From: Planctomycetota bacterium
Lineage (GTDB): Bacteria > Planctomycetota > UBA1135 > UBA2386
Direction of reading: 5' to 3'
NCBI GenBank assembly: GCA_965223545.1
Contig: OZ245006.1
Location: 4,832,001 to 4,896,000, forward strand
Length of the DNA stretch: 64,000 nucleotides
Part shown: piece by piece, positions 1 to 64,000 of the stretch
Numbering within the stretch: position 1 is the first letter of the stretch
How the letters are laid out: each line of letters starts with the position of its first letter
Program-made: the position numbers and the translations under genes
The notes under the pieces: model-generated
Database searches by the model: none
What the model was told of the DNA's origin: nothing
What the model saw: only the letters and a program-made list of their open reading frames with translations

Positions 1-174
1 GCCGTAAGTACCTCCCTGGACATGCACCACGCCGCCCGCTGGGGCGGCGTCGATGGCAGCCTGCAGGTCGGTGAACTGGCCGGACCCCGACGGGTTGACG
101 GTGATCTGGGCGGCGAGAGGCGTGGCGAGCGCCCAGGCCAGGGCGCGGAGACAAGCTTGGGGGTCGATCAACAC
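1..174 (-). CDS. Secreted protein, N-terminal part (pectinesterase/beta-helix-type start); runs off window edge
   Basis: Not in the ORF track. Manual translation from GTG at 174 gives VLIDPQACLRALAWALATPLAAQITVNPSGSGQFTDLQAAIDAAPAGGVVHVQGGTYG: signal peptide plus G-x-F-x-x-LQ-x-AIDAA...GTY motif. AGGA RBS upstream. Similar start to the 29586..30761 protein. Confidence 0.75.
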   Translation of the reverse strand, partial: MLIDPQACLRALAWALATPLAAQITVNPSGSGQFTDLQAAIDAAPAGGVVHVQGGTYG

Positions 175-323
175 GTTCGTGGTCCTTCTGGAACTGGTGG
201 GCGGTCGTGACACCGCGGTTTCTCACCCGAACCGAGACGATAGCACATTCGAGATCGGTCGTTGCCTGGCCTGAAACGCGCCGCAACCGGACAATCACAG
301 GAATCTGAAGGCACGCGGTTCCG

Positions 324-1080
324 TCACCGAGCGACGGTGATCATCCGCGTGCTCTGCTCGTCGAACACCTCGCCGTCGCCGCCGAAGCCCGCGACGCTGT
401 CGAAGCCGGCGGCGAGCAGCCAATCGCGAAGCTCGGTGAAGGTGAAGTGACGCATGGAGAACTCGCTCCACCGGCGGTCCGCGCCGCGCGCGATCAGCCG
501 CCGGTGCCACGTGCGCTCGGTGAGCGGGTCGAATCGGTTGAAGTCGAGCATCACGGCGCCGTCGCGTTCCACCGCCGTGTGCGGCTCGAACTGTTCGAGC
601 AAGCGGGAGCGGTTGAGCACCTCGAGCAGCAAGCGGCCGCCGTCGCGCAGCGCCCGCCGCACGCGGTGCAAGATGTCGCGCAGCACGTCGTCCTCGAAGA
701 GGCCGAACGTCGTGAACCAGCACACCACGGCGTCGAACTGTTCGGGTGTGTCGAGTTGCCGCATGTCGCCGCGGCGCCAGTCGACTTGGACCGCGGCCCC
801 GCGCCCGCTCGGCGGCCAAGGCGAGCAGCTCTTCGCTCTGGTCCATGCCGCTCACCGAGGCGCCGCCGCGCGCCAGCTCGATCGCCACGCGGCCGTAGCC
901 GCAACCCAGGTCGAGCACCGATTCGCCAGGGCGTAGACCGAGCAAGTGGGCAATCAGCGCGGCGTCGTCGCGGCTATCCTCCGGGCTCACCCGCGCGGCG
1001 TCGAAGAACGCGTAGTCGGCGTCGAAGAGCCGGTCGAGCTGCGGTGTGCCGCGATCCTCGTCGCCGGCCGGGTCGCTCAC
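324..1080 (-). pseudogene. Class I SAM-dependent methyltransferase, split by a +1 frameshift near 797-800
   Basis: VLDLGCGYGR motif I lies in the 295..1209 frame; VDWRRGDMRQL...FDAVVCWFTTFG lies in the 324..764 frame. Removing one base from the C4 run at 797-800 joins them. GTG start at 1080 overlaps the upstream TGA. Confidence 0.8.
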
Positions 1081-1577
1081 ACGCGCACTCCCGCCGCGCG
1101 ACACCGTTCGACCAAGAATGCGCACGCGTCCGGTGGTGCGGCCGGCGCCGGAAAGAAGACGCTCGCCATCGAGACGATCTCCAGCAGCCAGACGTCGGAG
1201 TAGCGCCACAGCCGCCTGAACTCGCCCCAGTGATAGCGGCTGGTGGCGTGGTCGAGCTCGATGTGGATCGCCTCGTCATCGAGGCGATAGCACACCTCCA
1301 TACTCGGCGACTGCTTGACCCACAGCTGGTAGGTGCGCTCGACCCCGCCGCGAAACGCCGCCAGCAGCCGCGCGCTGACGATGCCGAGGCCGGCCGCCAT
1401 GATCGTCATCGCCAACAGCGTGGGGCGATTGTCCATGACCACGATCACCACGACCGCGAAGGTGGCGATCAACACCGCGAACATCAGCGCCGCGCGCCAG
1501 ATGAAGTCCCGGCGCAGCCCGGCGGCGATGAAGTCCCGGTCGAAGCGAAAGCGGATCTCGTGCACGGACCGCATCAT
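1077..1577 (-). CDS. YcxB-like membrane protein
   Basis: Two TM helices followed by a domain resembling the YcxB C-terminus (LDDEAIHIE...SRYHWGEFRRLW...VFFP). Confidence 0.65.
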   Translation of the reverse strand: MMRSVHEIRFRFDRDFIAAGLRRDFIWRAALMFAVLIATFAVVVIVVMDNRPTLLAMTIMAAGLGIVSARLLAAFRGGVERTYQLWVKQSPSMEVCYRLDDEAIHIELDHATSRYHWGEFRRLWRYSDVWLLEIVSMASVFFPAPAAPPDACAFLVERCRAAGVRV

Positions 1578-1659
1578 AGGCAAGAGCCCGGCTGCCCGCC
1601 GGCCTCCGCAAAACCGATGGCGGACTTGTGGTTTGTCCGTCCGCGGGTACGCAGGAGCC

Positions 1660-2982
1660 ATGCGCAGCACGGCACGGGTGGTCTGGGTTTCGCTGGCGGC
1701 TTGGGCGCTGGCGAGCGGCGGTTTCGGCCAGCAGCACTTCGACGCGTCGGACTTCGAAGTCTTGTTCGACGGTGCGTCGCTGGACGGTTGGGTGACGACC
1801 GGCGGCCGCTACGACGGCCAGGCGGTGTGGTCGGTCGAGGATGGTGCCATCGTCGGGCGACAGGGCCCGGACGGCGAGGGTGGCCTGCTCTACACGGAGC
1901 GCGCCTACGCGAACTTCATCTTCGTCTGCGACGTCTGGCTCACCTATCCGTTCGACTCGGGCGTGTTCGTGCGCATGGTGCCGCGCGGAGGCGGCAAGGG
2001 CGCGCAGATCACGCTCGACTATCGCGACGACGGCGAGGTCGGCGCGGTGTACTCCGACGGCTTTCTGCAGCACAACGAGGCGGCCAAGGCGCTGTTTCGG
2101 CGCGACGCCTGGAATCGCGTCGAAGTGCGCTGCGTGGGTTCGGATCTGCGCTTGCAGGCGTGGTTGAACGGGGAGCAGATCACCGATTTCGCGCTCCCCG
2201 AGGCCGGCGACGAGTACGCGCCGCGGGGCTTGATCGGCATCCAGGTGCACGGCGGCGGCGGCGAGGACCCCAAGGCCGGCATGGCCAAGTTTCGCAACCT
2301 GGCGATCCGGCCGCTGCCGGACTTCGATCCGTCCCTGTTCCGTTGTGACGACGAGGGCGCGCTGACGCCGACCGAGGCCGCGATCGGCGCCGGGTGGCGG
2401 CCGCTGTTCGACCCGGAGCAACCGTTCGAATGGGAGCCGGTCGGCGAGCCGCGTGGTTTCGCCATCGACGGCGACCAGCTCGCGTTCACCGGCTCGTCCG
2501 GCTACCTGCGCACGCGCAAGGACTACCGGGACTTCGAGCTGCGGATGGACTTCAAGCTCGCGCGCATGGCCAACAGCGGCCTGTTCTTGCGCGGTGACCG
2601 CAAGGGAGGCGACGCGGCGCAGAGTGGCTGTGAGGTGCAGATCCTCGACGATTTCAACTGGGAAGCGGAGACCGGCTCCGAGCTCAAACCCTGGCAGTTC
2701 ACCGGCTCGCTCTACCACTCGGTGGCGCCCGGGGTGCGAGCGCTGCATCCGATCGGCAGCTGGAACACTTACGACGTGCGCTTCGTCGGCTCGCGCCTTG
2801 CCGTCCGGCTCAACGGCCAATTGCTGTATGACGTCGACACCGAGACGGTGCCGACGCACGGCTGGCCGCCGTTCGCCGAGCGCGCTCCGCGCGGCTTCAT
2901 CGGCCTGCAGCGGCACGCGCACGGTGGCGGAGCGGAGCACCCCTACGTCTGGTTCCGCAACCTCTTCATTCGCGAGCTGTAG
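1660..2982 (+). CDS. Secreted tandem DUF1080 (3-keto-disaccharide hydrolase-like) protein
   Basis: AGGAG RBS; signal peptide; two repeats of LF(D/N)G..L.GW / NSG(V/L)F.R / G.IG(I/L)Q.H / FRNL.IR. Confidence 0.9.
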   Translation: MRSTARVVWVSLAAWALASGGFGQQHFDASDFEVLFDGASLDGWVTTGGRYDGQAVWSVEDGAIVGRQGPDGEGGLLYTERAYANFIFVCDVWLTYPFDSGVFVRMVPRGGGKGAQITLDYRDDGEVGAVYSDGFLQHNEAAKALFRRDAWNRVEVRCVGSDLRLQAWLNGEQITDFALPEAGDEYAPRGLIGIQVHGGGGEDPKAGMAKFRNLAIRPLPDFDPSLFRCDDEGALTPTEAAIGAGWRPLFDPEQPFEWEPVGEPRGFAIDGDQLAFTGSSGYLRTRKDYRDFELRMDFKLARMANSGLFLRGDRKGGDAAQSGCEVQILDDFNWEAETGSELKPWQFTGSLYHSVAPGVRALHPIGSWNTYDVRFVGSRLAVRLNGQLLYDVDTETVPTHGWPPFAERAPRGFIGLQRHAHGGGAEHPYVWFRNLFIREL

Positions 2983-3436
2983 CTTCCGCCGCCGGCGGTT
3001 CGCGGTGGTCGCGCTCGGGCAGCGCTTCGAGCGTGTAGGCCGCCAGGCGTTTTCGCCAGTGGGGCGGGATCGGTTGCTTGCTCATGTGATCGAGATCGAC
3101 CGAGACGGTGGTGATCGCCGCCCGGCAGGCCAGCTCGCCGCTGGCGAGCGTCATCCAGAAGCCGAGCTTCACCGAGGTCGTGCCCAGCCGCAGCACGCCG
3201 AGCGCGATCTGCGGCTCGTCGCCGTAGCGGATCGGCCGAAAGAAGTCGGCTTGGATGTTGATGGCCGGCAAGCCAAAGCGCTCTTCGTCGATGACCGCGG
3301 GGTAGCTCTTGCCGAGTCCGTCGGCCCACCAGTCCTCGAAGGCGCAGTGGAAGTAGTGCAGGAGGGACGGGTAGTAGGCGATGCCGGCGTGGTCGATGTC
3401 GCCGAATCGGTAGCGGTAGCGCTTGCGGAAGATCAT
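2966..3436 (-). CDS. Acyl-CoA thioesterase (4HBT/YbgC hotdog family)
   Basis: RFGDIDHAGIAYYP motif; ADFFRPIRYGD. Confidence 0.9.
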   Translation of the reverse strand: MIFRKRYRYRFGDIDHAGIAYYPSLLHYFHCAFEDWWADGLGKSYPAVIDEERFGLPAINIQADFFRPIRYGDEPQIALGVLRLGTTSVKLGFWMTLASGELACRAAITTVSVDLDHMSKQPIPPHWRKRLAAYTLEALPERDHREPPAAEATARE

Positions 3437-3625
3437 GGATCGCTGTGGGCCAGTTGCGGAGCCGGCAGATCTTCGCATGGGTCGGGGGTCGCGGTCAGCT
3501 CCGGCCAGTGACGCGGCCGGCCCGATCCGACGCCGGTTCAACTCCGGCCCCCGCGTTGGCCGATCTTGGAGAGTGTCGGTTCTCGCCACAGTCGGCGCCC
3601 GGCACTGCCTCCCCCTCCGCCAAGC

Positions 3626-5212
3626 ATGCAGTCCCGTTCCGCAGTCTGGTTGTTCGCCGTGCTGCTGGCCACGTTCGTGGTCTATGCGCCGTCGCTGACC
3701 AACGACTTCACTTGGGACGATCGGTGGGCGGCGATGGGCGACAACGGCAAGGCGACGCACCCGCTGGTGGCGGAGCTGCGGCCTTTGCGCGAGTACTTCG
3801 AGAACCACTACTGGCCGCACCGGACGCCGGTGTCGTACACCTATCGGCCGGTGACGACGCTCAGCTTCGCGCTGCGCCACGCCCTTGTCGGTGACGATCC
3901 GGTGGTCGCGCACCTGCTCAACGTGCTGCTGCACGTCGGTTGTGCGCTGCTGTTGTTCGTCGCGTTGCGGCGGTTGTCGTTGTCGGCGGGGGCGGCGTGT
4001 TTCGGCACCGCGGTGTTCGGTCTGCATGCCCTGCACAGCGAGGCGGTCGCCAACCTCGTCGGGCGGGCCGAGCTGCTCGGTTTCGGTTTCGGCATGGCTG
4101 CCACGCTCGTGCTCGAGACGGCACTGCAGCTCCGCGGCGGGGCGCGGGCGTGGCGCGCGGTGCTCGCTGCGGTGCTGTTCGCGGTGGCGTTCTTCTCCAA
4201 GGAGAGCGCGCTCGCGTGGGTCGGGTTCGCGCCGCTGTTCGCTTGGGCGGCGCGGGTGCGGCGGCGCCAGCGCGGCGTCGGCCGGTGGCAAGAGGTGGTC
4301 GGAGTGATGGCGGTGACGTTGCTGCCCGCGCTCGTCTACCTGGCCTTGCGCGTGCACGCGCAGGCGCGGATGCCCGGCGTCGTCGATCCCTCGATCGGCT
4401 TCTTGGAGAACCCTCTGCTCGACGCCGATGCCGCCTCGCGCGTGCTCACCGGGTTGCTGACTTGGGGCTACGGCCTGTGGTTGGTGGTGGCGCCGTTCGG
4501 GTTGGCCGCGGACTACGGCCCGGCGATGCTGCCGGTGGTGTCGGGTTGGCAGGACGGGTGGGCCATCGTGTCGGTGACGGTCGGGCTCTTGGTGGGCGTG
4601 GCGGTGATTGCCGCGTTGTGGAATGCGCGCCGCGCACCCCTCGCCCTTCTCGCCGTGGCGGCGTTTTGCGGATTCAGCTTCATCGTCACCAACATCCCGT
4701 TCCCGGTCTTCATGATGTTCGCCGAGCGCACCTACTTCATGCCGAGCATGGCGGTGGCGTTCGCGGTCGCCGCGATCGCCGACATGCTCGAGCGGCGGCG
4801 GAGGTCACCGTGGCGGCCCATCGCCGCCGGTGTGTGCGCGGCCTGGCTCGCGGCGTCTGCGTTGCACGCCGGGCAGCGGTGCACGGTGTGGAAGGACGAC
4901 GAGACCTTGGTGCGGCGCGAAGTCCTGCGCCACCCCGAGTCGGTGCGCATGCAGTTGTGTGCCGGCGCGCTTTGGTGGGATCGCGGAGACGCGACCGGTG
5001 CGCGCCGCTACTTCGAGGCGGCGGCCCGCCTCGATCCGGACTCGGCCGACGCGTGGTGCGAGGTAGCCCGCGCGTGCGTCGAGCAAGGCGATCACCAGGC
5101 CGCCGCGCGTGCTCTGCAGCAGGCCCGCGCTGGGCGTCCCCGCGAGGCGATGGCGCGCCGGGCGGAGATCGACGCGTTGGCGGCCCGCCTCGAGGCGGCG
5201 TCACCCCGGTAG
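3626..5212 (+). CDS. TMTC-like GT-C membrane glycosyltransferase (DUF1736) with C-terminal TPRs
   Basis: FTWDD, YRPVT, H.LH.EAVANLVGRAELL, KESAL, ENPL, LAADY, AERTYFMPS, WKDDETL motifs; multiple TM helices; TPR tail. Confidence 0.85.
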   Translation: MQSRSAVWLFAVLLATFVVYAPSLTNDFTWDDRWAAMGDNGKATHPLVAELRPLREYFENHYWPHRTPVSYTYRPVTTLSFALRHALVGDDPVVAHLLNVLLHVGCALLLFVALRRLSLSAGAACFGTAVFGLHALHSEAVANLVGRAELLGFGFGMAATLVLETALQLRGGARAWRAVLAAVLFAVAFFSKESALAWVGFAPLFAWAARVRRRQRGVGRWQEVVGVMAVTLLPALVYLALRVHAQARMPGVVDPSIGFLENPLLDADAASRVLTGLLTWGYGLWLVVAPFGLAADYGPAMLPVVSGWQDGWAIVSVTVGLLVGVAVIAALWNARRAPLALLAVAAFCGFSFIVTNIPFPVFMMFAERTYFMPSMAVAFAVAAIADMLERRRRSPWRPIAAGVCAAWLAASALHAGQRCTVWKDDETLVRREVLRHPESVRMQLCAGALWWDRGDATGARRYFEAAARLDPDSADAWCEVARACVEQGDHQAAARALQQARAGRPREAMARRAEIDALAARLEAASPR

Positions 5213-5222
5213 CGCGCCGTCG

Positions 5223-6494
5223 TCAGGGCTTGCGCAGTAGCGCGATCCGGTTGCTGTTGGTGCCCTTGCGGTTGTTGTCGACGCCCCAGCAGTTGGCGGT
5301 CTTGGTGAACTCCTGAGCGTTGATCAGCACCAGTACCGGTTCCAGCCCCGCCTCGACCGCGATCGGCAGGACCGTCTCCTCGAGACGGATCTTGCCGTTG
5401 CGAACTTCGCCCACCTCGAACGCGACGTGGCCGCCCGGCGACAGCACACGCGCCAGCTCGACGAAGACGGCCGCCATCGCTGCGCGCCAGCGGTCCAGCG
5501 CGCCGTAGATCGGAATGCCGACCTCGGCGGCATCGATGCCGCAGAACCAGCAGCGCAGCCAGTTGTCGTTCGCGTACTGGACGATGTCGAGAAACGGCGG
5601 CGAAGTCACGACCAGCTGCACCGAGCCGTCGGCTTGTTGTGGCGTCGAAGTGCAGTCGCCGGTCCACAGCCTGGCTTGCGGTCCGCGGCGGCGGAGGCAG
5701 GCGCGCTCCTCGGCGGTGCAACGGTTCAGCAAGGTCTTGGTCTTGCGCGCGATCAGTGCCGGCACCGACCTTCGCGGTGGAACTTGCTGGCGCTTGGCGT
5801 TGATCTTGCGCTGGGACGCGACCGACGTCGCCTGGTTGGGCGGCAGGGTGTAGACCGAGAAGAAGCCCCCCGAGTGCCCGGTCAGCCGATTGAGCGCGAC
5901 CATGCGCACCCAGGCGTCGACGTCGTCGAGGGTCCCGTCGGCTTCGCGCTGCAGCAGGATCGCGCGCAGGTTGACGATCTCGGTCAGCGTCTCCGGGTGG
6001 AAGAACACCAGCAGGTCGTCCGGGTGCTCGGCCCGTCCGGTCAACGTGTACTCGGCCAAGCGTCGCTCGACCTGGGCCAGCGACGGCGGGGCCAGGCGTG
6101 GCGCGGCCATGATCCTGCTCAGCGGGTTGATGTCGATGCCGCGAGGGCGCCGGTCGAGCAGAGCGGTTTCGAGCACCGTCGTGCCGCGACCCATGAACGG
6201 GTCGAAGACGACGTCGCCGGGTCGGGTCAGGCGTTCGATGAAGAAGCGCGGCAGCTGCGGCTTGAAGCAGGCGCGGTAGGAGATCTCGTGCAGGCTGCAG
6301 GCCGCGCGCTGCTTGGCGGTCCAGAACTCGTTGGTGTAGACGGCGGTCGGCGGTGCTCCTTCGACCGCCAGCTGCTCGGCCCGCGTCGTCGAGCCGAACT
6401 CGTCGAAGCGCAGGAGCTCGGTCCGCAGCGCGTCGGTGGCGTCTCTCGCTCGTGCGCGGCCCCGCGGTCGCTCGGGAAACGGCAGCAGCTGCAT
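5223..6494 (-). CDS. Orphan amino-DNA methyltransferase (N4-cytosine type likely)
   Basis: Motif I DPFMGRGTT precedes motif IV VTSPPF; no adjacent endonuclease; start codon approximate. Confidence 0.85.
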   Translation of the reverse strand: MQLLPFPERPRGRARARDATDALRTELLRFDEFGSTTRAEQLAVEGAPPTAVYTNEFWTAKQRAACSLHEISYRACFKPQLPRFFIERLTRPGDVVFDPFMGRGTTVLETALLDRRPRGIDINPLSRIMAAPRLAPPSLAQVERRLAEYTLTGRAEHPDDLLVFFHPETLTEIVNLRAILLQREADGTLDDVDAWVRMVALNRLTGHSGGFFSVYTLPPNQATSVASQRKINAKRQQVPPRRSVPALIARKTKTLLNRCTAEERACLRRRGPQARLWTGDCTSTPQQADGSVQLVVTSPPFLDIVQYANDNWLRCWFCGIDAAEVGIPIYGALDRWRAAMAAVFVELARVLSPGGHVAFEVGEVRNGKIRLEETVLPIAVEAGLEPVLVLINAQEFTKTANCWGVDNNRKGTNSNRIALLRKP

Positions 6495-6560
6495 GCTCAC
6501 ACGTTCTCGCCGGCGGACGCGCATTGCAACTCTCCGTGTGCGGCGGCTACTTTGCTGGCC

Positions 6561-7022
6561 GTGTCGCGCAAGGTCGTGTTCCGCGCCAACGTCGGCGCCG
6601 TGTTGGTCGATCGGCGCGGGCTGGTGTTGGCCCTCGAACGCGCGGATGTGCCGGGCGCGTGGCAGCTGCCGCAGGGCGGACTCGACCCCGGCGAAGAAGC
6701 GGTGGACGGGGCTCTGCGCGAGCTGGCGGAGGAGACCGGCATCGACCCGCGCGCGGTGCGCTTGCTCGACGAGTATCCCGACTGGCTGGTCTACGAGCTT
6801 CCCGAGGAGCTGCGCAACGACAAGATCGGCCGCGGACAAGCGCAGCGTTGGTTCTTGTTCGCCTGGCGCGGCGATGCCGAGATTCCGCTGGAGCGTGCGG
6901 TGGACCGGGAGTTTCGCGCCTACCGCTGGATGCCGCTGGCGGAGCTCGCCGAGAGCACAATGGAATTTCGCCGGCCGATCTACCGGCGCCTCGCCGAGCG
7001 GTTTGCGCCGCACCTGGCTTGA
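6561..7022 (+). CDS. rppH: RNA pyrophosphohydrolase-like NUDIX hydrolase
   Basis: FRANVG, WQLPQGGLDPGE...ALRELAEETGI Nudix box, GQAQRWFLF, EF..YRW, FRR.IY. Confidence 0.85.
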   Translation: MSRKVVFRANVGAVLVDRRGLVLALERADVPGAWQLPQGGLDPGEEAVDGALRELAEETGIDPRAVRLLDEYPDWLVYELPEELRNDKIGRGQAQRWFLFAWRGDAEIPLERAVDREFRAYRWMPLAELAESTMEFRRPIYRRLAERFAPHLA

Positions 7023-7125
7023 GGTCGACCGAGCCAGACGTGCCGGAATGACAGAATGACAAATCGCGTAACGTCGGACTGATCGGCGCGTCCCTTCCGT
7101 GGCCCCCCGAGTGATAGAGATCCGC

Positions 7126-8748
7126 ATGAGACACGCGTTCGCCACCGTGGCCCTGGCCCTCGCCCCGCCGGTCGCCCTCGCCGCACAGCCCAACACCATC
7201 GCCGGCCTCGACCTCGAGGTGACCTCGGTCGCCGAGCTGACCATGGCCGGACGCATGGGGGCGTTCCCCACCGGCCGCAACGGGTTGGCGATGGACGTCA
7301 CGGTCTGCAACACCGGCAGCGTGCCGGTCACCTGGCTCGAGCCGATGGACCCGCGCCACCCGTACTTCGGGTTTCTCGTCTGCCGCGAGAGCGACGGTCG
7401 CTTCGAGCAGATCTCCGACCGCAGCTTCGTCAAGCACGGCATTGGGGCGGCCAACGTCAGCGCGCCGGGGTGCGGCCCCTGTACGACGACGGGCACGGCG
7501 ACGCTCGGCCTCAACTGCTCGGACACCTATCGGGTGCGCGCGAACAGCGACCGGTTCCAGCTCGGCCCCGCCGATGAGATCGACCCGTGGCTGGTGGCCT
7601 GGCAGTCGGTCGGCTCCCACTTCGACCGCGGCGAGCCCGACGTCGGACCGCCGATGAACATGGACGGAATGCGCAGTCTGTCGCGCGAGCAGGTCAACGC
7701 GATGAACCCGGTCACGCACCGGGTCGAGGTGGACGATGCGGAGCTGCTGGTCGCCGGTGCCTCGTACTTCTATGCGGCGGAAGTGCTCGTCGCCGGCGAA
7801 GCGGAGGCGCTGCGGGCCGACAACCTCGGATCGCGGCGAGTCCTGCCGAGCTTCAACGGCGTCGCCTGGGACTTCATCGAGGTCGGCGGGCTGATGCAGG
7901 GCTCGGTGCTTCACCAGTGGAGCGGGGCCAGTGTCGTGGGCGCGGCCAACGGTGCGGACGACGGTCGCGTGTATGTCGGCGTGCGCGCGATCGGGCCCGA
8001 TGCCCGCGGCCTCTGGCGCTACGAGGTCGCGGTCCACAACCGCGACAATGCGCGCGGGATCGCGAGCTTCCGCATGCCGATCTGCCCCGCGGCCCGCGTC
8101 TTCAATCCGCGGTTCCGCGACCTCGACGCGGATCCGAGCAACGATTGGGTGGTCTCCGTCTCCGGCGGAGAGATCGCGTTCTTGGCGGCCGCCAACAACG
8201 CGATCGAGTGGAACACGATCTACAACTTCGGTTTCGAGTCCGACGCCGGCCCCGGCCCGGGCTCGATCACTCTCGACCAGGCCCGGCCCGGCCCCGGAGC
8301 CGGCGCCCTGGTGATGACGCACTCGGTGCCGACCCACCTGCGCGTCGCCGACCTCGGCGGTGCGTGTGGAACCGCGCCGAGTCTGTGGCCGGCGGGCAGC
8401 CCGGCGATGCCGCTGATCCCCAATGCCACCTTCGGCATCCAGATCGACGGCGGCCAGCCCGGTGCGGGCGCAGCCCTGTTCCTGTCGGCCTCGGCCGGCA
8501 ATCTCGCGCTGTCGGGCTGCGTGCTGCGGACGGGCATGCCGGTGGCCGCCGTCCTCGGCCCGGTCGTGCTCGACCCCGCCGGCAGTGCGCTGTTCGCTCT
8601 GCCGATCCCAGCGCTCGGCGCGCTCGAGGGCGCGGACGTCTTCGTGCAGGCCCCCGTCACCGCAGCCGGTGGCCCCGCCCTCGGCGCGTTCGAGCTGAGC
8701 AACGGCCTGCAAGTGCGCATCGGCAACTTCCGCACCGGCTGCCCCTAA
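7126..8748 (+). CDS. Secreted Cys-containing hypothetical protein with shared C-terminal domain
   Basis: Signal peptide MRHAFATVALALAPPVALAAQ; GC3-biased ORF; C-terminal LPIP..L.G..V.VQ...LSNGL motif. Confidence 0.85.
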   Translation: MRHAFATVALALAPPVALAAQPNTIAGLDLEVTSVAELTMAGRMGAFPTGRNGLAMDVTVCNTGSVPVTWLEPMDPRHPYFGFLVCRESDGRFEQISDRSFVKHGIGAANVSAPGCGPCTTTGTATLGLNCSDTYRVRANSDRFQLGPADEIDPWLVAWQSVGSHFDRGEPDVGPPMNMDGMRSLSREQVNAMNPVTHRVEVDDAELLVAGASYFYAAEVLVAGEAEALRADNLGSRRVLPSFNGVAWDFIEVGGLMQGSVLHQWSGASVVGAANGADDGRVYVGVRAIGPDARGLWRYEVAVHNRDNARGIASFRMPICPAARVFNPRFRDLDADPSNDWVVSVSGGEIAFLAAANNAIEWNTIYNFGFESDAGPGPGSITLDQARPGPGAGALVMTHSVPTHLRVADLGGACGTAPSLWPAGSPAMPLIPNATFGIQIDGGQPGAGAALFLSASAGNLALSGCVLRTGMPVAAVLGPVVLDPAGSALFALPIPALGALEGADVFVQAPVTAAGGPALGAFELSNGLQVRIGNFRTGCP

Positions 8749-8755
8749 CGAGCGC

Positions 8756-8820
8756 ACGGAGAGTTTCTGGCACGACGAACGGAGTCCGGCTCGATTCTCT
8801 CGGCGCACGTACGGAGCCAG
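8756..8820. repeat. Left arm of a palindromic (REP/MITE-like) repeat interrupted by IS110
   Basis: Imperfect inverted copy at 10509..10574; 8798..8820 is the exact reverse complement of 10509..10531 (23 bp); three ACGGAG motifs per arm. Confidence 0.85.
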
Positions 8821-8866
8821 GCTCCGATTCATCACCCGGCGCCGCCGGGTGATGAATCGGAGCCTG
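8818..8866. repeat. Perfect 24-bp inverted repeat (hairpin) forming the downstream end of the IS110
   Basis: CAGGCTCCGATTCATCACCCGGCG (8818..8841), 1-nt spacer, exact reverse complement (8843..8866). Confidence 0.95.
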
Positions 8867-8875
8867 ACCTGAAAC

Positions 8876-10258
8876 TCACCCAGCCTCGGCGATCGGTATG
8901 AGCTTGTACCCGAGGGATTTAGCGTTCTGTCGGAGTCCGACGATGCGTCGCTGGGTGAAGCGCTCCTCGTAGGCCTTGGCGCCTTCGTCTACGTAGTCCT
9001 GGCCGAACTTCAGCATGCGGTAGATGAGCAGGGCCAGTTTGCGGGCGATGGCAAAGATGGCGACGTTGCCGTCCTTCGCGCGGGCGATCTTGCGGAAGTG
9101 TGCGCCGAGAGCTGTCTGAGTACGTTGGAGGGACAGGGCGGCCATCCGGAGGACCGTGGCGATCCTGCTGACCGCGATGTTGTTGCGGTGCTTCTTGATG
9201 CGCTTTCCACCCGAGACGGCTTGACGTGGGCACAGGCGTAGCCAGGAGACGAAGTGCTTCTCGGTCGGGAAAGCTTCGAGGTCGTAGCCGACCTCGGTGA
9301 GCACGATCATGGCCGTGCTCGGGCTGATACCGTCGATTCGCGTGAGATCACACCCGACGAGCCGGCAGAGGGCATCGCGAAGCTCCCGGCCGCCCTTCGT
9401 TCGGATGCTCCTCTCCTTGCGGGGGTCTGGATGCTCGGGGACGTCGGCCGTCTTGGCTTCCTCCGGTTGCAGGTCCTCGATCATCGCCATCAATCGCTTC
9501 TCGACCGACTCGATCTCGTGGTCGGTGTGCTCGAGCATCCGCAAGCCCGAAGCGAGAGTGAAGATGTGCTCCTCGATCCAGGTCCCTTGCAAGTGATCCG
9601 CGAGCTCCTTCTCGGAGATCTTGCAGCGCGGATCACGCAGTCTGGCGAGCGCTCGAGGGTCGCGTTCACCAGCGAGAATCGCGCGGATGATCGCGAGGCC
9701 GGTCTTGCCGGTGATGTCCGTTACCGCGCGATGGATCGCCACGTTCATCTGATCCAGTGACCGCTGCATCAACTGCGTGTGGCGCGTGCGCTGCGCGATC
9801 AAAGACGCGGCATGGCGTTGCAGGGTCCGCAACGCACAGATGTCCTTCGGAGGCCGGAACGAAGCGCGAATGAGGCCATAGGTGTGTAGCTTCTGCAGCC
9901 AACTGCAATCGCTGGCATCGGACTTGGAGCGGCCCGGCACGTTCTTCACCTCGCGGGCATTCGCGAGGATGACCTCGAAGCCTCTCGACTCGAGTAGCTC
10001 GTAGACGGGAATCCAGTAGACATAGGTGCTCTCCATCGCGACGGATCGCACTCCGAGCTCCTCCAGCCAGTCCGCGAGCGCCTCTAGCTGGGGCGTCGTC
10101 GTTCCGAATCGCTTGATCGGACGACTGCCGTCGGGTGCTGCTGCGCACACCCAGTGCTCGCGGCTGCCGATGTCGATTCCGGCGGCGTTGGGCTTCACGA
10201 CTGGCAATACTTCCGCTGCGGGCTTCTTGCCCTTCCTCGTTCTGCTCTTCCCAGCCAT
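8876..10258 (-). CDS. IS110-family transposase/recombinase (DEDD RuvC-like + Tnp20 domain)
   Basis: GIDIG, AMEST.VYW, KSDASDC (D-E-D-D); I.GIS...A..VL.EVG, LCP....SGGK with the conserved Ser; AIARKLA. Confidence 0.97.
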   Translation of the reverse strand: MAGKSRTRKGKKPAAEVLPVVKPNAAGIDIGSREHWVCAAAPDGSRPIKRFGTTTPQLEALADWLEELGVRSVAMESTYVYWIPVYELLESRGFEVILANAREVKNVPGRSKSDASDCSWLQKLHTYGLIRASFRPPKDICALRTLQRHAASLIAQRTRHTQLMQRSLDQMNVAIHRAVTDITGKTGLAIIRAILAGERDPRALARLRDPRCKISEKELADHLQGTWIEEHIFTLASGLRMLEHTDHEIESVEKRLMAMIEDLQPEEAKTADVPEHPDPRKERSIRTKGGRELRDALCRLVGCDLTRIDGISPSTAMIVLTEVGYDLEAFPTEKHFVSWLRLCPRQAVSGGKRIKKHRNNIAVSRIATVLRMAALSLQRTQTALGAHFRKIARAKDGNVAIFAIARKLALLIYRMLKFGQDYVDEGAKAYEERFTQRRIVGLRQNAKSLGYKLIPIAEAG

Positions 10259-10503
10259 ACTTCATCCTCATTGTTGTGGTGGGCCCGGCCCGAGGCGGCG
10301 ATCAAACGAATCTGACCTGCGGGAGTGGGCACGGCGACGTGCCCCTCACCAGTGAAGGATGGCCAACTCGGACCCAGACTGGCTCTGGGGCAAACGTGCT
10401 CCAGTGGCTATTGGGGGCGTAGCTGCCGGGCCCCTCACACGTTCCCCTCCCCCTTCCTCAGCGGCTAGTTTCCTGCCCTGAAGGGCCGACAAATCTGCCG
10501 GGG
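10259..10503 (-). ncRNA. Candidate bridge RNA region (IS110 5' non-coding end)
   Basis: ~245-nt non-coding region upstream of the transposase; contains GACTGGCTC (10377..10385), identical to the target flank 10507..10515, enclosed by a TGCCCC/GGGGCA stem (10340..10345 / 10387..10392). Confidence 0.6.
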
Positions 10504-10508
10504 CAGGA

Positions 10509-10574
10509 CTGGCTCCGTACGTGCGCCGAGAAAACGAACCGGACTCCGTTCGTCACGCGCCAGGAACTCTCCGT
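10509..10574. repeat. Right arm of the palindromic repeat interrupted by IS110
   Basis: Inverted copy of 8756..8820; abuts the stop codon of the convergent dehydrogenase gene. Confidence 0.85.
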
Positions 10575-11525
10575 TCACGGCCGTGTCCGTTCGAATCGGC
10601 AGTGCTCGTCGTACTCGTCGCCAGCGAGGCAGCGCACCAACGCGCTGGCCACGCGGGTGCACATGCGCGCGTAGGTCGCCTCGGTGAGGGCGGCGACGTG
10701 GGGGGTGACGATTGCGCGTGGGTGCGTGATCAGGGGATCGTCGGGCGAGGGTGGATCGGGTTCCGCGCAGTCGGCGGCATAAGCGCCGACGCGTCCGCTG
10801 TCGAGCGCGGCGCGCAGCGCGTCGCCGTCGATCAGTCCGGCGCGGGCGGTGTTGACGATGATGCTGCCGCGGCGCAGGCGGCCGATCCGCGCCGCGTCCA
10901 AGAACGCGCGGGTGTCGTCGTTGAGGGCGAGGTGCAGAGAGACGACGTCCGCTGCGCGCAGCAGGGCGTCGAGGGATGCGGAGTCGGTGTCCGCGCCCGC
11001 ACCGCGGTTCCAGTGGAGCACACGCATGCCGAGCGCGGTCGCCAGCGCGCCGACGCGGGTGCCGATGGCGCCCCGGCCGATCACGCCGAGGGTGGCGCCG
11101 GCGCACTCGGTGCCGGCGTAGCGCGCGCGGCGTTGCCAGTCGTTCGCCCGCACCGCGTTGGCGGCGTCGAGCAGCTGCCGCTTGGCCGCCAGGATCAGCA
11201 TGAGCGTGTGCTCGGCGACCGTCGTCGTCAGGCTGCCCGGTGCGTGCAGTACGGTGACGCCGCGTTCGGCCGCCGCGTCGACGTCGACGTTGTCGAGGCC
11301 GACGCCGCAGCGCGCCACCACCCTCAATCGTGGTGCGCGGCCGATCAGCGCCGCGTCGATCCGGCCGCGGCCGCGGGTCACGATGGCGTGCGCCGCCGCG
11401 ACTTCCGCGTCGGGCGGTGCCTCGGGCTCGGGCGCGATGCTGACCGTCGCTGCCTCTTCGATCAGGGCAAGTGCGTCGTCGTGGATCGACTCCAACAACA
11501 GGACGCGCGGCCGGCCGTCGATCAC
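10575..11525 (-). CDS. D-isomer-specific 2-hydroxyacid dehydrogenase (SerA-like, no ACT domain)
   Basis: RCGVGLDNVD, VAEHT, GVIGRGAIG, VSLH, NTARAGLID, TPHVA; GTG start overlaps the upstream TGA. Confidence 0.92.
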   Translation of the reverse strand: MIDGRPRVLLLESIHDDALALIEEAATVSIAPEPEAPPDAEVAAAHAIVTRGRGRIDAALIGRAPRLRVVARCGVGLDNVDVDAAAERGVTVLHAPGSLTTTVAEHTLMLILAAKRQLLDAANAVRANDWQRRARYAGTECAGATLGVIGRGAIGTRVGALATALGMRVLHWNRGAGADTDSASLDALLRAADVVSLHLALNDDTRAFLDAARIGRLRRGSIIVNTARAGLIDGDALRAALDSGRVGAYAADCAEPDPPSPDDPLITHPRAIVTPHVAALTEATYARMCTRVASALVRCLAGDEYDEHCRFERTRP

Positions 11526-12016
11526 GAATCGTGAAAGAGCGTGGCCGCGTCGCTCTTGAAGCCGCGGTCGTCGTCCCGGCCGGAGCGGTAGAGGCCGGGG
11601 TCGTCTTCCGTCAGCGCATCGGCGAACACGGCGGGATCGACCTCGTAGTCGGCCGCGCAACACACTTCGATCAAGTTGTCGGAGGGATCGCGCACGAACA
11701 TCTGCATGCCCCCGTCGGGCAGGCGCCGGACCTTGCCCCACGGCCGCGTGTCGATCGCACGCCGCGCCTTCATCCGGAAGAAGCAGTCGTTGAAGTCGTC
11801 GATCTCGATGCACACGTGCCCGCGGAACGACGGCCGGTCGCGCCATTCGGTCAGGTGCAGCTGTTGGTGGTCGTTGATCCGGTAGAACTGAGCGGGGTAG
11901 TCGAACTTGAACGCCGGCAGCGCCTCCAGGCCGAACTCGTCCTCGTAGAAGCGGCACGCGGCGGCGAGATCGTCGACCACGAGGGCGACGTGATTGATGC
12001 GGACCATCTTGGGCAT
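11522..12016 (-). CDS. VOC/glyoxalase-family protein
   Basis: INHVALVVDDL...RFY, QLHL, GHVCIEI, QMFVRDPSDNLIEV. Confidence 0.9.
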   Translation of the reverse strand: MPKMVRINHVALVVDDLAAACRFYEDEFGLEALPAFKFDYPAQFYRINDHQQLHLTEWRDRPSFRGHVCIEIDDFNDCFFRMKARRAIDTRPWGKVRRLPDGGMQMFVRDPSDNLIEVCCAADYEVDPAVFADALTEDDPGLYRSGRDDDRGFKSDAATLFHDS

Positions 12017-12140
12017 GGGCTGGGCTCCGATCGTAGCCGGTTTGCGGACTCCGCACGCCGGATTGCGAGTCATCGGCAGGCGCTTCCAACGTCGGGTATC
12101 GTGGGCGGAGGTCCCTGCCATGGCCTTTAGGTGGACGATC

Positions 12141-14654
12141 ATGCGATGCCGCGCCCGAATCAGGCCTGCCTTGCCGGCGATCGCGCTGATCGCGTCGGCG
12201 TCGTCGTCCGCGATCACCGTGGATTGCGCGGCCCAACGGCTCCGCGCCGGTGGCGTGCGCGCGGACGCCCGCCGGATCTTGCCGGCCGGTTTCGTCGCCA
12301 ACGCCGGTCAGTGGCGCGCCGACGTCGCCTATGCGGCGCGGGGCGATCGAATGGTGGTCGGCGTCGGCCGCGACGCGCTGGTCTTGCGGTTTCCGAGTGA
12401 CCACCGCAGCGGCGCGCGCCTCACCTTTCGCGGCGCCGCCGCGGGGTGCCGGCTCGAGGGCGTGGGCCCGCGGCCGGAGAAGCTATCGTTCGTGCTCGGT
12501 GACGATGCGACGCGTTGGCGGCACGATGTGCCTTCGTTCGACGCCGTGTGCTACCGCGGCCTCTACGATGGAGTCGATGCCATCCTGCGCAAGGCCTCCG
12601 ATGGTCGCGTGCACTACGACTTCGTGCTGCGGCCGGGCGTCGACGCGCAGGACATCATCATCGACGGTGACGCTGCGGGCGCGTTCTCCATCGACGCGAA
12701 CGGAGACTTGCTGCTCGCCCTGCCGAGCGGCGTGCTCCGGCAGTCGGCTCCGGTAGCGTGGGAGGAGCGCGACGGCACTCAGCGACCGGTCTCGTGTCGG
12801 TTCCGCCTGCTCGGCGACCGCTCGTTCGGGTTCGCAACCGGCGTGCGCGGAGCGGGAACGCTGATCATCGACCCCGGCCTGTCCTGGTCCACGTACTACG
12901 GCGGCGAACAAGACGACTACGCGACCGACGTCGCGCTGGATGCGGTGGGCGACGCGATCGTCGTCGGTGGCACTTGGTCTCTGGGTTTGTTCACGAGGCC
13001 GGGCGCGTTCGATCGCACCCACAACGGAAGCGAAGACGCCTTCGTCGCACACGTGTCACAAAGTGGGCAGCTCCGGTATGCCACGTTTCTCGGTGGCAGC
13101 GCGGATGAGCGCCCATTCGGCGTCGCCGTCGATGCATCGGGAGCTGCCGTCTTGACGGGCCGGACGCGCAGCACGGACTTCCCGACCACGGCCGGCGCCT
13201 TCGACCGCACCGCGAACGCGGGCGACGACGTGTTCGTGGCGCGCCTCGCGCTGTCGAGTCAAGGGCTGCTGCAGTCGACGTACATCGGCGGCAGCTTCAA
13301 CGAGCAGGGCAACGGGCTGGCGATCGCCGCCGATGGCAGCGTCATCGTGGTCGGCACGAGCACCTCTCCCGATTACCCGACGACGCCGTCGAGCCTTCAG
13401 CCGGCCCCCAGCAGTCGGCGAGATGGTTTCGTGACCAAGCTCGCGCCGACCGGGAGCGCGCTGACATACTCGACGTTCCTCGGCGGGAGTCGCGACGAGA
13501 CTTGCTCGGCGGTGGTGGTGGACCGCTTCGGGCTCGCGACCGTGGCCGGCCAGACCTTGTCCGCCGACTACCCGACCACGCCCGCAGCCCACAGTAGGAC
13601 TCTGTCCGGCGGTGCCGATGGCTTTGTCAGCCGTCTGGATTCGAGCGGGTCCGCTCTGCTCTTCTCCACCTACTTCGGTGGCAACGATGCCGAATGGCTG
13701 GAAGCGCTCGCGATCGGTCCGTCCGGCGCGCTGACGGTGGCGGGTTTCACCAGGTCCTCGTCGGGCCTCGCTACGCCCGGCGCGTTCGACACCGCGGCAA
13801 ACGGGTCGACCGACGCGTTCGTCGCGCAGTTGAACGCGGTCGGCAGCGCCGTGAACTTCGCGACCTATCTCGGCGGAGGCGGGCCGGACTTCGTCTGGGG
13901 GCTCGCCGTGACGTCGCGCGACGAGGCCGTCGTCGTCGGGCACTCGGCCTCGACCAACTTTCCGACGACGTTCGGGTCGTTCCAGCCGGCGCTCTCGAGC
14001 TTCGCGCTCCCGCTGCGGGGAGACGGCTTCGTGAGCAAGCTCGCCAGGAGCGGGGATCGTTTGCTCTACTCGACGTTCTTGGGTGCACCCGACGGCACCG
14101 ATAGTCTGCAGGGCGTCGTTCTGGATGCTCTGGATGGTGCCGTCGTCGTCGGCAACTCGGATGGCGCCGCCTTTCCGGTGACCGCCGGCGGGTTTCAGCA
14201 GGTCCACCGCGGCGAGTTCGACGCGACGATCGCCGCGTTGGACCTGCTGCCGTCGGGGGCGACGGCGAGTGGTTGGTCGAGCCCGGGTTGTACCGGTCCA
14301 CTGCCGATTGGCGTCGACGCAGCGCCGCTCGTCGGCTCCACGTTCGCGGTGACATGCGGCAACGCACCACCGTCCGGGCTGGGCATCGCGCACTTCGGTG
14401 CGCTCGGCTTGGCAACTCCGCTGCTGGCCGGGGGGATCGCCATCTGGGTCGACCCGGCGAGTGCGTGGATGCTGGCGATCCCCGTGCGGAGCGACCCGAT
14501 CGGCGGCGCGGAAGTCGCCGTGCGGGTTCCCAACCGCGCCGGCCTGGTCGGGGTGGGCTTCGCGGCTCAGTTCGCGTGGTGGGTGTCGGGTGGGCCGCCT
14601 TGTCCTCCCCTCGGTCTCGCCGCCTCGAATGGAATGCGCGTGATCCTGCAGTGA
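12141..14654 (+). CDS. Secreted SBBP-repeat beta-propeller protein with shared C-terminal domain
   Basis: LY.GVD...YDF.L.PG.D N-terminal region; IIDP.L.WSTYYGG; repeated YSTFLGG / G.T.S.DFPTT.GAF / DAFV..L. Confidence 0.92.
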   Translation: MRCRARIRPALPAIALIASASSSAITVDCAAQRLRAGGVRADARRILPAGFVANAGQWRADVAYAARGDRMVVGVGRDALVLRFPSDHRSGARLTFRGAAAGCRLEGVGPRPEKLSFVLGDDATRWRHDVPSFDAVCYRGLYDGVDAILRKASDGRVHYDFVLRPGVDAQDIIIDGDAAGAFSIDANGDLLLALPSGVLRQSAPVAWEERDGTQRPVSCRFRLLGDRSFGFATGVRGAGTLIIDPGLSWSTYYGGEQDDYATDVALDAVGDAIVVGGTWSLGLFTRPGAFDRTHNGSEDAFVAHVSQSGQLRYATFLGGSADERPFGVAVDASGAAVLTGRTRSTDFPTTAGAFDRTANAGDDVFVARLALSSQGLLQSTYIGGSFNEQGNGLAIAADGSVIVVGTSTSPDYPTTPSSLQPAPSSRRDGFVTKLAPTGSALTYSTFLGGSRDETCSAVVVDRFGLATVAGQTLSADYPTTPAAHSRTLSGGADGFVSRLDSSGSALLFSTYFGGNDAEWLEALAIGPSGALTVAGFTRSSSGLATPGAFDTAANGSTDAFVAQLNAVGSAVNFATYLGGGGPDFVWGLAVTSRDEAVVVGHSASTNFPTTFGSFQPALSSFALPLRGDGFVSKLARSGDRLLYSTFLGAPDGTDSLQGVVLDALDGAVVVGNSDGAAFPVTAGGFQQVHRGEFDATIAALDLLPSGATASGWSSPGCTGPLPIGVDAAPLVGSTFAVTCGNAPPSGLGIAHFGALGLATPLLAGGIAIWVDPASAWMLAIPVRSDPIGGAEVAVRVPNRAGLVGVGFAAQFAWWVSGGPPCPPLGLAASNGMRVILQ

Positions 14655-14786
14655 CGTCGAAGGCGCGCGCAGCCCTGGGGACCGTTGCGTCCTTGCCGAC
14701 TGCGGAACCCACGCAAAGGTGCGTCGTAGCGCCATGACTCTCGTGCCCCGGACGCGGTCTGCCCCCCATCCCAAAGAGGCCCTCCA

Positions 14787-16538
14787 ATGCTACGCACCGC
14801 CCTCGTCTTGCTGGTCGGCAGCTGTGCCGTCGCGCAGTCGCCATCGTTGTTGCTCAACGTCAACCCGACGACCAACCCGCAGTTCGGCTTTCACTCATCG
14901 TTCCCGCAAGACGGCGTCGACCTGTACGGCACCGCCTTGTTCACCGCGGTCGACGGGACGTCGGGGCGCGAGCCCTGGCGCACCGATGGTACCGCCGCGG
15001 GGACCTTCTTGCTGCGCGACATTCGCGTCGGACAGCCGCCGTTCACCAACAACTACAGCTCCGACCCGACCGGTTTTGCGGTGTTCGAGGATCGAGCGTA
15101 CTTCTTCGCCACGGACGGTGGGGGCCGCGGTCTGTGGACCACCGATGGCACGACCGCCGGCACGACGTTGGTCGCGCCCGGGATCTCGGGGGCCCAGCTC
15201 ACGCCGTTCGGCGACCGCATGCTGTTCGCGGGAGACGACGGCAACACCGGGGTCGAGCTGTGGCGCACCGACGGCACCGCCGCGAACACCGCCTTGGTGG
15301 TCGATTTGTGGCCGGGGCGCTGCGCCAAGTTCCAGGAGCCGCACAACGGGAGTCCATCGTTTCTGACCCCGCTGTCGGGATCGGTCTTCTTCGTCGCCAA
15401 CGACGGGCAGCGCGGTCTCGAGCTGTGGCGCACGGATGGCACCGCCGCCGGGACCGTCGTCCTCGACCTGGTGCCCGGCAGCACCGGCTCGGCGCCGCGC
15501 GATTTGGTCGTCTTCGAGGGGGCGCTCTGGTTCGCGGCGCGGCACCCGATTCTGGGCGAGGAGCTGTGGCGCAGCGATGGCACCGCGGCGGGGACGGCGG
15601 TGTTCGCCGACTTGGTCGCTGGCGGCAGCTCGCTGCCCCGGCAGCTGACGGTCGCGGGCGGACAGTTGTTCTTTGTCGCTTCGACGCCGGCAAACGGCAC
15701 CGAGTTGTGGGTGACCGACGGCTCCGCCGGTGGGACACGGCTCGTGCGCGACGTGATGCCGGGGGTCTTCAGCGGCAACCCGGACTCGCTCGCGGCCGGC
15801 GCGGGCAAGTTGCTGTTCCGCGTCAACGATCCGGCGATCGGGCGCGAGCCCTGGGCGTCGGACGGCACCGCCGCCGGCACCGTGCCGCTGGGCGACCTGG
15901 CGCCGGGAACTGCCGATTCGACCAACGCGTCGCGACCGATGCGGTTCGTTGCGACGGGTTCCCGCCGCGCGTGGTTTCGGGCCTGGCAGCAGCCGTACCA
16001 ACCGACGCTGTGGGTGACCGATGGCACTCCGGCGGGCACCCGCGTCGTGACCTCTCTGAGCTCGGGCAACCCCAACAACTCACCCGAGCTCCTCATGTTG
16101 GCCGACGGCAAGCTCTTGTTTGCCGCCGCCGACGCGCAGAACGGCGTCGAGCCGTGGCTGCTCGATCCCGGTGCGACCGCCCACCCGGTCGGGCACGGCT
16201 GCGGTCTGCCCGCGGCGGCGCTGTTGGGCGCGGACCCGGTGCTGGGCGCGGTGATGCCGCTGCGCGGCACCGCGGCGCCGAACCGCGCGCTCGCCGTCGT
16301 GCTCGGTGACGTGCCTGCGCCGGTGCGTGTGCTGCGCCCCGGCTGCGCCTGGGCGCTGCGCTTGCCGGGAGCCGTCGCGCTGACCGCGGCGCCGGTGATT
16401 GCCGGCACTTGGTCGGCGTCGCTCCCGTTGCCCCAGCTGCCCGCGCTGTCGGGCCTGCGCGTCGACCTGCAAGCGGTGGTCGCCGGGGGAGTCGGGTTCG
16501 ACGTCAGCAATCCCCTGGCCTTGCAACTCGGTCGCTGA
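14787..16538 (+). CDS. Secreted ELWxxDGT-repeat protein with shared C-terminal domain
   Basis: Multiple G.ELW(R/V)(T/S)DGT.AGT repeats; signal peptide. Confidence 0.95.
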   Translation: MLRTALVLLVGSCAVAQSPSLLLNVNPTTNPQFGFHSSFPQDGVDLYGTALFTAVDGTSGREPWRTDGTAAGTFLLRDIRVGQPPFTNNYSSDPTGFAVFEDRAYFFATDGGGRGLWTTDGTTAGTTLVAPGISGAQLTPFGDRMLFAGDDGNTGVELWRTDGTAANTALVVDLWPGRCAKFQEPHNGSPSFLTPLSGSVFFVANDGQRGLELWRTDGTAAGTVVLDLVPGSTGSAPRDLVVFEGALWFAARHPILGEELWRSDGTAAGTAVFADLVAGGSSLPRQLTVAGGQLFFVASTPANGTELWVTDGSAGGTRLVRDVMPGVFSGNPDSLAAGAGKLLFRVNDPAIGREPWASDGTAAGTVPLGDLAPGTADSTNASRPMRFVATGSRRAWFRAWQQPYQPTLWVTDGTPAGTRVVTSLSSGNPNNSPELLMLADGKLLFAAADAQNGVEPWLLDPGATAHPVGHGCGLPAAALLGADPVLGAVMPLRGTAAPNRALAVVLGDVPAPVRVLRPGCAWALRLPGAVALTAAPVIAGTWSASLPLPQLPALSGLRVDLQAVVAGGVGFDVSNPLALQLGR

Positions 16539-16637
16539 CCGAGCGCCACCGGCAGAAACCGCGCGGATCGTGGCGGACGCGCGACCACGGCGGCGTTGTC
16601 CGGTCGAGCCTCTGACTCTCTGGAGCTTCGACCCCCA

Positions 16638-18329
16638 ATGCAGATCCGCTTCGATCCCCGCGACCTCGTCATCGCCGAGCGCGTTCCCTTCGAGAACCTG
16701 CTCCCCCTCTTCCCCCTCCGGCCAACCGTCCGCGTCCTGATCGTCGCCGACACGTCGGTCAGCTTCACGACCAGCTTCGGTGTGGGCAAAGTCATCGACC
16801 TGATCCGCGCCAACGTCGACGGCTACGTCCGCTTCGACGTCGACCTGGCCCGCCTCGGTGTGCAGGGCTCGACCCTGCTCGTCGACAGCACTCCCGGCGC
16901 CAAGGAGGCCAAGTACACCAACTTCCGCTTCTCGAGTCAGGTCAACGGCGATCACGTGCTCGACGACTACGATGAGGTCTGGTGCTTCGGCTTCGCGCCC
17001 GGCAACGACGGCTCGTCGGACGATGGCAACATCAGCTCGAGCCCGTACGCCAGCACCGACCAAGACCTGGCGGTGCTGACGCAGTGGATGAACGCGGGGG
17101 GCGGCGTGTTGGCGATGGGCGACCATCACTACCTCGGCGCGGCGATGTGCGGCAGCATCCCGCGCGTGCGGTCGATGCGCCGTTGGTCGAATGCCCAGGG
17201 CGTGCCGCCGATCAACGGGCCGGAGCGGCTCGACACCCACCGCCCGCAAAACCCCGCGCAGGATCCCAGCATCGATCCGACGCCGGACGTGATCCCGTCC
17301 GGCGCGCAGAGCGACGACGTTCCGCAGGTCATCGACTGGAAGCGCTACTCGGTGTGGGCGCCGTTCATCTTCGAGCGCCGCTACCGTCCGCATCCGGTGC
17401 TGTGCGGCGGTGACCTCGGCGTGATCGACGTGCTGCCCGACCACGCGCACGAGGGTTGGATCTACGAAGACCACGAGATCGACTTGGGCGCGACCTACTC
17501 CTTCGCCGGTACGTCCGGCGATGAGTATCCGAGCGCCGGTGGCGCGCAGCCGAGCCCCGAAGTCATCGCCTGGGCGAACACCTTGCCGGACCCGCCCTAC
17601 AACCACGCCAAGGGGCCGGCGCCGGCACGGCGGTTCGGCGTCATCGGTGCCTACGACGGCGATGCCGTCGACGTCGGCCGCGTGCTGGTCGACTCGACCT
17701 GGCACCACTGGATGGACATCAACCTGAATGGCCTCGATGCCGAAAGCCCCGACACCGAGTTCCAGAAGATCGCGCGCTACTTCCGCAACTGCGCCGTGTG
17801 GTTGGCGCGCGAGCACCAGCGGCAGCGGATGCTGCAGTACTCCACCTTCTGGGGGCTGCTGCACGCGACCGCCTTCGAGGAGTTTGGTCCCGCGGCGTCG
17901 CTGCATCTGCTGGGCGGCAAGGCGATCGATGTCATCGGCCGTCTGACCAGCGAGTGCCTGGTGCGCGATTGGATCAATATCTTCGTGCCGGTGCGCCTGC
18001 GCGAGGAGCTGCGCATTCCCCATCCGATCCCGGACCCGTGCTGGAGCTGCCCGCCGTTCGAGTTGCTGCAGCGCGCCGTCCTCGGTGGGGTGGTGGAGCA
18101 GTTCTTGCCGCTGCGGCGCGAGCTGCAGCAGCTGCAGCAAGACCCCGACTGCCGGCCCGATCTGTCGCCGGAGCACTTCGCCGCGGCGGCGGAGAAGGGC
18201 GCGGCGAAGGGCCTCGAAGTGTTCCACGAGGCAGTGTCGGCCAACATCGGGCGCCTGCGTCGGGTCGAGGACCTGCGCGGTGAGCCGTGCCGAGTGCCTG
18301 CCGCGCCTGCGCTGGCGGCGCAGGAGTGA
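16638..18329 (+). CDS. Hypothetical protein (possible class I glutamine-amidotransferase-like fold, His-rich motifs)
   Basis: LDDYDEVW.FG, WMNAGGGVLAMGDH, PDHAHEG, GRVLVDSTWHHW; strong GC3 bias. Confidence 0.8.
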   Translation: MQIRFDPRDLVIAERVPFENLLPLFPLRPTVRVLIVADTSVSFTTSFGVGKVIDLIRANVDGYVRFDVDLARLGVQGSTLLVDSTPGAKEAKYTNFRFSSQVNGDHVLDDYDEVWCFGFAPGNDGSSDDGNISSSPYASTDQDLAVLTQWMNAGGGVLAMGDHHYLGAAMCGSIPRVRSMRRWSNAQGVPPINGPERLDTHRPQNPAQDPSIDPTPDVIPSGAQSDDVPQVIDWKRYSVWAPFIFERRYRPHPVLCGGDLGVIDVLPDHAHEGWIYEDHEIDLGATYSFAGTSGDEYPSAGGAQPSPEVIAWANTLPDPPYNHAKGPAPARRFGVIGAYDGDAVDVGRVLVDSTWHHWMDINLNGLDAESPDTEFQKIARYFRNCAVWLAREHQRQRMLQYSTFWGLLHATAFEEFGPAASLHLLGGKAIDVIGRLTSECLVRDWINIFVPVRLREELRIPHPIPDPCWSCPPFELLQRAVLGGVVEQFLPLRRELQQLQQDPDCRPDLSPEHFAAAAEKGAAKGLEVFHEAVSANIGRLRRVEDLRGEPCRVPAAPALAAQE

Positions 18330-18450
18330 GCGGCAGCGGTCTGCTCGCCGGCAGACCGGAAGGCGCGCGAGAACGTGGCGGGGTGTCTACCCGTGCCCTC
18401 CAACCGCCGGGGGCCTGTTCGGCCACCGCGCGCACTCATATCATGCACTC

Positions 18451-19899
18451 ATGAGTCGAATTTTCGGGTTTGGGGTTCTCGTGGTGTCGGCCGCAGTTCC
18501 GGCGCAATCTGCTCTGTTCCGCTATCAGCTGGACACGCCTGACAGGGCGACCTTCGCCCCCGCCGGAGATGCGGATGGCGACGGAGTGACGGATTGGTTC
18601 TTGCACCTGTCGTCGACTGCGGGCGATTCCGTCCACCTGTTCTCGGGAGCCGATGGCACCCTCGTCCGGACGCACCGCGCCTCTGTCCTTGCGGTTGCCG
18701 ATGCTCCTCTCGCCGACTTCAACGGTGACGGCCGCGCGGACTACGTGCTGGGGACTGCGTCGGCAGCCTCCGCGGTGTCCGGCGCGACGTCCCAGCCGCT
18801 GTACGGCGTCTCCTACAGCGGCACCGTACCGTTCGTCCGCGAGGCGCAACCGGTCGCGACCGGCGACGTCGATGGCGACGGCGTTCGCGACTTCGCTCTG
18901 GTGTACTCCTCTTCGGCGGGACCGACGCAGATTCAGCAGGTCTCCGCGCGCACCGGCCGTGTCTTGCTGAGCTACACGTCGTCCGCGGGTTTTGTCGGGA
19001 CCAGGCCGGTGTCGCTCGGTGACGTTGACGGTGACGGCGCGGTCGATTTCGGGGTCGTCGCTCTCGGCGGGCGGATCACAACGGTGACGGTTCACTCCAG
19101 CCGGACGGGAGCCGTCTTGGCGTCGCTCGTGAGCGCTGGACTCGCCGCGGCGGACGACGTCAACGGCGACGGGCGGGCCGAGTTCTTCACGATCGATCAG
19201 TCGCTCATGAATCCCGGGCTCGAATTGCGCGATGCGCTGTTGCCGACGCCGTTGGCGCGGTGGAGTCGGTTCGGCCCGCAGACCGTCGCCACCGTGGGTG
19301 ATCTCGATGGAGACGGGGTGCGTGATTTCACGATCGGTCGCGGCAGGGTTGCGACCTTCTACTCAGGCGCGACCCGGGCCACCCTGGCAACCCAGCCTCT
19401 GCTGTTCTACGGCGACTTCCGCGCGATGGGTGACGTCGACGGCGATGGTGCGGTCGACCTCGCGGTGATGTCGGCGCGCGATCTGTACCTGCACACTTCC
19501 GCGACCTTGGACCTGAGCGCGGACACGATGGCGCACAGTGCGTCGACCGCCAGTACCGTGGCACAGACTCTGGTGTTGGACGCCCCGGCCGCACTGGGCG
19601 GCGCGGTGTTCGCGATGTTCGGGTCGTTGTCGGGGACTCGCCCGGGCTTCTCGGTGGGGGGGCTGACGATCCCGCTCAACATTGATGCCTACACGGTGGT
19701 CACCGCGGGTTTGCCTGCCAATGGACTGCTTCAGCCACCGGTGGGGTTGCTCGATCCGCAAGGCGATGCCTGCGTGCTCGTGCTGGTGCCGCCGATCCCG
19801 GCGCTGGCGGGGAGGACTCTGCACCATGCGTACACCGTGCTGAACGCGGCGGGGCTGGTGCACGCCAGTCGGGCGGTGCCCTTCGCGCTGCTGCCCTGA
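18451..19899 (+). CDS. Secreted FG-GAP/VCBS-repeat protein with shared C-terminal domain
   Basis: Seven (G/A/D)D(V/L/F/A)(D/N)GDG..(D/E) Ca-binding repeats; signal peptide. Confidence 0.92.
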   Translation: MSRIFGFGVLVVSAAVPAQSALFRYQLDTPDRATFAPAGDADGDGVTDWFLHLSSTAGDSVHLFSGADGTLVRTHRASVLAVADAPLADFNGDGRADYVLGTASAASAVSGATSQPLYGVSYSGTVPFVREAQPVATGDVDGDGVRDFALVYSSSAGPTQIQQVSARTGRVLLSYTSSAGFVGTRPVSLGDVDGDGAVDFGVVALGGRITTVTVHSSRTGAVLASLVSAGLAAADDVNGDGRAEFFTIDQSLMNPGLELRDALLPTPLARWSRFGPQTVATVGDLDGDGVRDFTIGRGRVATFYSGATRATLATQPLLFYGDFRAMGDVDGDGAVDLAVMSARDLYLHTSATLDLSADTMAHSASTASTVAQTLVLDAPAALGGAVFAMFGSLSGTRPGFSVGGLTIPLNIDAYTVVTAGLPANGLLQPPVGLLDPQGDACVLVLVPPIPALAGRTLHHAYTVLNAAGLVHASRAVPFALLP

Positions 19900-19932
19900 G
19901 GCAGCGCCGCCTCGCGGCGCAGGAATGATCGG

Positions 19933-20289
19933 TCAGCGGCTCGCCGGCAGGCCTGGAAGGCGCGCGAGCTGCGCCTCCAGGTCGGCGAGTTCGCGCCGCG
20001 CTTGCAGCAGCGGGCTCGCCTGCTCGCTGTAGCGCTGGGCGAGCCGCGCGACCTCGCGTTGGGCCAAGAGATGTTGCCGCTGCAAGTCGGCGACGAGCGC
20101 GCGCTCCTCGCGCTCGCCCATGAGCTTCGCCAGCAGGCCGAGCTCCCGGCGGAGTTCGTCGATCTGCGTGGCCAGCGCGTCCATGGAGCGGGTCAACGGG
20201 GTGGCGTCGGTGGCAAGTGCGTCGGTTGTCGGTGCTGTTTGGCAGGCAGCGATCGCGAGAATGGCAAGCAGAGGTAGAGCGCGGGACAT
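19933..20289 (-). CDS. Small coiled-coil lipoprotein
   Basis: Lipobox LAIAAC; heptad-rich helix; RY.E..P...ARRELA.LE resembles the polysaccharide co-polymerase coil. Confidence 0.7.
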   Translation of the reverse strand: MSRALPLLAILAIAACQTAPTTDALATDATPLTRSMDALATQIDELRRELGLLAKLMGEREERALVADLQRQHLLAQREVARLAQRYSEQASPLLQARRELADLEAQLARLPGLPASR

Positions 20290-20337
20290 GGCCCGATCGT
20301 AGCGTCGCGCCGGAGCGCTGCGCGGTTGCGGTGCGCG

Positions 20338-21504
20338 CTACCCCTCGACCCGGTGCGCGGCGACGAATTCCTCGCGCGGAGTGATGCCGAGTCCCGGCCG
20401 CGTCGGCGCCGGCACGCGGCCGTCGACCGGCGTCCAGTCTTCTTCGATCAAGTCGTGCAGCAGTGGATTCGCGCCCATGCCGAACTCGAGGGTGACCGCG
20501 CTCGGGCTGGCGAAGGCCACGTGCACGCCGGCGGCGGTGCACGCAGCACCGCCCCACAGGTGGGGAGCGAGCTGCAGCCGGTGTGCCGACGCGAGCGCGG
20601 CGATGCGCTGCATCTCGGTGATGCCGCCGACGATCGCGGCGTCGGGTTGCAGCACGTCGACCGCGCGGTGCTCGATCAGCTCGAGGACATCGAAGCGCGT
20701 CGATTCGCTCTCGCCGTAGGCAATCGGGGTGCCGGTGGCGGCGCGCACCGCGGCGGCGCCGCGGCGGTCGTCGCTGGCGACCGGCTCCTCGAGCCAGCGC
20801 AGGCCGAGCTCTTCGGTGGCGCGGCAGAACTGCTTGGCCTCGGGCACCGAGAAGGTGCCGTGCGCGTCGACCATCAGCGCGACCGTCGGTGGCAGCGCTT
20901 CGCGGGCGCGGCGCACGCGGGCGACGCTGGTGGCGACCGCGCCGTCCATGACGCCGGCGCGCATCTTCACCGCGGCAAAGCCCTGGTCGACGTAGCTGGA
21001 GAGCTCGGCGCCGATGCCGTCGGCGTCGGCCCAGCCGCCGCTGGCGTAGGCCGGCAGGGAGTCGCGGCACGCGCCGCCCAACAGGCTCGCCACCGGCACG
21101 CTGAGGCGCTTGCCGAGGAGGTCCCACAGGGCGATGTCGATGCCGCCGATCGCGGCGACGTGCAGCCCGCGCCGGCCGAGCCGCGAGAACGGCCGTCCGT
21201 GTTGCAGCGCGTAGTGGGCGCGCTCGGCGTTGTGCATCCGCTCCCACAGCTTGGTGATCGCGCCGGAGTCCTCGCCGATCAGCGCCGGCGCGAGCTCTTG
21301 CTCGATGCAGGTGACCAGCGCGGCGCAGTGCCCGGCGCTGCCGACGGCGCTCTTGGCCTCGCCCCAGCCGACCGCGCCGTCGTCGGCCTCGACGCGCACC
21401 AGGACCCCGTCGAAGGTGCGCAGCCGGCCGAAGTCCGAGGTGTGCTGCCGTTCCTCCGGCAGGGGGCAGCGCAGCCAGATGGCCTCGATGGCGCGGATCT
21501 TCAT
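20338..21504 (-). CDS. Mandelate racemase/muconate lactonizing enzyme family (probable sugar-acid dehydratase)
   Basis: G.VGWGE, AIGGIDIALWDLLGK, K.R, LMVDAH, WLEEP, GESE, QPD, APH. Confidence 0.93.
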   Translation of the reverse strand: MKIRAIEAIWLRCPLPEERQHTSDFGRLRTFDGVLVRVEADDGAVGWGEAKSAVGSAGHCAALVTCIEQELAPALIGEDSGAITKLWERMHNAERAHYALQHGRPFSRLGRRGLHVAAIGGIDIALWDLLGKRLSVPVASLLGGACRDSLPAYASGGWADADGIGAELSSYVDQGFAAVKMRAGVMDGAVATSVARVRRAREALPPTVALMVDAHGTFSVPEAKQFCRATEELGLRWLEEPVASDDRRGAAAVRAATGTPIAYGESESTRFDVLELIEHRAVDVLQPDAAIVGGITEMQRIAALASAHRLQLAPHLWGGAACTAAGVHVAFASPSAVTLEFGMGANPLLHDLIEEDWTPVDGRVPAPTRPGLGITPREEFVAAHRVEG

Positions 21505-21515
21505 GCCACGACGCT

Positions 21516-22403
21516 TCAGCGAATCAGCGGCAGCAGGGTCTCCGCCGCGGTGGCGACCTGGCGCTCGTAGAACGCCTCGGTGAGCACGCTGCTGCCGTGC
21601 TCCTCGACGTAGCGGCGCAGATCTTCGGGCAGCCCGCGCGGGTCGGGATCGACCGCGTCGGGAAACGGGTTGGCCGGGGTGCGATCGATGGGCGGGCAGA
21701 ACTCGAGCGACAGGGGCCCTTGGTAGCCGACGGCGTCGAGCGTCTGCACGATCTTCGGCCAATCCAGCGTGCCCATGCCCGGCGCCATCCGATTGTTGTC
21801 GGCGGCGTGGAAGTCGCACAGCCGGTCCTTGGCGGCGTGGATCGCTGCGTAGATGTCGGTCTCCTCGATGTTCATGTGGAACACGTCGAGGCAGACACCG
21901 CAGTCGGGGCCGACGGCTTCGGCCAGGGCGATCGCCTGGGCACCGCGGTTGATGAAGTAGGTCTCGAAGCGATTGATCGGCTCGATGGCCATGCGCACGC
22001 CGCGGTGTTGCGCGTGGTCGTAGATCTCGCGCAGCCCCTCGACCGCCCAGGCCCATTCCTGCTCCGGCGGCGCATCGGGCATGATCTTGCCGACCGTGCC
22101 CGGCACGATCGACATCTCTTCGCCGTCGAGCTCGGACACCATGGTGATGCAGTCCTTCATGTAGTCGACGGTGGTCGCGCGCACCGAGGCGTCGGCGGCG
22201 AGCAGATTGCGACCGGGCATCATCAGCGTCACCGCGCCGAAGCAGCGCATGCCGAGCTCGGCCAGCAGTGCCCGGATCGCGGCGGTGTCGTGCCGGTCGG
22301 GCTCGCCGCTGATTTCGATGGCTTCGATGCCGTGCTTGGCCATCCGGCGGAGCGCCTGCTCCACCGGTTCGACGCGCATCCAGTTGTGCATCGCGAGATA
22401 CAT
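21516..22403 (-). CDS. Sugar phosphate isomerase/epimerase (xylose-isomerase-like TIM barrel, ketose 3-epimerase-like)
   Basis: IEPINRFET, LDVFHMNIEE, HAADNNR.APG.G.LDW, GYQG.LSLE; AGGAG RBS. Confidence 0.92.
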   Translation of the reverse strand: MYLAMHNWMRVEPVEQALRRMAKHGIEAIEISGEPDRHDTAAIRALLAELGMRCFGAVTLMMPGRNLLAADASVRATTVDYMKDCITMVSELDGEEMSIVPGTVGKIMPDAPPEQEWAWAVEGLREIYDHAQHRGVRMAIEPINRFETYFINRGAQAIALAEAVGPDCGVCLDVFHMNIEETDIYAAIHAAKDRLCDFHAADNNRMAPGMGTLDWPKIVQTLDAVGYQGPLSLEFCPPIDRTPANPFPDAVDPDPRGLPEDLRRYVEEHGSSVLTEAFYERQVATAAETLLPLIR

Positions 22404-22543
22404 GGCGAGCTCCTGCGGTCCAAGTTCGAGACGGGCGAAGCCACCATACCGGCGCGCGGTGGGCCGACAAGGCACGCCCATTCGCGGTGCCGCGCTGCAG
22501 ATGTGCTGAGGGTGTACCGATAGGTCGAACGGAGAAGACTTCG

Positions 22544-22963
22544 ATGGGAAAGGTCACCGCACTGCTGACCGTCGCCGCGCTCGGGTTGGGCGGCTACTGG
22601 GCCTACGACAACCGCGCGTGGATTGCCGCCGAGCTGGGCCTGGGCGAGCTGTCGCCGACGGTGCTGCGCGCGACCGACGCCGCCAAGTCGTCGTACACCC
22701 TGGGCAGTCATGCCTCGAACTACCAGATCCTCGAGCGCCAGCGCCGTGACAGCGGAGGCCGCACGGTCACGGATTGGGTCGCCGAGGAGCATGCCAGCGG
22801 CGCGATCCTGGTCGACTTCGCCTACCGCGTTCCCGACGAAGAGAAGGACCGCCGGTTCACCTTCGAGGTGAGCCGCAGTGCGCAGCACGTCACCCTCGTG
22901 CAAGGCGACGAAGCCCTGGAGCGCAAGTACGGCTTGGCACCGCCGGCAGAGCCAGGGCAGTAG
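22544..22963 (+). CDS. Hypothetical protein with N-terminal membrane anchor
   Basis: GGAG RBS; hydrophobic N-terminus; GC3 bias. Confidence 0.7.
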   Translation: MGKVTALLTVAALGLGGYWAYDNRAWIAAELGLGELSPTVLRATDAAKSSYTLGSHASNYQILERQRRDSGGRTVTDWVAEEHASGAILVDFAYRVPDEEKDRRFTFEVSRSAQHVTLVQGDEALERKYGLAPPAEPGQ

Positions 22964-22970
22964 CGCCGCC

Positions 22971-23819
22971 TCAGCCGGTCAACTTCGCCATCGCCTGCAG
23001 CGCCGCGAACCCACACAGCAGCCCGCCGGCCAAGAACACGGCGCGCGCCGGGTGGCGGCACTCTGCCAGCAGCGGCTTCAAGAACGCCACCAGCGGGCGC
23101 GGCCGCGCCGCGAGCACGCACGAGACCGCGATCAGCCAGAGACCGACCGGCGCGATCAAGTAGTGGCCGCTGCGCACCACGTGCTGGAACGTGGCGACCG
23201 GGTCGAAGTGCGACAGCCGGATGCATGCGATGCGCTCGGCGGCCCACGCCAACTCGATCGGCAGCTGCAGGGCGAGCTCGGGGTTGGCGACCACCGCGTC
23301 GGCGGCGAACCGTACCGCGATCGCCGGCCAGACCACGGCGGCCGTGAGCAGCGGAACGTAGACCACCAGCATCGCCGGCCACCGCAGCCACTGTTGCGCG
23401 GCGTGCGTCGCATCGGCGCGTTGGCTCGCGCTGAGCGAATACGAGGCGCGGGCGGCGACGAAGGCGCCGAGCACGCCGATCCACCAGTACGGCGGCAGCG
23501 CGAACGCCAGCATGAGCAGACCCAGCGACAGGTAGGCGAGGTGCCAGTCCTGGCGCTCGGGCAGCACCGATGCGGCCGGCGGACGGTCGGCCGCGGGCGC
23601 CGCCAGCGCTCCCCATCCGGCCGGCTCGCCGATTCGTTCGAGCACCGCTTGCAGCACCGGCGCCGACACCGGCTCGCGCGAACCGGCGAGGGCGACCTCG
23701 ATGTGGTCGCGCACGTCGCGTTCGACCTCCGCCGCATCGGCGCTGCCGCGCAGCGCACGGCGCAGGCCGTCGAGATAGCCGTCGAGGAGTGGGCGGGCTT
23801 GGGCGTGAAGGCGCTTCAT
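22971..23819 (-). CDS. HAAS-domain (DUF1700-like) membrane protein, PadR partner
   Basis: YL..LRRAL......EV..DVRDHI..AL...VLERIGEP followed by TM helices; ATGA overlap with PadR gene. Confidence 0.8.
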   Translation of the reverse strand: MKRLHAQARPLLDGYLDGLRRALRGSADAAEVERDVRDHIEVALAGSREPVSAPVLQAVLERIGEPAGWGALAAPAADRPPAASVLPERQDWHLAYLSLGLLMLAFALPPYWWIGVLGAFVAARASYSLSASQRADATHAAQQWLRWPAMLVVYVPLLTAAVVWPAIAVRFAADAVVANPELALQLPIELAWAAERIACIRLSHFDPVATFQHVVRSGHYLIAPVGLWLIAVSCVLAARPRPLVAFLKPLLAECRHPARAVFLAGGLLCGFAALQAMAKLTG

Positions 23820-24160
23820 TTGGTGGACTCCGTCAGCGTGGTGATCTGCGTGGTCAGTCGTCTCCAGTAGGCATTCATGCCGCGCAAGGCGGCGCGGCCG
23901 GCCGGCGTCAACGAGTAGTACTTGCGCGGCGGTCCCTGCTCCGACTCGCGGATGGTGGCTTCGAGCAGTCCCTCCCGCCGCAGCCGGCTGAGGATCGGGT
24001 AGACGGTGCCCTCCTGGACGACGAGCCCGTCGACCGCGCTGAGCGCGCGCACCAGGTCGTAGCCGTATTGGGCGCCGCGGCACAGGGAGTTGAGCAGGCA
24101 GAGCTCGAGCAAGCCCTTGCGCAGCTGCGTCACCCAGTTGGCCGGCACTGGATCCGACAT
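23816..24160 (-). CDS. PadR-family transcriptional regulator
   Basis: QLRKGLLELCLL, YGYDL, EGTVYPILSRL, GPPRKYYSLT..G. Confidence 0.95.
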   Translation of the reverse strand: MSDPVPANWVTQLRKGLLELCLLNSLCRGAQYGYDLVRALSAVDGLVVQEGTVYPILSRLRREGLLEATIRESEQGPPRKYYSLTPAGRAALRGMNAYWRRLTTQITTLTESTK

Positions 24161-24168
24161 GGCCCCAC

Positions 24169-24196
24169 TACTATGCGATGCCAGGTATCTTGTCAA
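24169..24196 (-). promoter_or_regulatory. Putative sigma70 promoter with overlapping PadR-type operator
   Basis: TTGACA on minus strand (24196..24191); imperfect palindrome TAC-N3-GC-N3-GC-N3-GTA at 24169..24187 just upstream of the PadR ATG. Confidence 0.55.
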
Positions 24197-24229
24197 GTGG
24201 AGAACCGCTGGACGCCACAGGGCCTGAGG

Positions 24230-25087
24230 TCAGCCGGCGAGGAACGGCGCGAGCTGAGCGGCTACCGCTGCCGGCGACTCGAGGTGCACATGGTGTCCGC
24301 CGTCGATCTCGGCGATTCGCAGCGCGCGCATCGTCGCTGCGACGCGGTCCAGGACACCGGGCGGAAACCGGTAGCCGCCGCGCGGGCGCAACAGCAGGGC
24401 CGGGCACTGCACCGCTGCCAAGAACGCCTGCATGTGTGCGTCGGCCAAGCGCAGCGGCGGGCCCACGGCGATGCGCGGGTCGCGGGCCCAAGTCCAACCG
24501 CCGTCGTCGAGTTGCCGCGTGGCGCGGGTGGCGAGCAAGGCGGCGGCCGCAGCGGGCAGGTCCAGCGCCTCGGCGAGCCGCGCCGCGGCTGCTTCGATGC
24601 GGTCGAACCGCCGGGTCTCACGGGCGGCATTGGCGTCGCGACGACCGACGAACTCGGCCAGCCGCGCCGGTGCCTCCGCCGCCGGTTGGGTGCGCGGGCT
24701 GACGCCGTCGATCAGCGCGAGCCGAGTCACCCGCGTGGGCCAGCTGCCGGCGAGGGCGACACCCAAGCCGGCGCCGAGCGAGTGGCCCAGGATCGCGCAG
24801 CGATCCCAGCCCAGCGCGTCGCACGCGTCGCGCACGTCCACGACCCAGTCGAGGAACTGGTAGTTGGTGCCGGGGGGCAGCCAGTCCGACCGGCCGTGAC
24901 CGGTGAGGTCGAGGGCGACCACCCGCAGATCGGCGAGCAGAGGTGCCAGGGTCGCGAACGATGCCGCCGAGTCCATCCAGCCGTGCAGCGCCAGCACGCG
25001 CGCCCCGTCTTTCGGACCGAAGGCCAGCGCCGCGAGGCGCCGGTGCGGCAGCTGGAGCGAGAGCTCGGTGACCCCCGCCGCGGTCAC
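24230..25087 (-). CDS. Alpha/beta hydrolase
   Basis: LHGWMDSAASF, LDLTGHGRS, GHSLGA, GGHHVH. Confidence 0.93.
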   Translation of the reverse strand: MTAAGVTELSLQLPHRRLAALAFGPKDGARVLALHGWMDSAASFATLAPLLADLRVVALDLTGHGRSDWLPPGTNYQFLDWVVDVRDACDALGWDRCAILGHSLGAGLGVALAGSWPTRVTRLALIDGVSPRTQPAAEAPARLAEFVGRRDANAARETRRFDRIEAAAARLAEALDLPAAAAALLATRATRQLDDGGWTWARDPRIAVGPPLRLADAHMQAFLAAVQCPALLLRPRGGYRFPPGVLDRVAATMRALRIAEIDGGHHVHLESPAAVAAQLAPFLAG

Positions 25088-26181
25088 GCCTTCTCCACGA
25101 GCTCGAGGAAGCGGCGCAGGTGATCGGCATAGCCCGCCGGGTCGGTCACCCAGACGCGGCCGTGCGTCGCCGTTGGATGCATCCACAGCAGCTTGGCCTC
25201 GGCACGGGTGGGCAGGCTGTCGAAGAGTGCGTGCACCGCGGTGGGTGGCACGCGACGGTCTTGGCCGCCGCCGACCAGCAGCACCGGTGTCGTCGGCGGC
25301 AGCTGGCGCAGGCCGTCGCCCGGACAACAGTCGGCGAAGCGAACGCCGGACCACAGCTGCAGGCTCTGCAGCACCAGCCAGCGGAAGGGGTGCGGCAAGT
25401 GGAGGCCGCGGCGTCCGGGCTTCGGCGCCGTGGCGAACATGCGGTCGGCGGTTTGCAGCACCGAGTCGATCGGTGCGTCGAGGATCACGCCGTCGACGCG
25501 CGGCAAGTGCGGCAGGGCCATGCCGATCGCGGCGGTGCCCAGGCTGACGCCGAACAGCACGAACGGCACGTCGGCGCTTCCCGGTCGAGAGCGCACCCAG
25601 TCCGCTGCGGCGATGACGTCTTGCGCCTCCCCGGCGCCGAACGTGGTGACGGCTTCGCCGCTGCCGCCGTGGTTGCGCAGCTCGAGCAGCAGCACCGCGC
25701 AGCCCAGTTCGCGCAGCATCGCGCCGACCGGCTCCAGCTCCAGGCCGCCGCGAAACAGACCGTGGACCATGACCACCGTCGCGCGCGCCGGCGAGCGCGT
25801 CGGCGGCACCCAAAACGCCCGCAGCGACAAGCCGTCGCCCGCGGTCAGGGTCACGGTTTCGCCGAGCGGATCGCCCCGGTCATCGCCCGCTGCCAGCGAC
25901 GCGCGGGTCTGCACCAGCCAGCTGCCGTCGGCGTCCGCCCGCGGACCGGTGTAGCCGGCTTCGTCGCGCCGCGTTCCCGCCATGTGGCTGCCCAGCCAGC
26001 CGAATGTCAGCGGGACGGTCAGGCCGAGGTGCAGCACGGCCAGCCCGAGGTGAGCCCACAGCACGCGCCGCCAGAAGCGCGTGGGCCGAACTCCGGCCAG
26101 GTACAGCACCGTCCAGAGCACGACCGCCAGGAGCAAGGTGCAGACGAGCAGTGCGCCGGCGACCATCAGGTAGAAGCTCAC
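25084..26181 (-). CDS. Membrane-anchored alpha/beta hydrolase
   Basis: Two N-terminal TM helices; VHG, LRNHGGS, GVSLG nucleophile elbow, G.QDRRVP, ATHG. Confidence 0.88.
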   Translation of the reverse strand: MSFYLMVAGALLVCTLLLAVVLWTVLYLAGVRPTRFWRRVLWAHLGLAVLHLGLTVPLTFGWLGSHMAGTRRDEAGYTGPRADADGSWLVQTRASLAAGDDRGDPLGETVTLTAGDGLSLRAFWVPPTRSPARATVVMVHGLFRGGLELEPVGAMLRELGCAVLLLELRNHGGSGEAVTTFGAGEAQDVIAAADWVRSRPGSADVPFVLFGVSLGTAAIGMALPHLPRVDGVILDAPIDSVLQTADRMFATAPKPGRRGLHLPHPFRWLVLQSLQLWSGVRFADCCPGDGLRQLPPTTPVLLVGGGQDRRVPPTAVHALFDSLPTRAEAKLLWMHPTATHGRVWVTDPAGYADHLRRFLELVEKA

Positions 26182-26300
26182 GCTCGTGTCATACGCGACC
26201 CTGTCATCGGCCGCCAATCCACCTCGCAGTTGGGCGTGCACCTTGCCGCGGTGCCTGCTAGCGTGCGCGTCTTCGCGCAACCGCGTGCGGAGGTCCACCG

Positions 26301-27095
26301 ATGACCGCCCAGGAAGCTTGCCGGCGTTCGACCCTGTTGTTGCTGGGTCGAGATCACTGCACCTATGGCCATCACGTCGTGGCGCGCTGCGGCGATCGCG
26401 CGCGCGGGGCGATCTCGGTGGGGGCCGACGTCGACTCCCCGGCACGCGAGTACAAGGGCGACCTCGCGGTGCCCAACGAGGACGCCGCGCTGGCGATCGA
26501 CGAGGGCGACCGCGTGCTGCTTGCGGTGGCTGATGCGCACTTCGGCCACCAGTCGAGCCATGACCTGCTGCGCGCGCTGGTGCTCGAGGCCGCGCCAGTG
26601 CCCGCCAACCCAGCGGAGCTCGAGCGCGTGCTGGCGCGGGTCGCGGCGCAGCCTGCGCGGCAGGACTACGCCTCCGAGACGTCGTTCGCGGTGGCGGTGC
26701 TCGACCGGCGGGAGGGCCGCGGCTTCGGCTGGTCGTTCGGCGACAGCAGCATCGCGCTAGTCGGTGCGGACCTCGATGCCGACCCCTTGCACCGCCGCGA
26801 GATGGCGTTCGTGTCCCCGGTGCGGCCGGAGAGCCTCGCCTTCGATCGCGGCCACCGGTTCGCGTTCGCCGCGGGTAGCGGTGAGGCAATGCTGGCGTAC
26901 ACCGACGGGATCGACGAGTGCCACTATCGCAGCCCGGAGACCTCGGTCACGCCGGCGTTGATTCGCGCCGAGTGGTGCGCGGCGGCGGGCAACCTCGATG
27001 CGTTCCTGGACGGTGTCGTCCGGCGAGCGCTGCGCGGTGTCGACGGTCACCCGGGTGGGCAGGACAACATCGCGATCCTCGCCGCGGCGGTTTGA
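26301..27095 (+). CDS. PP2C-family protein phosphatase-like protein
   Basis: PNEDA, LAVADAHFG, GDS, YTDGI, GGQDNIAI. Confidence 0.88.
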   Translation: MTAQEACRRSTLLLLGRDHCTYGHHVVARCGDRARGAISVGADVDSPAREYKGDLAVPNEDAALAIDEGDRVLLAVADAHFGHQSSHDLLRALVLEAAPVPANPAELERVLARVAAQPARQDYASETSFAVAVLDRREGRGFGWSFGDSSIALVGADLDADPLHRREMAFVSPVRPESLAFDRGHRFAFAAGSGEAMLAYTDGIDECHYRSPETSVTPALIRAEWCAAAGNLDAFLDGVVRRALRGVDGHPGGQDNIAILAAAV

Positions 27096-27122
27096 CGCGA
27101 CGGCCACCTCGCGCGATCGGCC

Positions 27123-28469
27123 TCAGCGAAACTGCCGCAACGCTGGGTCCGGCGACGGCATCGCGTCCAGTGCGCGGCGCAACCGTGTGTGCACGTCTCG
27201 CAGGGCGCTGTCCTCGGCTGTTGGCAGCGGCGCCTGTTCGTCGGGATCTTCGCGCATATCGAACAGCCGGCCGTCGTCGTAGAGCTTGTAGCGTGCACTG
27301 CGCGCGAACCGGATCGCGGTTTCCTCGGGGCGCGACAATGGCCGCGGCCAGTAGTGGAACGCACGCACGCGTCCCGCGTCGACCGGCCCACCGCGCAGGA
27401 GCGGGACCAAGCTCTCCCCGTCGAGAGCGATCTCGTCGGGCCAGTCGGCGCCGCTGACCTCGAGCAGCGTCGGCAGCACGTCGGCGAAGTCGATCAGCTG
27501 GTCGCATTCGCTGCCGGCCTCGATGACCCCCGGCCAGTACGCGATGAACGGGACGTGCGTACCGCGGTCGGTCGTGCTGCCCTTGCCGCCGGACACCGTG
27601 CCGGCGGCCGTCTGCGAGTCGATCTTGCGGTGCGTGCCGTTGTCGCTGGTAAACAGCAGCAGGGTGTTCTCGGCATGGCCGGTCTCGCGCAGGATGTCGG
27701 CGATTGCGCCGACCAGCGCGTCCAGCTTGGCGACCATCGAGGCGAAGTGCTCCGGCCCGCGATCCTCCGCATCGGGCGGTGGCGCGCCATCACGCGGCGC
27801 GGCAACGAACGGCGAGTGGACCAGCGCCATCGGCCAGTACAGCAGGAACGGGCGCTCGGTGGTTTCACGGATGAATTGCTCGGCGTAGGCAGCGAACCGA
27901 TCCGGGCCGTAGTGCGCCGCGGCGAGCTCCGCCGTGACGCCGTCGGTGGTGAGGGTCGGGCGCCAGTAGCGGTGGCCGAGGGTGCGCACCTGCCACAGGC
28001 AGTGCCGCGCGAAGCCCGCATCCTCGGGCATCGCGCCGGCGTCTTGCCGCGGCGGTCCGTACAGCTCGGTGCCGCGCAGCTGCCACTTGCCGATGACCGC
28101 GGTGTCGTAGCCGGCGTCGGCGAGCGCGTGGCCAAAGGTGCGCTGGCTGGGATCGAGCACGCCGAACGCGACGTAGTTGCGCGCGTTGCTGCGGCCGGTC
28201 ATCAGCTTGACCCGACTGGGCGTGCACAGCGGTTGGCTGTGGCACTGGGTGAACCGCATCCCGCCGGCGGCCAGCGCGTCGATGCGCGGCGTCTCGTAGC
28301 CCGTGCCGCCGTAGCAGCCAAAGGCCTCGACGCCGACGTCATCGGCGAGGATCAACACGACGTTGGGCGGCCGCGCAGCGGACTGTGCCGCCGCCGCGGC
28401 GATCAGGATCGACCCGGCGGCGGCTTCACGCGCCCCGCGTCGCCATCTCGGTGCCGATGTGAATGCCAA
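27123..28469 (-). CDS. Arylsulfatase-family sulfatase (start codon uncertain)
   Basis: PNVVLILADD, CTPSR formylglycine motif followed by LMTGR, GKW, LVHSPF, FTSDNG, GGKG. Confidence 0.92.
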   Translation of the reverse strand: MAFTSAPRWRRGAREAAAGSILIAAAAAQSAARPPNVVLILADDVGVEAFGCYGGTGYETPRIDALAAGGMRFTQCHSQPLCTPSRVKLMTGRSNARNYVAFGVLDPSQRTFGHALADAGYDTAVIGKWQLRGTELYGPPRQDAGAMPEDAGFARHCLWQVRTLGHRYWRPTLTTDGVTAELAAAHYGPDRFAAYAEQFIRETTERPFLLYWPMALVHSPFVAAPRDGAPPPDAEDRGPEHFASMVAKLDALVGAIADILRETGHAENTLLLFTSDNGTHRKIDSQTAAGTVSGGKGSTTDRGTHVPFIAYWPGVIEAGSECDQLIDFADVLPTLLEVSGADWPDEIALDGESLVPLLRGGPVDAGRVRAFHYWPRPLSRPEETAIRFARSARYKLYDDGRLFDMREDPDEQAPLPTAEDSALRDVHTRLRRALDAMPSPDPALRQFR

Positions 28470-28881
28470 TCACCGCAACGTAGCACAGCACGGCGACGGG
28501 CAGGAGTCGCTGTGCGAGCCGAAACCGGCAGTGCAGCAGCAGCGCGGCACAGACCGCGGCAGTCACTCCGAGCTTGACCGCGGCGAACGCCCACAGCCCG
28601 CCCCACTGAAGAGTCCACGCCAGGAGGGGATTGGCCTCCGGTGTGCCGCGCTGCAGGTGCGCGACCGTCCACGCCCAATCGACGACCGAGAGCAGGCCCA
28701 GCCCGCCGATCAGCAGCCACGCCCACGACGGAAACCGATCGGCGTAGCACTCGTGCCGCTCGCCGGCGCGCCGGCCGCCGCGACGCCGGCCGACCAAGGT
28801 GTAGCGCGACAGCATCGGCGTGGGGCGCCGCCGTCGGTCGGCGAGGCGCCGGTCGGGGGAAGGAGGGGTGGTGTGGGTCAC
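28426..28881 (-). CDS. DUF5658-like membrane protein
   Basis: DRR repeats, LS..D...T...L..G..EANP.L, F..VK; three TM helices. Confidence 0.75.
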   Translation of the reverse strand: MTHTTPPSPDRRLADRRRRPTPMLSRYTLVGRRRGGRRAGERHECYADRFPSWAWLLIGGLGLLSVVDWAWTVAHLQRGTPEANPLLAWTLQWGGLWAFAAVKLGVTAAVCAALLLHCRFRLAQRLLPVAVLCYVAVIGIHIGTEMATRGA

Positions 28882-28990
28882 GGGTCAAGAAGCTTGGTCG
28901 AAACCGGCGGCGCGTGCCAAACGCGGAGTCTCACTTCGAGACGGGGCGCGGCTGCAGGCCCGATGTCACTGGGTCGCCGGCTCCATCCGT

Positions 28991-29587
28991 TCAGCGCGGC
29001 CACGGCCGCAACCAAACTCGGATGCCGCTTTTTCCCGGAGCGGCTTGGAAGGTCCGACCCATCCGCCGCCGCGCTGAGCGCAGACGCCAGTGTTGTCCTC
29101 GAGCCTCCGGGAGCTGCGTTGTCGAAGTTCCAGCGACAACGAGCCTTCCGAAAGGTTGTCGCCGCGCGAAGATTTGCGGACCCTGAGGCTCAGCGCGGCC
29201 ACGACCGCAACCAAATTCGGATGCCGCTCTCGCCGGAACGGTTTGGAAGGCCGGACCCATCCGCCGCCGCGCTGAGCCAGGAGGCACTGTCTCTCCGAGC
29301 CTCCGGCGCCGCGGCGACGTTGCCATGGCAGCGGCGTCGCCTCGAGAATGTTGTCGCCGCTCGACGATTCGTGGCGCCGGAGGCTCAGCGCGGCCGAGGC
29401 CGCAACCAAACACGGAGCATTCCGCGTCCCGAGCGTCGGTCGCGGGTCCCGCGGTCGCCGGCGGCCGCGCTGAGCCCAGAGGCCAGTGTTGTCTTCGAGC
29501 CTCCGGGAGTTGCGGTATCGAAGTCCCGGCGACGACGGGCCTTCCGAAAGGTTGTTGCCGCTCGAACGTTCTCGGACCCTGAGGCTC
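28991..29587. repeat. Tandem array of three ~198-bp units, each made of two palindromic modules (A and B)
   Basis: TCAG anchors at 28991, 29190, 29385, 29586 (periods 199/195/201). A modules are bounded by (GC)TCAGCGCGGC...GCCGCGCTGAGC; B modules by GAGCCTCCGG...CC(G/CT)GAGGCTC. Confidence 0.9.
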
Positions 29588-30761
29588 AGAACAGCCCTAC
29601 GCAGCTCGCGTTCGAGAGGAGCCCCTGCCCCGTCGAGGCATCGATCACCAGTGCCTGCACGCTCAGGATCTCTTCGCGGGGAAAGAGCGTCGAGCTGATC
29701 GGCACGTCGATCTGCACGGGTTGGCCAGCCGACACCGGCCCCGCGAACAGCACGGCGTGGTTCGCCTCGATCCAGAGCGGGCCCAGCTGGGTCCAGCGCA
29801 GCGGTCCGGGAACGCTGGTCACGACGATGGCGTTGCCGGTGGCGTGCGGCCACAGGGTGTTGTTCATCGTGTTGCCGAGAGAGGCGCCGTTGCTGACCAG
29901 TGCTGGAAACGCCAGTGGAATTTGCACCGCATACTGCACGATGCCGATGGGCACGGTCGGGTTTCTCACCAGAATGGTGTTTCCAGTGGCGACGATGGCC
30001 GGTTCGAACAGCGTAGGCACGCACGGCCGCAACAAGCCACACGACAGTCCTGCCCGAATGCTGCGTGCCCCGCTACCGGTGACGAGGACGATGCTCGCGT
30101 CGAGCATCATGGCCGATTCTTCAGTGCCGAGTGTGCCATTGTGTCCGAACACGTCGGTCTCGCTGATCGCGATGAAGCTGTTGCGAGCCTTGAAGCCGAT
30201 CGTGTTCGAGAAGCCGTTGGCGATCGCCTGCAGGGAGCAGTTGGTGATGTGGACTTCGCTCCCGTCGATGTCGATGGGCCAGATGTCCGTGATCGCGCTC
30301 GAGTTGAGGCTCACCCATTTGCTGTTTCGGATGCTCACCACCGGCCCGTTGATAAAGAACAGTGTCGGCCCGCGCAGGTGACTCAGGCGATCGATCACGA
30401 CCTGGCCGTCGCAGTCGGCGACGGCGAGAACTTTCATCGCCAAGGGTGTTGCTCCTGTGCCCAGGCCGACGATCGAGAATCGTTCGGTGGCCGGAAGTCC
30501 AACGATGCGGACTGTCTGACCGGAACCAAGCCGAACACCCGGTTCGCATTGCACGTTGATGCCGGCGCTCGTGGTCGCGCCGCTGTAGGTGCCGGTGCGA
30601 ACCAGGATCTTGTCGCCGCTGGTCGCCGCCGCGAACGCGGGCGGGAGGTCGGTGAAGGCGGCGCCCGGCCCGCCGGCGGCATCCACGATCCAGGTGGTTT
30701 GCGCGCTCAGCGGCGCGGAGAGCGCCACGGTGATGGCCGTGGGGACCAGAAACCACTGCAT
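29586..30761 (-). CDS. Secreted beta-helix-type protein with shared C-terminal domain
   Basis: AAGGAG RBS; signal peptide; WIVDAAGGPGAAFTDLP.A..AA..GD.I.VR.GTY; C-terminal VQALVID....LLSN. Confidence 0.85.
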   Translation of the reverse strand: MQWFLVPTAITVALSAPLSAQTTWIVDAAGGPGAAFTDLPPAFAAATSGDKILVRTGTYSGATTSAGINVQCEPGVRLGSGQTVRIVGLPATERFSIVGLGTGATPLAMKVLAVADCDGQVVIDRLSHLRGPTLFFINGPVVSIRNSKWVSLNSSAITDIWPIDIDGSEVHITNCSLQAIANGFSNTIGFKARNSFIAISETDVFGHNGTLGTEESAMMLDASIVLVTGSGARSIRAGLSCGLLRPCVPTLFEPAIVATGNTILVRNPTVPIGIVQYAVQIPLAFPALVSNGASLGNTMNNTLWPHATGNAIVVTSVPGPLRWTQLGPLWIEANHAVLFAGPVSAGQPVQIDVPISSTLFPREEILSVQALVIDASTGQGLLSNASCVGLF

Positions 30762-30935
30762 ACCAAGTTTCTCCTTTCCCTGATAATAACAAGACAGGGT
30801 GGTTGGGCCAGGGCCTCGGCGTGGGACGCGGTCCTCTTGCGTTGGGCGAGCTTCGCCCCGCCCGTTGATGCGCTCAAGCGAGCCGGATGTCGTGGCGCGC
30901 TGCGGGCAGCGGTGCGACCGGTTGGTTGCGACTGG

Positions 30936-31436
30936 TCATGCCCCTTTGGCTTCTTGCTGCTCACTGCTGCATGAGGGTGATCCTTCGATCCGGATTCGAT
31001 CGAGCATGGAAAGGAACGTCTCGAGTTCCCGGGCCGACAACTTGCCCGTGAAGTGCTCCCGGATGTTCGCGCTGTGCACCAACGCCGCGGCGTCGAGAGC
31101 TTTGGCTCCGCTGGCGGTAATCGCCGCCAGCTGAACGCGTCGGTCAGCTGAGGAGCCTCGTCGCTCGACGTACCCGGCCTCAACGAGGCGATCGATCAAC
31201 CGGGTCATGCCCCCCGAGCTGAGCGACGTGAGCGCGCAAAGCTCTCCCATCGTGATGGCTTTCTCTGGAGTGAGAGCGATTCGAATCAGGGCATCGAACC
31301 ACGTGTGAGACATGCCCGAACGACGCTTCAGCTCAGTCTTCAGAACCCGCTCGACGCTCCGGTATGCGCTCAGGAGCGTGCCGAACGCCATCACATCGGG
31401 GTCCTTGTCCGCTTTCGTTCGAGGGATGCCTGCCAT
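30936..31436 (-). CDS. MarR-family transcriptional regulator
   Basis: MGELC....LSSGGMTRLIDRL...GYVER....DRR......T.SG. Confidence 0.93.
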   Translation of the reverse strand: MAGIPRTKADKDPDVMAFGTLLSAYRSVERVLKTELKRRSGMSHTWFDALIRIALTPEKAITMGELCALTSLSSGGMTRLIDRLVEAGYVERRGSSADRRVQLAAITASGAKALDAAALVHSANIREHFTGKLSARELETFLSMLDRIRIEGSPSCSSEQQEAKGA

Positions 31437-31459
31437 CGCAGAATCTTATCGACGAGAGG

Positions 31460-31519
31460 TTGACAGGCATCTTCTTCGTGCGCAGAATCTCGCTGAACAT
31501 TATCTGCGAAGTGAGATAA
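31460..31519 (+). promoter_or_regulatory. Putative sigma70 promoter and MarR operator
   Basis: TTGACA (31460)-N17-CAGAAT (31483); inverted repeat TTATCT-N8-AGATAA at 31500..31519 between divergent genes. Confidence 0.6.
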
Positions 31520-31551
31520 GCGAATGAATCAGGCAAGGAGCTGATCCCAGC

Positions 31552-32436
31552 ATGACCATCACACACAGATCCCCTGGGCTGGCTGCGCTGGCCCTACTGA
31601 CCTTCGGCTGCGCCTCCGTCGAGCCCGCCGCCGTTTCCGACTCAGGAGCGGACATGACCCGAGAAGAAAGCGCCAAAAAGGTGGCTGTCGCCGAGATGGC
31701 ATCGTTGTTCAAGGACTTCGATCAAGACGCGGCGAGGACGCTCATCGCGCCGGACCTCGTTCAGCACAACCTCACCATTCCGAACGGGGGAGAAGTCCTC
31801 GTCGGCTTCATTCCTGCGCTGAAAGACAGCGGCATCACGGCCACGACGCATCGACTGATCGCCGAAGGCGATCTCGTCGTCGCGCACAACACCTACAACA
31901 ACGCCAACCTATTCGGCGGCGAGCACCTGGTGTCTTTCGACGTGTTTCGCGTCGAGGATGGCCGCGTAGTGGAGCATTGGGACAATCTGACCCCGGTGAC
32001 GCCGCGCAACCCGTCGGGCCGAACCCAGACCGACGGAGCCACTGAGATCACCGATCGCCACAAGACCGCGCAGAACAAGGCGTTGGTGGTCGACTTCGTG
32101 AAGACGATTCTGCAGGGCGGGGATATGGCGAGGATCACCGACTTCATCTCCACCGAGACCTACATTCAGCACAACAGTCACGTTGCCGACGGTCTTGATG
32201 GGCTGAAGGCGGGACTTGCTGCCATGGCTGAAGCCGGCCATCCCATGTCCTACGCAAAGAGCCACTTCGTGGTGGCCGAAGGCAACTTCGTGTTCGTTGC
32301 GTCGGAAGGGTCGTTCGGTGGTCAACACGTGGCGTTCTACGACCTGTTCCGCGTCGAGAACGACAAGATCGTTGAGCACTGGGACGTCATTCAGGAGATT
32401 CCAACCGAAGTCGCGAACGACAGCGGCAAGTTCTAG
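31552..32436 (+). CDS. Tandem SnoaL/NTF2-like lipoprotein
   Basis: AAGGAG RBS; lipobox LTFGC; two copies of QHN...(D/N)G, AEG..V, D.FRVE...IVEHWD. Confidence 0.9.
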   Translation: MTITHRSPGLAALALLTFGCASVEPAAVSDSGADMTREESAKKVAVAEMASLFKDFDQDAARTLIAPDLVQHNLTIPNGGEVLVGFIPALKDSGITATTHRLIAEGDLVVAHNTYNNANLFGGEHLVSFDVFRVEDGRVVEHWDNLTPVTPRNPSGRTQTDGATEITDRHKTAQNKALVVDFVKTILQGGDMARITDFISTETYIQHNSHVADGLDGLKAGLAAMAEAGHPMSYAKSHFVVAEGNFVFVASEGSFGGQHVAFYDLFRVENDKIVEHWDVIQEIPTEVANDSGKF

Positions 32437-32486
32437 CGGCCCCGCGCAGGAGGCACCCTCGGTACGTCCCACGCGCGTTGTGGCGT

Positions 32487-33137
32487 TCAGGCGAGGCCCA
32501 GTTTCCCTCCCAGTAGCGCGCGTCGCACTCGCAGGAGCTCGCGATGACCGGGCTCGCGCAAATCGAAGTGGATCTTGCGGTAGCGCTCGGCTGGGATCGG
32601 CAGCGTCGGCGTTGCATGTGCGAGCTCCGCCCACTGCCTCGTCGCGCAGCCGCGAAAGGCCAGGTCCGGCGCTCCGTGCGCGGCCACCCACTGCGTCTGT
32701 CGCTCCACGACCTCGGCCAGCAGCTTGGCCGCGTTCTGCAGCCGCAGGCGTGAGCCGTAGCGCGATTTGCCCCTACTCCTGAGATGCGCGGTTTGGGCGT
32801 GTCCGCGCCCGCGCGTCACGTAGCGGCGAAACGCCTTGTGGGCGATGAGCGTGTCGCCCTCCCACCAGCCGAGCGCCGCGCTGCCGGCGCGCAGCAAGAC
32901 GATCAGGTGCTGGCCGAGGACGGGCGGCAGCTGGGCGAGGTAGTCGACCGGCCGCTCGACGCCGTCGGGGATCGGCTGCACCGCGGGCACCTCGAAGCGC
33001 ACTCCGCCGTCGGCAGAGACGAACGCCCGGCGCGTCAGGTCGGCGCGCAGATCATAGCTGCGCCACAGCTCGGCCAGCAGCGTGCCGGTCTCGTGCCACG
33101 CGAAGCTGCGCGGCGCGACCGTCAGCGGTAGTACCAC
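32487..33137 (-). CDS. VLRF1 (Vms1/ANKZF1-like) release-factor-family protein; start uncertain
   Basis: LLRAGSAALG......L..HK.FRRYV.R..G.AQ......GKSR.GSRLRL.N resembles bacterial VLRF1 signatures. Confidence 0.7.
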   Translation of the reverse strand: MVLPLTVAPRSFAWHETGTLLAELWRSYDLRADLTRRAFVSADGGVRFEVPAVQPIPDGVERPVDYLAQLPPVLGQHLIVLLRAGSAALGWWEGDTLIAHKAFRRYVTRGRGHAQTAHLRSRGKSRYGSRLRLQNAAKLLAEVVERQTQWVAAHGAPDLAFRGCATRQWAELAHATPTLPIPAERYRKIHFDLREPGHRELLRVRRALLGGKLGLA

Positions 33138-34675
33138 TCCGTCGTGTCGAGGCACGTGGCGGTGGCGCCGTTGGCGCCGCCGAGGATGTGTGCTTGACCG
33201 AGGTGGTTGATGCGCACCGCGTACGCGGCGCGCGCCACCGCCATCTTGGGGCCGGGGGTGAAGGCGTTGGTGGCGGTGTCGTAGATCTCGGTGCCATCGA
33301 TCGCGATCGGCGTCGGGATGTCGCCCTGCGATCCGCCGGCGAGGAGGAAGCGGCCGCCGCCGAGGTCGATCGCGCTCGCCAGCCCGCGTGCCTGGGCCAT
33401 GTTGCCGGCGGGGCTCCAGCTGTTGGTGGCGCCGTCGTAGATCTCGGCGGTGTTGGTCGCGGTGCCGATTACCGGGGGCACGGCCAGCAGGTTGAGCACG
33501 CTGTGGCCGCCGGCGACGAGGACGCGGTCATTGCCCAGCTCGGCCACGACCGGCACGCCGCGTGGGCTGGCCATGTTGCTCGGCGAGCCGAACATCATCG
33601 AGCTCGGATCGAACACCTCGGCGCTGGTGTTGAGGGTCGGCACCGGCTGACCCAGCACGGTGAAGAAGCCGACGCCGCCGGTCACCAGCACGCGGCCGTT
33701 CGACAGCGATGCGGTGGCGTGGCCGGCGCGCGGCGTCGCCATCGCGGGGCCCGGGCTGAACGTGTTGGTCGTCGGGTCGTAGATCTCGGTCGTGGTCTGC
33801 GCCGAGGCGATCATCTGCGGCAGCATCGTGATGCTGTTGAAGGTCATGCCGCCGACGACGAGCACGCGGCCGTCGGGCATCAGGTGCGCGGTGTGCAGGA
33901 AACGCGGCAGCGCCATGTTGGGCCCGGCGGTGAACGTGTCGGCCACGGGGTCGTAGATGTCGGACGTGTTGATCGGGTTGTTGGCCTGATCGACGCCGCC
34001 GACGATCAGGTAGCGCCCATCGAGCAGCTGCGTCGCGGTGTGCACCGAGCGCGGCGCCGACATCGTCGGCCCGGGCACGAAGCTGTCGGTCACCGGGTCG
34101 TAGATCTCGGTGGTGTCGGTGGCGACCTGTGCCCACAGCGCGCCGGACGCGCCGCCGGTCAGCATGGTGCGCTGGTCGGCGCGCTCGACGAGCGCGGTCG
34201 TGCAGCGCCCGCCGAGGTTGACGAACTGCGTGTTGCGATCGACGAAGCTCGAGGCCGCGCCGAACCAAGCCGGTTGCGGTTGGCTGATCGACCCGATGAT
34301 CTGGGTGAAGCCGGCGGCGACCCCCTGCATGTAGATCGGCCGGCCGAGCAGCGCGGGGTTGTTGGGCGCGTTGAACGTCGGCGCGGTCAGCGTGCCGTTG
34401 GGGGGCAGGAAGGCGCCGACGATGACGAACGGCTGTGGCGCGAAGCCCACGGCGAGCTGCCGCGGATCCCCGGGGTTGACCGCCGACAGCGGCGTCGGCC
34501 CGGAGGTTCCGGCGAGGAAGATCCCGCCGACGTTGCCGATGCTGGCGCCGGTCAGCTCCAGGTTGAACGGCCCGGGCAGCGAGCCGGCGTCACCGGAGAG
34601 CGTCAATGGGGGTTGGCATGGGGCGGCGACGGCGAGCGACGCCAAGACGATGGAGCGAAAGAGGTGGATGCGCAT
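33122..34675 (-). CDS. Secreted Kelch/galactose-oxidase-type beta-propeller protein
   Basis: Repeated (T/A)EIYDP....F.PGP.M..PR..HTA..L.DGR.L(I/V).GG; signal peptide. Confidence 0.93.
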   Translation of the reverse strand: MRIHLFRSIVLASLAVAAPCQPPLTLSGDAGSLPGPFNLELTGASIGNVGGIFLAGTSGPTPLSAVNPGDPRQLAVGFAPQPFVIVGAFLPPNGTLTAPTFNAPNNPALLGRPIYMQGVAAGFTQIIGSISQPQPAWFGAASSFVDRNTQFVNLGGRCTTALVERADQRTMLTGGASGALWAQVATDTTEIYDPVTDSFVPGPTMSAPRSVHTATQLLDGRYLIVGGVDQANNPINTSDIYDPVADTFTAGPNMALPRFLHTAHLMPDGRVLVVGGMTFNSITMLPQMIASAQTTTEIYDPTTNTFSPGPAMATPRAGHATASLSNGRVLVTGGVGFFTVLGQPVPTLNTSAEVFDPSSMMFGSPSNMASPRGVPVVAELGNDRVLVAGGHSVLNLLAVPPVIGTATNTAEIYDGATNSWSPAGNMAQARGLASAIDLGGGRFLLAGGSQGDIPTPIAIDGTEIYDTATNAFTPGPKMAVARAAYAVRINHLGQAHILGGANGATATCLDTTEWYYR

Positions 34676-34782
34676 CGGGGTCGGGCGGGGTTCGGGAGGT
34701 GGTGGATTGTAGCGCGCGGCACCCTACGCGGGCAGGGCGCCTGGGGATGACACGAGGGTGCTGGTCGGAAGTGCTCGGCCGA

Positions 34783-35226
34783 ATGGCAACTACCGACATC
34801 GGATCGACTCTCTCCACTTGGACCAAACGGCTGACGACGACGATCGGCGCGGTCGTCAGCTTCGCGACCCTGGCGTTCGCGCTCGGGTTCTCGGCGCTGC
34901 GGGCGCAGTACGACGTCCGCGAGCTGCCACCGGTCTGCATCGACTACTGGGCGTATGCCGAGACCGGGTTGCAGGTGTGGCTCGGGCGACGGGAGGCTCG
35001 ATGCGTGGATGGAAACGTGTTCGCCCAGCGCTACCGCCCGAGCGACCAACGCAGCGCTTGGGTCACGTCGGCGCCCAACGGCGTGGCGCTCGGCCCCAGC
35101 GCTGCCTGCAAGACGACCTGGACGCCCAGCAACGCGGTCGAACTCGGGATGCGCACGCCGACCTGGAATGTCCCCGCGACCGCGGTCACTGGAGCCAGCA
35201 CCGCCGCGCTGGCGAGGTCGAAGTAG
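34783..35226 (+). CDS. Possible small membrane-anchored hypothetical protein
   Basis: MATTDIGS... with one TM helix fills the intergenic gap, but the last ~195 nt overlap the convergent gene antisense. Confidence 0.35.
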   Translation: MATTDIGSTLSTWTKRLTTTIGAVVSFATLAFALGFSALRAQYDVRELPPVCIDYWAYAETGLQVWLGRREARCVDGNVFAQRYRPSDQRSAWVTSAPNGVALGPSAACKTTWTPSNAVELGMRTPTWNVPATAVTGASTAALARSK

Positions 35227-38033
35227 AGCGAGCAACTGCCGGCGAGCGGAGCCGGCACGGGGAGCGGACGTCCCACCAGCACCGCGCCCGCGCTGGCAGG
35301 CGCGGCGCCGGCGCCGCGAATGACGGCGGCGCCGCCAAGCACCGGGTCGTCGGAAGCCAAGCGCAACATGAGCGCCGGTTGCGCCGCGCACGAACGACCA
35401 ACCGACTGGACCGTGGCGCCGGGGTCGACCGCGAACAGCTCCCGGCCGGAGATGCCGTCGTCGACCGCGAACAGCAACCGGCCGCTGCTGAGCGTCAGTC
35501 CCGAGGGCGTCGAGCTGGCCAAACCCGGGGCGATGTCCACGACCAGGCTGGTGCCAGCCGGCGTGCCGTCCGTCTGCCACAGCTCGCTGCCGGTGGCCGA
35601 GTCGAAGCCGACGAAGTAAGCGCGGCGTTGCCCCGCGGCGGTGAGCTCCGCGATCGCTGGAAAGAACAGACCGAGGTAGCCGCCGGTCGTGAAGGGGCTC
35701 GTCAGCGGCGCAGTACCCGCCGCGGTGCCGTCACTGCGCCACAGCCGCGCGCCGCTCTCTTGGCCGAACCCATTGACGATCGGCTGCTCGAACAGCAGCT
35801 CGTCGCGACCCCACGGAACGAGCTGGCGCGGATCGCCACTCGTCGACCCCGGCACGGTGTCAGCCACCAGGGTCGTGCCCGCTGCGGTGCTGTCCGTCTT
35901 GAACAGCTCGAAGCCGATCCCAGGAACGCTCGCCTGGAAGAACAGCGTGTCGCCGACCACGGTGAGGTGATCTGGATACGAGTCGCCACTTCCCGGAGAG
36001 ATGTCGGCCACGAGGCTGGCCGTCGTGCCCGACGTGCGGAGCAGCTCGATGCCGGCGTTGCCAAACGGGCCCGTGAAGAACAGCTCGCCCCGATAGGCAC
36101 GGTGTGGTGCCCACGCTGCGATTGGGTGCACTGCAATGGTGCCGCCCACGGTGCCGTCCGTGCGCCACAGCTCGGTGCGCCCGCCCTGCATCGTGCGCCG
36201 GAAGTAGGCGAGCCCACCCACGCCCTCGAGCATCAGGGAGGCGCTGCTCGCGGGGCCAGGGGTCAGGTCGGCTACCATCGCGGTGCCCGCTGTACTCCCG
36301 TCCGTGCGCCACACTTCGGTGCCGGCCGCGGCCGTGCGGCCAACAAAGTACAGCACGTCGCCGACTGCGGCCGTGTAGCGACTGACGGGCTCGACATTGC
36401 CGACACGTGAGGTCCCCGCCGTCGTACCGTCGGTTCGCCACAGCTGACGTCCCGTGCCATCGTTGGCGCTGAAGAAGGCCCACGCCCCCGCGATGCCGAG
36501 CCACCTCAGCTGGCTAGACGGCAGCCCAGCGCGCACATCGCGGACCAAGACCGTGCCCGCCTCGGTCCCGTCGGAGCGCCACAGCTCGCTGCCGACGATC
36601 CCGTCGTTGGCAACGAACAGGGTGGTGCCGAAGAAATCCAAAGCGTCGCTCGGGTTGGATGACCTTGTGAACGGCGGTCCCCAGATGTTGGTCAGCAGGC
36701 GAGTCCCCGCAGCCGTCAAATCGCTTCCGATCGGCTCGTGGCCGACACGGCCGGGGTCGGCCGCGAACAGCAAGCCACCGCTGACCGCGGTCGGCCCGAT
36801 CGGGAACGACCCGACCGGCCCGGGAACCAGGTCCACCAGCAAGCGCGTGCCGGCGATCGTCCCATCGCTCACCCAGGGCTCGCTTCCCGTCGCCGGGTCG
36901 CGCCCGGGGAAGACCAGTTGGTTGTCGATCACGGCAATCTCGTTCGCCCCGACCCGATACACCGGCATCTCCTGCAGCTCGAAGGTTCCCGCGGCCGTCC
37001 CATCGCTGGTGTACAGACCATAGCGCGACAGCCCCGACCGCGCCGCAAACACCAACCGCCCGCCGAACGCAGTGAGGTCGCTGGGACCCGAACTCGTCAC
37101 CCCGGGCCAGAGGTCGATGACCTCGATCGTCCCCGCCACCGTGCCGTCGGAGGTCCAGAGTTCCTCGCCTGTGGTCCCGCCTTCTTGCCAGCCGCGGAAG
37201 TAGGCACGACCGCCGGCCTCGGTGAGCTCGGCCGCTCTCACAAAGCCGGTACGCAGCGCAAACGTGCCCGCGATGGTGCCATCGGTGCGCCAGATCTCGT
37301 CGCGGTTATTCGGCCGCCGAGTGATCACGATCAGCTCGCCGCTCGGTAGCGCGACCGCGCTGGAGACGAACCCCATCTGCGGGATTGCGGGACCGCGGCG
37401 CGTCCCGGCGGGCGTGCCGTCCGTGGTCCAGAGGACGGTGTCCGAGCCGTTGCGCGCGAAGAACACCACGTCGCTGCCGAACTGGACGAAGCCACCGGGG
37501 AACGAGCCGCTGGGACCCGGCTCGGCGTCGACGAGCAGGACGGTGCCCGCATCCGTGCCATCCGTCACCCAGGGCTCACTGCCGGTGACACCGTCGTCGG
37601 CGGAAACGTAGATCCGAGGTCCGATCGGTTCGAGGCCGCCGGCAGCCGTCGGCGGGCCGAGTTGGCTTGTTTGGCCCGTCGCGGCGATGCTATGGTAAAG
37701 CCCGTAGCCCCCGCTCGCACCCGTCGACCGGAACACGACGTGCGGCCCGATCTGGATAAGGTCAACCGGGAACGAGCTAGCGGTTCCAGGCCTGAGATCC
37801 GCGACCAGAGACGCAGGCCCGCCGGCCACGGGAAACCTGAACACCTCCTCGCCGACGTCCGGCCGCAGACCCGCGGCGTAGATGTAGCCACCCGCCTCCA
37901 CCGCCGACCGCCGCCGATCCCAGGAGGTGGCCCCACCGAAGTCGGTCTGGTTGATGTCCTTCACCAGCTGGATCGACTGGGCGCACAGCGGGCCGGCGAG
38001 GAGCAAGAAACTGAGGACGATTGGGATCGGCAT
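35031..38033 (-). CDS. Large secreted ELWxxDGT-repeat protein (~1000 aa) with shared C-terminal domain
   Basis: MPIPIVLSFLLLAGPLCAQ signal peptide, LVKDIN, more than 10 E(L/P)W.(T/S)DGT.AGT repeats. Confidence 0.93.
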   Translation of the reverse strand: MPIPIVLSFLLLAGPLCAQSIQLVKDINQTDFGGATSWDRRRSAVEAGGYIYAAGLRPDVGEEVFRFPVAGGPASLVADLRPGTASSFPVDLIQIGPHVVFRSTGASGGYGLYHSIAATGQTSQLGPPTAAGGLEPIGPRIYVSADDGVTGSEPWVTDGTDAGTVLLVDAEPGPSGSFPGGFVQFGSDVVFFARNGSDTVLWTTDGTPAGTRRGPAIPQMGFVSSAVALPSGELIVITRRPNNRDEIWRTDGTIAGTFALRTGFVRAAELTEAGGRAYFRGWQEGGTTGEELWTSDGTVAGTIEVIDLWPGVTSSGPSDLTAFGGRLVFAARSGLSRYGLYTSDGTAAGTFELQEMPVYRVGANEIAVIDNQLVFPGRDPATGSEPWVSDGTIAGTRLLVDLVPGPVGSFPIGPTAVSGGLLFAADPGRVGHEPIGSDLTAAGTRLLTNIWGPPFTRSSNPSDALDFFGTTLFVANDGIVGSELWRSDGTEAGTVLVRDVRAGLPSSQLRWLGIAGAWAFFSANDGTGRQLWRTDGTTAGTSRVGNVEPVSRYTAAVGDVLYFVGRTAAAGTEVWRTDGSTAGTAMVADLTPGPASSASLMLEGVGGLAYFRRTMQGGRTELWRTDGTVGGTIAVHPIAAWAPHRAYRGELFFTGPFGNAGIELLRTSGTTASLVADISPGSGDSYPDHLTVVGDTLFFQASVPGIGFELFKTDSTAAGTTLVADTVPGSTSGDPRQLVPWGRDELLFEQPIVNGFGQESGARLWRSDGTAAGTAPLTSPFTTGGYLGLFFPAIAELTAAGQRRAYFVGFDSATGSELWQTDGTPAGTSLVVDIAPGLASSTPSGLTLSSGRLLFAVDDGISGRELFAVDPGATVQSVGRSCAAQPALMLRLASDDPVLGGAAVIRGAGAAPASAGAVLVGRPLPVPAPLAGSCSLYFDLASAAVLAPVTAVAGTFQVGVRIPSSTALLGVQVVLQAALGPSATPLGADVTQALRWSLGR

Positions 38034-38099
38034 GGGACGCTGGTGCGATTCTATCGCTGCGGAGCGCCGGCCGCTCGGCCCGTGGCGCCAGACCCGCGT

Positions 38100-38605
38100 C
38101 GCCGACCCTGCCCCGCCCGCGCGCGGCCGCGGGCCCGACTCGCGTCCGTCGCGAGCCCGAGAAGGAAGACCGTGCTCTACCAGGTGCTGGCGGCGCACTT
38201 CGAGACTTTCGTCGCCCGGGTGGAGGCGGACCCCGACCGCGGCGACCTGCCGCGCTTCGTGGTCCGCGAGCTCCGTGCGTTCCTCGACAGCGGCATCCTC
38301 GCGCGTGGCTTCTGCCGCGCGCATTGCGTGGCTTGCGGGAAGGACGACCTGGTCGCGTTCGCGTGCAAGCGCCGCGGATTCTGCCCGTCGTGTGGGGCGC
38401 GGCGCATGGCCGACACCGCAGCGCACCTGGTCGACCACGTGCTGCCGGCTGGCCGGACGGCGTCTTCTCGATCGACTTCCGCGACGACGAGCCAAGCGAC
38501 CGCGCCGAGTTCTGCGACACCGAGCCCCCCACCGACGACGACATCCAGCGCCTGGTGAAGACGCTGCGGGAGCGCGTGCTTCGGCTGCTGCGCAAGCGGG
38601 CTGCG
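38100..38605 (+). pseudogene. IS91-family (rolling-circle) transposase remnant: Zn-binding domain, with frameshift and internal deletion
   Basis: RREPEK / TVLYQVL..HFETF, GILARGF.R.HC..C....LVAF.CKRRGFCPSCGARRM; GAAG duplication at 38161..38168; jumps to PDGVF with the HUH motif missing. Confidence 0.85.
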
Positions 38606-38837
38606 CATACCGGAGTTCAGCCCCGAGCGGCTGGAGAAACTCCTGCCGCTACGTCGCACGCGCTGCCGTCGTCCATGAGCGCCTGTCGCTGTCCGTCATG
38701 GTTGGGCCTGGCTTGTTGTCGAAGACTCGACCAGTCGTGCTCAGCGGGGGTGTCGTCGCCGCAAGGATTCGCGGGATTCCCCGTTCGAGAACTGCGTTCT
38801 CCTTGCAAAAAGGAAGACTGGATGAACAATTACACGA

Positions 38838-40025
38838 ATGATTCGTCGCCAGCTCGAGCAGTCCTTGCGCAGCGCTCTGGCCCGAGCGCCGGTCGCGGCG
38901 CTGCTGGGCCCGCGGCAGGTGGGCAAGACGACGCTGGCGATCGACCTGGCGGCACGCCTGGATGACAACCACGTCTACCTCGATCTCGAGCGGGACTCCG
39001 ACCGCGCCAAGTTGGCGGATGCCGAGCTGTTCCTCGGCGGTCAGCGCGGGCGTCTGGTCGTGCTCGACGAGGTGCAGCGGATGCCGCAGCTGTTCCAACT
39101 GCTGCGCAGCTTGGTCGACGAGCGGCTTCGCGCCGGAGAGCCGAGCGGCCACTTCCTGGTTTTGGGCTCTGCATCCCGTGACTTGCTGCACCAGTCGTCC
39201 GAATCCTTGGCGGGGCGTATCGAGTTCCTCGAGCTCAGGCCACTCGTCTGGTCGGAGGTCGGGGCGCGCGACGCGGACGTCGAAGCGCTCTGGCTGCGGG
39301 GCGGGTTCCCGCGGAGCTACCTAGCGACCGACGACGCTGCGAGCTGGGTCTGGCGCACCCACTTCATCTCGACGTACCTCGAGCGCGACATCCCGCAGCT
39401 GGGGCCGCGGCTGCCCGCCGAACAGATGCGCCGCCTGTGGACGATGCTGGGCCACGGCCAGGGCGATCCGTTGAACGCGGCCAAGCTCGGGGCGGGCCTC
39501 GGCGTCTCCGGCAACACCGTGCGCAACTACCTCGACGTTCTGACGGACTTGTACATGGTGCGGCAGCTCGCGCCCTGGTCGGGCAACAGCCGCAAGCGGC
39601 TGGTCCGTTCGCCCAAGGTCTACGTGCGGGACTCCGGTCTCTTGCACCGGCTGGTCAATGTCCCCGACGTCGACACCTTGCTCGGTCACCCCGTGTGCGG
39701 CGGTTCGTGGGAAGGCTTCGTGGTCGAGAACGTGCTCGCGCTGGTGCCCGACACCTGGACGCCGACCTACTACCGAACCAGCGCGCAGGCGGAGATCGAT
39801 CTAGTGCTCGAGGGACCGGGGGATCGGACCGTCGCCATCGAGATCAAGCGCACGCTGTCGCCGAAAGTGAGCAAGGGCTTCCGTCTCGCGGCGGAAGACG
39901 TCGGCGCCACGGCCCGCTTCTACGTGATGCCGAGCGGGGATCGCTACCCGCTGGAGCGAGGCATCGAAGCGATCGGGTTGGCTGAGCTTTTGGCTTGGGT
40001 CCGGACGGAGCTATGGTGGTCTTGA
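38838..40025 (+). CDS. AAA_14 ATPase with DUF4143 C-terminal domain
   Basis: GPRQVGKTT, LDEVQR, LGSAS, SESLAGRI, RGGFP, YLERDI, SPKVYVRDSG, EIDLV...AIEIK. Confidence 0.95.
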   Translation: MIRRQLEQSLRSALARAPVAALLGPRQVGKTTLAIDLAARLDDNHVYLDLERDSDRAKLADAELFLGGQRGRLVVLDEVQRMPQLFQLLRSLVDERLRAGEPSGHFLVLGSASRDLLHQSSESLAGRIEFLELRPLVWSEVGARDADVEALWLRGGFPRSYLATDDAASWVWRTHFISTYLERDIPQLGPRLPAEQMRRLWTMLGHGQGDPLNAAKLGAGLGVSGNTVRNYLDVLTDLYMVRQLAPWSGNSRKRLVRSPKVYVRDSGLLHRLVNVPDVDTLLGHPVCGGSWEGFVVENVLALVPDTWTPTYYRTSAQAEIDLVLEGPGDRTVAIEIKRTLSPKVSKGFRLAAEDVGATARFYVMPSGDRYPLERGIEAIGLAELLAWVRTELWWS

Positions 40026-40177
40026 TCGTCGCTGGCGGGTGCGCAACATCTCGCGAGCCTGACCCTGGCTCGCGCCAACTCTCTGACGTTCGGAGCGTGA
40101 GAAGCGACATTTGGGTTCGGTGCGCCCTCGTCGCGTGACGAACGGCCGCCGTCATGACCAAATCGAGTGGATGACCA

Positions 40178-40634
40178 ATGATGTGGGATGTCTGCAAGAA
40201 TGCATTTCACTGCGACGGAAGCCTCCGCGACATCTACGTCCAGCAGACCGAGGAGGAAGACTGGGAGGCTTTCGTAGGCTTCGTCAGCGCTCAGGGTTTC
40301 CGTGTCAACTACTCAACGCGATGGCGAACCAGCCGTCCTCCCCGCACGTGTCGCGGACATCCTGGATGATCCCACTTACGGGCACCTTTTGAAGATCGAT
40401 GCCGGCGGCGTCGCGCTGCATTGTCATTTCTTCACTTCCGAAGAGATCGAGCTGGACGTCGATCCCAAGGAGGTCGACTCCCAGGCGCGGTTGGACGCCT
40501 TGGTCGATTTCATTCGTGGTCTGGGGACTGCTCTCTCCAAGAACGTGATCCTCACGGAGGAGAATTCGCCGGAGTACGTTTGGCTTGAGTATCGCTCTGA
40601 CAGTGGTCAGATATCGCTCACGCGAACCGCGTAG
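40178..40634 (+). pseudogene. Conserved-looking hypothetical protein split by a +1 frameshift near 40315
   Basis: DGSLRDIYV...DW (40178..40369 frame) continues as RDGEP...HCHFF..EEIELDVDPKEV (40302..40634 frame); lower GC. Confidence 0.7.
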
Positions 40635-40689
40635 TCCGAACCGAGGGCTGAGTACGCAGCTCTCTTTTCGTCTTCCTTCAGCCCGGCCT

Positions 40690-41290
40690 GCGCGACGCGG
40701 CAATCGCGCGCGCGGGCCTCGTGCAGCGCGCGGCGCAGCGCGGGCACGTCGCCCGCGTGCGCACGCGCAAGAGCGGCGGCGTCGACGCCTACACAGACCT
40801 CGCGCAGCCAACGCACGTCGCGCGCGACGCGCTCCGCCACCACTTCCCCCTCCGCTTCGAGACCCAGCCGCCCGCCCGAGTCGGCACCGACCGCCAACGC
40901 GCAGAGCTCGACCGGGAAGTCAGCGGCGCGAAACTCGCGCTCGTACATCTTGGCGAGCGTGCCCGGACGCAGATCGTCGAAGCGACGCAGCTCCAAGTGC
41001 AGCCGGCACACCGTCAGCGCCCGGCCGATCTCCGGGTGGTGCCGCACCGGGCCCGCGGGGCGGCCGTCGAACTGTGCGGCGAGCTCCGGCAAGACCTCGG
41101 CCAGCACGCCGGCCTCGAACAGCTCGACGAAGAAGCGCCCCGGCGAGCGACACTCCAGCAGCGCCGAGCGGACCTCGGCCGCCAGCGCTTCCGGCGGAAT
41201 CGGGCCGCAGCTGATCCCCGTCGACCGGCAGCTTGCGCACGCGGGGATCCAACGCGAAGTCCCAACTGTGCGCGGGTTGAAACGGTCTCG
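40690..41290 (-). pseudogene. cca: Fragment of a multifunctional CCA-adding enzyme (N-terminus and HD domain missing)
   Basis: PE....EV..AL....P.RFF..L...GVL..VLPEL, P..HHPEI fused directly to LRPGTL, ADSGGRLG, L..AR; frameshift near 41200. Confidence 0.65.
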
Positions 41291-41309
41291 TTTGAGTTTC
41301 CGGACACGA

Positions 41310-41460
41310 CGAGGTCGCCGCGGTCGGGATCCGCCTCGACGCGGGCGAGGAAGGGCCGAGGTGCGCTGCCAGCACCTGGTAGAGCACGGTCTTCTCGGGC
41401 TCGCGCCGGACCCGGGTCGGGCCCGCGGCGAGGTGCGGGCGGGGGAGGGTCGCGGTCGGG
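41310..41460 (-). mobile_element. Second IS91-family transposase N-terminal remnant, inverted relative to the first
   Basis: Reverse complement aligns with 38100..38248 (GGGCCCGAC..G.GTCCG.CGCGAGCCCGAGAAG..ACCGTGCTCTACCAGGTGCTGGC...CCCGACCGCGGCGACCT). Confidence 0.85.
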
Positions 41461-41659
41461 TGCTTCGTCGTCGCGACGGAGGCCAAGATCCGCGTCCGCC
41501 GGCCATAGCTGCCAGATACGCGCATGAAGGGCGCCGCCCCCCAAGCCCGGCCCACGTTGTTGGCGATAACGCCGAGGGTTACGCCGCTCCCCCATGCCCG
41601 CTGCCCGCGCTGTGCCCCGTGCCCACGCCCCCGGTGCCACCGGCGTGACCGGTGGGGAG

Positions 41660-41820
41660 GCGCGGCCGTGACCGGCATCCCGAGGGCCCCGCGGGACGGC
41701 GACCTGCCGCTGTCGTTCGCGCAGAGCCGGCTGTGGCTGCTGGACCAGCTCGGCGAGGACAGCCGGGTCAACAACATCGCATCAACCTGATGCTGCGCGG
41801 CGCGCTCGACGTAGCAGTTC
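41660..41820 (+). pseudogene. NRPS condensation-domain N-terminal fragment
   Basis: IPRAPRDGDLPLSFAQSRLWLLDQL....NNI, then LMLRGALDV in another frame (C1 motif). Confidence 0.8.
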
Positions 41821-41823
41821 CAA

Positions 41824-42018
41824 GTGTTGCACGCGATTGCCTGTGCGCAGGCGTTGGCTGAGGACGCCGACGCCGCTCTGGTCTCGCTGGAGGAAGCGCT
41901 GCGCTATGCGCAGGCCGAGAGCGTCGAGGTACCGGTCGAGGTCCTTACAGAAGATCCCGATTTGCGTAGCCTCTCCGGCCTGCGCGAGTTCCGGCGCCTG
42001 ATCGAGCAGTACCTCTGA
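41824..42018 (+). pseudogene. C-terminal TPR-end fragment of a larger protein
   Basis: IACAQAL......AL..LEEAL......DPDLRSL....EFRRL is a typical terminal TPR motif; no start or RBS. Confidence 0.55.
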
Positions 42019-42024
42019 CCGCCC

Positions 42025-43332
42025 TCAGACGAACGGCTCGTATTCCCCCGGCACCGGCGCCGGGTACCGCCCAAATGCGCCGGGCATCACCGGCGGCTCG
42101 GACTCGAAGGTGAAGTCGTCGATGCCGGGTGCGTAGTCGCGGCCCTTGGCGAGCAGCTCGTCGGCGCGGATCACCTTGCCCGAGTAGCAGGCCTCTCGGC
42201 CGAGGATCGAGGTGAACGTGCTGCGTGCGCCGTAGTCGCACTCGTTGTAGATCTCGCCGCGCATCAGGGCCTCGATCAGGTCGTGCTGCTCCTGCTGGTG
42301 GCCGCCGCCCTTGCCGCGCATCTTGACCGGCTCACGGCCGAACACCTCGATCGAGTGGCCGACGTTGGCGGTGCCCTTGCTGCCGTGCGCGAACTCGGCG
42401 ACCTGGTTGAACGCGCGGCCGAGGTGGCGGCCCTGGCTGTACATCTTGGTGCCGTCTTCGAAGGTGAACTCGACGAAGGTGTGGTCGAAGATCTGCGACT
42501 TGGTGCGGTCGCCGTCCATGCGGCGCTCGCCGCCGCCCATGCCGTTGGCTTCGATCGGGTACATGCCCTTGACCCAGCAGCCGACGTCGATGTTGTGGAT
42601 GTGCTGCTCGCAGATCTGGTCCCCCGATGCCCAGATGAAGTGGTACCAGTTGTTGACCTGATACTCCATCTCGGTCTGGTCGGCGGTGCGCGGGCGGTGC
42701 CAGATGCCGCCGCCGTTCCAATAGACGCGCAGCAGGTTGATGTCGCCGATGACGCCGTCCTGCAGCTGCTTGACGCACTCGATGTACTTCTCCTCGTGCC
42801 GCCGTTGCAGGCCGATGCCGACCATCAGTGCCTTCTTCTTCGCCATTTCGTTGGCGGTGAGCACGCGGCGCACGCCGGCGACGTCGGCGGCGACCGGCTT
42901 CTCCATGAACACGTGCCGGCCCTTGGCGACGGCGTACTCGTACTGCTGCGGCTTGAAACCGGGTGGGGTGGCGATCACCACCAGGTCGACGTCCTGATCG
43001 ATCGCCGCCTTGTAGCCGTCGAGGCCGCCGAAGATGCGTTCCGCGGGCACGTCGACCTTTTCGCCGTGCTGCTCGCGGAGGGCGCGGAGGCGGCCCTCGG
43101 TCTGGGCGGGGAATGCATCGGCGACGGCGACCATGCGGGTGTTGCCCTTCGTGCTCATGATCTGGGCAGCGGCGCCGGAGCCCCGGCCGCCGCAGCCGAC
43201 CACCGCGAAGCGGATCTCGTCGTTGCCGCGGTGCACGCCGAGGCCGCCGGCCAGCAATGGCGTGGTGAGGCCGGCGCCGGTGGCGAAGGTGCTGGACTGG
43301 CGGAGGAACGTGCGGCGGGTGGTGTCGGACAT
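42025..43332 (-). CDS. Tat-exported Gfo/Idh/MocA oxidoreductase
   Basis: TRRTFL Tat motif; VGCGGRG.GAA, IATPPGF, HVFMEKPVA, G.QRRH, EQHIHNID. Confidence 0.95.
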   Translation of the reverse strand: MSDTTRRTFLRQSSTFATGAGLTTPLLAGGLGVHRGNDEIRFAVVGCGGRGSGAAAQIMSTKGNTRMVAVADAFPAQTEGRLRALREQHGEKVDVPAERIFGGLDGYKAAIDQDVDLVVIATPPGFKPQQYEYAVAKGRHVFMEKPVAADVAGVRRVLTANEMAKKKALMVGIGLQRRHEEKYIECVKQLQDGVIGDINLLRVYWNGGGIWHRPRTADQTEMEYQVNNWYHFIWASGDQICEQHIHNIDVGCWVKGMYPIEANGMGGGERRMDGDRTKSQIFDHTFVEFTFEDGTKMYSQGRHLGRAFNQVAEFAHGSKGTANVGHSIEVFGREPVKMRGKGGGHQQEQHDLIEALMRGEIYNECDYGARSTFTSILGREACYSGKVIRADELLAKGRDYAPGIDDFTFESEPPVMPGAFGRYPAPVPGEYEPFV

Positions 43333-43421
43333 GGCGAGCAGAGGATCGTTGTGAGAGGCGGACTTGGCGACACGCTACCCGCGGCGCGGCCCGCCCGTCG
43401 CGCAACCGGCCGCAAAAACGC

Positions 43422-46400
43422 TCAGTCCGGCAACACGACCCGCTCGCCGTCGAGCCGGGCGCGACCCTCGGCGACCAGTAGGTCGATCGCCGTCGACACG
43501 CTCTCTTCGATCTGGCGGCCGACCCGTTTGGCGCCGAAGCGGCGGGCGGTGTCGCGCACCAGATCTTCGCGGCCAAGGCTGATGCCGAGCGCGAGCACTT
43601 CGGCGGCGGCGTGCGCGATCTCGGCCGGGTGGATGTCATCGATGTCGCGTTCGCCGCGACCCTCGTCGCCCGGGACGCGGTAGCCGGCGATGCGGCGGTG
43701 GCTGCCCGCGCTCCACAGGAACGCGCGGCCGTCGGCCAGCAGCTCCTTGTCGGCGCCGGCGCCGTCGACCAGCGCCTGCAGCCGCGCGCGCGCCTTCGCG
43801 GTCACTCGCTGCACGTCAAACGCGCCGGCGAGGCGCCGCAGCACGACTTCGAGGGCGACCGGCGACTCGCTGGCGACCAGTGTGGCCACCGCTTCGCGCG
43901 CGGCCGCCTCGTGCGTCTCGTCGTACAGCCCTTCGTCGTCGGCGATCGCCGGCAGCTCGACCTCGTCGTAGAGCGCCGGCGTGGCGCGCGCCGGAGCGCT
44001 GCCCTCGTCGATGGCTGGCGGTGGGGCCTCGGGCTCGGCCTCCTTTGGCTGCGGCGCGGGCGCGTCCGGCTGCTGCGCGGGCTCCGCCGCCGCCCGACGC
44101 GCCAGCGCGTCCTCGACCGCCCCGAGCAGGCGGCGCACCTCGGCGTCGCGATCGAACAACCAGTCGGTGGACCAGATGCGGTGCAGACTCCATCCCAGCG
44201 ACTCGAGCACGGATTGGCGGATGCGGTCGCGGTCGCGGGCCGAGGCGGTCGAGTGATAGGTCGCGCCGTCGCACTCGATGCCGAGCACGTAGTGGCCCGG
44301 CGCGTCGGGCGCGGTCACCGCCAGGTCGATGCGGTAGCCGGAGCAGCCGACTTGGTTGTGCACCGTGTGGCCGTGCTCTTCGAGCACCTCGTGCACGTCG
44401 CGTTCGAACGGCGAGTCCCAGTCGGCACCCGCGTGCGCGGCGCTGGACGTGCCGAGCGCCTCGGGACCGAGCCGCGCGTACTCGAGGAAGGCCTTGAGAT
44501 GGCGCACGCCGACCGCGGTGCTGCTGACCCGCGTCAGGTCGATCTGCTCGGGCTGCAGCGTGGAGAACACCAGCACCTGTTGCTTGGCGCGGGTGATGGC
44601 GACGTTGAGTCGCCGCTCGCCGCCCGGCTGGTTGAGCGGGCCGAAGTTCATGTAGACCCGGCCGCGCGCGTCGGGGCCGTAGCAGACCGAGAACAGGATC
44701 ACGTCGCGCTCGTCGCCCTGCACGTTCTCCAGGTTCTTGACGAACAGCGGCTCGTCGACTTCCTGTGCCAGGTGCGTGTCCAGCGCGGCATCCTCGCCGC
44801 GCGCCTCGTCGAGCAGGTCTTCGATCAGGGTCTGCTGCGGCCGGCTGAAGGTCACCACGCCGATCGAGCGTTGGTCGCCGGCGGCGATGCGGCTGCGGAT
44901 CTCGGTGAGGACGGCCTCGGCCTCGGCCCGGTTGGTGCGCGTCTTCGAGCGATCGTACACGCCGTCGATCGGGCGCCAGCGCACGCCCATCCGCGCGTCG
45001 CGGTCGGCGGGCGAGGGGAAGGTGAACAGCCGGTTGCCGTAGTAGTGGTAGTTGCTGAAGGCGATCAGGCTCTCGTGCCGGCTGCGGTAGTGCCAGCGCA
45101 GGTCGCGCGTCGGCAGCTGCGCCGCGATGCACTCGTCGAGGATGCTCTCGAGCTCCTCGACCATCTCCTCGTCGATCTCGACGTCCTCGTCCTGTTCGGC
45201 GCGGTGGAAGAAAGTGGTCGGCGGCAGCTGTTTGGAGTCGCCGACGACCACCAGGCGGGCGCCGCGTCCGATCGCGCCGATCGCGTCCCACACCGGAATC
45301 TGCGAGGCCTCGTCGAAGACGACCAGGTCGAACGGTGGAATGTCGGACGACAGGTACTGGGCGACCGACAGCGGGCTCATCAAGAAGCACGGCTTCAGCC
45401 GCGGCAGCAGGTGTGGCAGGCTGCGCAGCAGCACGCGGATCGGCCAGTGGCCGCGCTGCTTCTTGAGCTGGCGCTGGAGCACGCCGACCTCCGAGCCCGC
45501 GCTGGCGGTGCCGCCCGCGGTGCGCGGCATCCGCGCGGCGAGCCGAGCGCTTACCATCTGCTGCGCCAGCGTCGTCAGCGCGGCGTCGAGGTCGCGGAAC
45601 TGCTCGATCGCGTGCGCGTGCAAGTGGCCCTGGAACCGCCGCAGCTCCGGCTCGGCGTCGAGCAGCGCGCCGACCCACCAGTCCCAAAAGCTCGCGGCGT
45701 AGCGAGCGGCGACGTCGGCGGGCGCGCAACTGCCTGTCGCCAGTGCGTCCACCAACGGTTGCAGGTCGAGGGCGGCGGCGGCGTCGCGGGCGCGCACGTA
45801 AGCGGTCCAGGGGCGCAGGGCGCCGCGCTGCTCGAGCCAGCGGCCGGCAATGGCCGCGGCCCGGCCGGCGTAGCCGGTTTGCTCCGGCGCGCCGAACGCC
45901 GCGTCGTCCAGCGCCAGCAGGGTCGTGGCCTCGCTGCGGCATTCGTCGAAGGCCTCGAGGGTCGTGCGGCAGGTGCGCGTCGCGCGCTGCAGGTCGGGCA
46001 GCGCCGCCTGGCGGTCGGCACCGGCGACCGCCAGCCGCAGGCTAGTCGCCGGTGGCACACCGGTGTTCTGTTGCAGGATGGCGGCGGCCGCGGCGGTCCG
46101 CTGTGCCCATGCCAGCTCGGTGCTGAACGCGGGCCAATCGGGCGTCGCCTCGGCCGCGCGCTCGCCGAACGCGCGTTGCAGCATCGAGTGCGCTGCCTCG
46201 CACGCGCGCTCGTCGTCGCGCCAGGTGCGCGCCTGCTGCAGCTGCTGCGCGAGTTCGCCGCGGTGGGGAAGCTGTGGCGCGCGCAGGACGCCGCGCAGCG
46301 CCTTGACCACCGGTCGCCGGCGCCACCACGACAACGGAAACCAAGCGCTGTCGGCGCGCGCCAACCGCGCGGCCAGCGCCTCGAGATCGAGATCGAGCAG

Positions 46401-49223
46401 GCCGCGGTCGTAGATCGCGCCGAGTGCCGTGCGGGCGGCGTCCCGCCGCCCGCCGGCCTCGATCGCGCGCCCGAGTGCCGCGGCGAGGTCCGCCCGTGCC
46501 GCGTCCTCGAGCAGCGCGGCCTGCCCGGCCTGTCCGCCGGCGATCTCTTCGGCGAGGGCGAGCGCGGCCTCGAGGCCGGCGCGGCTCGGCGGTTCGGCGG
46601 ACGCGCCGAGGTTCTCGAGCAACCGGTCGCCGTCCTGCTCGAGGGCCCTGGCGCGCTCGGTCAAGCGTGCCGCGGTGTCTTCGAGCCGGCGTTCGAGTCC
46701 CCGGTCCCAGTCGTCGAGCCCGCAGTGCTCGAAGGCGTGGCCGGGCACCGCGCCGATGCCGCGCGCCGCCAGCTCGAGCTGCTCCGCGGCGGCATCCAGC
46801 TGCGCGCGGCGGGTCGCGTCGACGGCGTCCTCGGTGCCGAGCTCCAGCCGCACGGTGGCGGCGCCGCGGTGGCCGATCGCCGCCGAGAGGCCGGCGAAGG
46901 CCGAGACCCCGGCGGGCCGCCGCGCGCGCAGAGTCTCGCAGTAGGCGTTGAGCGTCTGTCGCGCCGCCAACAACCGGTCCGCCTGCGACTGCCACTCCTC
47001 GGGCTCGCGCAGACCGCCGATCTCGAGCGCCTCTTCGAGCTGCGCCAGCACCTGCTTCTTCTTGGCGCGGTTGGAGTGCAGCTCGAGACAGAACGGTCCG
47101 AGGCCGACGCGTTCGAGCCGCCGGCGCACGACGTGCAGGGCTGCCATCTTCTCGGACACGAACAGCACGCGTTGGCCTTCGGCGAGACAGTGCGCGATCA
47201 GGTTGGTGATGGTCTGCGACTTGCCGGTGCCGGGCGGCCCCTGCAGCACGAAGCTGCGGCCCTCGGCCGCGGCGAAGACCGCGGCGAGCTGCGACGAATC
47301 GGTGTTGAGCGGACAGTAGGTCTCTGCCGGCGAGCGGGCGTCCAGCGTGTCCGGTTCGGGAAACACCGCGTCGGGTTCGAACGGTTCCGCCGGTCGCTCG
47401 ACCAAGTGGCGCATCACCCGGCTGCGGCTCAACAGCTCGCGGTGCTCCTGCAGGTCGCGCCACATCAAGAACTTGGTGAACGAGAACAGGCCGATCGCCG
47501 CGGTCTCCTCGACGTCCCAGCGGTCGAACGGCAGCACTGCCTGGCGCACGCGGCGCACGATGTCCTCGACGTCGATCCCGGTGTCGTCCTCCGCGGGAGT
47601 CTCGAGGCCGCCGACGTCGAGGCCGAAGTCGTTGCGCAGCTTCTCCAGCAGGGTGATGTTGACACGCGGCTCCTCACCGGACAGCCGCACCGAGAAGCCC
47701 GAGCGTCGCGAGGGCCGCAGCAGATCGAGGGGCAGCAGCAGCAGCGGCGCGCGCCGGGGTTGCTGGCTCGCCGGGGCTTCGTACCAGGTCAGAAAACCGA
47801 GTGCGAGGTAGAGCAGGTTGGCGCCGCCCTCCTCGAAGCTGCTGCGCGCCTCGCGCTGCAGCTTGATCAGCCGCGGCTCGACCGCGTCTTCGGCGAGATC
47901 GGTGTGCAGCACGCCCTGCTCGAGGGCATCGTCGAGCGCCTGCTGCAGCGCGTCCGTGTGGGTGGTGGCCAGCGCCGGCCGCCCCGCCAGCCGGAACACC
48001 CGATCCTGAGCCAGCGCGTCTTCCAGCGCGGCGAGGTGCTGGCAGAGCAGCGGCACGGTGCGCAGGGTCTCGCGGTGGTTGAGCAGGCGATTGCGCAGCG
48101 AGAGGTCGAGCAGGCGGTGTTGCCACAGGTCGAGGCGCGACGCCGGTGTGGCCTGGGCTGCCGGAGCGCTGGCGGGCTCTGCCGAGGCCGCGTTCGCGGC
48201 GAGCGCCGGCTGGGTGGTAGCGGTACCAGCGACGGAGGGCTGCTCGGGGTACTCCTCCTCGTCGAACGCCGCCGCCGGCAGTGGGGCGATGTCGAGGGCG
48301 CGCGCGCGGCGCAAGTCGAGGGTGAACTCGTGCGCGTCGAGATCCCGCGCCGCGCGCCGGCCGGCGGTGACGGCCGCGTCGAAGTCGGCGCCCGCATCGG
48401 CGAACAGCGCCTGCGGGGTCCACACCTCGATCAGATCCAGGTCGAGCCGCTTCTTCAGCACCAGGCCTTCGGGCACGACGGCGGCGCGGAAGGTCTCCGC
48501 GCTCAGCCAAGAGCCGAGCAGGATGCCGTTGCGTTGCACCACGAGCAGCGGGTGCAGGCCGGCGCGCTCGAGCAGCGCGGCGCACAAGGTGGCCAGCTCC
48601 GCCGTGCTGGCGTTGCCGGCCGCCAGGATTTGCCCCGCGCTGCGCAGGGCCTGTGGCTGCAGCGGATCGGGATCGTCGGCGGCGCGGAGCACCTTGGCCG
48701 CGGCCAGCGCATCGAGGAGCGTGCGCGCGCGCGCACGGCTGTGCTCCGGGTCGCCCTGCACGTAGGCGGGCGCGTCGAGCTCGACGTCGGCGAGAAGGGT
48801 GTCGAGGGCCGGGTGTGACGGCTGGCAGAACGCCGCCAGCAGCTCCGGCTGCGCGGCGCCGCCGCACCACTCGGTGGCCGGCAGGACAGTGAACTCTCGC
48901 CGCGTGTCGGCGACGACGCGTTCGCCCCGCTGCAGCGCCGCCGACAGGATCGCGGGCACCGGTTCGCGGATCGTGGTGAGGCGCGCGGCGTCGAGGGGCA
49001 GCGGTGGTGGTTCGCTCTGCAACGCCGACGCCGGCAGGCGCAGGGGCTCGCCGAGCGCGGGCTCGACGCGCAGCTCCAGGCTGCATTCGTCGAGCGGCGG
49101 CAAACCGGCGCGGTGGATGCGCAGCGTTTGGATCAGCGGCGTGCCGCAGTGGAGGTGGGCGAGCCCGGCGCGATCGGAGATCGCGAGCTCGAGCGGAGCC
49201 GTGGGCGTCGGGGCCGATGGCAT
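43422..49223 (-). CDS. DUF4011 / SF1 helicase / Vsr-like (MTES_1575-type) nuclease / DUF3320 protein, ~1933 aa (Hhe-like anti-phage protein)
   Basis: W..RLLDLSLRNRLLN (DUF4011), QGPPGTGKSQTI.N, VLFVSEK.AAL, CFLMSPLSVAQ, FDEASQ, GDSKQLPP, HYRSRHE.LI, ENVQGDERD, GERRLNVAITRA, SPFE..V...Q.GC.GYRIDL...GIECDGATYH..ARDRD..RQ..LE..GW...RIWSTDW. Confidence 0.92.
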   Translation of the reverse strand: MPSAPTPTAPLELAISDRAGLAHLHCGTPLIQTLRIHRAGLPPLDECSLELRVEPALGEPLRLPASALQSEPPPLPLDAARLTTIREPVPAILSAALQRGERVVADTRREFTVLPATEWCGGAAQPELLAAFCQPSHPALDTLLADVELDAPAYVQGDPEHSRARARTLLDALAAAKVLRAADDPDPLQPQALRSAGQILAAGNASTAELATLCAALLERAGLHPLLVVQRNGILLGSWLSAETFRAAVVPEGLVLKKRLDLDLIEVWTPQALFADAGADFDAAVTAGRRAARDLDAHEFTLDLRRARALDIAPLPAAAFDEEEYPEQPSVAGTATTQPALAANAASAEPASAPAAQATPASRLDLWQHRLLDLSLRNRLLNHRETLRTVPLLCQHLAALEDALAQDRVFRLAGRPALATTHTDALQQALDDALEQGVLHTDLAEDAVEPRLIKLQREARSSFEEGGANLLYLALGFLTWYEAPASQQPRRAPLLLLPLDLLRPSRRSGFSVRLSGEEPRVNITLLEKLRNDFGLDVGGLETPAEDDTGIDVEDIVRRVRQAVLPFDRWDVEETAAIGLFSFTKFLMWRDLQEHRELLSRSRVMRHLVERPAEPFEPDAVFPEPDTLDARSPAETYCPLNTDSSQLAAVFAAAEGRSFVLQGPPGTGKSQTITNLIAHCLAEGQRVLFVSEKMAALHVVRRRLERVGLGPFCLELHSNRAKKKQVLAQLEEALEIGGLREPEEWQSQADRLLAARQTLNAYCETLRARRPAGVSAFAGLSAAIGHRGAATVRLELGTEDAVDATRRAQLDAAAEQLELAARGIGAVPGHAFEHCGLDDWDRGLERRLEDTAARLTERARALEQDGDRLLENLGASAEPPSRAGLEAALALAEEIAGGQAGQAALLEDAARADLAAALGRAIEAGGRRDAARTALGAIYDRGLLDLDLEALAARLARADSAWFPLSWWRRRPVVKALRGVLRAPQLPHRGELAQQLQQARTWRDDERACEAAHSMLQRAFGERAAEATPDWPAFSTELAWAQRTAAAAAILQQNTGVPPATSLRLAVAGADRQAALPDLQRATRTCRTTLEAFDECRSEATTLLALDDAAFGAPEQTGYAGRAAAIAGRWLEQRGALRPWTAYVRARDAAAALDLQPLVDALATGSCAPADVAARYAASFWDWWVGALLDAEPELRRFQGHLHAHAIEQFRDLDAALTTLAQQMVSARLAARMPRTAGGTASAGSEVGVLQRQLKKQRGHWPIRVLLRSLPHLLPRLKPCFLMSPLSVAQYLSSDIPPFDLVVFDEASQIPVWDAIGAIGRGARLVVVGDSKQLPPTTFFHRAEQDEDVEIDEEMVEELESILDECIAAQLPTRDLRWHYRSRHESLIAFSNYHYYGNRLFTFPSPADRDARMGVRWRPIDGVYDRSKTRTNRAEAEAVLTEIRSRIAAGDQRSIGVVTFSRPQQTLIEDLLDEARGEDAALDTHLAQEVDEPLFVKNLENVQGDERDVILFSVCYGPDARGRVYMNFGPLNQPGGERRLNVAITRAKQQVLVFSTLQPEQIDLTRVSSTAVGVRHLKAFLEYARLGPEALGTSSAAHAGADWDSPFERDVHEVLEEHGHTVHNQVGCSGYRIDLAVTAPDAPGHYVLGIECDGATYHSTASARDRDRIRQSVLESLGWSLHRIWSTDWLFDRDAEVRRLLGAVEDALARRAAAEPAQQPDAPAPQPKEAEPEAPPPAIDEGSAPARATPALYDEVELPAIADDEGLYDETHEAAAREAVATLVASESPVALEVVLRRLAGAFDVQRVTAKARARLQALVDGAGADKELLADGRAFLWSAGSHRRIAGYRVPGDEGRGERDIDDIHPAEIAHAAAEVLALGISLGREDLVRDTARRFGAKRVGRQIEESVSTAIDLLVAEGRARLDGERVVLPD

Positions 49224-49313
49224 GGCGACTGCACACGATTCCGCCGGCGGCGGTCGCGCGCAACGCGGAATTGGTCGAGCGCCCGGCGGGGGTTCGTGCG
49301 ATCGTTCTCGGCG

Positions 49314-50579
49314 ATGGTCACGCCGGCGAGATTGAACACAACGAGTGGTGTGCTGCTGCTGGCGGTCGCGCTGTCGTGCGCGCCCGCCGGGCCCGATGGA
49401 TCTGCCGGGTCCGACGCGCCGACCAAGGTGGTGCCCGAGCCGGCCCCGCAGCAGGCGGTGGGGCCGCCCCAGGCCGATCCGTGGAACACCGGCGAATGGC
49501 AAACCACCGCCTCGGGCCTGCAGTACCGCGTGCTGGAGCCCGGTGAGGGAGCGCCACCGGGGCCGGCCGACCAGGTCACGCTGCACTACACCAAGCAGGT
49601 CGCCGGCGGCGCGGTCGTGGCGACGGCCACGCCGGATGCGCCCGCGTCGGTGGTGGTCGGTGGGCTGCCGACGGCGGGCTGGAACGAGGCCGTCGCGCTC
49701 ATGCGGCCCGGTGCGCACCACCTGATCAAGATCCCGCCACACATCGGCTACGGCGAGATGGGCATGGACCCGGTGCCGCCCGACGCCACGCTGCACGTCG
49801 ACTGTCGCATGCTGTCGGTGCGTCGCATTCCGGAGTTTCGTCGGCTGCGTCCCGATCGGCAGCGGCACGCGCACCTCGGGCTGGTCTTCGACGTGCTGCG
49901 CGAAGGCTCCGGCACGGCGCCGGGGGACGACGAGACCGTGCGCTACCACTGCACGGTGTGGAACCACGCCGGCGATCTGGTCGAGAGCACGCTGTACGGC
50001 GCGGCGACCGAAGCGCGCCTCGCCGACTTGCCGCTGCCGGTGCACCGCGAGGCGTTGCGGCTGATGCGCCCGGGTTCGACGGTCTTGTTCCGCGCACCGG
50101 ACGAGATCACCTATCCGCGCGATCCGCGCTCTCGCCCGTCAACGATGCCCGTCGGCCGTCCCAGCTATTGGCGGTTGCGTCTGCTGGGCATCGTTCGCCC
50201 GCAGGCCGTGCCCGCGTTCGCCGGGGCCGATCCATCGGCGATGCAGAAGACCGACACTGGTCTTCGTTACGAAGTGCTGCAGGAAGGCGGCGGTGCGCCG
50301 CCGTCGCCGAGCGATCGCGTCGCCGTCCACTACGCCGGCTGGTTGGCGGACGGTTCCCTGTTCGACAGCTCGTACCCGCGGGGTGCGCCGGCGGAGTTCG
50401 ACGTCGACGGAGTGATCGCCGGCTGGCGCGAGGCGCTGCTGCGGATGGCGCCCGGCGCCGTGTACCGCCTGTGGATTCCGCCCGAGCTGGCGTACGCCGA
50501 AACCGGTGTGCCGGGCATGGTGCCGCCGGATGCGGTCTTGCTGTTCCACGTGCACCTGGTGCGCGTGCTGCGGCAGTAG
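49314..50579 (+). CDS. Triple-domain FKBP-type peptidyl-prolyl isomerase, probable lipoprotein
   Basis: Three FKBP repeats (SGLQY.VL..G.G..P...D.V.(V/L)HY; FDSS..RG; VI.GW.EAL..M; IPP..(G/A)Y); lipobox ALSC. Confidence 0.9.
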   Translation: MVTPARLNTTSGVLLLAVALSCAPAGPDGSAGSDAPTKVVPEPAPQQAVGPPQADPWNTGEWQTTASGLQYRVLEPGEGAPPGPADQVTLHYTKQVAGGAVVATATPDAPASVVVGGLPTAGWNEAVALMRPGAHHLIKIPPHIGYGEMGMDPVPPDATLHVDCRMLSVRRIPEFRRLRPDRQRHAHLGLVFDVLREGSGTAPGDDETVRYHCTVWNHAGDLVESTLYGAATEARLADLPLPVHREALRLMRPGSTVLFRAPDEITYPRDPRSRPSTMPVGRPSYWRLRLLGIVRPQAVPAFAGADPSAMQKTDTGLRYEVLQEGGGAPPSPSDRVAVHYAGWLADGSLFDSSYPRGAPAEFDVDGVIAGWREALLRMAPGAVYRLWIPPELAYAETGVPGMVPPDAVLLFHVHLVRVLRQ

Positions 50580-50596
50580 GGTGGGCGACGCGGCCG

Positions 50597-51349
50597 CTAC
50601 TCGCGCTCCGCGCCGAACTCCCGCCGCGCCCGCGCCAGGCTGTCGGCGTCGCCGATGTCGAACAGCCGGCCGCTGGCCGGCACCGCGCGGACGCGGCGGC
50701 GTCCGACCAGCCAGCTCAGAAAGTGGCCCGGGGCGTCCGGGTTGTTGTCGGTGGCGAGGTAGCGCGCGAGGTCGCCGGCGATATCGGCGGGGAATCGGTA
50801 CAGGCTGGTCGCCGCCAAGTCGGAGCGGGGGTCCATGGGCTTCTCGCGAAACGACGTGACCACGCCGGCGGCGTCGGCGCACACCTCGCCGTGCCGGCCG
50901 GGCGGCACCCCCTCGGGCATCCGGCGGCACAGGACGACCGGATCGCCGTGTGCCGTGAATGCGTCGTTGAGCGCGGTGAGCTCGAAGTCCAGGAGGTTGT
51001 CGCCGGACATCACCAGCAGGTCCTCGCCGCGCGCCTCCGGCGGCACCGCGTCGATGCCGAGGCGCAGGTCGGCGAGGGCGCCGCGGCGGTTGTCGTTGTC
51101 GGTGGCACCGTCGTCGACGATCGTGATCGGCACCGGGCAGGGGTAGCTCGCCGCCCACTGCTCGAACTGCGCGGCGAAGCGCGCGTTGCTGACGACCACG
51201 ACGCCGCGCAGATCGGGCAGGGCCACCGCGCGGTCGAGCACGTGCGACAGCACCGCGCGGCCACCCACCTCGAGCAGCGGCTTGGCGCGGTCGCGCGTCA
51301 GTGGATAGAGCCGCGTGGCGAAGCCGGCGGCGAGGACGATGGCTCGCAC
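50597..51349 (-). CDS. Sugar-1-phosphate nucleotidyltransferase
   Basis: IVLAAGFATRLYPLT....KPLL, N.RGAL.D, GDNL, F.EKP, DAPG.F, FDIG. Confidence 0.93.
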   Translation of the reverse strand: MRAIVLAAGFATRLYPLTRDRAKPLLEVGGRAVLSHVLDRAVALPDLRGVVVVSNARFAAQFEQWAASYPCPVPITIVDDGATDNDNRRGALADLRLGIDAVPPEARGEDLLVMSGDNLLDFELTALNDAFTAHGDPVVLCRRMPEGVPPGRHGEVCADAAGVVTSFREKPMDPRSDLAATSLYRFPADIAGDLARYLATDNNPDAPGHFLSWLVGRRRVRAVPASGRLFDIGDADSLARARREFGAERE

Positions 51350-51412
51350 GCCGCGGATCGTAGTCGCGCGCCGTGCCGCGCCCAAGGCGCGGGCACGCCG
51401 GTAGGCCGCGCT

Positions 51413-52423
51413 CTACTCCTCTTGCGCGGGGGCAATCGACGGTTGTGCGAAGCCGAAGCCCGCCCGCTCGTAGGCGGCGGCGAGCACGGGTAGATCCCGT
51501 TCGCTGCGCGGCAGGCCGACGACGGCGCCGCCGGAGCCACAGAACTTGACGGCGGCGCCGTGCTCACGCCCGAGCCGGACCATCTCGTGATCGCGCGCCG
51601 CCAGCTGCCAGATTGCGGCCCGGGTATTGAAGTTCTCGTCGACGCACGCCCGCAGCCCGTCGAGGTCGCCGCGGCGCAGGCACGCGACGCCGCGCTCGGC
51701 GATCCGTGGAAAGCGTTGGATGGCCTGCACCACGGCGGGCTCGCCGCGTTGCCAGCGGGCCCGCACGTCGTCGTGCACCACCCCGGAGCTGGTGCCGGGC
51801 GCGCGGTCCCAGGCGACGAACAGCGGCGGCAGCAGCGCCGGATCGAGCGCGACGTACGACGACGGTGTGCGGGTGGTGGAAAAGTCCATCCAAACCAGGC
51901 CGCCGTAGCACTGGATGACGCGGTCCTGCGGTCCCGCCGCGATGCCCAGGCGCGCAGTCTCGGCGCGGAGCGCGACCTCGGCCATCTCGGCCGGCGGCAT
52001 GTCGGTCCCGCTTGCGGCGCACAGCGCGCGGAGGGCGGCGATCACGATCGCGCTCGAGCCGGCGAGGCCGACCTGGCGCGGCACGTCCGACCAAAAGCGC
52101 AAGCCCACGCCGGCGTCGACGAGCGCGCGCACCGACGGGGCGGCGGCGGCGAGCTCGGCGGTGGCCGCGCCCAGCAACAGCCCTCCACCCGACAACCGGC
52201 GCGCGGCCAGCGCGCCCTGCAGGGCGTCGAGGTCGCCGACGGTTTCCGCAGGGGCGTCGCCCGTGCCGAGCTGGATCCCGCGCGCGTTCCCGAGCTCGGC
52301 GCGGGCACCGAAGTCGGCGATCGCGAACGACAGCACCTTGCCGCCAAAGCCGTCGGACGGGTTGCCCAGCAGCCCGACGCGGGCCGGTGCAGTGCCGGCC
52401 CACGGTCGCTCGTCGCGCGCCAT
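51413..52423 (-). CDS. GHMP kinase, glucuronokinase-like
   Basis: ARVGLLGNPSDGFGGK, P.QVGLAGSSAI, GI.AGPQDRVIQ.YGGLV.MDF, SG.VH.DVR.RW, ENF..R, KF.GSGGAVV. Confidence 0.85.
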   Translation of the reverse strand: MARDERPWAGTAPARVGLLGNPSDGFGGKVLSFAIADFGARAELGNARGIQLGTGDAPAETVGDLDALQGALAARRLSGGGLLLGAATAELAAAAPSVRALVDAGVGLRFWSDVPRQVGLAGSSAIVIAALRALCAASGTDMPPAEMAEVALRAETARLGIAAGPQDRVIQCYGGLVWMDFSTTRTPSSYVALDPALLPPLFVAWDRAPGTSSGVVHDDVRARWQRGEPAVVQAIQRFPRIAERGVACLRRGDLDGLRACVDENFNTRAAIWQLAARDHEMVRLGREHGAAVKFCGSGGAVVGLPRSERDLPVLAAAYERAGFGFAQPSIAPAQEE

Positions 52424-52485
52424 CGGCGCATGCGAGGCGAACGACGGATCGCGGTCAAGAGTGGCGGAACGGTATGCTCGCCGCG

Positions 52486-53528
52486 ATGACGTTGACCGAG
52501 GCGGACATCGCGAAAGTCTTGCGGCTCCCGGTCGAGATCGACAGCACCGCGCTGCGCGGTTGCCGGTCGCCGGCGGATGGCCCCGGCACACGACGGTCGT
52601 CGAGCTGCGCGGCGGCGGCCTTGTCGGTTCGGGCGAGGACGTGATCTACGACAGCACTGCGCAGCGCGCTTGGCAGGCGGAGCCGAGGGGTATCGCGGCG
52701 CTCTGTGGACGTTGGACCCTGGCCGAGCTGTCACACCGGATCGACGGGATCGACGTGTTTCCGGCGCCGCCGGCGGATGCCGCGCACAGCCTGTATCGGC
52801 GTTGGGCGCTGGAGAGCGCGGCGCTGGCGCTGGCGTTGGCGCAGGCGGAGACCACGCTCGGCGCTGTGCTCGGCCGCGAGGTCGCGCCGGTTCGCTACGT
52901 CGTTTCGCTGGCGCTCGGCGACCCGCCGAGCCTCGAGCGGTTGTCGGCGGTGCGTGCGCTCTACCCGGCGGCGCGCTTCAAGGTGGATCTGTCCGCGGCG
53001 TGGGATCGCTCGTTGATCGAGCAGCTGGCGGCACTCGACTGCATCGACGTGGTCGACCTCAAAGGGCTGTACCGCGGCGCGTTCCAGGGGCCGCCGGCAA
53101 ACGCCGCCCAATATCGGTGGATCGCCGAGCTGCTGCCGAAGGTCTGGCTGGAAGATCCCGAGTGGACCGAGGAAACCCGGGCGGCGCTCGCGCCGCACGT
53201 GCACCGCGTCACTTGGGATGCCAACCAGCACGCGCTCTCGGATCTGATCGCCCGCGAAGACGAGCCCCGCTGCGTCAACATCAAGCCGTCGCGCTTCGGC
53301 TTCCTTGCGGAGCTGCTGCGCTACTACGCGTACTGCGAGGCCCGCGGCATCCGCATGTACGGCGGCGGCCAGTTCGAGCTGGACGTCGGCCGCGCGCAGA
53401 ACCAGGCGCTGGCGGCGCTGTTCCACGCCGACGCGCCCAACGATCTGGCGCCGTCTTTGTTCAACGAGTCGCCGCTGCGCGATGATCTCCCGCCGAGCCC
53501 GCTGCGCGATTGCGCGCGGTTCTCCTGA
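52486..53528 (+). pseudogene. Enolase-superfamily protein (OSBS/epimerase-like), frameshifted near 52555
   Basis: MTLTEADIAKVLRLPVEIDSTAL is in one frame; R.TTVVELRGGG..G.GEDV.Y, RWALESAAL.LAL, FKVD, VDLKG.Y, LEDP, TWDA, NIKPSRFG, YGGGQFEL are in the other. Confidence 0.8.
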
Positions 53529-53532
53529 TCCT

Positions 53533-54135
53533 TCAGTTTTCGGCGGAGTCCTGATCGGCGGTGCGCAGGTCGACCGGCGCGTCGCCGAGGCGGGCGGCGC
53601 CGCCGAGCCGCGGGGCCGTGCGCTCGTCACCTTCGCTCGAGCTTGCTGCGGCGAGCTGCGCGGGCAGCAACGGCGCGAACGGGATCGAGACGAACACGTC
53701 GCTCTCGTCCCAGGTGAGCAGCACGTCGGCGTAGACCACGGGGAATCCCGGTGCGGCCAGCTCGATGGTGACGATCGCCTCGTCGCGGTCGAACTCGGGC
53801 TCGAGGACTGCGCGGCCGAAGCCGTCCTCGACGAAGCCGACATCGGCGAAGGCGATCTCGTGCTCGGTGAAGAGAACGGTGCCGAACGCGTCCGACAGGT
53901 AGAAGTCGTTCGGGTCCGGGTTGGCCAGGATCAGCCCCGACCACTCGAGCTCGGCTTCGGCGATGCGCACCTCGACGCCTTCCCAGACCAGGTTGGTGGC
54001 CGGGTCGTAGACCTCGACTTCGACGCTGACGAAGTGCACCGGCAGTACCGGGTCCGGCGCGCGGCGGCGGCCGCCGCAGCTGGCCGCGCTGAGCAGGGCG
54101 GCGAACAGGGACAACAGACAGAGTTGCTTGCGCAT
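53533..54135 (-). CDS. Hypothetical acidic lipoprotein
   Basis: Lipobox SAASC after a hydrophobic stretch; beta-rich, prealbumin-like pattern. Confidence 0.8.
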   Translation of the reverse strand: MRKQLCLLSLFAALLSAASCGGRRRAPDPVLPVHFVSVEVEVYDPATNLVWEGVEVRIAEAELEWSGLILANPDPNDFYLSDAFGTVLFTEHEIAFADVGFVEDGFGRAVLEPEFDRDEAIVTIELAAPGFPVVYADVLLTWDESDVFVSIPFAPLLPAQLAAASSSEGDERTAPRLGGAARLGDAPVDLRTADQDSAEN

Positions 54136-54150
54136 GGCACCAGGGTCTAG

Positions 54151-54166
54151 TCAATTGCCGTGCCAA
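54151..54166 (-). promoter_or_regulatory. Possible sigma54 (-24/-12) promoter
   Basis: Minus strand TTGGCACGGCAATTGA versus consensus YTGGCACG-N4-TTGC (one mismatch, at -12), 15 nt upstream of the ATG. Confidence 0.35.
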
Positions 54167-54305
54167 CGCCGCAAGTCGCGCACTCGGGGCCCGAATCGCC
54201 CCTCCAAGGTCCCTCGGTGCGCGGTTGTGTCCCCCTCTCGCAACAGCGTTGTCGCCCAAACCACAGGCATTTCGCCCTTCAAGAGCCGTCGTGTCCCCAT
54301 CGTCG

Positions 54306-56012
54306 ATGCCACTGGAACTCTCCCGCCCACCGAGGGGCTTCGTGCCCGGGGGCCTCGACGCCGGCGCGCTGGCGCAGGTCGAGCCGTTGTTCGCGCAGCT
54401 GGCCGAGCGCCCATTGGCGTCGGCGGAGGAGATCGGTCAGTGGTTGATCGATGAGAGCGAGCTGCTCTCCGCCTACGCGGGAGAGCTGGCGCGCCGCTAC
54501 ATCGACATGACGTGCCACACCGACGACAGCGAGCGGCGCGAACGCTATCTGATGTTGGAGCGCGACGTCGCGCCGCGGATCAAGGTGCTCAAGGACGGCC
54601 TCGACCGCAAGCTGCTGGCGGCGCCGGGCGCCGTCGATCTGGGGCCGCACTACGATCTGTTGTTGGCGCGCCGGCGGCTGGCGGCGGAGATCTTCCGCGA
54701 GGCCAACACCGCCCTCGAGGCCGAGGAGTCGGAGTTGCAGACCGCGCAGCAGGAGCTGATGGGCAGCTTGGTCGTCGACTTCCGCGGCCGCGAGCACACC
54801 CTGCAGCAGATGGCGCAGTATCTCGAGGATCCGGATCGCGCGCTGCGGCGCGAGGCCTACCTCGCCAGCCTCGAAGTGCGGCGTGCGAGCTGGCCGCGCC
54901 TGGCCGAGATCCTCGGCCAGCTGATCTCGCTGCGGGCGCGCATGGCGCGCAACGCCGGCTTCGACAGCTACACGCCGTATCGGTTCGCGCAGCTGCAGCG
55001 GCTGGACTACGGCGCCGAGCAGTGCCTGGCGCTGCACGACGCGATCGAGCGCGCTGTGGTGCCCGCGGTGCGGCGGCTCGACCAGCGCCGCGCGGCGGCG
55101 CTCGGGATCGAGCGACTGCGCCCTTGGGATCTCGACGTCGACCCGACCGGCCGCCCACCGCTTCGTCCGTTCGAGACCGAGGAGCAGCTGATCGACGTGG
55201 TTTCGCGCGCGTTCGGCCGGGTCGATCCCCGCTTCGCTCAGGAGTTCGATGTGCTGGTCCGCGGCGAGCTGCTCGACCTGATGAGCCGCAAGGGCAAGGC
55301 GCCGGGGGGCTACCAGTACACGCTGGAAGACGTGCGCCTACCGTTCGTGTTCGCCAACGCGGTCGGCACGCACGGCGATGTGCAGACCATGCTGCACGAG
55401 GGTGGCCACGCCTTCCACGCGATCCTGTCGCGCGACGAGCCGCTGCTCGACTACCGCGACTGCTGCATCGAGTTCGCCGAGACGGCCAGCATGTCGATGG
55501 AGCTGATGGCGCTCGAAGAGCTGGACGCGATCTACGGCGCGGACGATGCGCGCCGCGCGCGAGCGTCCCACTTCGAGCGGGTGCTGCGCATCCTGCCGTG
55601 GATCGCGTCGATCGACGCGTTCCAGCACTGGCTCTACGGCAATCCGGACGCCGTGACCGAGGCGCGCGTCGAGCAGTGGCGCTCGATCCGCGCCCGCTTC
55701 GCGCCGGGCATCGACTACGGCGAGATCGAAGACGCGCTGGACTATCAGTGGGCGAGCCAGAGCCACTTGTTCAGCCACGCGTTCTACTACATCGAGTACG
55801 CCATCGCGCAGATCGCGGCGTTGCAGGTCTGGCAGCGTTACCGCAACGATCCCCGCGCAGCGGTCGAGGACTACCGGACCGGGTTGGGGCTCGGTGGCCG
55901 GCGGCGCTTGCCCGAACTCCTGAGTGCGGCGGGAGTGTCGTTCGACCTGAGCGCGGAGCGGCTTGCGGCTCTGGTCGGCGACGTCGAAGCGTGTGTAGCG
56001 GCGGGCGCTTGA
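54306..56012 (+). CDS. M3-family oligoendopeptidase
   Basis: RPWD, SRKGKAPGGY, HEGGHAFH zinc motif, EFAE.ASMSME, H.F...FYYIEY.IAQ. Confidence 0.95.
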   Translation: MPLELSRPPRGFVPGGLDAGALAQVEPLFAQLAERPLASAEEIGQWLIDESELLSAYAGELARRYIDMTCHTDDSERRERYLMLERDVAPRIKVLKDGLDRKLLAAPGAVDLGPHYDLLLARRRLAAEIFREANTALEAEESELQTAQQELMGSLVVDFRGREHTLQQMAQYLEDPDRALRREAYLASLEVRRASWPRLAEILGQLISLRARMARNAGFDSYTPYRFAQLQRLDYGAEQCLALHDAIERAVVPAVRRLDQRRAAALGIERLRPWDLDVDPTGRPPLRPFETEEQLIDVVSRAFGRVDPRFAQEFDVLVRGELLDLMSRKGKAPGGYQYTLEDVRLPFVFANAVGTHGDVQTMLHEGGHAFHAILSRDEPLLDYRDCCIEFAETASMSMELMALEELDAIYGADDARRARASHFERVLRILPWIASIDAFQHWLYGNPDAVTEARVEQWRSIRARFAPGIDYGEIEDALDYQWASQSHLFSHAFYYIEYAIAQIAALQVWQRYRNDPRAAVEDYRTGLGLGGRRRLPELLSAAGVSFDLSAERLAALVGDVEACVAAGA

Positions 56013-56231
56013 TTGGAGCCGGTCGTAGCAGCCTGGCGCGTTGCCGCCGTGCCAACGGCGAATCGCCCGGCGGGGGGCCGGCAAACTGTGCCCGGCCGCC
56101 GGGCCGAGGCGGGGTATCCTTTTCTGCGCGGATGGGGAGGGCGGAACTCGCCTCGCCACGGTCGCCACGGTCATGATCGCACACGGTGACGCACGAATCG
56201 GCCGGCTGTCCGGCCACGCGGAGAGACCTCA

Positions 56232-57620
56232 ATGAGGTTTCGCCGTTGGGTCGTGTTCACCTTCATGGTGCACATGCTGATCATCGTGCTCGACAAGGGC
56301 GCGGGGTTCGTGCTCCTCAAGATCCTCGAGGACGCTCCGGACGAAAAGGGCGCGGCCGACATCCTCGGCACCCTGCCGTTCATCATGATGTCGGTGGCCA
56401 ACCTCGGCCTGGCGACATCGTCGGTCTACTTCCTGCGGCGCAAGGAATACACCAAGGAGGAGGTCGGCGAGACGGCGAGCTTGGTGGCGATGGTGTGGGG
56501 CGGCACGGTCGCGTTGGTCGCGATCCTGGTGACCCAGTTCGTGATGCCGGCGATCAAGCCCGAGTGGGAGTTCCAGCTGGCGTGGGTCCTGCCGGTGTGT
56601 CTGTGCGTCCCGTTCCTGTTGATGTCGAGCTACTTCAACAGCGTGCAGATCGCCGTCGACCACATCCGCAACTACAACTTGGTCAACCTGCTGGGTTCGG
56701 TGGTGTTCCTGCCGCTGTTCTTGGTGTTCTACTACGCCGCCGGCGCCGTGGTGACGACCAGCATCGCGCTGGCGCGACTGGCGGCGGCGATGCTGTTGGC
56801 GGGTACCACCGTGTGGATGCTGCGCAAGGTCGTGCGCTGGCGTCCCCGCATGCACTGGCAGTTCTTCCGCGCCGCGATCACGTTCGGCTGGAAGGCGAAC
56901 TTGACGTCGGTGCTCACCTACCTCAACCACCGCATCGACCTGCTCATGGTGCCGATGCTGTTCGTGCCGGCGGCGATGCTCAGCGACGAACAGGCGGCCA
57001 AGGCGATCCTGGCGCAGGCCGGCTACTACAGCTTGGCAGTGGGCTTTGCCGAGCTGGTTTGGCACTTTCCGGAAGCCACCCGCGATCTCTTCTTCAGCAA
57101 GGTGGCGGCGTCGACGCACGACGAGGCGAGGAAGTTCACGCCCGTCCTCTGCCGCCTGTCGCTGTGGGTGGCGATCGCGGGTTCGGTGGTGATCGTCACG
57201 CTGGTCGATCCGGTGTTCTCCATGCTGATGCCCGACAGCTGGGAGGAGAAATGGAGCGGCGACGTGCTGACTGCGCTCACGATCTTGGTGCCCGGCACCG
57301 CCGGCTACACGGTGGCGAAGATCCTGCAGAACGACCTCGCCGCGCGCGGCCACTTGAACCACTGTCTGGTGGCGTGCTCCTTGGTGCTGGCGATCATGCT
57401 GACGCTCGATTTCGCCTGGATTCCGCAGCACGGCGCGATCGGTGCCGCCTGGGCCTCCTCGATCGCCTACCTGTGCTCGTCGGTCTACTCGCTGCTCGCC
57501 TACCGGTCCTCTGGGGGGACGGGGGTGTTGCAGTGTCTGGTGCCGCGGGTGGCGGACTGGGTCTACGTCCGGGAGATCGCCGGCGGCATTCTCGACAAGC
57601 TGAGGTGGCGCCGTGGCTGA
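56232..57620 (+). CDS. Wzx-like oligosaccharide flippase (MOP superfamily)
   Basis: About 12 TM helices; NLGL..SSVYF, LN.RID.LM, AGYYSLAV..AE, IP..GAIGAAWASSIAY. Confidence 0.9.
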   Translation: MRFRRWVVFTFMVHMLIIVLDKGAGFVLLKILEDAPDEKGAADILGTLPFIMMSVANLGLATSSVYFLRRKEYTKEEVGETASLVAMVWGGTVALVAILVTQFVMPAIKPEWEFQLAWVLPVCLCVPFLLMSSYFNSVQIAVDHIRNYNLVNLLGSVVFLPLFLVFYYAAGAVVTTSIALARLAAAMLLAGTTVWMLRKVVRWRPRMHWQFFRAAITFGWKANLTSVLTYLNHRIDLLMVPMLFVPAAMLSDEQAAKAILAQAGYYSLAVGFAELVWHFPEATRDLFFSKVAASTHDEARKFTPVLCRLSLWVAIAGSVVIVTLVDPVFSMLMPDSWEEKWSGDVLTALTILVPGTAGYTVAKILQNDLAARGHLNHCLVACSLVLAIMLTLDFAWIPQHGAIGAAWASSIAYLCSSVYSLLAYRSSGGTGVLQCLVPRVADWVYVREIAGGILDKLRWRRG

Positions 57621-58479
57621 GCCGCGGGTCGCCGTGATCGTCCCCTGCTACAACAACGCCGCCACGCTGGCCGAAACGCTGGAGTCGGTGCGCGGACAAA
57701 CCGTGCCGCTCGAGGTCGTGGTCGTCGACGATGGCTCGGAAGACGAGAGCGCGGCCGTGGCCGACCGCGCCGGCGTGCGCTGCATCCGGCAGGCCAACGC
57801 CGGGCCGGGCGCGGCGCGCAACCGGGGCGTGCGCGAAACCGGCGCGCGCTGGCTCGCCTTCTTGGATGCGGATGATCGCTTCGCCACCGACAAGCTCGCG
57901 CGTCAGCTGCAGCACGCCGACGAGACCGGGGCAGTGCTCAGCTGCTGCGACGCCCGCTTGTTGTGCGATGGCGAGCTCGGCGCACGCAAGCACGCGGGCC
58001 AAGAGATCCCGGCGGAGATCTCCTACGCGGGTCTGCTGCTCGACAATCCGATCATCTGCAGCTCGGTGCTGCTGCGGCGCGCAGCGTTCGAGCAGGCCGG
58101 TGGCTTCGACGAGGACCGCGCCCTGATCGCCACCGAGGACTACGACCTCTGGTTGCGGATCGCGCGCGTGGGCGCGGTGCGCTATCTCGACGCGCCGCTG
58201 GTGCACTACCGAGTGTGGAGTGGCAGCCTGTCCGACGACGAGCGGTTCGTGCACGGCCTGGACCGCATCATGGAGAAGGTCGCCGCCGCCGGCGGTGGGC
58301 CAAAGGACTTGCCCGCGCGGATCGCGCGGCGGCGCGCGGCGGTCCGGGTCGCGTCGGCGTACCACCTCGCGCGCCGCGGCGAGGGCGCGCGCGCGCGGGC
58401 GCGCCTGGCCGAGGCGCGGGCCCTCACCGGCGCCAGCTGGCCGGCGTTCAAGATCTGGCTGCGGAGCTGGTGGCGATGA
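57613..58479 (+). CDS. Glycosyltransferase family 2
   Basis: VIVPCYN, VVDDGS.D, N.GPGAARNRG, FLDADD, EDYDLWLR. Confidence 0.95.
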   Translation: MAEPRVAVIVPCYNNAATLAETLESVRGQTVPLEVVVVDDGSEDESAAVADRAGVRCIRQANAGPGAARNRGVRETGARWLAFLDADDRFATDKLARQLQHADETGAVLSCCDARLLCDGELGARKHAGQEIPAEISYAGLLLDNPIICSSVLLRRAAFEQAGGFDEDRALIATEDYDLWLRIARVGAVRYLDAPLVHYRVWSGSLSDDERFVHGLDRIMEKVAAAGGGPKDLPARIARRRAAVRVASAYHLARRGEGARARARLAEARALTGASWPAFKIWLRSWWR

Positions 58480-59597
58480 CCGGGCGGCACTTCTTGCACG
58501 TTTTCCCGAGCTTCGATCCGGGCGGGATGGAGGTCCGCGCGACCACCCTGATGGACCGGTTGGCGCCCCCCGACCGGCACACGGTGGTTTCGATGAGTGG
58601 CCGGATCAGCGCCGCGGAGCGCGTGCAGCGGGCGCGCCTCGACCTCTTGCCGGCGCCGCCACGTGGTAGTTTCGCCGCCACCGGCCGGCGCATGGCCGCG
58701 CGTCTGCGCGCGCTGCGCCCGGATCTGGTGCTCACCTACAACTGGGGCTCGATCGAGAGCGTGCTCGGCGCGCGTTGGGCCGGGCAGCGCGCGCTGATCC
58801 ACCACGAGGAGGGATTCGGCGTCGACGAGGCGGTGCGTCTCAAGCGCCGGCGCATGTGGGTGCGGCGCGCGCTGCTGCCGCGCGCTGCGGCCGCGGTGGT
58901 GGTGCCTTCGATGTTGTTGCGCGGCGTCGCGTGCCAGCGCTGGCGACTGCCGGAGGTGCTGGTGCGCTATCTGCCCAACGGCGTGGACCTCGAGCTCTTC
59001 CACCCCGCGCCGCGCCGCGAAGCGGAGGGTGCGGCGGCCGGCGGGCCGGTGGTGGTCGGCAGCGTCGCCCGGTTGCGGCCGGAGAAAAACCTCGGCGCGT
59101 TGGTCGAGGCGTTTGCCCGATGCCGGCAGCGCGCCCGGGCGGAGCTCGTGCTGGTGGGCGATGGGCCGCAGCGAGAATCGCTCGAACGTGCCGCGCAGGA
59201 GTGCGGCGTCGGCGACCGCGTGCGCTTCGCCGGGCATCTCGGCGATCCGGCGCCGACCTACCGCTCGTTCGACGTGTTCGCGATGAGCTCGCGCACCGAG
59301 CAGATGCCGCTGGTCGTCTTGGAGGCGATGGCGTGCGGCTTGCCGGTGGTGGCCACCGACGTCGGCGACATCCGGCACATGGTCGCCGAAGCCAACCGCG
59401 ACCTGTTGGTCCCCGACGGCGATCGGGCCGCGCTGGCGGCTGCGCTCGACCGCGCGATCGAGTCGGCCGCGCTGCGCGGGGAGTTGGGTGCCGCCAATCG
59501 CGCGGTGTGCGAGGAGCGCTACGCGTTGGACGAGTGCCTGGCCGCGCATCTCGAGCTCTACGACCGCGTCATCGGATCGTCGGGACTCGCTCGCTGA
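58476..59597 (+). CDS. Glycosyltransferase family 4
   Basis: GGME, LPNGVD, VARL.PEKN, GDG, S..E.MP.V.LEAMACGLPVVATDVG. Confidence 0.95.
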   Translation: MTGRHFLHVFPSFDPGGMEVRATTLMDRLAPPDRHTVVSMSGRISAAERVQRARLDLLPAPPRGSFAATGRRMAARLRALRPDLVLTYNWGSIESVLGARWAGQRALIHHEEGFGVDEAVRLKRRRMWVRRALLPRAAAAVVVPSMLLRGVACQRWRLPEVLVRYLPNGVDLELFHPAPRREAEGAAAGGPVVVGSVARLRPEKNLGALVEAFARCRQRARAELVLVGDGPQRESLERAAQECGVGDRVRFAGHLGDPAPTYRSFDVFAMSSRTEQMPLVVLEAMACGLPVVATDVGDIRHMVAEANRDLLVPDGDRAALAAALDRAIESAALRGELGAANRAVCEERYALDECLAAHLELYDRVIGSSGLAR

Positions 59598-59598
59598 A

Positions 59599-59650
59599 AG
59601 GGGCGCCGCCCGATCGCCGCGGGCGACCGTGTCGGGCGCCCTTGCTTTTT
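59599..59650 (+). terminator. Possible intrinsic terminator after the glycosyltransferase operon
   Basis: Imperfect GC stem AAGGG..GCGCC..CCGA / TCGGGCGCCCTT followed by GCTTTTT. Confidence 0.4.
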
Positions 59651-59720
59651 CCGAGAATCGACCTTGGGGTTCGCACGGCTCCATCGCTGAGGCAGGCGTC
59701 ACTCAGCCAAGGAGACCCAA

Positions 59721-61166
59721 ATGAAGATCCTCGATCCCCGTCGTTTGTCCCCCACGACCCTGCTCGTGCCCGCCGTGCTCGCCGCCGGCATGGCCGCGCA
59801 GACCCCGCAGCCGCCGTCGTTCCAGCGCTCCGCGCTGGTCCCCTCGCTCAACGTGGCCGGGGTGAGCCGGCATGCGGCGACGCTCAATCTCGGCGGCACC
59901 CAGATCGTGCTCGAGGAGAACGCGGTCGGTGCCAAGGGCGACCTGGTGTCGCTGCGCCGGCCCGACAAGTCGACGCCGTGGACCAGCGACGGCCTGGTTG
60001 GTCCGCTGAACACCGCGAGCCACGAGGGGTGGCCGGCGCTCAACGCGTTCGGCGACGTGCTCTACTTCACCTCGGACCGCGCCGGGGGGGTCGGCGACCT
60101 CGATCTCTGGTGTGCGAGTCGGCCGGACGACGAGGCGCCGTTCTCGGGCGTGGCCGTCAATCTCTCCGCAGTCAACTCGCCGTTCTGGGACAGCGATCCC
60201 TGGATCGATTTTCCCGAGACCCAGCTGCTGTTCGCGAGCAAGCGTCCCGGTGGGCCCGGCGGCGCCGACCTCTACGCGTCGGTGAGCACTGGTACCGGCG
60301 GCTCCTGGTTGGCGCCGGTCGAGATCTTGGGCGTCAACTCGCCGTACGACGAGTGCGCGCCGACCCTGACGCGTGACGGTCTCCATCTCTACTTCAGCTC
60401 CAACCGGCCACGGACCGGCGGTGGCGCGGCCGGAGACTTCAACATCTACGTCGCTTCGCGGCCGGACCCGTTTTCGAACTTCGGGGCGCCGCGATTGGTG
60501 CCCAGCCTGAGCGGGCCCAATGACGACATCCAGGCGGTGGTGCCGTTCTTGGCCTCGCACGCGTACGTGTCCGCCGGCCAGCAGGGCAGCTATCGCATCC
60601 GCGAGGCAGTGCGCGACGGCGCTGACATCCTCGGGCTGGACGCACCGGTGCTCGACGGTGGCTATGCGATCGCGCTGGCGCGCAACCCCGGTGATACCGG
60701 CGTCATCCTGGCCGCCCTGGCGACCGGCAACCCGGTGCAGATCCCCGGCGTGCAGGGTGCGTTCGGGCTCGATCTCGGCACCACCGCCGTCCTGGCTCAG
60801 GGGCCCCTCGACGCAAGCGGCTTGCAGCCACTGACGTTCTACCTGCCGAACAACCCGGCGCTCACCGGCCTGCAGCTGGCGTTTCAGGGCTTGGTCGCCG
60901 ACGGCAGCGGCAACGCCTGGTTCACCGAGTCCGTCTCGGTGGCCGTGGTCGCGTCGCGTGGTGGTTGCTACAGCAGCGCGAAGGCCTGCATCGGCGGCTG
61001 CTTCTCCAGCATCCCCAGCAACATCGTCAGCTGTCTGATCCAGAAGGTCTGGAAGATCGTGTTCGGTGTGAAGTCCTACGCCAAGGCGGTTGCGAAGTGC
61101 ATCGGCAAGAACTTCGGCAACTGCCTCTACAGCTGCGTCAAGACCTACGTGCGCTGCATCTTCTGA
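59721..61166 (+). CDS. Secreted PD40/TolB-like propeller protein + shared terminal domain + C-terminal Cys-rich cationic peptide
   Basis: AAGGAG RBS; signal peptide; repeats N(T/S)...(E/D)..P.L..DG..LYF.S.R.GG.G..DL(W/Y); LPNNPALTG.QL.FQ; RGG-C... tail with 8 Cys. Confidence 0.9.
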   Translation: MKILDPRRLSPTTLLVPAVLAAGMAAQTPQPPSFQRSALVPSLNVAGVSRHAATLNLGGTQIVLEENAVGAKGDLVSLRRPDKSTPWTSDGLVGPLNTASHEGWPALNAFGDVLYFTSDRAGGVGDLDLWCASRPDDEAPFSGVAVNLSAVNSPFWDSDPWIDFPETQLLFASKRPGGPGGADLYASVSTGTGGSWLAPVEILGVNSPYDECAPTLTRDGLHLYFSSNRPRTGGGAAGDFNIYVASRPDPFSNFGAPRLVPSLSGPNDDIQAVVPFLASHAYVSAGQQGSYRIREAVRDGADILGLDAPVLDGGYAIALARNPGDTGVILAALATGNPVQIPGVQGAFGLDLGTTAVLAQGPLDASGLQPLTFYLPNNPALTGLQLAFQGLVADGSGNAWFTESVSVAVVASRGGCYSSAKACIGGCFSSIPSNIVSCLIQKVWKIVFGVKSYAKAVAKCIGKNFGNCLYSCVKTYVRCIF

Positions 61167-61211
61167 GGCCGCTCCGGGCTTATACTGGCAGCCCTGTCCG
61201 GGTGTTCGGCC

Positions 61212-63770
61212 ATGGACGCCAACCAACCGACCGTGAGTAGCGATCAACGCCTGCTGGCTCTGGTCCAGCAGGCGTTGGCCGACATCGCCGAAGGCGTGAC
61301 GCTGGACCTCGACGCCTTGTGCGCGGACGCTCCCACGCTGCGCGACGCGGTGGCCGAGACGCTTGGCCTCGCTTCGCACCTGCCGCGCCTACAGCAGACC
61401 GCCCGCCAGCACGGCGTTCTCGCCGGCACCGTCCTCGCCGATCGCTACGAGTTGCGCCAGCGGTTGGGTGCGGGCGCGATGGGGGTCGTCTACGCGGCCC
61501 ACGACCACGAGCTCGACCGCGAGGTGGCGGTCAAGCTGCTGCACGCCGGCTTGGCGTTCGATGCCGCGCGCCGCCAGCGCTTCTTGCGCGAGGCCGAGAC
61601 CCTGGCCGCGGTGCAAGACGACCACGTCGTGCCGATCTACGACCGCGGGGAGTCCGAGCAAGGACTGTTGTTCTTGGTGATGCCTCGGCTGGCGGGGCGG
61701 GCCATGTGGGACTTGCTACAGGAGCGGCGGGCGTCGGTCGCACCGGGCGATTGGTTGCGGCGCCCGTGGCGGCTCAGCGAGCATGGCATCGACGCTGCGA
61801 GCGGTGAAACGGACTTCGCGCGCATCGCGGTCGGCTGGGTTGCCGATCTGGCCCGCGGGCTCGCCGCCGCGCACCGCGCCGGCCTCGTGCACCGCGACGT
61901 CAAGCCGTCCAATGCGTTCGTGCGCGAGGACGGCCGCGCGGTGTTGCTCGACTTCGGTTTGGCAAAGGCGGACGGTGACGCGAGCTTGTCCGGCGGCTCG
62001 CCAGTGGGGACTCCCTTCTACATGGCGCCGGAGCAGGCCCGGGGCGAGCCGGCGACCGAGGCCTCCGACACCTATGGACTCGGCGCGACCCTGTACGACC
62101 TGCTCGCCGGGCAGCCGCCGTTCGGCGATACCCCCGAGCGCGTGCTCGCGCGTCTGCTGCGCGATGCGCCGGTGCCGATCCTTCGGCTACAGGAGGGTCT
62201 GCACCGCGATTTGGCAGCGATCGTGGAGCGCGCGATGGAGTTCGCACCAGCCCGGCGCTATCCCACGGTCGGTCACTTCTGCGCTGACCTGAGCGCAGTC
62301 TTGGACCGGCGGCAGGTCGCGGCGCGGCCGATTGGTGCGTTGGGACGGCTGTGGCGCTCCGCGCGCCGCCACCCGGCGCGGGCCGCGTCGGTGGCCGCGG
62401 CCGGCGTGGCGCTGAGCGTCGTCGTGCCCTTCACTTCGTTGTCGCTCGATGTCCGCGCGGCGGAGCGCGACCGGCGCGTCCTCGCGCACGCGGCGCAGTT
62501 GGGGATGCGGGCGCCGTTCGTCGGTAGTCCGGGGCGGCGTGGCGAAGTCGAGACCGCGGAGCGGCAGCGCAACCTCGACGCGCTCGATGCCATCCTCGCA
62601 CTCACCCCGGACGACGTGCCGATGCGGGTCCGGCGCGCGGCCTTGCTGAGCGACCGGGGTGCGGACGGCGATGCCGCCCGCGCGGCCGCGGACGCCGCGC
62701 ACGTCGCGCGCGCCCGTCCGGACAGCACCTTGTTTGCAGAGCTGGCGCGCGCCTACCGCGGCGTGGTCGAGACAGGTGGTGGAGATCCGCTGGCCGTGGT
62801 CTCTCTCACGGTGGAACCGCGCACTCCCGACGAGCGCTTTGCCGCGACGTTGCACTTCATCCGCCGACAGAAGGACGCCACCGATCCCCGCGCCTGCCGG
62901 CGATGGCTCGATCCGGTGCTGGCCGACTCGCGCGCCTGCCGAGAGCTGTGCGGCATGGTGTTCGTGTTCGAGATCGTCAGGGCGCGCATCGGCGGCGACA
63001 TGGGGAGGCATCGCGAGCGCGCCCGCGCGGCCTTGGCGCACGCCACGTCGCTGGATCGAGAGTACGGGGTTCCGAGCCAGCGCGGCCGTTCGCTGGCGGC
63101 GTTCGCCCGGTTGGAGCTCGACGACTTCGCCGGCGCGGTGGAGCTGCTGCGCGCGGCCGTGCGACGGGCGCCCGGTGAGCACGGCGACCTGCTGCATCTG
63201 GGCATCGCGCACCGTCGGCTGGGGCAGCTCGACCAAGCGCGGTCGGCGCTGCGGGCCGCGCACGGGCTCCGGCCCGAGCTGGCCAACACGATGTACGAGC
63301 TGGCCGAGGTCGAGCAGGAGCGGGATGACCTGGCGGCGGCGTTGGAGTGGGCGGAACGCATTCCGCCGGCCAGTCGGTTGCGCGGCTTGGCCATCGGTCA
63401 CGTGCGCATGCGCGAGGGGCTATCCCAGCTGCGGGCGGGTGATCCCGCCGCGGCCGACGCCGCCTTCGCGGCCGCCGAAGCGGTGCTTGGTGCGACTCCC
63501 GGCGCGGCCAGCGGGGTGCTGCGGCGACGGGTAGCGGCCCTGCGATCCGGTCGATCGATCGAGGCCTTCGTTCTGCTGGCCGACGCCGTGCGCCAGCGCG
63601 TGACTTCGCCGCAAGCGCTCACCCAGCTCGCCGAGCAGATGCCCGAAGTCCTCGATGCGTCCGGGGTCGCGGCCATGCGTGCCGTGCTCCGTGATTTGGC
63701 ATCACACCTGTCGCCGGACGAGCCGGCGCCGCAACCCGATTCGAGTTTGCCAGCTCCGCAGGAGAAGTGA
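61212..63770 (+). CDS. Hanks-type Ser/Thr protein kinase with TM segment and TPR region
   Basis: LGAGAMGVVY, VAVKLL, RFLREA, HRDVKPSN, LDFGLA, GTPFYMAPEQ, D.YGLG; C-terminal TPRs. Confidence 0.95.
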   Translation: MDANQPTVSSDQRLLALVQQALADIAEGVTLDLDALCADAPTLRDAVAETLGLASHLPRLQQTARQHGVLAGTVLADRYELRQRLGAGAMGVVYAAHDHELDREVAVKLLHAGLAFDAARRQRFLREAETLAAVQDDHVVPIYDRGESEQGLLFLVMPRLAGRAMWDLLQERRASVAPGDWLRRPWRLSEHGIDAASGETDFARIAVGWVADLARGLAAAHRAGLVHRDVKPSNAFVREDGRAVLLDFGLAKADGDASLSGGSPVGTPFYMAPEQARGEPATEASDTYGLGATLYDLLAGQPPFGDTPERVLARLLRDAPVPILRLQEGLHRDLAAIVERAMEFAPARRYPTVGHFCADLSAVLDRRQVAARPIGALGRLWRSARRHPARAASVAAAGVALSVVVPFTSLSLDVRAAERDRRVLAHAAQLGMRAPFVGSPGRRGEVETAERQRNLDALDAILALTPDDVPMRVRRAALLSDRGADGDAARAAADAAHVARARPDSTLFAELARAYRGVVETGGGDPLAVVSLTVEPRTPDERFAATLHFIRRQKDATDPRACRRWLDPVLADSRACRELCGMVFVFEIVRARIGGDMGRHRERARAALAHATSLDREYGVPSQRGRSLAAFARLELDDFAGAVELLRAAVRRAPGEHGDLLHLGIAHRRLGQLDQARSALRAAHGLRPELANTMYELAEVEQERDDLAAALEWAERIPPASRLRGLAIGHVRMREGLSQLRAGDPAAADAAFAAAEAVLGATPGAASGVLRRRVAALRSGRSIEAFVLLADAVRQRVTSPQALTQLAEQMPEVLDASGVAAMRAVLRDLASHLSPDEPAPQPDSSLPAPQEK

Positions 63771-64000
63771 TGAGACCGACGATCCCGATCACGTGTTTCG
63801 TGTTGGCGGCCGCCACGGGCGGAGCGCAGACACCGTTTTCGCAAGGGCCAGCGGCGGGAGTTGCGGTGGCGTTCTCGGTGACTGGCACGGCAACCGGAGT
63901 CGAGCAGATCCAAGTGCGGCGCACCGGTTTCGACCGTACGCCGCGCCCTTGGGCACCGCGGCCGGGCCGTCCCGACTTCCGCTACCGCCCGCTGTTCGAG
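63770..64000 (+). CDS. Secreted hypothetical protein, N-terminal part (runs off window)
   Basis: ATG overlaps the kinase TGA; MRPTIPITCFVLAAATGGAQ signal peptide; frame open to the window end. Confidence 0.65.
   Translation, partial: MRPTIPITCFVLAAATGGAQTPFSQGPAAGVAVAFSVTGTATGVEQIQVRRTGFDRTPRPWAPRPGRPDFRYRPLFE

Follow-up and report, generated by a model that had tools for sequence, protein, structure and literature searches.

Probable spread of an ISPpu9-like IS110 element through GTAC-tagged, REP-like repeats of a Planctomycetota genome

Organization of the locus

The window, a stretch of 64,000 nucleotides, belongs to an 8.07-Mb contig (C1) of a Planctomycetota genome (G000) with a GC content of 69.7%. 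It contains a gene for an IS110 recombinase, which together with its non-coding ends is inserted in a nested palindrome between two other genes (Table 1). As noted in the original prediction, the stop codons of these genes, TAA (8746-8748, +) and TGA (10575-10577, -), converge on the insertion site, which is intergenic.

Table 1 Features of the IS110 element, its nested palindromic target, and the flanking genes
Feature	Position	Strand	Remark
Left flanking gene, 549 aa, no Pfam/NCBIfam family	7099-8748	+	Stop codon 7 bp before the palindrome
Outermost arm layer, left, first ACGGAG	8756-8776	+	Found at this locus only
Degenerate copy of repeat family 2, left, GTAC-tagged	8777-8802	+	
Empty copy of repeat family 1, GGAGCC-A-GGCTCC stem	8809-8835	+	Center 8819; unused target
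Spacer hairpin of the repeat doublet	8836-8848	.	Apex 8842
Inner part of the occupied repeat-1 copy, right target	8849-8863	-	
AG core, right junction	8864-8865	-	Flank alignment, homologs
Right end of the element, left donor	8866-8875	-	The 10 bp next to the stop codon
IS110 recombinase, 460 aa	8876-10258	-	D29, E76, D114, D117, S349
Left non-coding end, 250 bp	10259-10508	-	
Predicted bridge RNA, closing stem and two internal loops	10281-10435 (approximate)	-	Consensus fold
Putative donor guide CAGGTC-AG, 3' side of loop 2	10312-10319	-	Left donor + core
Putative main target guide GAGCC-AG, 3' side of loop 1	10379-10385	-	Left target + core
Putative short top-strand target guide AGCC, 5' side of loop 1	10406-10409	-	
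AG core, left junction	10509-10510	-	Flank alignment, homologs
Outer part of the occupied repeat-1 copy, left target + GTAC tag	10511-10520	-	
Degenerate copy of repeat family 2, right	10527-10551	-	
Outermost arm layer, right	10552-10574	-	Directly adjoins the stop codon of the following gene
Right flanking gene, D-isomer 2-hydroxyacid dehydrogenase family	10575-11534	-	3' 319 codons scanned

The recombinase contains the domains PF01548 (DEDD_Tnp_IS110, E 1e-26) and PF02371 (Transposase_20, E 5e-14), and scores 248 bits against the model NF033542, which has a cut-off of 140 bits. The catalytic residues D29, E76, D114, and D117 are invariant in 40 of 40 recombinases, all of which also have S/T349 followed by G350 (SG in 34 and TG in six). 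The predicted structure of the recombinase (pLDDT 89.6), which replaced a poor single-sequence fold with a pLDDT of 44, matches the fold of IS621 with an E value of 1e-13 at 20% sequence identity. IS621 and ISCro4 are the only solved structures matched, and neither is close. At a threshold of E 1e-40 the recombinase was not found in 59 of 60 related genomes, and the remaining genome contains a 38% partial match. Homologs on plasmids are widespread, with identities of up to 46%, and those among the matches listed carry only 'IS110 family' labels.

Ends and core of the element

The contig contains 23 full copies of the element and one fragment. The full copies are 99.4-100% identical over the 1625 bp compared and have exactly common ends: the shared sequence starts 250 bp before the start of the gene and runs, in all 23 copies, to 12 bp past its stop codon. 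The flanks of the 23 copies delimit the element in the window to positions 8866-10508, which corresponds to 1643 bp plus a 2-bp AG core. The non-coding ends are of unequal length, 250 bp on the left as compared to 10 bp on the right, and the long one is positioned upstream of the gene. The left flank reads GTAC[G/C]GAGCC-AG and the right flank begins with GCTCC, each in 22 of the 23 copies, and AG is present at both junctions of every copy as well as in homologs. Excision from AG to AG takes out 1645 bp in 17 copies and 1646 bp in six. The trinucleotide CAG is common to all 23 local copies, but the base preceding AG differs among homologs, and therefore the core is AG and not CAG. As is characteristic of the IS110 family, the element has a short common core and lacks terminal inverted repeats. 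Subterminal repeats of 7-17 bp are absent from the element, which has only a 4-bp CAGG/CCTG pair near the core.

End-to-end junctions joined at AG are present in the homologs L120 and L133. The original prediction had located the core within CCTG, and the circle junction derived from it has no copy in C1 and would not be the junction of the circle; the revised junction is also absent from C1, as expected for a chromosome. In sequencing run X4, which may be that of the source sample, the depth is 841 on the element versus about 40 on its flanks. The loose ends at 8858, 8848, and 10520 in runs X5, X6, and X8, which belong to other studies, correspond to ends of the element in repeat flanks. Among the contigs of four runs, no joint of a circle or of an empty site is listed, which speaks neither for nor against a circle, and no RNA data set is listed as containing the element. 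A sigma-70 promoter scan of positions 8700-10650, which covered the inserted form, found no promoter.

The 23rd copy (G000:C1:4826239-4829681) is a tandem duplicate located 2 kb to the left of the window. Its right end is joined to a non-target AG upstream of the original site, and about 180 bp of the left flank were carried along. The joint is in line with half-match recombination (10.64898/2026.08.31.748434; 10.64898/2026.08.14.744561). A remnant at G000:C1:988113-988240, which lies at a non-repeat site, consists of 114 bp from the start of the gene and, fused to them, the right end.

Nested palindrome at the insertion site

The reconstructed empty site is a 174-bp palindrome, longer than the approximately 130 bp proposed originally, with its apex at 8842. 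From the center outward, each arm consists of a spacer, a unit of repeat family 1, a degenerate unit of repeat family 2, and an outer layer. Three ACGGAG motifs mark the layers of the arm (8756, 8779, and 8811, with the complement at 10513, 10544, and 10569), and positions 8798-8820 are an exact 23-bp inverted copy of positions 10509-10531; both features agree with the original description. The outer layer is inverted and duplicated, but was rejected as a third repeat family, as it occurs only at 8756-8776 and 10552-10574. Similar nested palindromes are found empty at C1:769811-769931 and occupied at C1:7651722-7653493.

The original prediction had the element inserted exactly at the apex of the hairpin, with a junction at 8818-8821 and with the 49-bp hairpin at 8818-8866 as its right end. 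The exact 23-bp inverted flanks fit this geometry, as does the presence of CAGG at both proposed junctions (8818-8821 and 10504-10507); one CAGG, however, belongs to the empty repeat and the second to the left end of the element. A 28-nt right flank like that of the window is present in only four of the 23 copies, and the 18-mer proposed for the empty site has no copy in C1, either exact or with one mismatch. Furthermore, the high-depth contig of run X4 begins at 8859 and not at 8818, and the same 49-bp hairpin stands in doublets that are free of the element. The alignment of the flanks of the 23 copies refutes the apex geometry and leaves it with practically no chance of being correct. The 49-bp hairpin, which the repeat finder reports as a perfect 24-bp hairpin, is target DNA and not part of the element, and therefore the element sits 23 bp off the palindrome apex, in one of two symmetric repeat-1 units. 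The arms belong to the target and are not termini of the element, a part of the original proposal that stands; neither of the two outcomes named there as refuting it was seen.

Repeat families and their occupancy

After removal of the elements, C1 contains 110 units of repeat family 1, which is defined by a GTAC tag and a GGAGCC-A-GGCTCC stem. The element occupies 22 of them, 88 are empty, and 12 inverted doublets are empty, so the earlier claims that the element targets a host palindromic repeat family and that unoccupied copies exist are both borne out. Occupancy by class is 14/83 for ordinary units, 7/20 for symmetric units, and 1/7 for units with a flipped central base. The repeats are REP- or REPIN-like in that they are multi-copy palindromes with inverted doublets; the tetranucleotide that precedes the stem is GTAC in both repeat families and not the canonical GT[AG]G of REPs. 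A TGA is positioned 5 bp upstream of 77 tag-side repeat matches. The GTAC pattern matches 12 of 60 relatives and is abundant in three of them.

The unpaired central base of the repeat palindrome, which is A or T depending on the strand, supplies the core and therefore sets the orientation of the element. Because the core is AG, the element follows the A strand, and a flipped unit is the informative case. In the single occupied unit of this kind, the element is reversed with respect to the tag. At G000:C1:1714955-1718271, the element has filled the two units of a doublet in direct orientation, since the central base of one unit is flipped.

Repeat family 2 has 114-123 copies according to two patterns. 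Forty-three of its units differ from the 10-mer recognized by the element at one guide position, and none of the 43 is occupied (Fisher p=5e-4). The sequence GAGCC-AG occurs at 1936 sites, and the 10-mer, which includes the short second guide, at 126 sites, 110 of which are repeats; pairing alone therefore nearly explains the pattern of insertions. It is conceivable, though rather unlikely, that the guides choose the sequence and that folding of the target into a hairpin or cruciform, or a contact between the protein and GTAC, is required as well. Such a second determinant would be consistent with 22 of 23 insertions being in the 110 repeat units despite the 1936 GAGCC-AG sites, and with the conservation of occupied sites for 14 bp to the left and 14 bp to the right of the core; there is also the precedent of ISPpu10, for which a structural requirement of the target was demonstrated (10.64898/2026.03.19.712850). 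However, the absence of insertions from the non-repeat 10-mer sites (0/16, p=0.07) is not significant, as these sites are too few, and clustered repeat-1 units and doublets are not preferred (9/46 vs 13/64). Selection against insertions in genes is, moreover, not separated from site choice in these counts.

Y1 genes and the origin of the repeats

Fourteen matches to PF01797 were found in the genome, and two of them, with scores above the cut-off, are long Y1 genes that are 45% identical to each other. One (C1:3914532-3915533) is flanked by a pair of inverted repeat-1 units, each of which is occupied by the element. The second is located between inverted repeat-2 units and runs without a stop codon for 999 codons. 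The two proteins score 63.5 and 57.2 bits against NF047646 (RAYT), which has a cut-off of 80, and a candidate C-terminal helix-turn-helix scores 21.2 against Sigma70_r4_2, which has a cut-off of 25.7. With HFH and YxxxNP motifs and a long C-terminal extension, they resemble enzymes of subclass 2.1/TIRYT (PMC6006769, PMC3733652). Ten homologous Y1 loci in four other genomes comprise one with GTAC repeats on both sides, one with a doublet on one side, one with a single degenerate copy, and seven without repeats. Y1 genes with flanking repeats are found in G000 and G045, and also in G061, where the repeats are on one side only. The GTAC repeats were probably made and spread by the two HUH/Y1 genes that they flank.

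The two convergent copies of the element around the first Y1 gene (G000:C1:3912831-3917182, L002) form an IS-Y1-IS unit that resembles a composite transposon. The genome also contains a 12-copy family of Y1 genes of about 230 aa with unrelated 3' flanks (G000, L003-L010 and four more sites), which is possibly an active IS200-like element. This family was rejected as the partner of the repeats: no repeat-1 motif is present beside its genes, and one repeat-2 copy follows one of them.

Alternatively, the repeats could be scars or products of the IS110 element itself, with no host family behind them. All insertions but one are in repeats, and genome G061 contains footprints that would suit this origin, namely repeats in which two AG cores enclose no more than 9-12 bp of the right end (L230, L231, and L234) and a mini element of about 90 bp with both ends. 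Against it, repeat family 2 is equally abundant and never occupied, and GTAC repeats are present in relatives without a match to the recombinase (21 in G005, 10 in G045, and 5 in G031, all incomplete assemblies). Together with the flanking of Y1 genes, these distributions make an IS110 origin of the repeats very improbable, and a host repeat family targeted by the element is the preferred reading.

Predicted bridge RNA and its guides

As in other IS110-family elements, the non-coding end contains a computationally predicted two-loop RNA that matches target and donor (Table 1). The consensus fold of 25 sequences has two internal loops with unpaired guides, and two-sided changes are present in 22 of its 38 pairs. 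A search of Rfam returned five weak matches, far below the gathering scores.

Homologous loci were fetched in numbers of 75 and 80, and 136 loci, including the query, contain the gene start. The guides were tested in 39 of the 136 loci, those with a strict loop-1 anchor and enough flank. Among the distinct, non-redundant guides, 14 of 21 match the upstream flank by at least 5 nt plus AG, as compared to a mean of 0.18 and a maximum of 2 for permuted guides (2000 permutations). Matches of at least 4 nt are located 106-127 nt upstream in 18 of 19 cases. The loop-2 guide likewise equals the terminus of the right end among homologs. The homolog L011, which is 78% identical and resides in another genome, has the guide GTGCC-AG, and its host has a repeat with a GTGCC stem in both arms; the pattern of this repeat has 76 matches in the genome of L011 versus one for the control. 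This comparison of guide and repeat is of one pair of genomes and is not a phylogenetic test. The sixth base of the main guide (A) mismatches a G of the target in the register tested.

A scan of eight registers in four pairings placed the putative top-strand guide on the 5' side of loop 1, and the register of this guide is therefore post hoc. In 19 elements, with two tandem loci dropped, the three bases before a CAYT motif show complementarity to positions 1-3 of the right flank in 26 cells versus 13.0 after permutation (0/5000); without the query and L011 the values are 21 and 11.7. A held-out set of 20 element groups, for which 48 of 97 additional loci were parsed, scores 31.4 versus 17.7 (p=0.0002), with the qualification that kin are not independent and that four groups belong to one subclade with an AA core. 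The first base of the motif tracks the core: AG-core loci have a C there in 26 of 30 cases, and AA-core loci have a T in 13 of 18. The right flanks of nine copies in G066 and of three in G064 are variable and mostly miss the predicted match to the right target, and groups G067-G071 were left out of the boundary counts. The right-target guide thus appears weak. For the right donor, eight registers were scanned on 16 elements, and none gave a significant guide.

Both loops have the bottom-strand guide on their 3' side, and the top-strand signal comes from the 5' side of loop 1; this arrangement differs from the IS621/ISEc21-type order with the bottom-strand guide in the 5' position. The top-strand guide thus seems to come first, which is the order described for IS1111, even though the RNA is encoded upstream of the gene.

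Two groups of homologs differ from the query in their surroundings. The AA-core subclade (L030, L057, L154, L161, L165, L166, L168, L172, L184, and L288) is inserted in an A-run, which looks like the frameshift site of IS3-type elements, and its RNA motif changes with the core; in L288, an annotated IS66 gene follows. The homologs L120, L133, L139, L246, L250, and L260 lie directly behind right-end-like sequence, and in some of them the target guide equals the donor end, which suggests that these elements may target their own or a sibling's end.

Model of insertion and its implications

The copies, their flanks, and the guides are best explained by an ISPpu9-like IS110 bridge recombinase element that has, very probably, spread recently to 23 copies by targeting GTAC-tagged REP-like repeats. 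By analogy with IS621 and ISPpu9, the element would leave its site as a circle joined at AG, and the RNA transcribed from its left end would bind the recombinase. Loop 2 would pair with the donor junction and loop 1 with the target, and strand exchange at AG would insert the element. The sequence shows the ends, the core, the target family, and the identity and covariation of guides and flanks: the main guide equals the five bases to the left of the core, and a short second guide is complementary to about three bases to its right. The target in the window was a repeat-1 doublet nested in a repeat-2 doublet nested in a unique outer layer, with the right-hand repeat-1 unit hit and the left one still empty.

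A more far-reaching reading is conceivable but less likely than not. The clade of long recombinases (440-460 aa) with an AG core, to which ISPpu9 belongs by eye, may represent a third bridge-RNA architecture, with an upstream RNA, the guide order of IS1111, and a dominant 5-nt and a loose 3-nt guide per target. In the Planctomycetota genome, it may have retuned its guide to a hitherto undescribed class of GTAC-tagged repeats made by TIRYT-like Y1 enzymes; by occupying the repeats on either side of the Y1 gene, the element may have formed a potential composite transposon with the gene that produces the targets of the element.

Since insertion of IS110 elements into REPs is established, the locus as such is ordinary. 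Its value lies in natural controls: discrimination by one base between the sister repeat families 1 and 2, orientation set by one base of the loop, and a guide that differs with the host repeat between two genomes. These controls make the tracking of repeats by guides directly testable. If the reversed guide order holds experimentally, the bottom-strand-first rule for IS110 elements with an upstream RNA is not general. Guide order matters for the prediction and reprogramming of guides in this widespread clade, which has no close solved structure.

Comparison with known systems

REP/REPIN-RAYT and TIRtron/TIRYT systems (PMC3733652; PMC6006769) have repeats as singles and inverted doublets, and inverted copies flank a HUH/Y1 gene, as in the genome studied here. 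The tag here is GTAC, in contrast to GT[AG]G or CGTC in the RAYT/TIRYT systems, and the main texts of both papers contain no match to 'GTAC'. Neither the GTAC tag nor a reversed guide order for IS110 elements with an upstream RNA was found in the literature searched, which included the accessible parts of 10.1101/2025.10.25.684509, 10.64898/2026.10.21.760802, and PMC13626964. This guide layout may already be shown in 10 of PMC11208160 and in Fig. S12 of the clustering preprint.

IS621 and ISCro4 (PMC11208160; PDB 8WT6-9, 9T56) share with the element the fold of the DEDD and Transposase_20 domains, an upstream two-loop RNA, and a 2-bp core. The target of IS621 is a REP, similar to the repeat target here, and the 5' side of its loop pairs with the bottom strand (PMC11208160). 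The order of top before bottom strand is that of IS1111, and is reversed in IS110 (PMC11187229). The IS1111 seekRNA elements resemble the present one in having the top-strand guide first and an SG/TG serine motif (PMC11187229). Unlike IS1111 elements, which have recombinases of 330-350 aa, a downstream RNA, and subterminal repeats, this element has a recombinase of 460 aa, an upstream RNA, and no 7-17 bp repeats. ISPpu10 is a REP-targeting IS110 element whose target folds into a stem-loop (10.64898/2026.03.19.712850), and its core is CT as compared to AG here.

The close precedent is ISPpu9 of Pseudomonas putida KT2440, which is bounded by AG on either side, forms AG-joined circles, and enters REPs, in many cases within REPINs, at an AG of fixed position (10.1101/2025.01.17.633520; PMC8450116; PMC1525189). 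The AG core and the REP-type target are shared with the element described here. Inspection by eye of the supplement of PMC1525189 indicates that ISPpu9 has an ORF of about 440 codons with the motifs of this clade, the same layout of loops in the left end, and a 3' guide identical to the REP flank on the left, as here. By eye, the two elements thus appear to belong to the same clade. By eye, the ssr9 region of ISPpu9 in supplement S3 of PMC1525189 looks like a second bridge RNA, with a target guide equal to the B box end and a donor guide equal to its own end, and would be a guide-only parasite of ISPpu9. ISPpu9 and the present element differ in the repeat family that they target and in the position of the insertion, which is inside the loop of the stem here and after REP base 9 in ISPpu9. 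Unlike ISPpu9, the present element is characterized by a GTAC-tagged target, a 10-bp right end without an ssr9-like module, and 23 copies.

Follow-up and report, generated by a model that had tools for sequence, protein, structure and literature searches.

The protein encoded at positions 59721-61166 (+ strand) of the window, the 64,000-nucleotide stretch of planctomycete DNA analysed here, ends in ASRGG followed by a 66-aa cysteine- and lysine-rich tail. This tail is a real, codon-adapted in-frame fusion and the only one of its kind in the genome (8.1 Mb, 70% GC, 91% complete). It is read here, tentatively, as a membrane-active, probably antibacterial peptide that is exported as the cargo of a secreted carrier. 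The carrier would leave the cytoplasm by the Sec route together with its tail, which would be oxidised after export to C1-C64/C8-C57/C12-C53/C23-C45, a two-armed hairpin stapled by four nested disulfides. In this form the tail would be likely to bind and disturb negatively charged membranes and to act against bacteria. Its release, if any, would depend on an extracytoplasmic protease cutting at the flexible Arg-Gly-Gly linker and not on the cytoplasmic C39 route, and the tail could also act while still attached to the carrier. It may once have been a free-standing peptide gene that was fused in frame.

A wider claim is doubtful, namely that a planctomycete exports a new class of antibacterial peptide on an end-domain exoprotein, as a hairpin with a four-rung ladder that needs no leader, transporter or cluster and is oxidised without DsbB, VKOR or MauE. 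If it is true, cluster-based bacteriocin mining would miss such carrier-borne peptides. If the tail is active, it would provide an antibacterial scaffold of 7 kDa, small and likely stable, that belongs to no catalogued family and comes from a lineage in which antagonism has hardly been studied. It would also imply that antibacterial peptides can go unnoticed at the ends of otherwise ordinary secreted proteins. The finding concerns one gene with no confirmed family.

The carrier and its tail

The ORF encodes 481 aa. The features of the carrier and of the flanking genes are, in order of position:

57613..59597, + strand: GT2 (288 aa) and GT4 glycosyltransferases of surface-polysaccharide type, probably unrelated to the tail
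59710..59714, + strand: ribosome-binding site AGGAG, 6 nt before the ATG, read from the sequence
59721..59798, + strand: likely Sec signal peptide over residues 1-26, assigned by eye
59838..60605, + strand: PD40 repeat region, residues ~40-295 (Pfam PF07676, approximate boundaries)
60612..60950, + strand: Ig-like beta-sandwich end domain without a name, residues ~298-410 (iterated HMM)
60951..60965, + strand: ASRGG linker, flexible, a possible protease site and not a canonical double-glycine leader
60966..61163, + strand: 66-aa cationic amphipathic 8-Cys tail (translation, composition, hairpin model)
61164..61166, + strand: stop codon TGA, matched exactly by records from two studies
61212..63770, + strand: Ser/Thr kinase with TPRs, 852 aa, probably unrelated, which opens a kinase / secreted protein / ECF module

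The putative signal peptide has a basic start, a hydrophobic stretch and a cleavage site between Met-Ala-Ala and Gln, as judged by eye from the translation. The Pfam scan places PF07676 in the carrier with E 7.5e-10 (best stretch 206-244), and PD40 is present in all 32 other matches of the full-protein search; the region likely forms a beta-propeller. A PD40 carrier, likely secreted, with an appended tail is retained from the preliminary description. The end domain is common to 326 ORFs of the genome (iterated HMM). Its model is an all-beta sandwich (pLDDT 72) with generic Ig/FN3-type Foldseek matches (best E 8.5e-4), and no Pfam or NCBIfam family is shared among the 41 members scanned. Structural look-alikes in the Atlas, a lead only at a score of 0.84, come mostly from Planctomycetota. 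That sibling proteins stop at this domain is mostly correct, 291 of the 326 ORFs ending within 15 residues of it; the rule does not extend to the 26 with extensions of 16-100 residues. The other 25 of these hold 0-1 Cys, and a short Cys/Lys-rich tail is found in 1/326, the 59721-61166 ORF only. Cargo in this position means that the end domain need not be the last element of a protein. In about 21 of the end-domain ORFs (e.g., C1:1262658-1263818 and C1:6823047-6824144) the domain is followed by 40-58 residues that finish in a hydrophobic strand-like motif.

The tail has 8 Cys, 8 Lys, 1 Arg, 9 Ser/Thr and no Asp, Glu or His, with a mass of 7170.6 Da reduced or 7162.5 Da with four disulfides and a pI of 9.4. 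Its cysteines lie at 1, 8, 12, 23, 45, 53, 57, and 64 (spacing 6-3-10-21-7-3-6). Position behind ASRGG, composition and spacing all agree with the preliminary description, which had also set the Lys-rich tail apart from the rest of the protein set: of the basic residues, 8.7% are Lys across the family as against 8 of 9 in the tail (P(>=8 of 9) = 3e-8). The computed charge is ~-16 for the carrier and ~+9 for the tail. A composition so opposite to that of the family (Lys 8/9 of the basic residues, no acidic residue) argues for antibacterial cargo. On the other side, killing and anchoring are not separable by composition alone, and the carrier's acidity is not unusual (24% of 282 family ORFs reach it); therefore nothing shows a neutralising pro-region, and a charge-neutralising carrier was rejected as unsupported.

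The physical features that suggest killing would equally serve a tether. The tail would then be retained and non-lytic, a disulfide-stiffened amphipathic hairpin that binds anionic lipid or polysaccharide, keeping the propeller attached to the envelope of the producing cell or to the surface of a target. Such a tether would require no immunity gene or processing enzyme, and none was seen; it would also sit at the C-terminus, where other family members carry their extensions of 40-58 residues. It is nevertheless somewhat unlikely. If the tail were a useful anchor, more than one of the 326 proteins, or the nearest carriers, should have it, the use of Lys over Arg runs against the family's strong Arg preference, and eight cysteines presumably exceed what an anchor needs.

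Codon usage separates the tail from its carrier. GC3 is 0.955 vs. 0.887, two-fold codons end in G/C in 27/28 vs. 86/103 cases, and codon adaptation is 0.88 vs. 0.72, a value attained by 1.2% of the 326 family C-termini with the tail counted and partly a composition effect. Strong adaptation is in keeping with the antibacterial reading. The only other frame that shares the third positions of the tail, on the reverse strand, has 4 stops and no Pfam match, and an origin by antisense capture was rejected. Contigs of three runs cross the junction between carrier and tail with 0 differences and 0 gaps, all of them from a single sample from which the window itself may derive; in addition, a 151-nt record of a different study is identical to 61061-61211 (second half of the tail plus stop). 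The junction is not an assembly join.

The sharp differences in composition and codon adaptation (0.88 vs. 0.72) are also what a recent accident would leave, in which a small, selected peptide gene lost its start and leader by in-frame deletion and is now part of a secreted protein unrelated to it, perhaps with little function there. The nearest carriers lack the tail, 19 relatives do not have the gene at the corresponding locus, and the GG that immediately precedes Cys1 might be what is left of a leader. Such an accident is improbable all the same: the last strand of the carrier is intact, the join to the tail is a clean five-residue linker, and no free-standing version of the tail peptide was found in the database and genome searches.

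Predicted fold and proposed disulfide ladder

The tail is predicted to fold as a helical hairpin. A single-sequence AlphaFold2 model has helices at 2-15, 18-32, and 38-65 (mean pLDDT 75, pTM 0.47), is most confident at the ends (86-88) and turns near Gly34, midway between C23 and C45; the hairpin of the preliminary description is recovered in it. The helices 18-32, 36-51, and 50-66 are amphipathic, with hydrophobic moments of 0.56, 0.40, and 0.53 (maximum up to 0.6), and this, with the charge of ~+9, fits the cationic, amphipathic helices that had been proposed. The best 19-residue hydropathy window is 1.53, which is weak for a transmembrane anchor, and no stretch of the tail looks like a clear transmembrane helix. 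Amphipathic helices with weak transmembrane hydropathy favour membrane-active cargo; the single-sequence model with its pTM of 0.47 counts against this reading. GlyGly-CTERM and MYXO-CTERM signals combine Gly-Gly(-Cys), one transmembrane helix and a terminal basic cluster in ~25-35 aa. A signal of this kind was rejected, the tail having 66 aa, Lys spread throughout and the 1.53 window; no GlyGly-CTERM or MYXO-CTERM model of the NCBIfam library, which presumably includes them, matches the carrier at E <= 1.

Fold searches with the tail model returned antiparallel two-helix hairpins over residues 1-66. These are generic (PDB best E 3.7; VIA best Z 6.3, rmsd 5.2 over 64 residues; viral best E 1.2) and list no peptide family, which excludes nothing. 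Against Pfam, NCBIfam, PHROGs and PDB sequences nothing is better than E 0.11. By structure prediction, fold search and these libraries the tail matches no known domain, the structural or anchoring match that might have overturned the preliminary description included. A module that binds proteins, inhibits proteases or holds metal, and has no membrane role, is quite unlikely. Eight thiols could bind metal if reduced, and disulfide-stapled hairpins include trypsin inhibitors and non-lytic peptides (PMC4695807), whereas the tail has no His, Asp or Glu, has long amphipathic faces and gives no specific fold match.

The cysteines of the tail mirror each other about its centre. Taken as nested pairs, their positions sum to 65, 65, 65, and 68. 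Random placement gives the mirror spacing in 0.0011 of 2,000,000 trials (post hoc, uncorrected), and mirror spacing plus helix-periodic outer spacings in 0.00015 (post hoc). Nested disulfides are favoured because of the mirror spacing and the predicted helical hairpin, and the pairs would be C1-C64, C8-C57, C12-C53, and C23-C45. The ladder proposed earlier is hence plausible, the pairing itself being deduced from spacing and model. Mirror-placed cysteines with helix-periodic spacing, and a hairpin model that is most confident at its ends, support the antibacterial reading.

Whether this organism pairs cysteines outside the cytoplasm bears on the same reading. Here the signs point both ways. 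Searches of the genome (91% complete) for DsbB, VKOR, DsbA-like (Thioredoxin_4) and MauE genes found none, and even numbers of Cys per whole protein are not in excess (101/190, p 0.21); both count against the antibacterial reading, the Cys parity being in itself uninformative. In favour of it, the organism's exported proteins appear to pair their cysteines. Of 251 end domains, 137 have Cys in both of two columns, 16 and 10 in one column only and 88 in neither, with an odds ratio of 75 among proteins that are kin and not independent, and this co-occurrence appears to be the pattern of a structural disulfide. Possibly the genome encodes a disulfide-forming route of another kind. A preprint whose main text does not mention planctomycetes reports structural disulfides in species without any of the three known oxidases (10.64898/2026.03.05.709764).

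Relatives of the tail and known peptide families

As far as sequence searches reach, the tail is an orphan with no confirmed relative. The best other match in its own genome (tblastn) has E 0.97 and the best in the genomes of 40 relatives E 0.11. In a set of 5.8 billion proteins it finds itself only in the 264-842 aa range and nothing in the 30-263 aa range. Matches to the tail pattern number 149 and 150 in JGI metagenomes, 57 in GTDB contigs and 90 in IMG/VR, 0 of them confirmed, and all 10 matches to a relaxed pattern in GTDB are without likeness beyond the pattern. Plasmids gave 1 record (E 2) and the ESM Atlas no usable match. Two further matches were rejected: one at class level (1/338 other genomes, E 0.009), which is antisense to a long ORF, and one at phylum level (1/400 genomes, E 0.0025), which is interrupted by 2 stops. 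The mirror Cys motif occurs in two ORFs among the proteins of the genome, the tail and one shadow frame; its DNA pattern across 339 genomes is swamped by off-frame matches (252 genomes), and among the matches listed, a composition scan of the genome's ORFs for tail-like peptides is dominated by shadow frames. The occurrence of the same tail on other carriers, a search for which the preliminary description had proposed, was not confirmed in genome, protein, metagenome, viral, or plasmid searches.

A search of 1.84 billion representatives with the tail, at all lengths, returned three matches: the tail itself, P0003 and a mussel repeat (E 7e-4), the last plainly spurious and rejected as chance. 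P0003, on a 648-nt contig in ENA, is the sole similar sequence (E 1.4e-4) and has 19 identities in a 41-residue stretch that corresponds to the hairpin centre. Its two extra cysteines correspond to tail residues 27 and 41, with the same position sum (68) as C23 and C45; a hairpin centre kept with mirror-placed cysteines is a point for antibacterial cargo. P0003 has Ser at the C45 position and no counterpart to the outer cysteines, and the 8-Cys pattern is not kept. The best match to its residues ~11-48 is a codon-aligned antisense shadow of a housekeeping ORF in the window's genome, which we take to be phosphoglycerate kinase. It looks like a chimeric shadow ORF and is a hint of a relative, not a family. 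A poor witness of this kind and the lack of a confirmed homologue weigh against antibacterial cargo.

The nearest carriers with the same two-domain layout are four loci from 3/300 other genomes (E <= 1e-25) and P0009. They are 32-46% identical to the carrier, and 5/5 end at the end domain without a tail; a search of JGI metagenomes gave no close orthologue. Among the 32 other matches of the full-protein search, three were read over their whole length. Because the nearest carriers all stop at the end domain, the tail is, on the evidence of these sequences, lineage-specific, added to a type of carrier that normally has none. Polymorphic toxins consist of a toxic C-terminal module on a secreted carrier, and the tail resembles them as a possible toxic module in that place. 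Unlike them, it comes with no alternative tails on the related carriers compared, no orphan cassettes and no small immunity gene downstream, where the kinase / secreted protein / ECF module lies instead, and the pattern of variable tails on one carrier that had been envisaged was not seen among the five nearest carriers, which show no tail swapping.

Double-glycine class II bacteriocins and Lys/Trp-rich leaderless helical bacteriocins are small, cationic, amphipathic and helical, with nearly no acidic residues. The tail shares the small size, the charge, the amphipathic character and the near absence of acidic residues, and is predicted to be helical. It differs from these groups as the C-terminal part of a signal-peptide protein, with a presumed four-disulfide ladder, no immunity or transporter gene and no family match, and it has neither the short N-terminal leader of double-glycine bacteriocins, which ends in GG, GA or GS and is cut by a C39 peptidase, nor their nearby C39 transporter. 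Glycocins have a helix-loop-helix fold and CX6C spacing. These bacterial peptides (glycocin F, sublancin, thermoglycocin) have nested disulfides and follow a Gly-Gly site (PMC12457901). The spacing of the tail and its hairpin model fit a nested-disulfide hairpin; in contrast to glycocins, the tail has no short leader, no C39 transporter or glycocin-type glycosyltransferase in a cluster at its locus and no spare Cys for a sugar, and it sits behind a 415-residue secreted carrier.

Plant alpha-hairpinins are Lys/Arg-rich helix-loop-helix peptides with the motif C1xxxC2-(x)n-C3xxxC4 and two disulfides, and some are cut from large precursors, e.g., a 666-aa vicilin-like protein (PMC4695807). The tail is like MiAMP2, Ec-AMP1, and Tk-AMP-X in its Lys/Arg-rich, antiparallel helix-loop-helix (predicted), its CxxxC...CxxxC arrangement and its nested disulfides (presumed). 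It differs in being bacterial, with 66 aa, 8 Cys and four putative disulfides in place of the four-Cys, two-disulfide motif, and in its CxxxC motifs (8/12 and 53/57), which lie 40 residues apart with two Cys between them. No alpha-hairpinin matches the tail by sequence or fold (PDB and fold searches). The tail looks built like alpha-hairpinins and glycocins, yet outside both and outside double-glycine bacteriocins. That known Lys/Arg-rich, disulfide-stapled hairpins are defence peptides, some of them cut from large precursors, favours the antibacterial reading (PMC4695807, PMC12457901). No description of such a tail appeared among the papers listed by searches of largely open-access main texts.

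The Gly-Gly linker and the neighbouring genes

The linker's Gly-Gly occupies residues 414-415 of the 481, far behind the signal peptide at the N-terminus, and no leader-like stretch precedes it. The double-glycine site of glycocins and their kin is the last part of an N-terminal leader, which is cleaved by a C39 transporter (PMC12457901). The single C39 transporter of this genome (PF03412 match) lies ~2 Mb from the carrier with its own precursor directly upstream, and residue -4 of the carrier site is Ser vs. Ile in this canonical precursor. Gly is found among the last four residues of 171/326 family ORFs and GG in the last six of 21/326. With no leader, a deep position, a far C39 transporter and Gly common in the family, the site is therefore best read as a flexible linker, an extracytoplasmic protease site or the remnant of a leader; a plain linker would also suit a tether. 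Classical Gly-Gly processing of the tail is unlikely, and the bacteriocin-type cleavage first proposed for this site, 415 residues into the protein, is set aside. Directly upstream of the C39-peptidase ABC transporter (C1:2871944-2874442) lies a 63-aa precursor that combines a canonical double-glycine leader with a Ser/Trp/Gly-rich core and a Pro-rich end.

With 9 Ser/Thr and 8 Cys, the tail might also be a RiPP core (Cys-oxidised, lanthipeptide or glycocin type) on which enzymes from other loci act. Two LanC-like genes, two MbnB-like ones and the one C39 transporter are present in the genome, and a GT2 gene lies 1.2 kb upstream of the carrier. A RiPP core is very unlikely. All five genes are 0.6-2.6 Mb from the carrier (the LanC-like ones ~2.5 Mb), and two of them adjoin a precursor of their own. 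No LanM, LanKC, or LanL synthetase adjoins the carrier; the neighbouring kinase matches LanL over profile positions 181-460 of 851 only, its kinase part, with 110 bits against a cut-off of 650. The GT2 gene best matches polysaccharide-type models, all under their cut-offs. No leader or follower motif is apparent, and disulfides account for the mirror Cys-to-Cys spacing. A LanM-like gene (C1:7362006-7365294) is followed by a candidate lanthipeptide precursor, a 132-aa ORF whose end is densely packed with Cys and Thr. The second LanC-like gene is at C1:2290457-2293558, and the MbnB/TglH/ChrH-family genes are at C1:5503217-5503996 and C1:4275102-4275950.

Neither flanking side appears to be tied to the tail. 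The kinase gene starts 45 nt downstream of the carrier, with a TATACT hexamer within the gap, and is followed by a 488-aa secreted end-domain protein with an overlapping start and then by an ECF sigma factor (window 61212-64000; C1:4897237-4897809). Kinase-associated ECF sigma groups have been described, among them ECF43, ECF59-62, and ECF217 (PMC7826278). As in those modules, kinase and ECF sigma factor are encoded together here, a likeness that concerns the neighbour and not the tail. An ECF gene lies within 3.5 kb of 77 of the 108 kinase ORFs of the genome, including 5/6 closest paralogues of this neighbour, and an end-domain gene directly upstream is found in 5/108 only. The sensing or immunity unit suggested for the kinase thus gives way to a common kinase-ECF module. 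No immunity gene, dedicated protease or transporter was seen at the locus, which tells against antibacterial cargo.

Upstream, GT4 is conserved in 78/90 family genomes, and the carrier is within 1.5 kb at 0/19 relatives' loci. The gap between the glycosyltransferase genes and the carrier contains a hairpin with a T-run (z -0.59) that the terminator scan did not pick up; a terminator at this place is unproven. The glycosyltransferase genes are headed by a gene for a 462-aa multi-pass membrane protein (window 56232-57620, + strand), which has no Pfam or NCBIfam match at E <= 1 and is, by position, probably a polysaccharide flippase. Elsewhere in the window, a 2207-aa ORF (43422-50045, - strand) looks by eye like a large superfamily-1 helicase/nuclease fusion.
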